Shown here in pieces: positions 1 to 30,000 of a stretch of 30,000 bases of DNA. The stretch is taken from positions 1 through 30,000 of the forward strand of contig JAEZZU010000064.1 of assembly GCA_023418355.1 (NCBI GenBank), given 5' to 3'. The notes beneath the pieces are model-generated. The model did no database searches and was not told the origin of the DNA. It saw only the letters and a program-made list of their open reading frames with translations. A program made the translations under genes and the position numbers. The number at the start of each line of letters is the position of its first letter. Within the stretch, counting starts at the first letter, position 1. The stretch is from Pseudomonadota bacterium (GTDB lineage Bacteria > Pseudomonadota > Gammaproteobacteria > Burkholderiales > Burkholderiaceae_C).

Positions 1-2
1 AT

Positions 3-1181
3 GCTACACAGATTGTAGAATACTTAACGTATAAACACCGTAGGAACTCTATTTTAGGTGGTGGTGCCGATTGGGAAGAAGACGAAGAAGATCAAGAATA
101 CGATAAAGGTTTCTTAGCCGCAGTAAGGGCGGATGGTCGTATTCCTACCCCAGCCGCTACATGTGATGCTGCAACCTCTCGTATGAAGCATAGATCTGTA
201 GCTAATATTCCTCGTGTCACATCTTTGTTTGGATGGGAGATGCGTAACTTGTTTGGTGTGGAGGTTCCTAAATACTTCCAGATCGGCTACGACTTCGACT
301 CTTTGGAAGCAAAAATTGAATCGCATTACTGTTGGCGGTACGAGCCGGAGCCACACGAATATTGTAACGCTCTGTTGTTAGAGAAACCTAACGATGTTCA
401 CACAATGATGGCAAAACGTATCACTGAAACTATTGGACGTAAATTTGAACGTAGTCCTGCTAAATCTGTTAAGTATGGTATTACCTATGGTGCACAAGCA
501 GACAAGGTTGCTAAAACAATTGGTAGCGATAAGTTTACAGGTCAGTTGGTGTTCGATGCTTTCTGGGAGGCTGCATTCCCACTGGCACGTCTTAAAGAAC
601 GTTTAAACGATTTCTGGGTTAAGACTGGTAAACAATATGTTTTGGGTATTGACGGTCGTAAGGTTCCTACTCGTTCTGCTCACGCGATTCTTAACTCTCT
701 GTTCCAAAGTGGTGGGGTTATCTGTGCTAAACGTGCAATGGTTATTTATGACGATATGATCGAAGAAGAAGGACTAAGTGTTGACTTCTTTAAAGATGAC
801 TGGAAGAATAAAGACTTCGTGCAACAAATGATTGCATATCACGATGAAGCCCAGCTTGAAGTTTCTCGTAACCTTGTAGAATTTAAATGGTTTTCACCTG
901 AATCATTAGGTTGGAAGAAAGTAGACGATCCTGAAGAACAAAAGAAAATTGATAAAGAATGCCTTGCTAAAGTTGAAGAATGGAAGCATAATAAGGAAAA
1001 AGAGACAGGGCAAATTTGGGCTAACATTCATGAATCTCCCAAAGGTGGATGGTTTACAGCCTATAGTCGGGCAGGTGAACTTGCTGCTTTAGCTGTTACT
1101 AAGGCTGGAGAATTTTACAATCTTAATGTTCAGCTTACTGCCGGATATGATGTGGGTAACTCCTGGGCGTCCTGTCACTAG
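3..1181 (+). CDS. DNA polymerase, family A (Pol I/T7 type), C-terminal portion; the 5' end lies outside the window
   Basis: The frame of the 183..1181 ORF stays open back to nt 3. Pol A palm and finger motifs are visible: motif A GYDFDSLEAKI (compare DxSxxELR), motif B RSPAKSVKYGITYGAQ (compare RxxAKxxxYGxxYG) and motif C AYHDEAQLEV. The protein ends in ...NSWASCH, with the conserved C-terminal His of Pol A enzymes. Confidence 0.9.
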   Translation, partial: ATQIVEYLTYKHRRNSILGGGADWEEDEEDQEYDKGFLAAVRADGRIPTPAATCDAATSRMKHRSVANIPRVTSLFGWEMRNLFGVEVPKYFQIGYDFDSLEAKIESHYCWRYEPEPHEYCNALLLEKPNDVHTMMAKRITETIGRKFERSPAKSVKYGITYGAQADKVAKTIGSDKFTGQLVFDAFWEAAFPLARLKERLNDFWVKTGKQYVLGIDGRKVPTRSAHAILNSLFQSGGVICAKRAMVIYDDMIEEEGLSVDFFKDDWKNKDFVQQMIAYHDEAQLEVSRNLVEFKWFSPESLGWKKVDDPEEQKKIDKECLAKVEEWKHNKEKETGQIWANIHESPKGGWFTAYSRAGELAALAVTKAGEFYNLNVQLTAGYDVGNSWASCH

Positions 1182-1198
1182 TTAACTCATTGTTTTAT

Positions 1199-1220
1199 AA
1201 GGGGCTTCTGCCCCTTTATA
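1199..1220 (+). terminator. Putative rho-independent terminator after the polymerase gene
   Basis: Hairpin AAGGGGC-TTCT-GCCCCTT followed by TTATA, 18 nt after the polymerase stop. The stem is short and the U-tract weak. Confidence 0.5.
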
Positions 1221-1229
1221 GGAGGAGAT

Positions 1230-1421
1230 ATGCATTACGATTTAGATTGTCTTGGTATGCCTTACCTACCAGATGAATTTGAAGGTGAAGAAGAACGTGA
1301 ATGGGACGATGGGGATATCCGTTGTTGGTCTTGTGGTAAAGATATGTCCTATGAACAACATATGCACAATGATGGTTTCTGCATACATTGTTATAATGAA
1401 ATTGATCTGGAGGAAGATTAA
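1230..1421 (+). CDS. Small Cys-rich protein, putative zinc ribbon (CWSC...CIHC), acidic
   Basis: AGGAGG lies 6 nt upstream of the ATG. There are two CxxC pairs (CWSCGK and CIHCYN). The stop overlaps the next start as TAATG. Confidence 0.65.
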   Translation: MHYDLDCLGMPYLPDEFEGEEEREWDDGDIRCWSCGKDMSYEQHMHNDGFCIHCYNEIDLEED

Positions 1422-1588
1422 TGGGAAATGGTATCATGATTTGCTATAAAATTGTGCGTATTGTCGGAGACGAAGTTATCACTCGGTATTTTATGATAGA
1501 GTCTCAAGCCGATGAGGTTTACAATGACTGGCTTGAAAAAGGTGGATACGATTTTGTATCTAAAGAAACTTTCCGTTTAGAAGTATAA
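1421..1588 (+). CDS. Hypothetical 55-aa protein (MGNGIMICYKIVRIVGDEVITRYFMIESQADEVYNDWLEKGGYDFVSKETFRLEV), not in the supplied ORF track
   Basis: I translated this by hand. Its ATG shares one nt with the preceding TAA (TAATG coupling). It fills the otherwise unexplained gap 1422-1598. Its stop lies inside the AAGGAG RBS of the next gene. Confidence 0.5.
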   Translation: MGNGIMICYKIVRIVGDEVITRYFMIESQADEVYNDWLEKGGYDFVSKETFRLEV

Positions 1589-1598
1589 GGAGAAAACA

Positions 1599-1817
1599 AT
1601 GCGTAAATTAGTGAGCTTTAATGTTTCAATTCTTGTTGATGAACAAAATGAAGATGTTATTAAAGGTCTTGCAAATAAGATTGCAGGTGGAATGACGGAA
1701 GCTGAAGTGTGGGAAGAATGTGCTCGACTTTATGAGGAAGGTGTTATTGAGGTCTTGGGGGATGAGATTAATATGGACGATGTTGTAAAAGTAACTGTGG
1801 AGCGTATCCATGACTAA
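1599..1817 (+). CDS. Hypothetical small, strongly acidic protein (72 aa)
   Basis: AAGGAG lies 7 nt upstream of the ATG. I count 17 D/E against 7 K/R. It overlaps the next gene by 8 nt (ATGACTAA). Confidence 0.6.
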   Translation: MRKLVSFNVSILVDEQNEDVIKGLANKIAGGMTEAEVWEECARLYEEGVIEVLGDEINMDDVVKVTVERIHD

Positions 1818-2403
1818 ATCAAAACAAATCAATATTGCCAAAGAAATTCTTACCGTATTAAAGATTGCTGATCCTAATTCTGTCTTGGCTGGCGGCGCTG
1901 TTCGTGATTGGCGTATTCTTGATATTGCTGGACGTGATCTGGATTTTTACACGTCTCTTCCTGCACATCGATCAGAAGAGCAAATACAAGAATTGATTGC
2001 ATCTGCTTTGATGGGAACTAATGTTCGTAAATTAGGAAACAAAGAAGCTTCGGATAACTACGAGGGTGTTACTGGTCTTAAACACGTTTTTGAGTTTGAA
2101 CGTGATGGTCAGCTTTGCAACCTTATGATTATGGAACCAAGCGTAATGACAACCTTTCTAAATGAGTTTGATCTATCCATCTGCCAGGCTGCATTTGATG
2201 GGAAGGATTGTTATTACTCTAAAGATTTTGAAACAACCTTGGAAACAGGGATCTGCTTCTTGCACAAAGATGTTAGAGAAGATGCCAAACACGTTATTAA
2301 AATTGCTACACGTTTCCCATATCTTCGTTTTGTGAAAGAGGTTAAGGTTCCACGTCCACCTCAAGTAGATACCAGATTGGAAGAAGATGATATTCCTTGG
2401 TAA
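1810..2403 (+). CDS. Minimal nucleotidyltransferase of the PolyA-polymerase/CCA-adding head-domain type, with an SSB-like acidic C-terminal tip
   Basis: LAGGAVRDWRILDIAGRDLDFYT matches the GGxVRD...DxD signature of class II CCA-adding/poly(A) polymerase head domains. At 197 aa it covers the head domain only. The C-terminus is ...LEEDDIPW. Confidence 0.65.
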   Translation: MTKSKQINIAKEILTVLKIADPNSVLAGGAVRDWRILDIAGRDLDFYTSLPAHRSEEQIQELIASALMGTNVRKLGNKEASDNYEGVTGLKHVFEFERDGQLCNLMIMEPSVMTTFLNEFDLSICQAAFDGKDCYYSKDFETTLETGICFLHKDVREDAKHVIKIATRFPYLRFVKEVKVPRPPQVDTRLEEDDIPW

Positions 2404-2410
2404 TTAAAGC

Positions 2411-2440
2411 TTGACAATATTAAACATTTTATGATAGGAT
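2411..2440 (+). promoter_or_regulatory. Candidate sigma70-type promoter: -35 TTGACA, 18-nt spacer, extended -10 TGATAGGAT
   Basis: TTGACA at 2411-2416 and TGnTAGGAT at 2432-2440. The -10 is only a 4/6 match to TATAAT, and it contains AGGA, which could instead be the RBS for the ATG at 2449. Confidence 0.4.
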
Positions 2441-2448
2441 AGCATTCA

Positions 2449-2841
2449 ATGACTGAACGTTCTAAGATAGCTGTTGAAACTGTTTATGGAAACTACACCA
2501 GTTTGACACTAGTTGAGAAAAATGTTGTAGGTCTTGACAACTCTTTTTATTTTCAAATTTTGGTTATTCAAGGTGGCGACAAGAAGCTAACCGCTCGTGT
2601 TGAAACATCTGAAATAATTGAAACCACTGTTACAAACAAAGAATTCATTTCACTGCAAGATACAATCCGAAACGTTATAGACGAAGAAGGCAAAGCTGCC
2701 ACAATTAAACTCGGAGGTTTCCCAGTGCAAATAGTTCATTTTCCTAATGGTGAAATTGGAGTTGGAATAGGTAAAGGTAAATACCTGTTAGAGCAAGATG
2801 ATATGGAAAGACTCCGCTCTTTCTGTGCAAAATTAATGTAA
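2449..2841 (+). CDS. Hypothetical protein (130 aa)
   Basis: Longest ORF in a compact same-strand gene array, with no family motif that I recognise. AGGA lies 9 nt upstream. Confidence 0.55.
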   Translation: MTERSKIAVETVYGNYTSLTLVEKNVVGLDNSFYFQILVIQGGDKKLTARVETSEIIETTVTNKEFISLQDTIRNVIDEEGKAATIKLGGFPVQIVHFPNGEIGVGIGKGKYLLEQDDMERLRSFCAKLM

Positions 2842-2857
2842 TGTAGAGGAGATAATA

Positions 2858-3745
2858 ATGTCCGTAATTAATACTGAAACTGATCGTAAAGGCAAAACCG
2901 TAACTTATGCAACTGGTATCGTAGACTACGTTAAACTGGATAAATTCGCTGAACCTAAAACTTTTCATTGGGAAGGAAAAACGATTGTTTCAACTCACCG
3001 AGCCTCTCTTGTTCTGAAAGAGAAAGGTGCTAAACCAGATGAGAAAGGTGTTTGGATTTCTCTTGGTGACATTGAACTGAAAGAAGGTTATGAAAACCTG
3101 CAAGTCAAAGAAGGTGATAATTGGATCACTATTGAAAAAGGTGTAGAAGTAAGTATTGATATTGATCGCGTTGATAATAAAGGCGGTAAAACTTACTACA
3201 ATACTAAAAAATCTCGTATTACAGTATTGTCTACCGATGGTGTTCAGAAGTCTAACAAATCTTCTGGCAATAAAGGTTCCAACGATGCTGCTCCTAAGCA
3301 GTCCTATAAAAAACGTGATACTGTAGGTCTGGAAACTGGTCACGCAGTAAATGGTGCACTGGAACTGATTCGTAATGGTGTTAAAGGCGATGCTTTCGAT
3401 ATCGCTGGGGTTGTTCAATCTGCAACTGTCACGCTGAAATCGGAAATTGCTGAATCTCGTGGCGTTGATATTAATGATTATGATCTTGGGGCATCTGTTG
3501 GTCACGCTATTCTCAATGCTTGTAAAGACCATACCATTAAGACTGTATCTGTAGAAGATCTGATTGACTCTGCTCGTAAAGTTCTGGCTCTGTCTGATAA
3601 AGTTGCTGCTGCCATTCGTGGTTCCGCAGAACAACCTAAGAAAGAAGAGAAGAAAGAAGTTAAGAAGCCTGAACCACAACCAGAACCAACTCCAAGTAAT
3701 CAAGAAGAACCTCCAATGGACTTCGATGATGATATTCCGTTCTGA
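2858..3745 (+). CDS. Single-stranded DNA-binding protein-like (OB-fold-like N-terminus, extra helical middle region, P/E/K-rich linker, DFDDDIPF tail)
   Basis: GAGGAG RBS. The C-terminus ...EEPPMDFDDDIPF is the hallmark bacterial SSB-Ct motif, and it follows a low-complexity linker (PKKEEKKEVKKPEPQPEPTPSNQ). The gene sits next to the polymerase module. Confidence 0.6.
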   Translation: MSVINTETDRKGKTVTYATGIVDYVKLDKFAEPKTFHWEGKTIVSTHRASLVLKEKGAKPDEKGVWISLGDIELKEGYENLQVKEGDNWITIEKGVEVSIDIDRVDNKGGKTYYNTKKSRITVLSTDGVQKSNKSSGNKGSNDAAPKQSYKKRDTVGLETGHAVNGALELIRNGVKGDAFDIAGVVQSATVTLKSEIAESRGVDINDYDLGASVGHAILNACKDHTIKTVSVEDLIDSARKVLALSDKVAAAIRGSAEQPKKEEKKEVKKPEPQPEPTPSNQEEPPMDFDDDIPF

Positions 3746-3777
3746 TCTTATTGATTTATAAAGAATTTTTATAAAAG

Positions 3778-3799
3778 AAAGGAGCCATTTGGCTCCTTT
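3778..3799. terminator. Bidirectional terminator between the convergent SSB-like gene and the last tail-module gene
   Basis: Perfect 9-bp hairpin AAAGGAGCC-ATTT-GGCTCCTTT with T-runs after it on the + strand and A-runs before it. It lies between the stops at 3745 (+) and 3802 (-). Confidence 0.75.
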
Positions 3800-3801
3800 T
3801 C

Positions 3802-6474
3802 TTATTTATAATTGGAAGGAATGTTGTTATAATCAGAAAGTTTTGTGCAATACCTGAATAGGTAACTATTAGCTACTCCGCCTAATGTATTTGTTAATGT
3901 TGTTCCTGTTCCTGTAAGATTTGTGCATCCACTAAAGAAAGAAGATAATGCTCCACGTTTACCACAAACAGTTAACCCTGGGTTGTCATTAAAGATCTTA
4001 TTAAAATCTGTAAGTCCTAAACAACCTTGGAATGTAGCTGTTAAAGAGGTCACTTTCGTTGGAATATTATCAAACATTCCTGCTGGAACTTCTGCAAGAG
4101 AGGTGCAATCTTTAAAGGTGTAAGAATATCTTGTAACTTTTGACAGATTCTTAAACAAATCTGAAGGAATAGATGTTAAAGATGTACAACCTTCAAACGT
4201 GCTTGACATTGTTGTCATTGAAGGAAATAAAGCATCACTAAATAATCCTTCAGGGATAGCTGTCAAACTTGTGCAGCCAGAGAAGATACCGCTTATAGAT
4301 GTTCCGGTGTAAGATGTGTTACTAAAACAATCAGAAGTTATTCGTCTTAAGTTAGCACAACCTTTTAAGAATTGTGAGGCTGGGCTTGTAGAATAACTGA
4401 TTCTATTACCGCCCCAAAGTTCTAAAAGACTTGGGTTTGCTTCCATAGACACTTCCACACTATTAACTACTGAAGCACTTGCAAATTCAATAGCCAGTCT
4501 ATATTCTCCTGCTGGATAACTATCCACTGTAGAGAAAGCTTTGTTTCTAAATATTACTTTACTTGAAGGAACTACAACGTCATCCACCTTAACTACAAAG
4601 TTAGCTGGTGTAACAGTACCCGATAAAGTTGGGAACGTAATTGCCCCATCTGCCGAGTGGTTGAAATATCCGTTTAGAACCGTTAAACTACTACTCGGAG
4701 ATGGAGCTAACTCCTTTCCCGCAACAGCGTTCACCGTTAAATAAGAACTGTCAGAAGCGGTAACAACACCTTGATACATAGCTGTGCAACCAATTCTACA
4801 ACCACCATCACCAACACCAGTTATTACACCAGTTGTAGGATCTACTGTAGCAACATTAGGATCTGTAGTTGTATACTCAACAACCATACCAGGTAAGCTT
4901 GCTGCTCCTGTTGGTGTTATCTCTGCTACCATTGTTTGTGTTGTTCCTACATCCATCGCAGATAAGCTAGGGGTGTAAACACTCAATGTTGAAGCATATC
5001 CTCCAGAGGTATCTGATAAAGTTGTTCCTTCAGCGTTTAAGGCTGTCATACCTGCATCAAAACCACCTTCTGCATGGAAAGTCATTAAACCAGTAGATGA
5101 TATTGTCATATTTGCAGGGGCAGAAGAAGTGTATTTAATATTGAAAAGTTTACCTCCTTCTGGGCTAACAGAATGTGTCAACTGTTTAGTTCCACCTACA
5201 ATACAAATTCCTAAAGAATCTGTAGTTAAGCCAGTTGCCAGAATATCGCCCGTAATCACGGAGCTTGCTATTGGTGTGAATTTATTATAGTTTAGACCAC
5301 TATTGAACAGATACGAGGCTTTCCCATCTTTCCAAATACCGGAATAATACATATCCCCGTTATAAACGAAAAAGGTTCCTTGATAACCTAATTGGTTAGT
5401 AACATCCATATTCAGCGTATGAACGCTTGTGAGCTTGTTTATATCCCAAGAACCCACTCCTTCAGGTTTAACTGGTTTTCCCACTTGGAGTGGATCTCCG
5501 CTCGCAGAATCATACCCCAAACCTAAGTTTGCAGTGTAGTTCTTACCAATAGCCCACAAGGAATTATTGATCCCAACGAAAAAAGAGTGGCGGCTTGGTG
5601 GAAACTTCCATGTTGAGAAACCTGCTGCAAAGGTATCCAGTTTAGTGTAGGTTGTTTCTGTATTAGATCTAACATATAAGTAGTTTACTGTACCCGTGCC
5701 ACCGGAGGTATCTCCTACAACTATTGTCTGGGAAACTGTATTGATGTAATCTTTGACATACACTGTTTCAGTAGCGGATATCTTTGCATTGACAAAAGCT
5801 GTTGTTGTGTTATTATTACCTGCTAAACCTTTACTAGCTCCACAAACACGCAAGGTTCCCACATTGTTGACATAAGAGCATTGGTTGTAACCTGCATCAA
5901 AAGCAACTGCTGCACTTGTTATCTGACGAGGAGTAGAAACTTCGTTAGTAGTACTTGCACCTAAACTACCTACTGTGTTTTGACCTGATCCATAAAGAAC
6001 ACCACTATTCATTAACCAGAGAGTGTTGTTATATCCTCCCTTAACCTCTTTAAGATTGGCTAAAGAGATAGTCCCTGTTATTACAGATGGAAAGCTGGTC
6101 CAAGTAGTTACACATGCGTCCGTACCACCTGCTGCTATAGATCCTACCAACCCTGCTGTCAATCCTGAATATTGCCATCCCCCACTGTTAGTTTTAATAA
6201 CAAAACAACGATCTGCGGTAAACACATCCGCTACTACAGTAGAAGCTAAGTGGAAATTATTGAATCGTGCACTACGAGTTCCATCTGCAATCTCACCAAA
6301 GAGGTTTGCGCCTTGAGTAAACAATCTACCATCATTAAGCAAAATTGCTAAACTGTTGTTAGAATTACCAGCGTTATCTGGGTAATCTAAAGTGATTACT
6401 TTTTTAACAATACCTGCTGGCAGAGGAACGACACCAGTGCTGGTCATAATAGTAAATATTGGAATTGGAAACAT
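3802..6474 (-). CDS. Large tail-associated or adhesin-like protein: RCC1-like beta-propeller repeats + two Ig-like (Big_2-type) domains + C-terminal DUF285/BspA-type leucine-rich repeats
   Basis: GGAGGG RBS. About six or seven repeats recur at a period of about 50 aa in aa 45-390, for example LFTQGANLFGEIADG, LYGSGQNTVGSLGAS, RVCGASKGLAGNN and WAIGKNYTANLGLGY. A Big_2-like segment reads TTDPNVATVDPTTGVITGVGDGGCRIGCTA. From aa 700-890 there are at least six F-x-GC-T-S-L-T-x-I/V-P-x-x-L/M-F units, including FSGCTSLTAIPEGLF, FEGCTSLTSIPSDLF and FKDCTSLAEVPAGMF. Confidence 0.7.
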   Translation of the reverse strand: MFPIPIFTIMTSTGVVPLPAGIVKKVITLDYPDNAGNSNNSLAILLNDGRLFTQGANLFGEIADGTRSARFNNFHLASTVVADVFTADRCFVIKTNSGGWQYSGLTAGLVGSIAAGGTDACVTTWTSFPSVITGTISLANLKEVKGGYNNTLWLMNSGVLYGSGQNTVGSLGASTTNEVSTPRQITSAAVAFDAGYNQCSYVNNVGTLRVCGASKGLAGNNNTTTAFVNAKISATETVYVKDYINTVSQTIVVGDTSGGTGTVNYLYVRSNTETTYTKLDTFAAGFSTWKFPPSRHSFFVGINNSLWAIGKNYTANLGLGYDSASGDPLQVGKPVKPEGVGSWDINKLTSVHTLNMDVTNQLGYQGTFFVYNGDMYYSGIWKDGKASYLFNSGLNYNKFTPIASSVITGDILATGLTTDSLGICIVGGTKQLTHSVSPEGGKLFNIKYTSSAPANMTISSTGLMTFHAEGGFDAGMTALNAEGTTLSDTSGGYASTLSVYTPSLSAMDVGTTQTMVAEITPTGAASLPGMVVEYTTTDPNVATVDPTTGVITGVGDGGCRIGCTAMYQGVVTASDSSYLTVNAVAGKELAPSPSSSLTVLNGYFNHSADGAITFPTLSGTVTPANFVVKVDDVVVPSSKVIFRNKAFSTVDSYPAGEYRLAIEFASASVVNSVEVSMEANPSLLELWGGNRISYSTSPASQFLKGCANLRRITSDCFSNTSYTGTSISGIFSGCTSLTAIPEGLFSDALFPSMTTMSSTFEGCTSLTSIPSDLFKNLSKVTRYSYTFKDCTSLAEVPAGMFDNIPTKVTSLTATFQGCLGLTDFNKIFNDNPGLTVCGKRGALSSFFSGCTNLTGTGTTLTNTLGGVANSYLFRYCTKLSDYNNIPSNYK

Positions 6475-6486
6475 TTAAACCCTCCA

Positions 6487-6513
6487 TAAAAAGAAAGCCC
6501 CTTTCGGGGCTTC
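6487..6513 (-). terminator. Rho-independent terminator (minus strand) between the collagen-like fibre gene and the RCC1/Ig/LRR gene
   Basis: On the minus strand: GAAGCCCC-GAAA-GGGGCTTTC followed by TTTTTAT. It starts 3 nt after the upstream stop and ends just before the GGAGGG RBS. Confidence 0.7.
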
Positions 6514-6515
6514 TG

Positions 6516-8540
6516 TTATCGTGTTACAACAACCATGTCCACGATATCACCCACACCAGGATACGTTAATTGCAAAATTGTTACTGCGTTAGCAGTAGTT
6601 GCTATTTCTGTATCATTTAGTGCTCCATAAGACGCATCTAGTGTAACCGTGTGTCCCGTTGTATCTTGAATCAAATAAATCATTGCTGAAAACGCTTTAG
6701 GTTTTGTAGAGCCAGTGACACCAGGCCATGCTCCAACTGTTAAAGCATCGGTTACTGTAACAACATACATATTGGAAGTTCCAGAAGGAGTCCAAGATGC
6801 TCCAGAGTTGCCAGTAGTTGTTTCAAGTTCCATGAAACCTGCTGTAACTCTAGTTGGTGTTATAGCTTCCGTAGGATCTGATCCTGATATTTCAATCCAG
6901 TTCCCATCAGAACGACCATACGTCAAGCCGTCTTGAGGGGCTTCTGGTATACTAGGAAGAGTTCCTATAAGTGTCCAAGTAGAAGAATCTGTTTTCTTGA
7001 ACACTGCTCCAGTAGTAGTATTGAAGGCGTAATCATTGATAACACCGTCTCCTGCGACTGGATTAGTTGTTGCTACAAACCACTGTGCGCCGTCCTTACC
7101 GTTGGTCCCATCAGTACCGTTGGTTCCGTTTGTTCCAGGATCACCCTTATCTCCTTTATCCCCTTTTTCACCTTTGTCGCCTTTAATGCTTCCCATGTCA
7201 ACAAAAGATGCGGAATTGGTGTCTTGATCGTAGGTATAGATGTAAAGATTACTGGTGTCTTCAGTTAAGTAGGCATCACCATAGTTATTATAAACAGGGA
7301 GAGCTTCACTGTTCGGAACATGACCTTTAGCTGTAATTGATGTTCCTCCAAGACTGCCAACATTCATCCATTCTGTAGCACCTTGAACCCAAACATACAA
7401 ATCATTATTAATTTTATATGCATCACCTACTTCTCCAGTAGGAGGAAGTTCAGCTTCACTGTTCAGAACCCCGATAATCTCTAAGCCTGATCCTGTTGCA
7501 CCCACTGGTCCTTGTGGACCTAGTTCACCTTGTGGACCTCGCTCTCCTTGATCACCCTTGTCTCCTTTTGGACCTTTAAGTGAGGCAATAAAATCTACTT
7601 CTGTCCCTTCATTACCAGCATCCAGCCAACTTTGATATGCAGATTTCCCTTCATCTCCATCTGTGCCATCTAGACCGTCTTTTCCTGCCTCGCCTTGTGG
7701 ACCTTGAGGACCAACAATATTACCCATGTTGACCCAAGCTGTCCCATTAGAGACATAAAGATTACCATTGATAGAATAAGCTTGGCTTACGTTTTCAGAG
7801 TTAGGTTGTGGTAAGTTACTTGTAGAAGGCAAATCTCCACGATAATCAAAACCGTTGGCGTTAACACCAGGTGCTCCCTGTGGCCCTGTAGGACCAACAT
7901 CGCCTTTATCACCTTTTATAGAGGTAAGAAAATCATAAACAGATCCTGTATTACCATCTGCCAACCATACCTCGTAAGCTGATTTACCTTCTGGCCCAAG
8001 AGAAGAAATAAGTTTCCAAACAGAACCATCCCAAGCGTAGATTACATCACCTACGATATAACCATCCCCTGCAACGTTACCTGTGGATGGTAGTTCACTA
8101 GTGCTTGCTAATGATCCTTTAATATTAAGTTGAGCACCAGTATCCCCTTTCAAAGAAGCAAGCCATTGTGCTTCTGTTCCAACAAAACCATTATCAAGTG
8201 CGATCTGATAAGCCGATTTACCAGCTTCAGGTATTGTTTCCGACAGATCATCAATCTGTTGCTGCATTGCCGTAAACTTGGCATTGATAATTGCTATATC
8301 ATCAGCGGTCCCAACATTTTGCCATGCAAGGGAAGAAACACCACCTGTGGTGGCTGGCGTAGAGTTTGCTGGAACCACTTTAGGAAAAGTTCCTTTCCAT
8401 TGGTAATAATTCCCTTCTGCTGCTAACAGCAAAACTTCACGGGAATTACGTAATGTAAAACCTGCCTCAAAGCTGCGACGTTTTCGATAAGTAGCTTCTA
8501 CCAGATCGGCTATCGCACTATTAGGTCTTGTTAAATTCAT
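6516..8540 (-). CDS. Tail fibre protein with four collagen-like Gly-X-Y tracts and a repeated module architecture
   Basis: AGGAGAG RBS. The GXY runs are GDKGDVGPTGPQGAPG, GPQGPQGEAGKDGLDGTDGDEG, GPKGDKGDQGERGPQGELGPQGPVGATG and GDKGEKGDKGDKGDPGTNGTNGTDGTNGKDG. A GKSAY-x-x-WL...F-x-x-S-L/I-KG motif occurs three times. Confidence 0.85.
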   Translation of the reverse strand: MNLTRPNSAIADLVEATYRKRRSFEAGFTLRNSREVLLLAAEGNYYQWKGTFPKVVPANSTPATTGGVSSLAWQNVGTADDIAIINAKFTAMQQQIDDLSETIPEAGKSAYQIALDNGFVGTEAQWLASLKGDTGAQLNIKGSLASTSELPSTGNVAGDGYIVGDVIYAWDGSVWKLISSLGPEGKSAYEVWLADGNTGSVYDFLTSIKGDKGDVGPTGPQGAPGVNANGFDYRGDLPSTSNLPQPNSENVSQAYSINGNLYVSNGTAWVNMGNIVGPQGPQGEAGKDGLDGTDGDEGKSAYQSWLDAGNEGTEVDFIASLKGPKGDKGDQGERGPQGELGPQGPVGATGSGLEIIGVLNSEAELPPTGEVGDAYKINNDLYVWVQGATEWMNVGSLGGTSITAKGHVPNSEALPVYNNYGDAYLTEDTSNLYIYTYDQDTNSASFVDMGSIKGDKGEKGDKGDKGDPGTNGTNGTDGTNGKDGAQWFVATTNPVAGDGVINDYAFNTTTGAVFKKTDSSTWTLIGTLPSIPEAPQDGLTYGRSDGNWIEISGSDPTEAITPTRVTAGFMELETTTGNSGASWTPSGTSNMYVVTVTDALTVGAWPGVTGSTKPKAFSAMIYLIQDTTGHTVTLDASYGALNDTEIATTANAVTILQLTYPGVGDIVDMVVVTR
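7089..7916 (-). repeat. Coding repeat region: collagen-like GXY tracts (7866-7916, 7647-7712, 7488-7577, 7089-7184) interleaved with repeated globular modules
   Basis: Read directly from the translation of 6516..8540. The triplet-periodic GGN-NNN-NNN DNA is visible on the minus strand. Confidence 0.85.
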
Positions 8541-8576
8541 TTATCTCTCCTATCATTAGACCATTCTATTGGAAGA

Positions 8577-8595
8577 AGAGGGGGAATCCCCCTCT
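8577..8595 (-). terminator. GC-rich hairpin between the tailspike and the collagen-like fibre gene (weak terminator or RNA-stability element)
   Basis: AGAGGGGG-AAT/ATT-CCCCCTCT. On the minus strand it is followed by TCTTCC, which is a poor U-tract. Confidence 0.35.
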
Positions 8596-8601
8596 ATTCC
8601 A

Positions 8602-11600
8602 TTAGGTTGTTGGCACATCTACTACTGGCGTTGGGCGAATAACCGCAGTATTACCTACAGAAACATTACTGGAATCATTAGGTATGGTTTTAATTCTAAC
8701 TCCAGCACTTGTAGGCGTTACAATTGGATCTGCAATGTCTATTTTAACTGGGTTAGTCCACGTATCATTATCTTGATAAGGTGCACGAGTAATAACTGTG
8801 TCCAAATCTGCTCCACCTACGCCAGCACCAGGAATACGAATACGTGTCCCTGCTGACAGAGGGTAATGATACAACCAAGAAGCATTTGTTGCTGTCCCGT
8901 TAGGAGTCAAGTTCTGTGTCAGGAAGGTATCTCCTGCCTGTGTAGCTCGAATACCGAAAGCTGGGATATCTGGAATATATGCCCCACTTGTTGTTACAAG
9001 GAAGAACGTATTATCCGCCTTGACTATCATATCACCTTTGTCAAACTCTTTCCCTGTTGGGAAATGCATTCCATCAATGTTTCGACTAGGATTAGGCTCT
9101 AAGTAATAAACTTTGCCCGTTGTCCCTACAATAGCTCCAATACCACCTGCGATATTGGTATACATATTAGCTTCAACATTACAGTTGACACGATGAATAT
9201 CCGAGTAACGGCAACGGCTCCACTGTGGACGACCAGTAACCATCGTCTTGCCATCTGGGTAACAGTTTACGTTAACCATTTCAAGAACAGATTTTTCTCT
9301 ACGGAAGAATCCATCATAAAATGTCCCTGGACCAGATTCAGGTTGACCAACACAATCGAAGATATTACAGGTGATGTTAGACATTGAAAGCCAAGAAGCT
9401 ACACCGAACAACTGCAACGCAGCACAACGGATATTCTCAAAGCTGACTCTGTTTTCATAACCTGGCCCAGCGGAAACTCCTGCAAAAACACGCCCAGTTT
9501 TGGTGTGAATGTTACGAACAGAATAGTTAAAGCATGGGTTTGAAGGTCTACCCTGTGCCGGAACTACCGGATTACCCTCTTCGTCCAGAACTGCGTTAGT
9601 TCCCCACTCCAAATAAATCATACGGATATTACTTGCAAGTGTGCTACCGTCTGTTTTAGGCTCTCCATAAACACCATCAATCGTAAAATCTTTACTTCCA
9701 TACATTACAACTGCGCCAGTTGCCAAACCTGTCCCAACAGATACGGTTTGATCTGGATCACCATGAATGTTTTCGATAGAGATATTACGACCAACTTCTA
9801 CGTGGACAATCTGACGGCAACGTTTTGCAAAAACGTTACGAATTGTAATATTCTTACAATATTGATCATCAGGGATTCCGTAACCATATGGTCCTTTACC
9901 AGCTACACCAATACCGATACCCCAGTTGGACAGAGGAATAGGAGCATTAGTCCCATCGATATTAGACAGGTAAATATTCTCAATCACACAACCATCGTCA
10001 TAATGTTTATTGATGACGTTCAGTTCTATTGCATCACCTTGCATGTCCATGAAGGTAAGGTTACGGAAGACACCACGTGTTACTGGTTCCCCTGTTCCTT
10101 GTTGAAGGATGCCATACAACCCGTTTTTAAAAGTACAGTTATCAATTTCAAAAGTACCTGATATTGGGTTGCCTTGGAATACCAAGCTACCAACTTGACC
10201 TGCGCGAGGAGCACCGTCCCACAAACAATCGAACATGCGCACAGCACCACCCCAATACATAACACGAGAGTTACGGAAAGTTGTGCCTTCTACCGTAGCA
10301 TTTTGCACACGATAGTCGCGTTGACCACGGAACACACCCCCACGCAAAGTGATACCTTGAATATCAAAAGAGCTTGTCGTGAAAGTCATATCGCAACCGT
10401 AAGCATCGAGAATCTTACTTTTCGAAGCTTTTGCTGCTAACAGTGCCGCCTGGAAAGCTGCTTCTGGTGTGGTATAGGTAGTTGTATTGTTAGCAAATTC
10501 TGACAAGTAGACAACATCGAATAAATCGTTGTATGTTCCACCACGAGGGGTTAACAGTCCTTCCGTATTAGTTAGAACCCATGCGTTTGGACCTAATCCA
10601 CCGCTTGTCTCCAATGTATCAGAAGCCAAAATACTTTTTGGTAAACTTCCAGCCCAACGATAACGACCAGCACCACGTCCAATCGTCTGATTTTTAGCTG
10701 TCAGAGTTACATTATTACCAAAGCTTGTAGGCAAATGAACAAACTGTCCACGTTCAACAGCTAGTGCAGAAAGATCTACAGACCCTCCAGAATAAGTCAT
10801 TACTCCAGAAACAGACAAAGATGTTAAAGTTCCTGTGATGTTAGGAGGTAATGTGTAGGAAGACTGTGCTACCGGATCATACAGAGCTTTAATCCCTGTT
10901 AACGATTGACCTGCTGTTGCGTAAGCCACCTCATCATCTAACAAACCATATTTACGAGCAATAGTTTGCAGAGGGACTTTATCCATGCTTTCTGTTAGTT
11001 CTTCCGTTTTTGTTTCTAAACTAACAAGACGGTTCTCTAGATTAGGATCTGTATCTGCTGAAGCTACGATTTTACCAATATAAGCGAAAAGCTTGTTTGG
11101 CAGTCCTGTTGCAGGATCGTGTCCCAAAGGTTCAGATAAGATGATCTTACTATCTTCTATACGGAAAGCTTCCCCCAGAACCTGAATAACACCATTGATC
11201 GTAACAATAGCACTATCAAAGATGTAAGGAGGACTGATTACTGTTTCATAACCAGTTGCACCAGAATATACCCAAGGTGTGACTTCTGTTGCCAATTGTT
11301 CTGTCTTCAATCCCCACAATACCCAGTTGTTATCTCCTACTGGAGTACCTTGCATAGGGATTGGGTTTACCAATGTAGCATTAGGAGCATAATAATAACC
11401 GCTCAATACCCCATTCTGAAAATAACGTAGTTGGTTAAAAACCGTTTCATTTGTGCCTTGCGCCCAATCCAATGGGCTTTTAAAGAAAAAGTTATCAACA
11501 AGGGCTTTTCTCAGGGTTGGTATCAACCCTGATTCTGTCTCAATACTTTCTGTCGCACTTCCATTAATAACATCATGAAGTTGATTAGACGAGAAAATAA

Positions 11601-11655
11601 CCAGATCTACGCCCTGTTCAAGAGACGTTGCTGGATACGTTGGGAATGTTGCCAT
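8602..11655 (-). CDS. Tailspike protein with a right-handed parallel beta-helix (pectate-lyase-fold-like), putative polysaccharide depolymerase
   Basis: AAGGGG RBS. The central region carries serial beta-helix-type rungs: VFRNLTFMDMQGDAIELN, VIENIYLSNIDG, ITIRNVFAKRCRQIVHVEVGRNISIENIHG, YSVRNIHTKTG, VSFENIRCAAL, MSNITCNIFDC and IHRVNCNVEAN. Its size and position in the fibre cluster fit this call. Confidence 0.65.
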   Translation of the reverse strand: MATFPTYPATSLEQGVDLVIFSSNQLHDVINGSATESIETESGLIPTLRKALVDNFFFKSPLDWAQGTNETVFNQLRYFQNGVLSGYYYAPNATLVNPIPMQGTPVGDNNWVLWGLKTEQLATEVTPWVYSGATGYETVISPPYIFDSAIVTINGVIQVLGEAFRIEDSKIILSEPLGHDPATGLPNKLFAYIGKIVASADTDPNLENRLVSLETKTEELTESMDKVPLQTIARKYGLLDDEVAYATAGQSLTGIKALYDPVAQSSYTLPPNITGTLTSLSVSGVMTYSGGSVDLSALAVERGQFVHLPTSFGNNVTLTAKNQTIGRGAGRYRWAGSLPKSILASDTLETSGGLGPNAWVLTNTEGLLTPRGGTYNDLFDVVYLSEFANNTTTYTTPEAAFQAALLAAKASKSKILDAYGCDMTFTTSSFDIQGITLRGGVFRGQRDYRVQNATVEGTTFRNSRVMYWGGAVRMFDCLWDGAPRAGQVGSLVFQGNPISGTFEIDNCTFKNGLYGILQQGTGEPVTRGVFRNLTFMDMQGDAIELNVINKHYDDGCVIENIYLSNIDGTNAPIPLSNWGIGIGVAGKGPYGYGIPDDQYCKNITIRNVFAKRCRQIVHVEVGRNISIENIHGDPDQTVSVGTGLATGAVVMYGSKDFTIDGVYGEPKTDGSTLASNIRMIYLEWGTNAVLDEEGNPVVPAQGRPSNPCFNYSVRNIHTKTGRVFAGVSAGPGYENRVSFENIRCAALQLFGVASWLSMSNITCNIFDCVGQPESGPGTFYDGFFRREKSVLEMVNVNCYPDGKTMVTGRPQWSRCRYSDIHRVNCNVEANMYTNIAGGIGAIVGTTGKVYYLEPNPSRNIDGMHFPTGKEFDKGDMIVKADNTFFLVTTSGAYIPDIPAFGIRATQAGDTFLTQNLTPNGTATNASWLYHYPLSAGTRIRIPGAGVGGADLDTVITRAPYQDNDTWTNPVKIDIADPIVTPTSAGVRIKTIPNDSSNVSVGNTAVIRPTPVVDVPTT

Positions 11656-11658
11656 TAA

Positions 11659-11994
11659 TTACCCCTTATTCTGTGTACGTTTAACTATGTCATCTAGCAT
11701 CATTTGGATAGTCGCATTCTTGAGGTCCATAATCTTTTCAATTTTTTGCTCAAGAGTGTTATTATTTGCCATTAATGTAGAGTTAATTTGATTTAGCATC
11801 TGGGTAAGTTCGGCTTTAGTTGCATAAGTTGATTCAACAAAGACCAACTTCTTCTCTAGCTCTCGACTTTTCTCCTCCATTTCCTCAAGATCAGAGCCGA
11901 ATTTATCCATTTTTTGTTTGAAAAAGAACCAGATGACTCCGATTAAAGGGATTATTGCATCCTTTGCAAGTCCCCATGCTTCTTGAAATTCCAT
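11659..11994 (-). CDS. Small protein with an N-terminal transmembrane-like segment and a coiled-coil (111 aa), function unknown
   Basis: AAGGGA RBS. A hydrophobic stretch AIIPLIGVIWFFF is followed by heptad-like charged sequence (EEMEEKSRELEKKLVFVES...LEQKIEKIMDLK). The stop is TAATTAATG before the tailspike start. Confidence 0.6.
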   Translation of the reverse strand: MEFQEAWGLAKDAIIPLIGVIWFFFKQKMDKFGSDLEEMEEKSRELEKKLVFVESTYATKAELTQMLNQINSTLMANNNTLEQKIEKIMDLKNATIQMMLDDIVKRTQNKG

Positions 11995-12003
11995 AATGAT
12001 CCC

Positions 12004-12549
12004 TTATTCCGTTGGTAATGTAGGCCAATCTATAGTGTAAGGATAGTCTTTTTGAAGCGGAACACGGTTTAGTTTAACCACGTAAACTTGAAGATTTTTA
12101 AGATAAGCTAATTCATCTTCAGTAGCCATTTCTAAATCTTTAGCATACTGTAAAGGTGTTATAAGTGCTACCGCTGTTTCTTGTAAAGAGCGAATTTTTG
12201 CACTAGCTTGTGTCATCAACTCTTCACGGGAATACTCTTTATCCTTAAGAGTTAAGGTTTCTAAATCCAGAACCTTGTTCCTAATATCCTCAAAAGTATC
12301 TATGTTAAAGTCCACTTGTGCTATAGAAAGATCTTCAGGGCAAAGTAATGTAGGATCAGTGTTCCAAAACACAATACGATTTTGATCGTCAAAAACGACT
12401 TTCATTTTATCGTTATTGAATTCTGTGCTACGTAAATCATACCAATCGTAACCTTGATCGCAACGAAGAAAAAGAATGTTCTCTACTTCTACCAATTCTT
12501 TTAGTTCGGGATCTTCGGGAATATATCTTTTAAAATTTGTAAATATCAT
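12004..12549 (-). CDS. Tail fibre assembly protein (Tfa-type chaperone)
   Basis: GGAGG RBS, immediately after the fibre gene (TAAATG). The C-terminal signature ...ELAYLKNLQVYVVKLNRVPLQKDYPYTIDWPTLP matches the W/Y...L.RVD......WP..P ending of lambda Tfa / P2 G / Mu U type chaperones. Confidence 0.7.
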   Translation of the reverse strand: MIFTNFKRYIPEDPELKELVEVENILFLRCDQGYDWYDLRSTEFNNDKMKVVFDDQNRIVFWNTDPTLLCPEDLSIAQVDFNIDTFEDIRNKVLDLETLTLKDKEYSREELMTQASAKIRSLQETAVALITPLQYAKDLEMATEDELAYLKNLQVYVVKLNRVPLQKDYPYTIDWPTLPTE

Positions 12550-13611
12550 TTAGCCTCCAATATCGTACCAGTTTCCATTAACGTTGCGCTGGAGGCGTTT
12601 GAAGTAAACCCCACCGATGTTATCCGCAGAGCTACGTCCTGTTTCCTGTACGATAATACCAGAAAGAACATAACCAGAAGAACAGATATAAGTCCAAGAA
12701 ACCTCGTTCCCTGGTGGATAATACACACCTTGGCTAGTATAACGAATATCTCTTACAAAGGTTCCGTTAGCATAGTTGTAGTTATTTGTAATCTGACTTT
12801 GATGATTACTTTCTACATTGTTTATACGAGAAGAGAGGTTGTTGTTAACATTATTCAAGTTGTTTTGAACAGTGTTAATATTCGTCTGCAATGTGTTCTG
12901 AAGGGAAGTCAAACGAGAGTTCAGATAATCTAAACGAACTAAAGCATTTCCGTTAGAAGTGTCTTGTCCACTGTTTGATCTTGGATTATCTATTAGAACA
13001 TAACCTGCATCATATAAACGAACACCTGCCGATACACTACCTGTGCTAGGATTTCTACGATAGATGTAAAGCTGACCTCCGCTTTGATACTCGGCAGAAA
13101 TCTCGCCATTTGTTTGTCCTGCAAAGTTTTTGAAGAACAGTGTTGCAGGATCTGTTGTGGAAGTACCGTTAACATAAACATCACCACCATAAATAGCACC
13201 ACCCGCATCACGTTTTACCAACACGTTTGGTGTTACTGTTGAACTAGTGGCATCCGTAATGTTTGCCGACAAGTGATTATGACTGTTATCTTGAACTTGG
13301 ATAGACAAAGTAACTTCTTTGTTACCGTTCCAAGTAGCCTCACCAGTAGCATCACCTGCCATTGTAATCTTAGTTCCCACTAAAGGCAAGTAGGTATTAG
13401 GTAAAGTTGGAAGAAAGTCATCCACCAAATAGCGAATCCATAAACCGATATTATTAAGAATCCAGTTCATTTCTTCGCAAGTCATGATTTGACCATAATC
13501 CATACCAACTGTGCGGATGGTTTCTTTAGGTCTAATTTTGTTTGTGTTTAAAGTTCCTGGGAGCGTTACAGTTTGTGTAGCCCAGTCAGGATAATATATT
13601 GGCTTCGCCAT
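12550..13611 (-). CDS. Tail fibre protein (353 aa)
   Basis: GGAG RBS. The order baseplate, fibre, Tfa is typical. The N-terminus is YYPDWATQTVTLPG...MNWILNNIGLWIRYL. There is an Asn-rich coiled-coil (LQNTLQTNINTVQNNLNNVNNNLSSRINNVESN), and a Tfa gene lies directly downstream. Confidence 0.7.
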   Translation of the reverse strand: MAKPIYYPDWATQTVTLPGTLNTNKIRPKETIRTVGMDYGQIMTCEEMNWILNNIGLWIRYLVDDFLPTLPNTYLPLVGTKITMAGDATGEATWNGNKEVTLSIQVQDNSHNHLSANITDATSSTVTPNVLVKRDAGGAIYGGDVYVNGTSTTDPATLFFKNFAGQTNGEISAEYQSGGQLYIYRRNPSTGSVSAGVRLYDAGYVLIDNPRSNSGQDTSNGNALVRLDYLNSRLTSLQNTLQTNINTVQNNLNNVNNNLSSRINNVESNHQSQITNNYNYANGTFVRDIRYTSQGVYYPPGNEVSWTYICSSGYVLSGIIVQETGRSSADNIGGVYFKRLQRNVNGNWYDIGG

Positions 13612-13620
13612 TTAAACTCC

Positions 13621-14250
13621 TTAATCTATTTGCTTGAGAAGCGTACACATGCGTCCTGTTTCATCCCCAGTAGATTCCATGTACAGGGAACCTAAACCAC
13701 CAATACCGTGAGGCGGTTTGGTAGCATAATAAGAACTAAAACCAAAAGCTGATCCTGCTTTTGCTCCAAGACGGTAGCTACTAATAATGGGAAAAACACT
13801 TAGCAACTGCTCTAAAGCTTGATCAGATTGAAGACACAGGTTGTAGAAAAACACGTCAAAGGTTTTATTCAAACCTACATAAGTATTAAGCGTTTCACGC
13901 TCTGTTCCTGTGAAACGGGCGAAGATATCAATTATGTCACCACGAGTCCCCGATGAGGCTACGCGGTAAGCCCTGATTTTTAATATTGTTCTATACTCTT
14001 CATCATCAGAGCCATTACGTTCGATCCCCATTTCTTCCCCTAGAATATCTAGGTATTTGCCTGTGGCTGTAGAGATCAAGCGGTGTTTAGCAAGATAGAT
14101 CATTGCCTGATCTATCTTTTGCTTTTCACTGGATACGATGTAGAGGAGCTTGACAATGTTAGGAGAAGATTTAAAATCTTCAATCAGAAGGTTTTTAACA
14201 TCTTCATTGATACTGGCCCAAGTTGTTACATGGTCAACACTCACTGCCAT
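13621..14250 (-). CDS. Baseplate/tail protein, DUF2612-like (P2 gpI analogue position)
   Basis: GGAG RBS. IDQAMIYLAKHRLISTATGKYLDILGEEMGIERNGSDDEEYRTILKIRA resembles the DUF2612 pattern (..A.G..LD.iG...g..R....D..yR..i.a). It sits directly after the J-like gene. Confidence 0.5.
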   Translation of the reverse strand: MAVSVDHVTTWASINEDVKNLLIEDFKSSPNIVKLLYIVSSEKQKIDQAMIYLAKHRLISTATGKYLDILGEEMGIERNGSDDEEYRTILKIRAYRVASSGTRGDIIDIFARFTGTERETLNTYVGLNKTFDVFFYNLCLQSDQALEQLLSVFPIISSYRLGAKAGSAFGFSSYYATKPPHGIGGLGSLYMESTGDETGRMCTLLKQID

Positions 14251-14252
14251 TT

Positions 14253-15740
14253 TTACACTCCGTACTCGTAAGAAATGTTATCAAGGTCAAAAGAAGGGAC
14301 AACATTATAAGCAGGAACTATATTATTCTCTGTATATTTACTGTCATCCTCAGTATTAAGTTTAACATAAACACGAAGAGAAGTCAAGCGTCCAAAAGCA
14401 AGTGCTGCATAAATAACACCTTTGATTTGATCGTTCGTTACTGAAGAACCTAACTCAAAGTAAGCTTGCAGGTTTTGTAAAGCTTCTACGATGTTTTGTT
14501 TTTCTGTTCCACTTAAAGTTGTTCCGTTGACAGTTTGATAAACAAGTTTTACGGAATACATAGCAGAAGCACCAGGAGAGAAGCGAATAATTTCTTGTCC
14601 TCCATCTTCTGTTGTAACTGTTATGTTTGTTGTTCCGTGTGTCAAAGTGTTGATTGGTTTGGTTTTATAGATAACATTTGCAATTTCTTCTGCACTGCCA
14701 CCATAAACTATAGTCTGGAAAGTCATAGCTGGAGCATGTTCTTGATCATGTAATGTAGGGTTATCATAAATCTTCACCTTAGTAACACCATCTGTAAGTA
14801 GCAGAGCTTTCACAATAGCTGCTCGTGTCCCTGCGTTAGCTTCGTCAACGTTGTCATTGAAACGAGAGCGGAATTCTGCGTCTGTCTCAACATCGCGACC
14901 AGGGGAAAATGAATAGAAGTTACCACTATCAAGATAACCTGTAAAGGTAGAAGATATTCCTGTAATAGACTCCACACCAACAGGATTGTATCCTTTCTCT
15001 GCTGCAACTACCGGAATCTCACTCCACTTGGTTCCAACCGGAACACTAGCATAAAATTTAATAGGAGTTACCAGCCCCACTGGAGTATCACTGGTTAAAG
15101 AAGTAAAACCAATTGATAAGTTACCTGAATCAGAAAATACAAGACTACGATCAGCTTCTGTTAAATTCGCCTTGATAAAAGTTTCAAGATCGGTTATAAA
15201 TGTAGAAGAACCAGGTGCAAGTGTTTTACTGTTTAGTCCTCCATCCACCGCACTTTGTGCATAAAAAGTAATATTTGGAACACCTGTAGCAGTTGCATTA
15301 GCACGAGAAATTTGATAAGCTGCAATCTTAGCATTCAACATAGTTGGTGTGCTAACATAGTAGTTCATATCGCTATCAGAGTTGAAGTAAATATCTGTGC
15401 CTAACTCGTAAGTCCAAGCTGCTTTGTTATTACTTTTAACATATGCATAACCTGTACTTGCTGCTGCCCCTGCTCGATAGAAACCACGTTTAGAAAAGAT
15501 TTCGTCAAGATAAATACCTTCTGCACCATCCAGTGTTTGAGTATTATAAACCCCTTGCATACCTTCCCACAATGTGTAATCTGTGTATGCAATTATTCTA
15601 AACAGTTGTCCGATCACAGTATCTTCCGAAGTGGCTGCATCTGCACCAAATGTGTTTTTTACTGCTGTCATGTAGTTGTTTAAAACATCGTCAAAAGTCG
15701 GGATTACAAATCCCGCATCTGTCAAACCATATTCGTCCAT
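14253..15740 (-). CDS. Baseplate J-like protein (P2 gpJ / T4 gp6 class wedge protein)
   Basis: The N-terminus YGLTDAGFVIPTFDDVLNNYMTAVKNTFGADAATSEDTVIGQLFRIIAY is typical of Baseplate_J proteins. Its size and its position upstream of the gpI-like and fibre genes agree. Confidence 0.6.
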   Translation of the reverse strand: MDEYGLTDAGFVIPTFDDVLNNYMTAVKNTFGADAATSEDTVIGQLFRIIAYTDYTLWEGMQGVYNTQTLDGAEGIYLDEIFSKRGFYRAGAAASTGYAYVKSNNKAAWTYELGTDIYFNSDSDMNYYVSTPTMLNAKIAAYQISRANATATGVPNITFYAQSAVDGGLNSKTLAPGSSTFITDLETFIKANLTEADRSLVFSDSGNLSIGFTSLTSDTPVGLVTPIKFYASVPVGTKWSEIPVVAAEKGYNPVGVESITGISSTFTGYLDSGNFYSFSPGRDVETDAEFRSRFNDNVDEANAGTRAAIVKALLLTDGVTKVKIYDNPTLHDQEHAPAMTFQTIVYGGSAEEIANVIYKTKPINTLTHGTTNITVTTEDGGQEIIRFSPGASAMYSVKLVYQTVNGTTLSGTEKQNIVEALQNLQAYFELGSSVTNDQIKGVIYAALAFGRLTSLRVYVKLNTEDDSKYTENNIVPAYNVVPSFDLDNISYEYGV

Positions 15741-15982
15741 TAGTCATCCTCTTTGGTAGATTGTGATCTGCCCCAACGTAAATCAATAAGATTTTTCATG
15801 AGGCGAGAAGGAGTTATCATGAAAACAAAAGCCCAACCCATCCATTCAGGAATTTCTTTTTCTATTCCTAAAAAGATAAACATGCCTGTCATAACAGACA
15901 TGCCTACAGCGTTCCAAACTTTAGTAGAACTAACCTTATTCTCAGGATATGTACAAAACATTCCACGTAAAAATTTTTTCAT
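15740..15982 (-). CDS. Small predicted membrane protein (80 aa, two hydrophobic segments, charged C-terminus)
   Basis: Hydrophobic stretches VWNAVGMSVMTGMFIFLGI and WMGWAFVFMITP, with a C-terminus RWGRSQSTKEDD. It has an ATGA overlap with the upstream ORF and a TAATG overlap with the J-like gene. Confidence 0.6.
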   Translation of the reverse strand: MKKFLRGMFCTYPENKVSSTKVWNAVGMSVMTGMFIFLGIEKEIPEWMGWAFVFMITPSRLMKNLIDLRWGRSQSTKEDD

Positions 15983-16287
15983 AGTGCGTTCTCATTACTT
16001 TTTAAATCACGAGATACAACTAATTCCCCAAGGTCTACAGAACCCGCTGAATGCACAAGTACAGCAGCACTAAGACTAATGACAGTAGTACCTGGGGCAA
16101 TATCAGCAGGTAGGGAATACGCCCTTTGCGTCTCCTTATCATAGATAACCTTATACCCACCCAAATCCACACCAACTGAGAAGTAAACAACTTCAGATTG
16201 TTTAACTCCAAAGTGACGGGCTATTGCTTGTTTATTGGTTAAGATTCCGGTTGAACCTTTACCGCCTTGACTGAACATTTCGTTCAT
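15979..16287 (-). CDS. Hypothetical protein (102 aa), first gene after the structured intergenic region
   Basis: AGAGG RBS 6 nt upstream of the ATG, with a coupled stop/start (ATGA) to the next gene. I recognise no motif. Confidence 0.55.
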   Translation of the reverse strand: MNEMFSQGGKGSTGILTNKQAIARHFGVKQSEVVYFSVGVDLGGYKVIYDKETQRAYSLPADIAPGTTVISLSAAVLVHSAGSVDLGELVVSRDLKSNENAL

Positions 16288-16307
16288 AACAACCTCTTTG
16301 TTTTTCT

Positions 16308-16329
16308 AAGAAACCCCTCCAGAGAGGGG
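16308..16329 (-). terminator. Terminator-like hairpin just upstream of the 102-aa gene RBS
   Basis: On the minus strand: CCCCTC-TCTG-GAGGGG followed by TTTCTTAG. Confidence 0.4.
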
Positions 16330-16388
16330 ATAGTGTTACAGGGGAAACAGATGCATGGAATAACTTTTCTGATACCACCCATTCAGAA

Positions 16389-16409
16389 AGGCTATCTCTA
16401 GGATAACCT
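16389..16409 (-). other. Strand-specific RNA hairpin (8-bp stem containing a G-U pair that forms only in the minus-strand transcript)
   Basis: On the minus strand: AGGTTATC-CTAGA-GATAGCCT. The same position on the + strand would be a C-A mismatch. Confidence 0.35.
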
Positions 16410-16426
16410 TTAAGAAAAGTTGTGTG

Positions 16427-16448
16427 AAAAGCAGTGCTTACGCACTGT
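16427..16448 (-). terminator. Rho-independent terminator after the 591-aa tailspike gene
   Basis: On the minus strand: CAGTGC-GTAA-GCACTG followed by CTTTTC, beginning 5 nt after the stop codon. Confidence 0.5.
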
Positions 16449-16452
16449 CTAG

Positions 16453-18228
16453 TTAAGCCCTGTCGACTCGTCCTATTTCATTCCAATAACCACCTATGTA
16501 AATTAGCTCTATGGTGTCGAAGGCTCCTAGAGTAAAGTCCCCATTGATGCGTAAATTACCTGTTTGATTCTTTAGTGTAATTGTGTCGGCAGATGTGTTT
16601 CTCACTAAAACAACACGCATCCCTTCGACTCCACCGTTCAATGTGTTTAACTCTTGAGTACCACCACTTAGCTTGTGCAAGTTTCTAGTTATATTAATCT
16701 GACCACCACTAACTGTAGCTACAGTTGATGATAGGTAGGTCTTAATCCCCCCACCGTCGCATGTAAATTTAATATCATTGTTATGTAAGATATTAAAATT
16801 ACCAGAAGAATCACGACGTAGAACCACACCACTAGTTGTTTTTGTTGGATCATCCGTTAGTTGAATATTTGTTTGATTTTTGCTTCCTGTAAAACGCCCT
16901 CCAACCTTTCCTTTCCAAAATTCAACACCATATCCAGCATTACTTCCAGAAACGATCACTGTCGATTCCGTCGCAGTATCCAATAAAGCACCAGAAATAC
17001 GTATCTGGTCTGAATTAAATCTGCACCCAAAGAAACCTATATCACCTGTATTACTGGTTCCAATTTGTTTTTTAATACCTCCAGCTTGTTGGCTACCTGC
17101 TTGTGTTGCATTCTCAAACACCACACCAAAGAATTGGATAGCACCGCATCTGTCATATTTTACTGGAACATCTAACTTAGTTGCCAGCCATGTTCCATGG
17201 AAGGAGATACCATTACGTGAACCAGAACCTACAGAAGATGGAATGTCTATGTATAGTGCATGTTTTCCCCACTTCTCTACACCGGACTCTACGTTACGGC
17301 TGTGATGGTCGTTTCCAAAGATAGCACCACCGTGCATATTAAATGCACTATTAGTGCCAGTGCCATCCCCTACTATAGCTAGGCCAATGTTTCCCATAGT
17401 CCTTAATTCATATACAGTACACCCGTCAGGGTCTTGCCCAAAGTGCATTGTACCTGCTACCTTGAAATACCCCCCGACTGTTACATTAGATGGGCCAGAT
17501 AGATCTGTATTGTGCATTAACAACCCTACATCGTAATCCGCAGAGTTGTCATTAGTAGGATCTGTAACTTCTCCGTCTAGTGTATTCTTATAGTTAAAAT
17601 CACACACTATTGCTAGGTCTTTACCGAAAGGTGTTAACCCTTGCCCTTTCCTTCCCTTATTTAACACACAATAGCGTACACTAGAGAACTCGTCTTCTCT
17701 ATTTGTAGAGAAAGATTTTGTTCCTACACCAGTGAATAACAAGCAAGTACCAGGTAGTTTGTTCTTGATTCCTGGTATCATAAATACTTTATCATCCGTA
17801 AGAGGAAAAGCACCTATTTTTGCAGCACCTGAACCTACCCATTCACAAGTCTTGTCGATACCATCAGTACAACGATACACCCCTTTAGGGAAGAACAAAG
17901 TAGTACCCACTTCTGTAGCTGCATCATTAGCTATCTGTATTGCTGCTGTATCATCAGCAACTCCATCACCAATTGCACCAAAGTCTTTAACACTTACATA
18001 GTCAGAAAGTCGTTCATGGATGTTACGCGCAATCGCACCACTCAATGCAGATTTATAAGTAACTAACTCTGAGCCAGTATCTTTCAACTGGGTGGCTAAA
18101 ACCACCCCAGTGTCAGTAAGAAAGTTGGAAACTGTGCTTTTAACAGTCTTATCAGGTTGGTCTAAAACCAGGTAATCAGAATCATTAACTTTTGATGTTT
18201 CGGGTAAATTAGTAATTGTAGTTGACAT
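16453..18228 (-). CDS. Tailspike/depolymerase with a pectate-lyase superfamily (Pectate_lyase_3-type) beta-helix domain
   Basis: GGAG RBS. VSVKDFGAIGDGVADDTAAIQIANDAA is the diagnostic N-cap motif of the pectate_lyase_3/tailspike family (v.dfGA.GDG..DDT.A.q.A). The N-terminal 40 aa carry an adaptor-type motif shared with ORF 23275..23748. Confidence 0.75.
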   Translation of the reverse strand: MSTTITNLPETSKVNDSDYLVLDQPDKTVKSTVSNFLTDTGVVLATQLKDTGSELVTYKSALSGAIARNIHERLSDYVSVKDFGAIGDGVADDTAAIQIANDAATEVGTTLFFPKGVYRCTDGIDKTCEWVGSGAAKIGAFPLTDDKVFMIPGIKNKLPGTCLLFTGVGTKSFSTNREDEFSSVRYCVLNKGRKGQGLTPFGKDLAIVCDFNYKNTLDGEVTDPTNDNSADYDVGLLMHNTDLSGPSNVTVGGYFKVAGTMHFGQDPDGCTVYELRTMGNIGLAIVGDGTGTNSAFNMHGGAIFGNDHHSRNVESGVEKWGKHALYIDIPSSVGSGSRNGISFHGTWLATKLDVPVKYDRCGAIQFFGVVFENATQAGSQQAGGIKKQIGTSNTGDIGFFGCRFNSDQIRISGALLDTATESTVIVSGSNAGYGVEFWKGKVGGRFTGSKNQTNIQLTDDPTKTTSGVVLRRDSSGNFNILHNNDIKFTCDGGGIKTYLSSTVATVSGGQINITRNLHKLSGGTQELNTLNGGVEGMRVVLVRNTSADTITLKNQTGNLRINGDFTLGAFDTIELIYIGGYWNEIGRVDRA

Positions 18229-18236
18229 TTTTACTC

Positions 18237-20390
18237 CTATATATAAAATTTTTGTGTTGTTACTAAATCTTCTCCAGATTTAGTAGCTAATGTAATTCCA
18301 CTTATGGTAGCAATCTCAACATTTGCTTGTTTAAGAGTGATATCTTGCAAATAACAATTCAAAGGCACATTACCCATATAGAAAACTTGGGATTGAGAAT
18401 TAACTACCGTGATGGAATCATGCATTATTTGAGGATAGGCCCATATATATTGTGTAAGTCCGTCAAACTTATTGGCGTTCAACACTATGTTACCTATAAT
18501 CATCTTCCAAAGATATGTGCGGTAGTTTGATTTAGGATCAAAGCCATACAAAGGTGCAAGAGTAGCATCTGGAACAAAACCTGAAAGGTAGTGAATATCA
18601 GAATATTCAAAACCTAATTTTTCATGTGGTATAGTAATTGCATCAAATGCTTTCATCATCTTACCTTCCAGAAGCCAGTCATAACACTCTGAACAGTAAA
18701 AATCAAAAGCTTCAGGAATGTAGTAATCAGACGGGAAGTTAACTTTCTCCATCAAACCGTTGCCGATAATTGATGGCAAGAACGGAAGCAATGTTACCTT
18801 GGCTCCTGGGTAAGTTGCTCTAGTATCTGTTGCAAACTTTGTAACTCTTAATCCTAGTTTACGAGACAAAAATGCATAGTATTCGTCAAACGGCGTTCCT
18901 GTTTTATAATTATCTATTGTTCCTGCATCTTGTGCAAATAAACCTGTTTCTGTGTTGAATGCCAGTTTGGTAGTGTAATCATATATGCAAGGCATTTTAC
19001 TTGCTGTATTATACCACCACCAAGGCTCACCAATTTGAATGACAACTGGAATATTATTAGCTTGCGAAATAGATGCTATTTTATTAATAACATTTTGCAA
19101 ATATTCCATACCTTCGTCAATAGTTGGAGACAACACATAACTAGGAGGTTCATACCCTGTTGCTGCAAGAGCATCGTTCCAATCGTGCTGGACCCATTCT
19201 ACAGGACAAACTGTGCTCATCAACTCAAAACTTAAAGAGTTCATTATTGTGTAACCCTTCTCGTTCGCTATAGAATGGAAACTATTTAGCCAAGCTTCTG
19301 TAGCTGGATTCAGGAAGACAGATCTATTTAAAGCCCAAGATGTTCCGTTCCATGAGAACTCATAATAGTGAGACATTCCATTGTAATGGTTAATCATTCC
19401 ACGATAACCTAGCGCATATGTATTATAAATAACTCTTTCTGGAGTCAGGTTATACATATCATCATAAGATGTGCACATGCGAATATCATGTTCAGGCTGG
19501 ACAAGGTTGCTGACTTTCATCATACTATAACCAGAAGTAGGTTCAAGAAGAGTGAAAGTAAACCAAGCCTCTTGACTGTCAATAGGTACAACCTCTTCTA
19601 TTTCTTCATACCTTGCTGTAATCAAAGAGAAGAAAATATTATCTACAGCACTCATGTCCAAAGGAATATCATTATTAGGACCAGAGAAGATATTACCAAA
19701 ATCTAATTTGATTGTAACTGTTTTACCATCTTCTGAAATATCTGAAGCGTAGAATCCTAAACTGACATAATGAACACTTTTATCCAGGAGAGTTACAGTC
19801 AAAGTCGGCACCAAAGGTTCTTCTTTAAAACCTGGCATGTTTTGACTAATTTCCATTTTAAACCAAAGTTTCTCTGAACTTAAATCTGTGTGAGGCAAAT
19901 ACCCAACACCTTTATGGTCATATTTGTCAACTGTGCTCCAGATAACCCCTGCCAAACCTGCTGTTGTTCTGTTTACAAATCTTGCAGTAAAAGAGTCTCC
20001 ATGAGATACAATAGAACAACTTTCCGTTGCTTGAGAATCTATTGTCCAATACATAGGAGAGAACATTTTAACGTCTTTTGTAGTCCAAGTTATTGGAGTA
20101 GTATTTTCTTGGATAGTAGTTATAATACAATTGATGGTTGTTTCAACCATCATGTTATTTTGACTAATCCCTGAAACTTGGAGGGAGAAGTTAAGATCTA
20201 TTGAGTTCTTTGGTCGTTCAAATACTTCAACCACAATAGTAGCAGAATCAGCATCATCAGGGAACACAAGTGTTCCCGATTTTGCAATATAATCTCTACC
20301 AGCGACTGCTGTTCCGTCAACAGTCGTGTAGTTAAATGAACTCGCATTTACTCTCTTGTCTCGCGTGACAGTAAATATAGCTTGTTTCAT
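18237..20390 (-). CDS. Large tail-cluster protein with an N-terminal Calx-beta-like domain; the remainder is unassigned (possibly a glycan-active domain)
   Basis: AAGGGG RBS. FTVTRDKRVNASSFNYTTVDGTAVAGRDYIAKSGTLVFPDDADSATIVVEVF fits the Calx-beta pattern (v.V.R.g....s..y.T.dGTA.ag.DY....g.l.F..g.....i.v.v). The C-terminal ~600 aa are Trp/Tyr-rich (IQIGEPWWWYN). Confidence 0.55.
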   Translation of the reverse strand: MKQAIFTVTRDKRVNASSFNYTTVDGTAVAGRDYIAKSGTLVFPDDADSATIVVEVFERPKNSIDLNFSLQVSGISQNNMMVETTINCIITTIQENTTPITWTTKDVKMFSPMYWTIDSQATESCSIVSHGDSFTARFVNRTTAGLAGVIWSTVDKYDHKGVGYLPHTDLSSEKLWFKMEISQNMPGFKEEPLVPTLTVTLLDKSVHYVSLGFYASDISEDGKTVTIKLDFGNIFSGPNNDIPLDMSAVDNIFFSLITARYEEIEEVVPIDSQEAWFTFTLLEPTSGYSMMKVSNLVQPEHDIRMCTSYDDMYNLTPERVIYNTYALGYRGMINHYNGMSHYYEFSWNGTSWALNRSVFLNPATEAWLNSFHSIANEKGYTIMNSLSFELMSTVCPVEWVQHDWNDALAATGYEPPSYVLSPTIDEGMEYLQNVINKIASISQANNIPVVIQIGEPWWWYNTASKMPCIYDYTTKLAFNTETGLFAQDAGTIDNYKTGTPFDEYYAFLSRKLGLRVTKFATDTRATYPGAKVTLLPFLPSIIGNGLMEKVNFPSDYYIPEAFDFYCSECYDWLLEGKMMKAFDAITIPHEKLGFEYSDIHYLSGFVPDATLAPLYGFDPKSNYRTYLWKMIIGNIVLNANKFDGLTQYIWAYPQIMHDSITVVNSQSQVFYMGNVPLNCYLQDITLKQANVEIATISGITLATKSGEDLVTTQKFYI

Positions 20391-20398
20391 TTTACCCC

Positions 20399-23275
20399 TT
20401 ACTCGGTAACGTCCACACTAATGTTTGCCATTGTCAAAACAGTAAGTGCAGGAATATTGCTCGAATCCAAAACAGGTAATGCATTTTGGGGATTAAGTTT
20501 TTTGTATAAAGCATACAACCCAAAACCACGTAACAACTCTCCAGCGTGGAAGCCAAAGAAGACTCCGTTATCACTGTCTGGTCTAGGAGCAGCACTCCAA
20601 CAACCATTCATAACGTGATTAGGACCAAGAACAATATAGTTTTCCTGAATAAGTTCAAAACAGCGGTCTGCTACTATTTTAATGTTAGGAATTTCTGAAT
20701 CATATCCAGCCATCCCCATTATAGCACATCCCGCCATAAAGAGCGCAGACATGTGACTTGTAAAGTCATCTACAGGCGCAGCCACTTCTCCGTTGGGATA
20801 AAATATTGTTGGTGTTCTTCCTTCGTTGTTATCTTGGAACCACTTCAGGTAGTTGATCCAGTTTTTACAAACTGTTAAAAGTTTTTCAGGAACTTCGGCT
20901 CCTCGTCGCTTTAGTTCGTATACCGTATGACACGCACAGAAGAATGCTCGTGCTTCATAACCATCCCAAGCTTTATCGTTCCAATGATACATTGTGAACT
21001 CATTTTTGTTTCCATATTTATGAGCATCCCAACGATCCCAAACATAAGCTTGTGCCATTGGCCCAGGCATTACAGGGGCAAACTTATTATAAAACCACAT
21101 TTGTGAATCATATAAAAAGTCTATACTGTTGTTCATACGAACCCAGTCAATATCTCTCCCTTTAAAACAATATAAGGATGGGTATTGATAACCTGGGTAA
21201 GGAATACCACGCCAACCGTCATATAATGCTGTGTTAGGATCACTAATATTGGAAAATGGAATGATTCCTGGAGTATAATTCAAACTGTTAAGTTTGTAGT
21301 CCAGTATTGTACAATCTCCAAGTTTTGCTGTATAAGGATTTTCAGATGAAACTGTAACCCTGAAATACATTGTGTAATCATCACCAGCGGCTGAAGAATA
21401 CAAAGATGGGATATCGTTAACGCAATAAAAGTCGATTGCCCCTGTTAAGCCATTTGCAGGTTCAGAATCCAATGCAATGTTGATCTGATCAACAGCAGTC
21501 AGGTTTATTGACGAAGGTTTTGTCTCTGTGTCATTGTGATTAGGTTGCCAAGTACTTAATTTGAAATCAGCAGGACTTAAAGCTTTAGTAACCCATGCAG
21601 AATTTGTTTTTTCTAACATGGCCCACCATCTCCAACCTGCGGAATCCGTAATAGTGATGTTAAAATCATCTGCGTATGAACGATAGGTAATAGATTTTAA
21701 ATTGGTTGTTTTAGTTGGTGTTAACCAAAACCCAATAGTAAAACCACCATCTGAATCCATATTAGCAGAAACTATCTGATCACTATTTGTCCCAGCAATA
21801 CCAGTTGCATATTTATATTGTATCACAGTATTGCTTCCCCAGTCAACAATGATTCTAGGTTCAGCAATAATATATACACCACCTCCAGGAGGTTCAGTGC
21901 GCATAAAACTAGATAAAGGTATATCCATCTTAGTCATATTAGCTGCACCAAGAGGTAAGCCACAACGATATGTCACTGTGTCTGTTTCACTCTTAGTCTT
22001 GCTTAATTCTAACTCTGGACGGAAAAGAACACCTTCCCCTGCATCATCTACACCTTGAAACTCAATACGCAGTTTTGAATTCTGATCCACTCTGAACCAA
22101 ACTGCCTGTTGTTCTAGAGTTGTTTGTGCTGCAACATCTTGGCGAATTACTGTGTATCCTAATTCATCACGAGAATATTTAGGTATTGCTGTAGATGGGT
22201 ATGAGTAATCATACGAGATACCATCTGTAAAAGGAATTATTGCTGTCGTAGATCTACGGAAGAATTTATCAAACATATCGATGTTTGAGTAGTCTTGACA
22301 CAACAATAAAGAAGATTGCCAGCAAAGCCAGTATTTTCTCTCTCCTGTGATCTGATACATCAAGTAGTTTGCATCACACCACCACGTTTCAGCATCGGAA
22401 GCATTATCTTGATAGCCTAACTCTACCGGAACGTTTACAGGACGGTTATGCCACATCTCATTACGCTTAAGCAGATATCCACCGTGTTCTACAGGATTGC
22501 ATGTAGCGTAGTTGAATTTATAGTCCCCGTTCACAGAAGCATTTTTAAGCTGCACTGTTCCATATTCTGCAAAGCTGTGACCTGTAGATAAAATGTTACC
22601 ATCCCAATCAACTTTACGTCCTAGGCGATCTATAATCCATTCAACGTCCCACTGATCTCCATATTCTTTCCAGTTAGTTGAACCATCTGGGTTAGTTGCA
22701 TAAACTGTTGCGTTAACGGAGTTCCAACCAAGATTGCCATTGAAAGCAAACCAAGCTTTATCTAAGTATTCCCCCCAATGCGGTGCACCTTTAGGAATAA
22801 CAGTCCTTCCGTTAATCCAAGTCATCACGCTACCTTTGAACCCGCCGTGCGTAGGATACCCATCATCTGTGAGAGGGTAATGTGCTAAACGTGGTTCTTT
22901 ACCATTGATGATCCAGTTGGGACGATATTTAGCTGGAGGATCAGGAATAGGTTGGCCCCCGAAGAAGTGATCTATGTAGGCTTGCCAATACTTCTCGGCA
23001 GATTCAAGATATTTTTTATCCCCTGTAGCCAAATATGCATAAGCAAAACCAGTGATAAGCACAGATTGACCTTCGGTAGTAGCGTCACCGTTTGGTTGCC
23101 CTTCCTGCGCTGTCCAGTTAATAAAGTGTCTGTTGTTCGCCAATACGTTTTGTGGGTTGATAATGTAATGCTGAACCGTAGGATCTATGGTAAGCCCAGT
23201 ATTTCTTTCCAAAAACTGAACCAACCCTTCAATCAACTGAAACGTGTTGTCAATATTGTGCTTAACTCTTGACAT
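20399..23275 (-). CDS. Very large tail-cluster protein (958 aa) with segments resembling an alpha/alpha-toroid glycan-enzyme fold; putative polysaccharide-degrading or binding protein
   Basis: TAATG coupling to the upstream gene. Helical-repeat segments resemble (alpha/alpha)6-type lyases and hydrolases (ITGFAYAYLATGDKKYLESAEKYWQAYIDHF; ARAFFCACHTVYELKRRG...NWINYLKWFQ; SALFMAGCAIMGMAGYD). They are separated by Trp-rich beta-like regions. The assignment rests on pattern only. Confidence 0.4.
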   Translation of the reverse strand: MSRVKHNIDNTFQLIEGLVQFLERNTGLTIDPTVQHYIINPQNVLANNRHFINWTAQEGQPNGDATTEGQSVLITGFAYAYLATGDKKYLESAEKYWQAYIDHFFGGQPIPDPPAKYRPNWIINGKEPRLAHYPLTDDGYPTHGGFKGSVMTWINGRTVIPKGAPHWGEYLDKAWFAFNGNLGWNSVNATVYATNPDGSTNWKEYGDQWDVEWIIDRLGRKVDWDGNILSTGHSFAEYGTVQLKNASVNGDYKFNYATCNPVEHGGYLLKRNEMWHNRPVNVPVELGYQDNASDAETWWCDANYLMYQITGERKYWLCWQSSLLLCQDYSNIDMFDKFFRRSTTAIIPFTDGISYDYSYPSTAIPKYSRDELGYTVIRQDVAAQTTLEQQAVWFRVDQNSKLRIEFQGVDDAGEGVLFRPELELSKTKSETDTVTYRCGLPLGAANMTKMDIPLSSFMRTEPPGGGVYIIAEPRIIVDWGSNTVIQYKYATGIAGTNSDQIVSANMDSDGGFTIGFWLTPTKTTNLKSITYRSYADDFNITITDSAGWRWWAMLEKTNSAWVTKALSPADFKLSTWQPNHNDTETKPSSINLTAVDQINIALDSEPANGLTGAIDFYCVNDIPSLYSSAAGDDYTMYFRVTVSSENPYTAKLGDCTILDYKLNSLNYTPGIIPFSNISDPNTALYDGWRGIPYPGYQYPSLYCFKGRDIDWVRMNNSIDFLYDSQMWFYNKFAPVMPGPMAQAYVWDRWDAHKYGNKNEFTMYHWNDKAWDGYEARAFFCACHTVYELKRRGAEVPEKLLTVCKNWINYLKWFQDNNEGRTPTIFYPNGEVAAPVDDFTSHMSALFMAGCAIMGMAGYDSEIPNIKIVADRCFELIQENYIVLGPNHVMNGCWSAAPRPDSDNGVFFGFHAGELLRGFGLYALYKKLNPQNALPVLDSSNIPALTVLTMANISVDVTE

Positions 23276-23748
23276 TAAATAACTCCTGCTAAAACTAAGC
23301 TACCTGTCCAAGTTGCTCCATTATCATAACTGATAAACTCAAAAGTGTCTGTTGCACCTTGACGATAACTCAAAACTGGGGAACGACCAAAACTCCATTT
23401 TACAGAAGAAGGCCATACGACTTTATTTGCACCACTTCCTTGACGCAAAGCTAAAGTAAAGTTTAAAACTGCATTTGTTGCTACTGGAATATTAGTAAAA
23501 CTAATTGTGCACGTTGCAGAAGATAAAGTTGCTGAAAAATATTCTGCCGAACTAATATCTAATGCCAGGGTGCTAGTTACTGTTCCCCGTGCATTCAGAC
23601 GGTTTCTAGTTACCCCTGCACCACTCAACAGCACTTTCAAAGAAGTTTTCTTTGTTATTCCAGCCTGATCTGTTACAAAGAAATCTGTATCAGACACAGA
23701 GGTTGTTTGTGTAAGATCAGAAACTTTGATCGTAGTTAAATCTGCCAT
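23275..23748 (-). CDS. Small tail/baseplate accessory protein (157 aa) with a tailspike-type N-terminal adaptor motif
   Basis: TAATG overlaps on both sides. The N-terminus LTQTTSVSDTDFFVTDQAGITKKTSLKVLL parallels LPETSKVNDSDYLVLDQPDKTVKSTVSNFL of the 591-aa tailspike. Confidence 0.55.
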   Translation of the reverse strand: MADLTTIKVSDLTQTTSVSDTDFFVTDQAGITKKTSLKVLLSGAGVTRNRLNARGTVTSTLALDISSAEYFSATLSSATCTISFTNIPVATNAVLNFTLALRQGSGANKVVWPSSVKWSFGRSPVLSYRQGATDTFEFISYDNGATWTGSLVLAGVI

Positions 23749-24374
23749 TACTCTTCTACTCCTGTCATAGCTGTTATACCGAAATTATTGTTTGTAGCTA
23801 ATGCATCACCTTTTTCGTTAACCATGATTCTTTCCACTGCTGACTCTGTAGACCATTCATTCCACCAAGTAGAGTAGGTATCACGTGGCAAACCAACAAA
23901 GTTGATAAAGCGATAAAGTCTATTCGAATTCTCAACAATACTGTAAGCTTCACAAGTGATCGCTGCATTGTCTTCACCAGCTTCAGGGTAAATAAACTCT
24001 TCAGAAGGTTGAGTATTGAATATAGATGTTACTGTATCTGCTCCAACTGTGACCATAACTGTCATTGAGTAATAACGTTGATCCATGTCATAAGCAGATT
24101 TATAACTGTTTATTGTATCTATGTAAACGTTTTTGGCAATCTCTGCTAAAAATATTCTGTCTACAATATCTTTTTTTCTAGCAACACCAATAATCTCTTG
24201 TAAGTAAGGAACACCGAAGTTAGTATTTAAAAACCACTCCCCGCGATACGTGTTCAGAGTTATCCCAAGAGTTTGTGCTGCAATTTCTGTTCTGGTTGTA
24301 GTGAGGACCAAATCCCCATCATCCATGATGAGGTCGTTGTTTGGCCCAAGTTTTAAGTCAAAAGGGATTCCCAT
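23748..24374 (-). CDS. Baseplate wedge protein, gp25/gpW-like
   Basis: AGGAG RBS. RTEIAAQTLGITLNTYRGEWFLNTNFGVPYLQEI fits the GPW/gp25 pattern (i.q.l...L.T..GE......fG.p). It lies directly after the central spike gene. Confidence 0.55.
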   Translation of the reverse strand: MGIPFDLKLGPNNDLIMDDGDLVLTTTRTEIAAQTLGITLNTYRGEWFLNTNFGVPYLQEIIGVARKKDIVDRIFLAEIAKNVYIDTINSYKSAYDMDQRYYSMTVMVTVGADTVTSIFNTQPSEEFIYPEAGEDNAAITCEAYSIVENSNRLYRFINFVGLPRDTYSTWWNEWSTESAVERIMVNEKGDALATNNNFGITAMTGVEE

Positions 24375-24375
24375 G

Positions 24376-25110
24376 TTAGGCTCCTGTTGGTTTTAAGGAT
24401 TCGGCACTTGAGTTACCGCTCTGAATGTTACGAACCGTGTGCGTGTGAGTATGGAATCCGATGCCATTACCATCTGTCATCAAACCGTTCTGATCTATTT
24501 TAAGACCATTGATATCTGCTACGCCGCCTTTGAAAGTTAAATTACCACCTTTTAGATCCAAAGTCCCTGTGCCATCTGTAATAGTAATACCAGAGGTAGT
24601 AATATCTATTTTCACCCCTTGACTATTCCATATTGAAATATTACCTGTAGGGTCGAAAGAAGCGTACGTGTTTTTGTTATTAGAAATAACTACCTTTTCA
24701 GAATCTACAGCTTCTGTTGAATCTGTTCCTGTAGCTATTTTGGGAATAAAACAAATAGGGTATAATCCACAAGGCTGCATAAAAGTGGATGATGAAGAGG
24801 TTTCCCCACTAGTTTGCAGTGCATTAGAAGGATCTCTTTCAGAAAATATAACAGTTCCTAAATCACCAGCTTTAATAGGGAATGAGATTCTTCCTGTCCC
24901 CCCGCCATTAACCATAAAAGGAACATCTTCAAAAGTAGGGTAATCTATTTCATCTTCACTAGATCGTGTGTTTTTAACAATAGATTCTAAAGTGACAGTT
25001 TTAGCACCATAATTAACGCCAGTCACACGGACTGGCAAGGCTGTATGGACTTCTGCTAATTGTTCTGTCATTAAGCCACGCATTGCTGTGACAAAATTCA
25101 ATGCATCCAT
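24376..25110 (-). CDS. Baseplate central spike protein (P2 gpV / phi92 gp138 class) with a His-x-His apex motif
   Basis: Gly/Thr-rich beta-helical C-terminal part (ITTSGITITDGTGTLDLKGGNLTFKGGVADINGLKID) ends in GFHTHTHTV near the C-terminus. HxH is the iron-binding apex motif described for these spikes. The gene order is hub, spike, W-like. Confidence 0.65.
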   Translation of the reverse strand: MDALNFVTAMRGLMTEQLAEVHTALPVRVTGVNYGAKTVTLESIVKNTRSSEDEIDYPTFEDVPFMVNGGGTGRISFPIKAGDLGTVIFSERDPSNALQTSGETSSSSTFMQPCGLYPICFIPKIATGTDSTEAVDSEKVVISNNKNTYASFDPTGNISIWNSQGVKIDITTSGITITDGTGTLDLKGGNLTFKGGVADINGLKIDQNGLMTDGNGIGFHTHTHTVRNIQSGNSSAESLKPTGA

Positions 25111-26120
25111 TATTTCTCCTTAGTCATTATTTCAGACACGGATACACACTCCACTTCAGTAACCCACTCTTTACCCTCTTTATCACCATTGTGAGAAACA
25201 GAGACAACTTTAAATGGACCATCATAATCTCGGCTTTTTAACCAGATTGTTTTTTCTGGTAAAATTGCACCGTTCATTTGGCATTTAAATTTAACACCAT
25301 CTGTAGGTTTCTTTGCCTTCTTAGAGGACTTGGTAACTTTTTTAGTAGGTTTTATATCGTTGTGGAATGGTTCTGGACTTCCTATCAGACCAGTTTCAGG
25401 GCTAATGTAGGCGCTACGTGCACTAGACATTTGTGAACGAGGAGTGACATAAACAGATCCATCTTGTATTGACACATTGTGATCAATACTTTTACAAATA
25501 TGTTCTAGGTAATGTGAAGTGTTTCCACACATAGCTGTTGCTGAGGATAAGGTTTGATCATTATCTACGTGTATATTACCTTCTGTAGTTCCTAAATCCT
25601 TTACCAAATCTGTCACAACACGTTTGATTTTAGTTCCTTTTGGATAACTGCGGCTTGTTCTTGCTTCTGCAATGTTAATACCGCCATCCAAACAGTGTAA
25701 AGTGGTTTTCCTGTCTACCGAGTCAAAAGTATCACTAACCCACTGGATAGTTCCTTTGAAGATCATAACCAACTCTTCACCTTCGTATCCTACCGCTAAA
25801 GCAACAGCCAAGTTATTTCGGATACCACGGTTTATATAGTTAACAGTATCATCCGAAAGGTTATAAACTACAATCTCTGCTTGGTTAGGATCTTTGTTAT
25901 TATCTTTCTTAATACTGAAGGTTATTTGATGGTCTTGCAACAAATACAAATTAGAAGAGGATTTTTCTGTTGTCCCTAACTTGGTATCCAAATCTACAGT
26001 AGATTTAAATGCCGAGTTCTTAGTTCTCTTCTGTATTGTGTTTGTGGCAGAACCAATTAATAATTTGTATGCCCTGTTTAAATTAGGGGCAGGAGCTTTT
26101 GTATACTCTCTTTCTGCCAT
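25110..26120 (-). CDS. Baseplate hub-like protein (gpD/gp27 analogue position)
   Basis: AGGAG RBS, with a TAATG overlap onto the spike gene. The segment HQITFSIKKDNNKDPNQAEIVVYNLSDDTVNYI resembles hub-like and late-control-D-like proteins. The assignment is by position and weak pattern. Confidence 0.45.
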   Translation of the reverse strand: MAEREYTKAPAPNLNRAYKLLIGSATNTIQKRTKNSAFKSTVDLDTKLGTTEKSSSNLYLLQDHQITFSIKKDNNKDPNQAEIVVYNLSDDTVNYINRGIRNNLAVALAVGYEGEELVMIFKGTIQWVSDTFDSVDRKTTLHCLDGGINIAEARTSRSYPKGTKIKRVVTDLVKDLGTTEGNIHVDNDQTLSSATAMCGNTSHYLEHICKSIDHNVSIQDGSVYVTPRSQMSSARSAYISPETGLIGSPEPFHNDIKPTKKVTKSSKKAKKPTDGVKFKCQMNGAILPEKTIWLKSRDYDGPFKVVSVSHNGDKEGKEWVTEVECVSVSEIMTKEK

Positions 26121-26129
26121 ATTATCTCC

Positions 26130-26543
26130 TTACGCCTGATTAGGTTTGTTATCAATATAAACCAATACAAAACGTTTATCTCGACCTGTAGTTGTATACC
26201 CAGGACGACCATTAATCTTAACTGTATCTACTATATACAATTGACCATCTGGCACACTTTCAAGATATTTATAAGGTTTAAGAAGATCTAAACCATTTGT
26301 AACTTTGAAACTTATACTTGGATCATCTCCAGATAATCCAATCTGACATTGCCAAGACTCGTCCCTAGTGTTCCACCTTAAACGAATGTCATAATCAACT
26401 CCATCCAATGTAACTGTATATGTTTGATCAGGATACTCTTCAGTTTTCAGGTACCATGCAAAATAAGTAGAATGGTCCTCTAGATAAACTGCACTGTAGC
26501 CTGTATTACTTGTAGACCTTGTTGTTTTAGAATAAGTTGTCAC
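26130..26543 (-). CDS. Hypothetical tail/baseplate protein (137 aa), GTG start
   Basis: GGAGG lies 6 nt upstream of a GTG start. It is tightly packed between structural genes. Confidence 0.5.
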   Translation of the reverse strand: MTTYSKTTRSTSNTGYSAVYLEDHSTYFAWYLKTEEYPDQTYTVTLDGVDYDIRLRWNTRDESWQCQIGLSGDDPSISFKVTNGLDLLKPYKYLESVPDGQLYIVDTVKINGRPGYTTTGRDKRFVLVYIDNKPNQA

Positions 26544-26545
26544 TA

Positions 26546-27247
26546 TTAACCTCCGTTGTTTGTTGGGGTATTAGTAGCTTCAGCAGTTCTTACTGTAATA
26601 TCTGACTTAGGACCATTAGAAGCGACTTGACCTTTCACATCACCACCAGTTGACTTATTTGGTGCTGTTTTTACAGCAATAGCATTAGTAGTGGCCTTAG
26701 AGACTAGACGAATTTGTTCGAACTCTAAATCAAATTGCATAGCAAATTCAGATTTATAATCATAAGAGTAGCCTTTCAGAATAACATTTTCAAAAGTCCT
26801 GTGTTCTGTCAAAAGAACTATTGGTTGTCTTGACTCAAATATTTGATCTAGATATTCTATTGCTTGAGAAATCCTTGCCCCATTTACACCTGCACTGTAT
26901 AATTGATCTCGCATAAGCCGAATTGGTGTTTCGGTAATTATACCTGAAAGTTTAAATCTGTTGTTTTTTATTTGAACGTGGTCACTTACATCCGATCCTG
27001 ATTCTACTGGAAAACTTGTAACATCTGCCTCACGAGTTACACCTACTTCAGGGACCGAATCGAAAGTAATTGCTTTAAAGTTTTGAATGTATTGATCACT
27101 TGAACTATTATAAACACTTGCTAAAATGCAGAAACCATTATCACCCTTTACAGTAGATGCCGAGGTATTTTTATTCTCGGTAGAGTTGATTTCCTGTTCT
27201 GCCTTATAGACGGCTCTCACCGACTGTTGTGGAGTCATTGCTGCCAT
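26546..27247 (-). CDS. Hypothetical tail/baseplate protein (233 aa), first gene after the tape measure
   Basis: GAGG RBS 5 nt upstream of the ATG. It lies downstream of the promoter-like element at 27307-27336. I recognise no family motif. Confidence 0.5.
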   Translation of the reverse strand: MAAMTPQQSVRAVYKAEQEINSTENKNTSASTVKGDNGFCILASVYNSSSDQYIQNFKAITFDSVPEVGVTREADVTSFPVESGSDVSDHVQIKNNRFKLSGIITETPIRLMRDQLYSAGVNGARISQAIEYLDQIFESRQPIVLLTEHRTFENVILKGYSYDYKSEFAMQFDLEFEQIRLVSKATTNAIAVKTAPNKSTGGDVKGQVASNGPKSDITVRTAEATNTPTNNGG

Positions 27248-27270
27248 GATAACCTCGTAGTAATGATAAT

Positions 27271-27296
27271 GCCAAAAGGAAGATGCAAGATCTTCC
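27271..27296 (-). promoter_or_regulatory. 5'-proximal stem-loop directly downstream of the candidate promoter (GGAAGAT-CTTGC-ATCTTCC + TTTTGG)
   Basis: Perfect 7-bp stem at 27278-27296 followed by T4 on the minus strand. It begins about 11 nt after the -10 hexamer and ends about 24 nt before the RBS of 26546..27247. Confidence 0.45.
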
Positions 27297-27306
27297 CATA
27301 TTGATT

Positions 27307-27336
27307 ATTGTAACACATATAGAAACTTCGTGTCAA
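27307..27336 (-). promoter_or_regulatory. Near-consensus sigma70-type promoter on the minus strand: -35 TTGACA, 18-nt spacer, extended -10 TGTTACAAT
   Basis: The minus strand reads TCCC-TTGACA-CGAAGTTTCTATATGTGT-TACAAT-AATCAA. The -35 is a 6/6 match, the -10 a 5/6 match, and the TGn extension is present. Confidence 0.6.
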
Positions 27337-27344
27337 GGGAAACG

Positions 27345-27366
27345 AAAAAACCCCGCCGAAGCGAGG
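27345..27366 (-). terminator. Rho-independent terminator after the tape measure gene
   Basis: On the minus strand: CCTCGC-TTCG-GCGGGG (UUCG tetraloop; one G-U pair that would be a C-A mismatch on the + strand) followed by TTTTTT. It starts 8 nt after the stop. Confidence 0.75.
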
Positions 27367-27373
27367 TATTTTA

Positions 27374-29362
27374 TTAACCACCAGTGTTAGATTGTCCACT
27401 TAGAGTTGAAAGAGACAAACGTTGGAAAATACTATTTCCGCTATTTTGAATTCTTGCATCAAGAATATTTCCAAACTCGGAAGAAGGGCTGATCGTAACT
27501 TTGATAAGATCACTTGGTATTGCTACCGTATTCTCAACAACAGGTTGATTACGAGCCAAACTTACGTTAGGTGTATAGGCTGATTCACGTAAATCTTCAA
27601 GAGGATTACCAAATCCAAAAGCACGTGTCCTTGTTTGTTCTCCTCTCCACATACGACCAATATCTTGTGTATCAATACCTGTTAAATTGTACAACCAATC
27701 TGCTACAGGATTGCTGTCTCCACTTTGCGTTGCCTCGTATGCTTTTTGTGCCAAAGATTTATTAGGATCTGTGTTGTCTCCGAAGGTATCTGGGAATGTT
27801 TCTTTAAGCCAATTGGTAAAAGATCCGAAACCATCTCCTAATTCTTTAGCAAAACCGCCAAGTTGAACTGTTGTTTTACCAAGTTCTTCACCTAAGTCTT
27901 TGGCGAACTGATCTAGCACTTTAACGTTATCCAACCAAGAATCATCTTTAGGTAAAGCTTTTACAAAACCCTCTAAGAAATGGTTCTGCATACCTTGGCC
28001 TACAAGCTGAACTGTTGCAGCAAAACGAGTAAACTCTTTAGAAGCATCTATTTGTTCTTGAGTTAATGTTGCACCTGTTCTTTGAAGCATTTTCAATACT
28101 TCATTATACCCTTCGCCGTTTTTACTAAACATACGTTGGTAGTGCATAAGGTCATCACCAAGGTTTTCAAGAAGTCGCCCGATTTGAGCAGAGTTCATAC
28201 CTCGACGCTCACCTTCATTAACAGTAGCCTGAATAAAAGCTAAAGGATCGTTCTGTAAAGGTTTAAGCTGTTCTGGATTCCATCCAAACAAGTTCATAAT
28301 GTCAGTTATGCCATTATCACCGCCTTTCCACTTCCCTTCTTTCTCATTCCACTTTGCAGCTAAAACTGTATTACCAAGACGTTCACGAACGTCTTTAATA
28401 TTATCTATTGATTTAATAATATTTGCAGAGTCTACACCGTTCTGTTCACCCCAAGCTGTCATTGCCAAAATAGCGTTGGCGTTTGTCTGAACGTTTTCAG
28501 CACCACGGCTTACAAGTTTAATTCTTTCGTTAGTATTCATCAACGTGTTACCAACTACAGAACCACCTGCAAACAGCCCAGCACCTATCAAAGAGGATGC
28601 AATCATACGTGGATTAAGACCTGCTGCACCTTCTTTTAGTTGTCCATATCTACGATCACGATCACGTTTTTGTTGTGCCAATTCACGCTTACGATTTCGT
28701 TCTATATCCCTAAGTTCACGATTTCGCATACGTATACGCATTTTAGCTTCTGCTTCTAGCTCTCTACGAATACGGCGACGACCGCGAACCTCATCTTCTA
28801 TTTCAGCATTCTTTTCACGATGAGATCTGCGTAAAGCATCTAACTGGTGAGCAAGAGCTTGGTTCATACGTTGAAGAGTTATTTCACCCTTTTTGTATTG
28901 CTCTACAGCTTTACCCATAACGTCTCTAGCTTCTTGCATAGCTCCAGGACTGGCTTTACTAAATGCTCTTGCTCGATAGTTAAAGTTCTGTAAACGAAGA
29001 TTACCTAAGTCTTCCCTACGTGCTGCTGCTTTAGCTTCGCGTTCAGCCGCTTTACGAGCTTTTTCTTCTTCTCTACCTTGTGGGGTTTTAGGAGTTCTAG
29101 GTCTACCAGAACCACCTACAGGAGCACCTACTCCCGCTGGAGCGGGTGCTCGCATAGGTTTTTGGCTTTGAGTTTGAGCTTTCTTAAGTTCACGCTCAAT
29201 CTCTTTCATTTGTTGTCTAAACTTGGTCATGTTCATAGTGGGTTGCATTTTATTTGCAAACTTCTGAACACTCAACACGGCATCTTTTGCTTCCTTGAGA
29301 CTGTTCTTGTCCACCTTAAACGTAACCACGTTACTAATTCTGGAGGCGTTAATTTCTAACAA
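27374..29362 (-). CDS. Tail tape measure protein (662 aa), TTG start
   Basis: It lies directly after the chaperone pair. It has a long Arg/Lys/Glu-rich helical region (RRIRRELEAEAKMRIRMRNRELRDIERNRKRELAQQKRDRDRR), a hydrophobic Gly-rich segment (MIASSLIGAGLFAGGSVVGNTL) and a helical remainder. GAGGAA lies 6 nt upstream of the TTG. There is no in-frame ATG or GTG between the upstream stop and this TTG. Confidence 0.8.
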   Translation of the reverse strand: MLEINASRISNVVTFKVDKNSLKEAKDAVLSVQKFANKMQPTMNMTKFRQQMKEIERELKKAQTQSQKPMRAPAPAGVGAPVGGSGRPRTPKTPQGREEEKARKAAEREAKAAARREDLGNLRLQNFNYRARAFSKASPGAMQEARDVMGKAVEQYKKGEITLQRMNQALAHQLDALRRSHREKNAEIEDEVRGRRRIRRELEAEAKMRIRMRNRELRDIERNRKRELAQQKRDRDRRYGQLKEGAAGLNPRMIASSLIGAGLFAGGSVVGNTLMNTNERIKLVSRGAENVQTNANAILAMTAWGEQNGVDSANIIKSIDNIKDVRERLGNTVLAAKWNEKEGKWKGGDNGITDIMNLFGWNPEQLKPLQNDPLAFIQATVNEGERRGMNSAQIGRLLENLGDDLMHYQRMFSKNGEGYNEVLKMLQRTGATLTQEQIDASKEFTRFAATVQLVGQGMQNHFLEGFVKALPKDDSWLDNVKVLDQFAKDLGEELGKTTVQLGGFAKELGDGFGSFTNWLKETFPDTFGDNTDPNKSLAQKAYEATQSGDSNPVADWLYNLTGIDTQDIGRMWRGEQTRTRAFGFGNPLEDLRESAYTPNVSLARNQPVVENTVAIPSDLIKVTISPSSEFGNILDARIQNSGNSIFQRLSLSTLSGQSNTGG

Positions 29363-29382
29363 AGTATGTTCCTCGTGTTGGA

Positions 29383-29990
29383 TTAAACAAGTTTCTTAAA
29401 CAAATCTGACATTTTATTTGTCTGGTTTTGATGTTTTCTCTTTATTGAAGTGTCTTTAACATACATGGCTTCAACATACTCTTCGTATGTTAAATACTCA
29501 TATAGTTTTAAAAGATAATCTACACCGTAGTTATCCAATGTTTTCAGTGTTTCCGAGGTATCTTTAACGACTTTGCAAAGAATAACCTCATACCACTTCA
29601 AAGTAAGGGTTTTCGTTGCTGTGTCGATAGCATGTTCAATCGCAGGTGTTAATTTGCTGCTAAACTCGTCATCGCCTGAAGCTGTGTGAACAGTTTTCCG
29701 AAACCTCGTTTGAAAAAAGGGCCGTAGTTTACCTCCAGAACTTTAGCAGTAAGATCTAACACTAGTTCTGGGTGAGCCATAAATAATTCATCAAAATTTT
29801 CTGCAACGTTATAACCGTCTTGAGTATAAACCTCATCTAAAATTTTACGCAAAAAGACAGTTAAATTCTTTTCTTCCAAACCCGCAAAAAGTTGGATCAG
29901 TGCCATAGCAATACGTGACTCAAGGTCTTCGTCTGCGGACATTGTTGCTGTGCTATACATAGTCATAGGAACAACCAGAACACTACCCAA
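29383..29990 (-). CDS. Tail assembly chaperone, predicted -1 frameshift fusion product (gpGT / gpE+E' analogue)
   Basis: The -1 frame is open from 29742 down to the TAA at 29383. It overlaps the last ~90 nt of the zero-frame ORF. The 72-aa track ORF 29383..29601 begins at a TTG with no RBS and lies in this frame. Confidence 0.6.
29649..29990 (-). CDS. Tail assembly chaperone (lambda gpG / P2 gpE analogue), zero-frame product; true start uncertain
   Basis: It is the gene upstream of the tape measure and contains the slippery heptamer near its 3' end. The track start at 29990 is a TTG, and the frame stays open to the window edge. Internal ATGs (MTMYSTATMSADE) are alternative starts. Confidence 0.6.
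   Translation of the reverse strand: MGSVLVVPMTMYSTATMSADEDLESRIAMALIQLFAGLEEKNLTVFLRKILDEVYTQDGYNVAENFDELFMAHPELVLDLTAKVLEVNYGPFFKRGFGKLFTQLQAMTSLAAN
29712..29718 (-). promoter_or_regulatory. Slippery heptanucleotide T_TTT_TTC (X_XXY_YYZ) for programmed -1 ribosomal frameshifting
   Basis: The minus strand reads GGC CCT TTT TTC AAA in the zero frame (G P F F K). Both P- and A-site tRNA-Phe can re-pair after a -1 slip. The site lies inside the overlap window of the two frames. Confidence 0.6.
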
Positions 29991-30000
29991 TTCTGGAATC

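Follow-up and report, generated by a model that had tools for sequence, protein, structure and literature searches.

What part might a protein that apparently combines an RCC1-like propeller, Ig-like domains and an LRR-type tip play at the end of a phage tail-fibre operon? The question is raised by the following gene in the window, that is, the whole 30,000-nucleotide stretch of DNA that was analysed.

3802..6474, minus strand: gene of an 890-aa modular tail-module protein, homologue of ESCO5 gp226, 'TfpM1' and PHROG 11922 (from the ORF, the PHROG match and ESCO5 identity)

The window shares 98.7% nucleotide identity with ESCO5 and belongs to a Phapecoctavirus that infects E. coli. The ORF begins with ATG, and its counterpart in the ESCO5 region is already labelled 'tail protein' (gp226). 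PHROG 11922, also named 'tail protein', matches the 890-aa product over its full length (E=0), and the same gene has been called 'TfpM1' (PMC12695924). The first-pass annotation had described an unrecognised architecture. The gene is in fact catalogued as a tail protein, but the existing entries come from annotation pipelines and offer no analysis of its domains, structure or function, and to that extent the architecture does lack a prior characterisation.

The genomic setting is that of a tail component. The gene closes a baseplate/fibre operon whose upstream members encode the tape measure, hub, wedge, a short fibre with its Tfa, a colanidase tailspike and a collagen fibre. It has the same orientation as the fibre genes and is tightly packed against them, and its downstream neighbour is a convergent SSB gene. 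This operon order, with a position that is syntenic in five genera, bears out its earlier designation as the last gene of the tail module.

Profile searches and predicted structures suggest a protein built like beads on a string: an anchor peptide, an RCC1-type propeller, two Ig domains, a small beta-sandwich and an LRR tip.

6415..6474, minus strand: N-terminal peptide MFPIPIFTIMTSTGVVPLPA, aa 1-20, proposed virion anchor (conservation)
5260..6414, minus strand: predicted seven-bladed RCC1-like beta-propeller, aa ~21-405 (Pfam, AlphaFold2, Foldseek, PHROG 4219)
4723..5247, minus strand: two Big_2 Ig-like domains, aa ~410-584 (Pfam, AlphaFold2)
4420..4686, minus strand: predicted beta-sandwich (PKD-like), aa ~597-685 (AlphaFold2 strands E13-101 of the module model; hhalign)
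3805..4386, minus strand: predicted BspA/LRR-class solenoid of seven F-x-x-C-x-x-L units, aa ~697-890 (unit positions, AlphaFold2, homologues)

The N-terminal peptide has a pLDDT below 50 in the AlphaFold2 model and thus lies outside any globular domain. M1, P3 and P5 are nearly invariant among 44 homologues. The M-x-P-I/F-P motif is retained in phi92-like, rV5-like, Seunavirus and Certrevirus versions with or without a propeller. The motif, more fully M-F/Y/L/I-P-I/F-P, is missing from just two non-fragment versions of the family, and this conservation makes a virion anchor its likely role. The first-pass view that the protein has no adaptor motif is therefore probably wrong.

The propeller is recognised more clearly by predicted structure than by curated profiles. 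Pfam RCC1 (PF00415) detects a single repeat at 24.2 bits against a cut-off of 21.7, and WD40_RLD (PF25390) reaches an E-value of 4.8e-11, yet only 43 bits against a 150-bit cut-off. PHROG 4219 matches the propeller protein at 8.3e-33. The AlphaFold2 model of aa 1-601 (pLDDT 88.7) has ~26 strands in aa 23-402, and Foldseek searches with it return UVR8 as the best match (E 6.7e-17, TM ~0.7), followed by the HERC2 RLD, RPGR and RCC1, at target-normalised TM values of 0.6-0.7. The predicted fold is thus a seven-bladed RCC1-like propeller with four strands per blade, in agreement with the six or seven blades counted initially. Big_2 (PF02368) exceeds its gathering score (35 versus 22.8 bits) in two stretches within aa 410-584, as had been proposed. 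Strands in this region have pLDDT values above 90, and the region is 63% identical to phi92 gp152.

In a separate AlphaFold2 model of the C-terminal part (aa 586-890; pLDDT 91.2, pTM 0.88), a predicted beta-sandwich leads into a solenoid to which each repeat contributes one short strand. By hhalign, the sandwich matches the DWGDG sandwich of another allele of the gene (type C, below) with 97% probability. The solenoid comprises seven units, where at least six had been noted, with cysteines at 706, 734, 763, 790, 818, 850 and 876 (spacing 26-32 aa) and a strand every 27-29 aa at pLDDT 95-98. The window protein scores below the cut-offs for DUF285 (PF03382; 12.8 bits versus 25) and PARCEL (TIGR02167; 21.9 versus 30), and LRR_5 (PF13306) matches neither the protein at E <= 1 nor the module at E <= 0.001. 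Foldseek comparisons of the tip with solved LRR structures are likewise weak (best E 6e-3, low TM). Because of these values, assignment to the BspA/LRR class is drawn from homologues and a family profile, together with the predicted solenoid fold. Among 100 homologues, 41 match LRR_5, 21 DUF285 and 15 LRR_8. A search of PDB sequences with the family profile, which is dominated by metagenomic sequences, recovers LRRTM at 1.5e-33, VLRs, TpLRR and 4fs7/4gt6, and a BFVD search returns LRR/BspA phage proteins. The DUF285 label first given to these repeats does not hold for the window, whose sequence is closer to the BspA/LRR_5 type; true DUF285/PARCEL repeats occur in the type C allele. More broadly, the three-part architecture first proposed stands for its propeller, Ig and LRR-type parts, but the C-terminal part appears to consist of two domains and the N-terminal peptide had been missed.

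The distal part of the protein is also where otherwise similar phages diverge.

3807..4723, minus strand: exchangeable distal cassette, allele 'type A', aa 585-889 (blastn, protein comparison)

In a blastn comparison with ESCO13, homology stops at 4724 and restarts at 3806. As far as aa 584 the encoded proteins share 98% identity; beyond it they have nothing in common. These breakpoints indicate that the exchangeable unit is aa 585-890 rather than the whole gene, and that phages which are otherwise near-identical have swapped tips at the Ig/linker boundary, evidently through recombination. The first-pass proposal of an accessory adhesin or receptor-binding cassette fits this allele swapping and the alternative tip types, but the cassette is the C-terminal 306 aa and not a gene between two terminators. 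Four tip families and a 'none' state were distinguished, and their distribution is discordant with the N-terminal phylogeny. Type A is carried by ~36 phage records. Type B is carried by ~39 records at >=90% identity, whose phapecoctaviruses include phAPEC8; in ESCO13, this tip matches the NCBIfam GTA_spike_fiber family (NF048003) at 73.7 bits against a cut-off of 36, and the window allele gives no match to that family. Type C (P0138), a PKD + DUF285 module with DUF285/PARCEL repeats, matches a PARCEL lipoprotein family at 1.9e-29. In the Justusliebigvirus version, the tip is a module with a weak likeness to SASA esterases. Other phages have such tips on tail and baseplate proteins as well. Tip exchange is predicted to change the specificity of the protein, with an LRR, a GTA-head-spike-fibre-like lectin, a PKD+DUF285 or an esterase-like tip as the alternatives.

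Other parts of the protein vary too, and relatives may lack either the propeller or the Ig pair. The propeller is absent from phi92 gp152 and P0159, the Ig pair from P0144, and the tip from a Seunavirus version of ~570 aa; the CR9 version (388 aa) retains little beyond anchor and propeller. In P0001, the tip is fused in frame with the Tail_spike_N anchor that belongs to the neighbouring fibre. The syntenic gene of rV5-like phages has the N-terminal 185 aa in common with the window protein, and the phi92 record contains a disrupted copy. The closest homologues outside the phapecoctaviruses are metagenomic and include uncultivated phages and one Phocaeicola 'BspA family' protein.

How such a gene is expressed may depend on the hairpins that flank it.

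6484..6513, minus strand: terminator-like hairpin (GAAGCCCC GAAA GGGGCTTT) with T-run, between the fibre gene stop codon and the RBS of the 890-aa gene (sequence, folding energy)
6480..6485, minus strand: Shine-Dalgarno GGAGGG, 5 nt 5′ of the ATG (read from the sequence)
3777..3800, both strands: bidirectional terminator-like hairpin shared with the convergent SSB gene (sequence, folding energy)

The upstream stem (6513..6494, minus strand) has 8 pairs, 5 of them G-C, a loop of 4 and the tail CTTTTTATGG, with a predicted stability of -14.5 kcal/mol (z -2.9). The downstream hairpin folds at -17.1 (z -5.5) and -16.4 (z -4.6) kcal/mol, one value per strand, and the type B allele has a different stem in its place. 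Both lie exactly where the first-pass annotation had put terminators. A generic terminator scan was not enriched overall (9 sites versus 8.1 expected), and the significance of the hairpins therefore lies in position and comparative conservation, not in count. Five genera share the arrangement of stop codon, hairpin, U-tract, Shine-Dalgarno and ATG, each with a stem of its own, and compensatory double changes occur at 6 of the 7 predicted pairs among the six sequences compared. The upstream element thus combines the GC-rich stem-loop and U-run of an intrinsic terminator with conservation across relatives. As was noted early on, only an RBS separates it from the ATG. There is no space for a promoter, so expression of the gene would have to pass through the hairpin. 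Transcription would come from upstream through the hairpin and U-tract, which would most likely act as an attenuator and keep expression below that of the fibre gene before it.

The idea of a terminator-insulated gene is correct as to the hairpins but not as to their distinctiveness. Similar hairpins trail several genes of the operon, among them those for the colanidase and the tape measure; GC-rich examples lie at 8598-8575 (without U-run), 27367-27350, 16329-16314 and 15907-15876. Together with a U-tract that is interrupted (CTTTTTAT) and a stem of just 8 bp, they give some room to a different role, in which the hairpin would stabilise the 3′ end of the upstream fibre mRNA or signal its processing, or would be generic punctuation without a gene-specific role. 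This we regard as somewhat unlikely: the hairpin, U-tract and Shine-Dalgarno layout is kept in five genera despite complete stem turnover, and where a terminator at 27248-27373 is followed by a near-consensus promoter, none fits before the 890-aa gene.

On balance, the gene product is probably an accessory adhesin of the virion, made as a string of independently folding domains. It would serve phAPEC8-like phages as a side receptor-binding protein within their multivalent tail apparatus. The N-terminal peptide (MFPIP...) would dock the protein on the particle, the propeller and two Ig domains would provide body and spacer, and the C-terminal cassette of beta-sandwich and seven-unit solenoid would form the ligand-binding tip. 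Sequence variation in the tip is concentrated on the beta-strand face of the LRR, and this face may be what touches a host-surface structure. Basic infectivity probably does not require the protein. Location in a tail-fibre module and a conserved proximal part joined to an allelically variable distal part are both expected of receptor-binding proteins, and both are apparent here from sequence comparison. RCC1-type proteins of PHROG 4219 were detected by MS/MS in virions of phage W70, with PVP-SE1 gp040 and rV5 gp28 among the listed structural orthologues (PMC11370258). The RcGTA head spike fibre, related to the type B tip, has capsular polysaccharide as its ligand, and its N-terminal residues 2-10 form the anchor (PMC10218006). 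Among Wec phages, type B carriers need flhD and type A carriers yhaH, and both need waaT (PMC12548472, PMC12695924), a pattern confounded by TfpL, which also differs between the groups. It provides a circumstantial link between tip alleles and host range.

An alternative is a Hoc-like decoration protein, a dispensable Ig/LRR appendage that sticks the virion to material from the environment or an animal host, such as mucus glycoproteins or extracellular or biofilm matrix, rather than binding an infection-triggering bacterial receptor. In oral and gut bacteria, LRR proteins of the BspA type serve as adhesins for host matrix, and the metagenomic homologues, with their Phocaeicola member, are in keeping with such a role. 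So are the apparent dispensability of the gene (the broken phi92 copy, the deletion variants) and the homology of the type B tip to a head spike fibre. A beads-on-a-string protein with Big_2 Ig domains also resembles the phage Ig decorations described where the CB7 paper cites Fraser 2006. However, the gene closes the tail-fibre operon and is not located among head genes. Its tips alternate among phages isolated on E. coli and correlate with differing bacterial host-factor needs, and the other tips are of bacterial-polysaccharide types (a GTA spike fibre that binds bacterial CPS; an esterase-like module). These observations render a decoration role improbable.

The protein could also be a subunit of a trimeric tail fibre or tailspike of the conventional, essential kind, and form one of three lateral fibres seen on phi92-type particles. 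The Tail_spike_N domain is trimeric in CBA120-type tailspikes, and the P0001 fusion puts the tip behind such a domain. Pipelines annotate the protein as a tail protein or tail fibre, its counterpart in rV5-like phages bears the name 'lateral tail fiber protein with intimin domain', and fibre II of phi92 has no assigned gene (PMC13450770). Against this, Pfam and the AlphaFold2 models reveal no trimeric fibrous fold in the 890-aa protein (no collagen, coiled coil, triple beta-helix or intramolecular chaperone), and no Tfa or other dedicated chaperone gene is adjacent, the next gene being SSB. The first-pass annotation had likewise seen no collagen, beta-helix or Tfa partner. All the predicted domains (propeller, Ig, LRR) are of monomer-folding kinds, natural variants do without whole domains, and phi92 displays three fibres even though its record has a disrupted copy of the gene. 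A trimeric fibre is distinctly improbable on these grounds.

Finally, the RCC1 and LRR folds are both classic scaffolds for interactions between proteins, and some RCC1 families are labelled 'DNA, RNA and nucleotide metabolism' in PHROG, but a non-virion protein, intracellular or secreted, such as a host-takeover factor that merely lies beside tail genes, is highly improbable given the co-oriented, tightly packed and syntenic position, the RCC1-type relatives in W70 virions, the presence of the tips on other phages' tail and baseplate proteins, and a PHROG 'chromosome condensation' label that is a transferred name and not a tested function.

The accessory-adhesin reading can be extended, with little confidence, to a more ambitious proposal: that the family is a distinct class of phage adhesin, a non-trimeric fibre with a ~10-20-residue N-terminal peptide as its sole anchor, in which every bead is optional, the tip is plug-and-play and the LRR tip recognises a proteinaceous or non-canonical ligand rather than a glycan. 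We consider this unlikely as a whole. If true, a cultured coliphage would for the first time have been shown to use an LRR-based receptor-binding module, and the protein would offer a ready scaffold for host-range engineering.

Among known systems, the nearest is the Phapecoctavirus 'tail protein'/TfpM1 (ESCO5 gp226, tuntematon, phAPEC8; PHROG 11922), which is the same gene. Type A carriers are 97-99% identical to the window protein over its full length, with matching synteny and flanking hairpins, whereas phAPEC8 and ESCO13 have an unrelated type B tip in its place. The multivalent 'Swiss-army-knife' adsorption apparatus of phi92/rV5-like phages, considered together with branched tailspike complexes, has the same genomic module, where neighbouring genes have Tail_spike_N domains and a colanidase. 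Published structures of this apparatus assign no place to the 890-aa protein. Unlike CBA120-type Tail_spike_N systems, the protein lacks both Tail_spike_N and a trimeric fibre or spike fold.

The tip shares the F-x-G-C-T-S-L-T-x-I-P-x-x-L-F motif, at a period of ~28 aa, with two groups of proteins from Bacteroidota, Firmicutes and Mollicutes: BspA-family/LRR_5 surface proteins and DUF285 (PARCEL) lipoproteins. In contrast to these surface proteins, it falls below every curated cut-off, has just seven units and is phage-borne, in a protein without signal peptide, lipobox or cell-wall anchor context. T4 Hoc-type Ig decorations are monomeric and non-essential. Strings of Ig domains characterise Hoc and other Ig-decorated phage proteins, for which weak surface-carbohydrate binding has been proposed, at least where the CB7 paper cites Fraser 2006. 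Unlike the 890-aa protein, Hoc decorates the capsid and has no propeller, LRR or allelic tip cassette. An RCC1-type propeller like that of the window protein is present in the W70 virion proteins W70_237-239 (PHROG 4219), but these are stand-alone propellers of 40-43 kDa encoded elsewhere in the genome, for which the W70 authors suggested a DNA-packaging role from the RCC1 name (PMC11370258). The RcGTA head spike fibre (rcc01080; NF048003) is similar in plan, a receptor-binding appendage with a short N-terminal peptide anchor and a beta-rich CPS-binding body (PMC10218006). It differs in sitting on the head and in having neither propeller nor Ig domains, and its spike domain is carried by the type B allele of this gene, where the window has its LRR solenoid.

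The 890-aa reading frame was reported by the first-pass annotation as bracketed by two hairpins, and all three elements were found where it had placed them:

3802-6474, minus strand: open reading frame of 890 aa with an ATG start
6516-8540: gene of a 674-aa fibre, directly upstream of the 890-aa gene
6513-6484, minus strand: upstream hairpin, GAAGCCCC-GAAA-GGGGCTTT followed by CTTTTTAT, between the stop codon of the 674-aa fibre gene and the RBS
3777-3800: downstream hairpin, scoring as a terminator on both strands and common to the convergent SSB gene

The SSB label of this convergent downstream neighbour comes from annotations in relatives. Escherichia phage ESCO5 matches the region at 98.7% identity, and ∼60 further Phapecoctavirus genomes (Stephanstirmvirinae) do so at 96-98%. 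The ESCO5 orthologue, gp226, is annotated as a 'tail protein', and the 'tail protein' family PHROG 11922 covers the 890-aa protein end to end. A 2025 comparative paper named it 'TfpM1 (890 or 891 aa)', found it missing from Justusliebigvirus and recorded its C-terminal variation, giving no domain or functional analysis (PMC12695924). The remaining window has the content typical of a myovirus tail module: genes for the tape measure, hub and wedge, several further tail proteins, a short fibre with Tfa, a lipoprotein, the colanidase tailspike and a collagen-containing fibre that bears Tail_spike_N. In the colanidase tailspike (8602-11655, minus strand), Tail_spike_N is internal (aa 302-361), preceded by additional N-terminal sequence with a fibre PHROG match; this tailspike may thus be a docking hub for other appendages. 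In phage nepoznato (L003:3043-3474), and also in Mt1B1_P17, an inserted 143-aa endonuclease gene separates SSB from the 890-aa gene; it overlaps the SSB stop codon and leaves the hairpin as the sole intergenic sequence.

The proximal two-thirds of the protein combine a propeller with two Ig-like domains, as had been proposed from the sequence. Among Pfam models, RCC1 scored 24.2 bits (cut-off 21.7), Big_2 35 bits in two stretches (cut-off 22.8) and WD40_RLD 43 bits (E 4.8e-11, cut-off 150). An AlphaFold2 model of aa 1-601, based on 43 homologues (pLDDT 88.7), has a disordered segment at aa 1-19 in the modelled monomer, ∼26 strands at aa 23-402 and two Ig-like sandwiches at aa 410-582. Foldseek placed the first domain of the model among seven-bladed RCC1-like propellers, with UVR8 first (6.7e-17), then the HERC2 RLDs, RPGR and RCC1.

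The tip was modelled separately (aa 586-890, 100 homologues; pLDDT 91.2, pTM 0.88). It consists of a beta-sandwich (aa ∼597-685) and a solenoid with one short strand per 27-29 residues, built from seven F-x-x-C-x-x-L units with cysteines at 706, 734, 763, 790, 818, 850 and 876. LRR_5 (BspA type) was matched by 41 of the 100 tip homologues, DUF285 by 21 and LRR_8 by 15. A tip-family profile recovered LRR proteins from the PDB sequences (down to 1.5e-33), the BspA-like 4fs7 and 4gt6 and TpLRR among them, and matches in BFVD were phage 'leucine-rich repeat' and 'BspA family' proteins. Foldseek similarity to solved structures was weak (best E 6e-3). The window tip itself scored below the LRR_5, DUF285 and PARCEL cut-offs, and DUF285 reached 12.8 bits in the 890-aa protein against a cut-off of 25. 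Because the homologues and profile match the class but the window sequence stays under the curated cut-offs, the solenoid is a divergent BspA/LRR-class solenoid and not a DUF285 protein: the leucine-rich units first noticed are real, and the DUF285 label is withdrawn. Matches of the LRR homologues to the eukaryotic zinc-finger model PHD-1st_NSD (34 of 100) and to Zn_ribbon_FGT1_2 (seven; alignment A1) are almost certainly spurious, arising from the periodic Cys/Phe pattern.

The 891-aa allele of ESCO13 and phAPEC8 has 98% identity at aa 1-584, after which the two sequences are unrelated; at the DNA level, homology to ESCO13 stops at window position 4724 and restarts at 3806. These breakpoints indicate that the exchangeable unit is the tip rather than the whole gene. 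The cassette that the first-pass annotation had drawn between the two terminators therefore survives in a narrower form, as the module after residue 584. The C-terminal extensions of 27 homologues cluster into four families plus a 'none' state:

Tip A (this window): beta-sandwich and LRR solenoid
Tip B (ESCO13, phAPEC8): GTA_spike_fiber domain, 73.7 bits against a cut-off of 36
Tip C (P0138 group): PKD-like sandwich and canonical DUF285/PARCEL repeats (Mbov_0838 family, 1.9e-29)
Tip D (P0137): no match
No tip (Seunavirus): ∼570 aa

Types A and C have homologous sandwiches (hhalign probability 97%). Across the 27 homologues, tip type is discordant with the N-terminal phylogeny: pairs with N-terminal identities of 97-99%, 81% and 76% each include A and B carriers, and some type A tips are ∼90% conserved as against 76% for their N-terminal parts. 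Type A is carried by ∼36 phage records and type B by ∼39 at an identity of at least 90%; Kagunavirus, RcapMu and cyanophages likewise have tail proteins with B-related domains. An E. coli prophage as source of the type A cassette is not supported, since its DNA had no match in 5,426 complete E. coli genomes. The GC content of the cassette (0.374) is hardly apart from that of the window (0.396). Within type A tips, variable positions cluster on the short beta-strand ahead of each F-x-x-C, which forms the sheet face of the solenoid, and the G-C-T-S-L core is invariant.

Exchange and loss extend beyond the tip, as the following versions illustrate:

phi92 gp152, 202 aa: peptide and Ig pair, without propeller
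P0159, 459 aa: peptide, Ig pair and type C tip, without propeller
Certrevirus CR9, 388 aa: peptide and propeller, little else
Seunavirus version, ∼570 aa: peptide, propeller and Ig
rV5-like version, 1875 aa: first 185 aa in common, then a long chain
P0144 (cluster of 12 sequences), 573 aa: propeller fused directly to a type A tip, both Ig domains absent
P0001, 396 aa: Tail_spike_N anchor of the neighbouring fibre joined to aa 567-890
P0002 and P0003, 494 aa: different N-terminus (MLELL...), Ig pair and type A tip, no propeller

A repeated L-A-T-x-L-T motif marks the junction in P0144. The source of P0001 is a phapecoctavirus contig (L004:8705-9895, Logan SRR10359460; equivalent to window 8540 through 3802), in which the first ∼75 aa of the 674-aa fibre are joined in frame to aa 567-890 by a ∼3.5 kb deletion at an interrupted microhomology (CAAnnTGTTGnnACCGCT). 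An assembly artefact was considered and rejected because the junction has this interrupted microhomology only and no long k-mer in common. Across the family, any bead of the protein can be absent, and few versions lack the N-terminal peptide. An M-[FYLI]-P-[IF]-P start is found in 40 of the 43 aligned homologues, two of the three exceptions (P0144, P0160) being N-terminal fragments, and in the other versions whose N-terminus is intact. The peptide is not universal, since P0002, P0003 and P0161 begin with MLE- instead and P0001 has the N-terminus of the fibre. We infer that the peptide would be a virion-docking element.

A further variant is found in phi92 (FR775895.2), where gp152 (202 aa) and gp153 (295 aa) are fragments of one 628-aa gene (L005:8956-10618) that is intact in Serratia phage KKP_3264 (L017:132-2018). 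The phi92 record annotates gp153 with 'no RBS, weak statistics'. A reading of gp153 as a mis-stranded SSB was rejected, since gp153 represents the 3′ part of the slot gene, which is disrupted. Relative to KKP_3264, residues 1-198, 273-334 and 354-628 each lie in a frame of their own and residues 199-272 are absent, a 74-aa gap with two frame changes; the phi92 copy is therefore either disrupted or misrepresented by errors in the record. The distal part of the 628-aa Justusliebigvirus version has a weak SASA (sialate-acetylesterase) match, under cut-off. Together, the deletion variants and the split gene in the phi92 record suggest that the 890-aa protein is not essential.

The hairpins are real, with predicted stabilities of -14.5 kcal/mol (z -2.9) for the upstream one and -17.1 and -16.4 kcal/mol (z -5.5 and -4.6) for the two strands of the downstream one. 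The downstream hairpin lies just past the recombination boundary, and its stem sequence differs between type A and type B carriers. Upstream, the order stop codon, GC-rich hairpin, U-rich tract, GGAGG and ATG(MFPIP...) recurs with five different stems in five genera (Phapecoctavirus, Justusliebigvirus, Vequintavirus, Seunavirus and Certrevirus). Compensatory double changes in six of the seven predicted pairs (RNAalifold) argue that the structure of the upstream hairpin is under selection. Transcripts of the 890-aa gene must cross it, since just 20 nt, RBS included, separate it from the ATG; this layout is compatible with the read-through proposed by the first-pass annotation. The 890-aa gene is not uniquely 'insulated', as the first-pass annotation had it, because GC-rich hairpins follow other genes of the operon, including two further intergenic sites. 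Related elements of the operon are:

8598-8575, minus strand: GC-rich hairpin after the colanidase gene, AGAGGGGG-ATT-CCCCCTCT, -19.7 kcal/mol, no U-run
27367-27350, minus strand: terminator-like hairpin after the tape-measure gene, z -4.0
27336-27307, minus strand: near-consensus sigma-70 promoter directly after the 27367-27350 hairpin, TTGACA-18-TACAAT with TG upstream

A hairpin similar to the one at 8598-8575 follows an 830-aa fibre gene in L016, a comparison locus from another genome. The last two elements form a terminator-promoter pair inside the tail operon (27248-27373, minus strand). The sigma-70 scan as a whole gave 25 matches against 30 expected in shuffled sequence and was not taken as evidence.

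The evidence on function is indirect, and part of it comes from the virions of relatives. MS/MS identified RCC1-type PHROG 4219 proteins in W70, a Vequintavirinae phage, as virion components, and a list of shared structural proteins includes the orthologues PVP-SE1 gp040 and rV5 gp28 (PMC11370258). In the rV5 proteomics paper, gp28 is absent from the tail proteins that the main text gives as detected. The 'proteomics' of an O177 phage paper is in silico and was set aside as virion evidence. By their domain matches, the alternative tips appear to be of polysaccharide-binding or -modifying types, namely the GTA spike-fibre domain and the weak SASA esterase-like module. Among the 'Wecvirus' phages, which are close relatives of one another, the carriers checked were Wec179 and Wec186, with a type B tip, and Wec188 and Wec190, with a type A tip. 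The Wec179/Wec186 group loses infectivity on an flhD mutant and Wec188/Wec190 on one in yhaH, with waaT a requirement for both groups; complementation restores sensitivity (PMC12548472). The flhD/yhaH requirement may be a phenotype of the tip cassette, a lead only, because TfpL also differs between the two groups.

The phAPEC8-, phi92- and rV5-like myoviruses are popular therapy candidates owing to their broad host range, and the matching of their appendages to genes and ligands is still incomplete (BASEL paper; phi92 cryo-EM). Natural di- or polymorphism with a clean recombination boundary at residue 584 makes the 890-aa gene a concrete candidate for determining host range and an evident target for tip swaps. 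The moderate interest of the system lies mainly in this tractable determinant within a therapeutically popular phage group, and type A/B versus yhaH/flhD in near-isogenic Wec phages is a directly testable lead. In addition, the structural regions of uncultivated phages repeatedly contain BspA-class LRR modules, and a cultured E. coli phage that carries one offers a way to learn their role. Outside the coliphages, the LRR tip has its best homologue in P0004 (528 aa; L014:10001-11587, Logan SRR29078144), which belongs to an uncultivated phage and is flanked by a 734-aa protein and a 1999-aa PhageMin_Tail protein in the structural region. The P2-like Reipivirus Klebsiella phage ST16-OXA48phi5.4 encodes a baseplate protein annotated as 'tail protein I' (L008:1523-4549, 1008 aa) with seven to eight stretches resembling the type A tip, apparently another BspA-class solenoid grafted onto a phage baseplate protein.

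As had been suspected, the searchable literature yielded no characterised LRR/BspA or RCC1-like propeller receptor-binding protein of a phage with this architecture. LRR-bearing phage proteins are common in metagenomic annotations; a looser literature search returned solely predicted LRR domains in Goslar DUF7941 proteins, and an 'RCC1' in the RcGTA paper proved to be a locus-tag artefact. The 890-aa protein is probably of the well-known phage receptor-binding or adhesin kind in which the proximal part is conserved and the distal module can be exchanged. What is unusual, as modelled, is the use of domains of kinds that usually fold as monomers, with an RCC1-like propeller as the body. The apparent anchoring on a short peptide is unusual as well, and so is the presence of a BspA-class LRR solenoid among the interchangeable tips. 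The closest experimentally supported analogy to such peptide anchoring is the head spike fibre of RcGTA, in which residues 2-10 form the anchor and the remainder binds capsular polysaccharide (PMC10218006); its receptor-binding domain is the very domain found in the type B tip.
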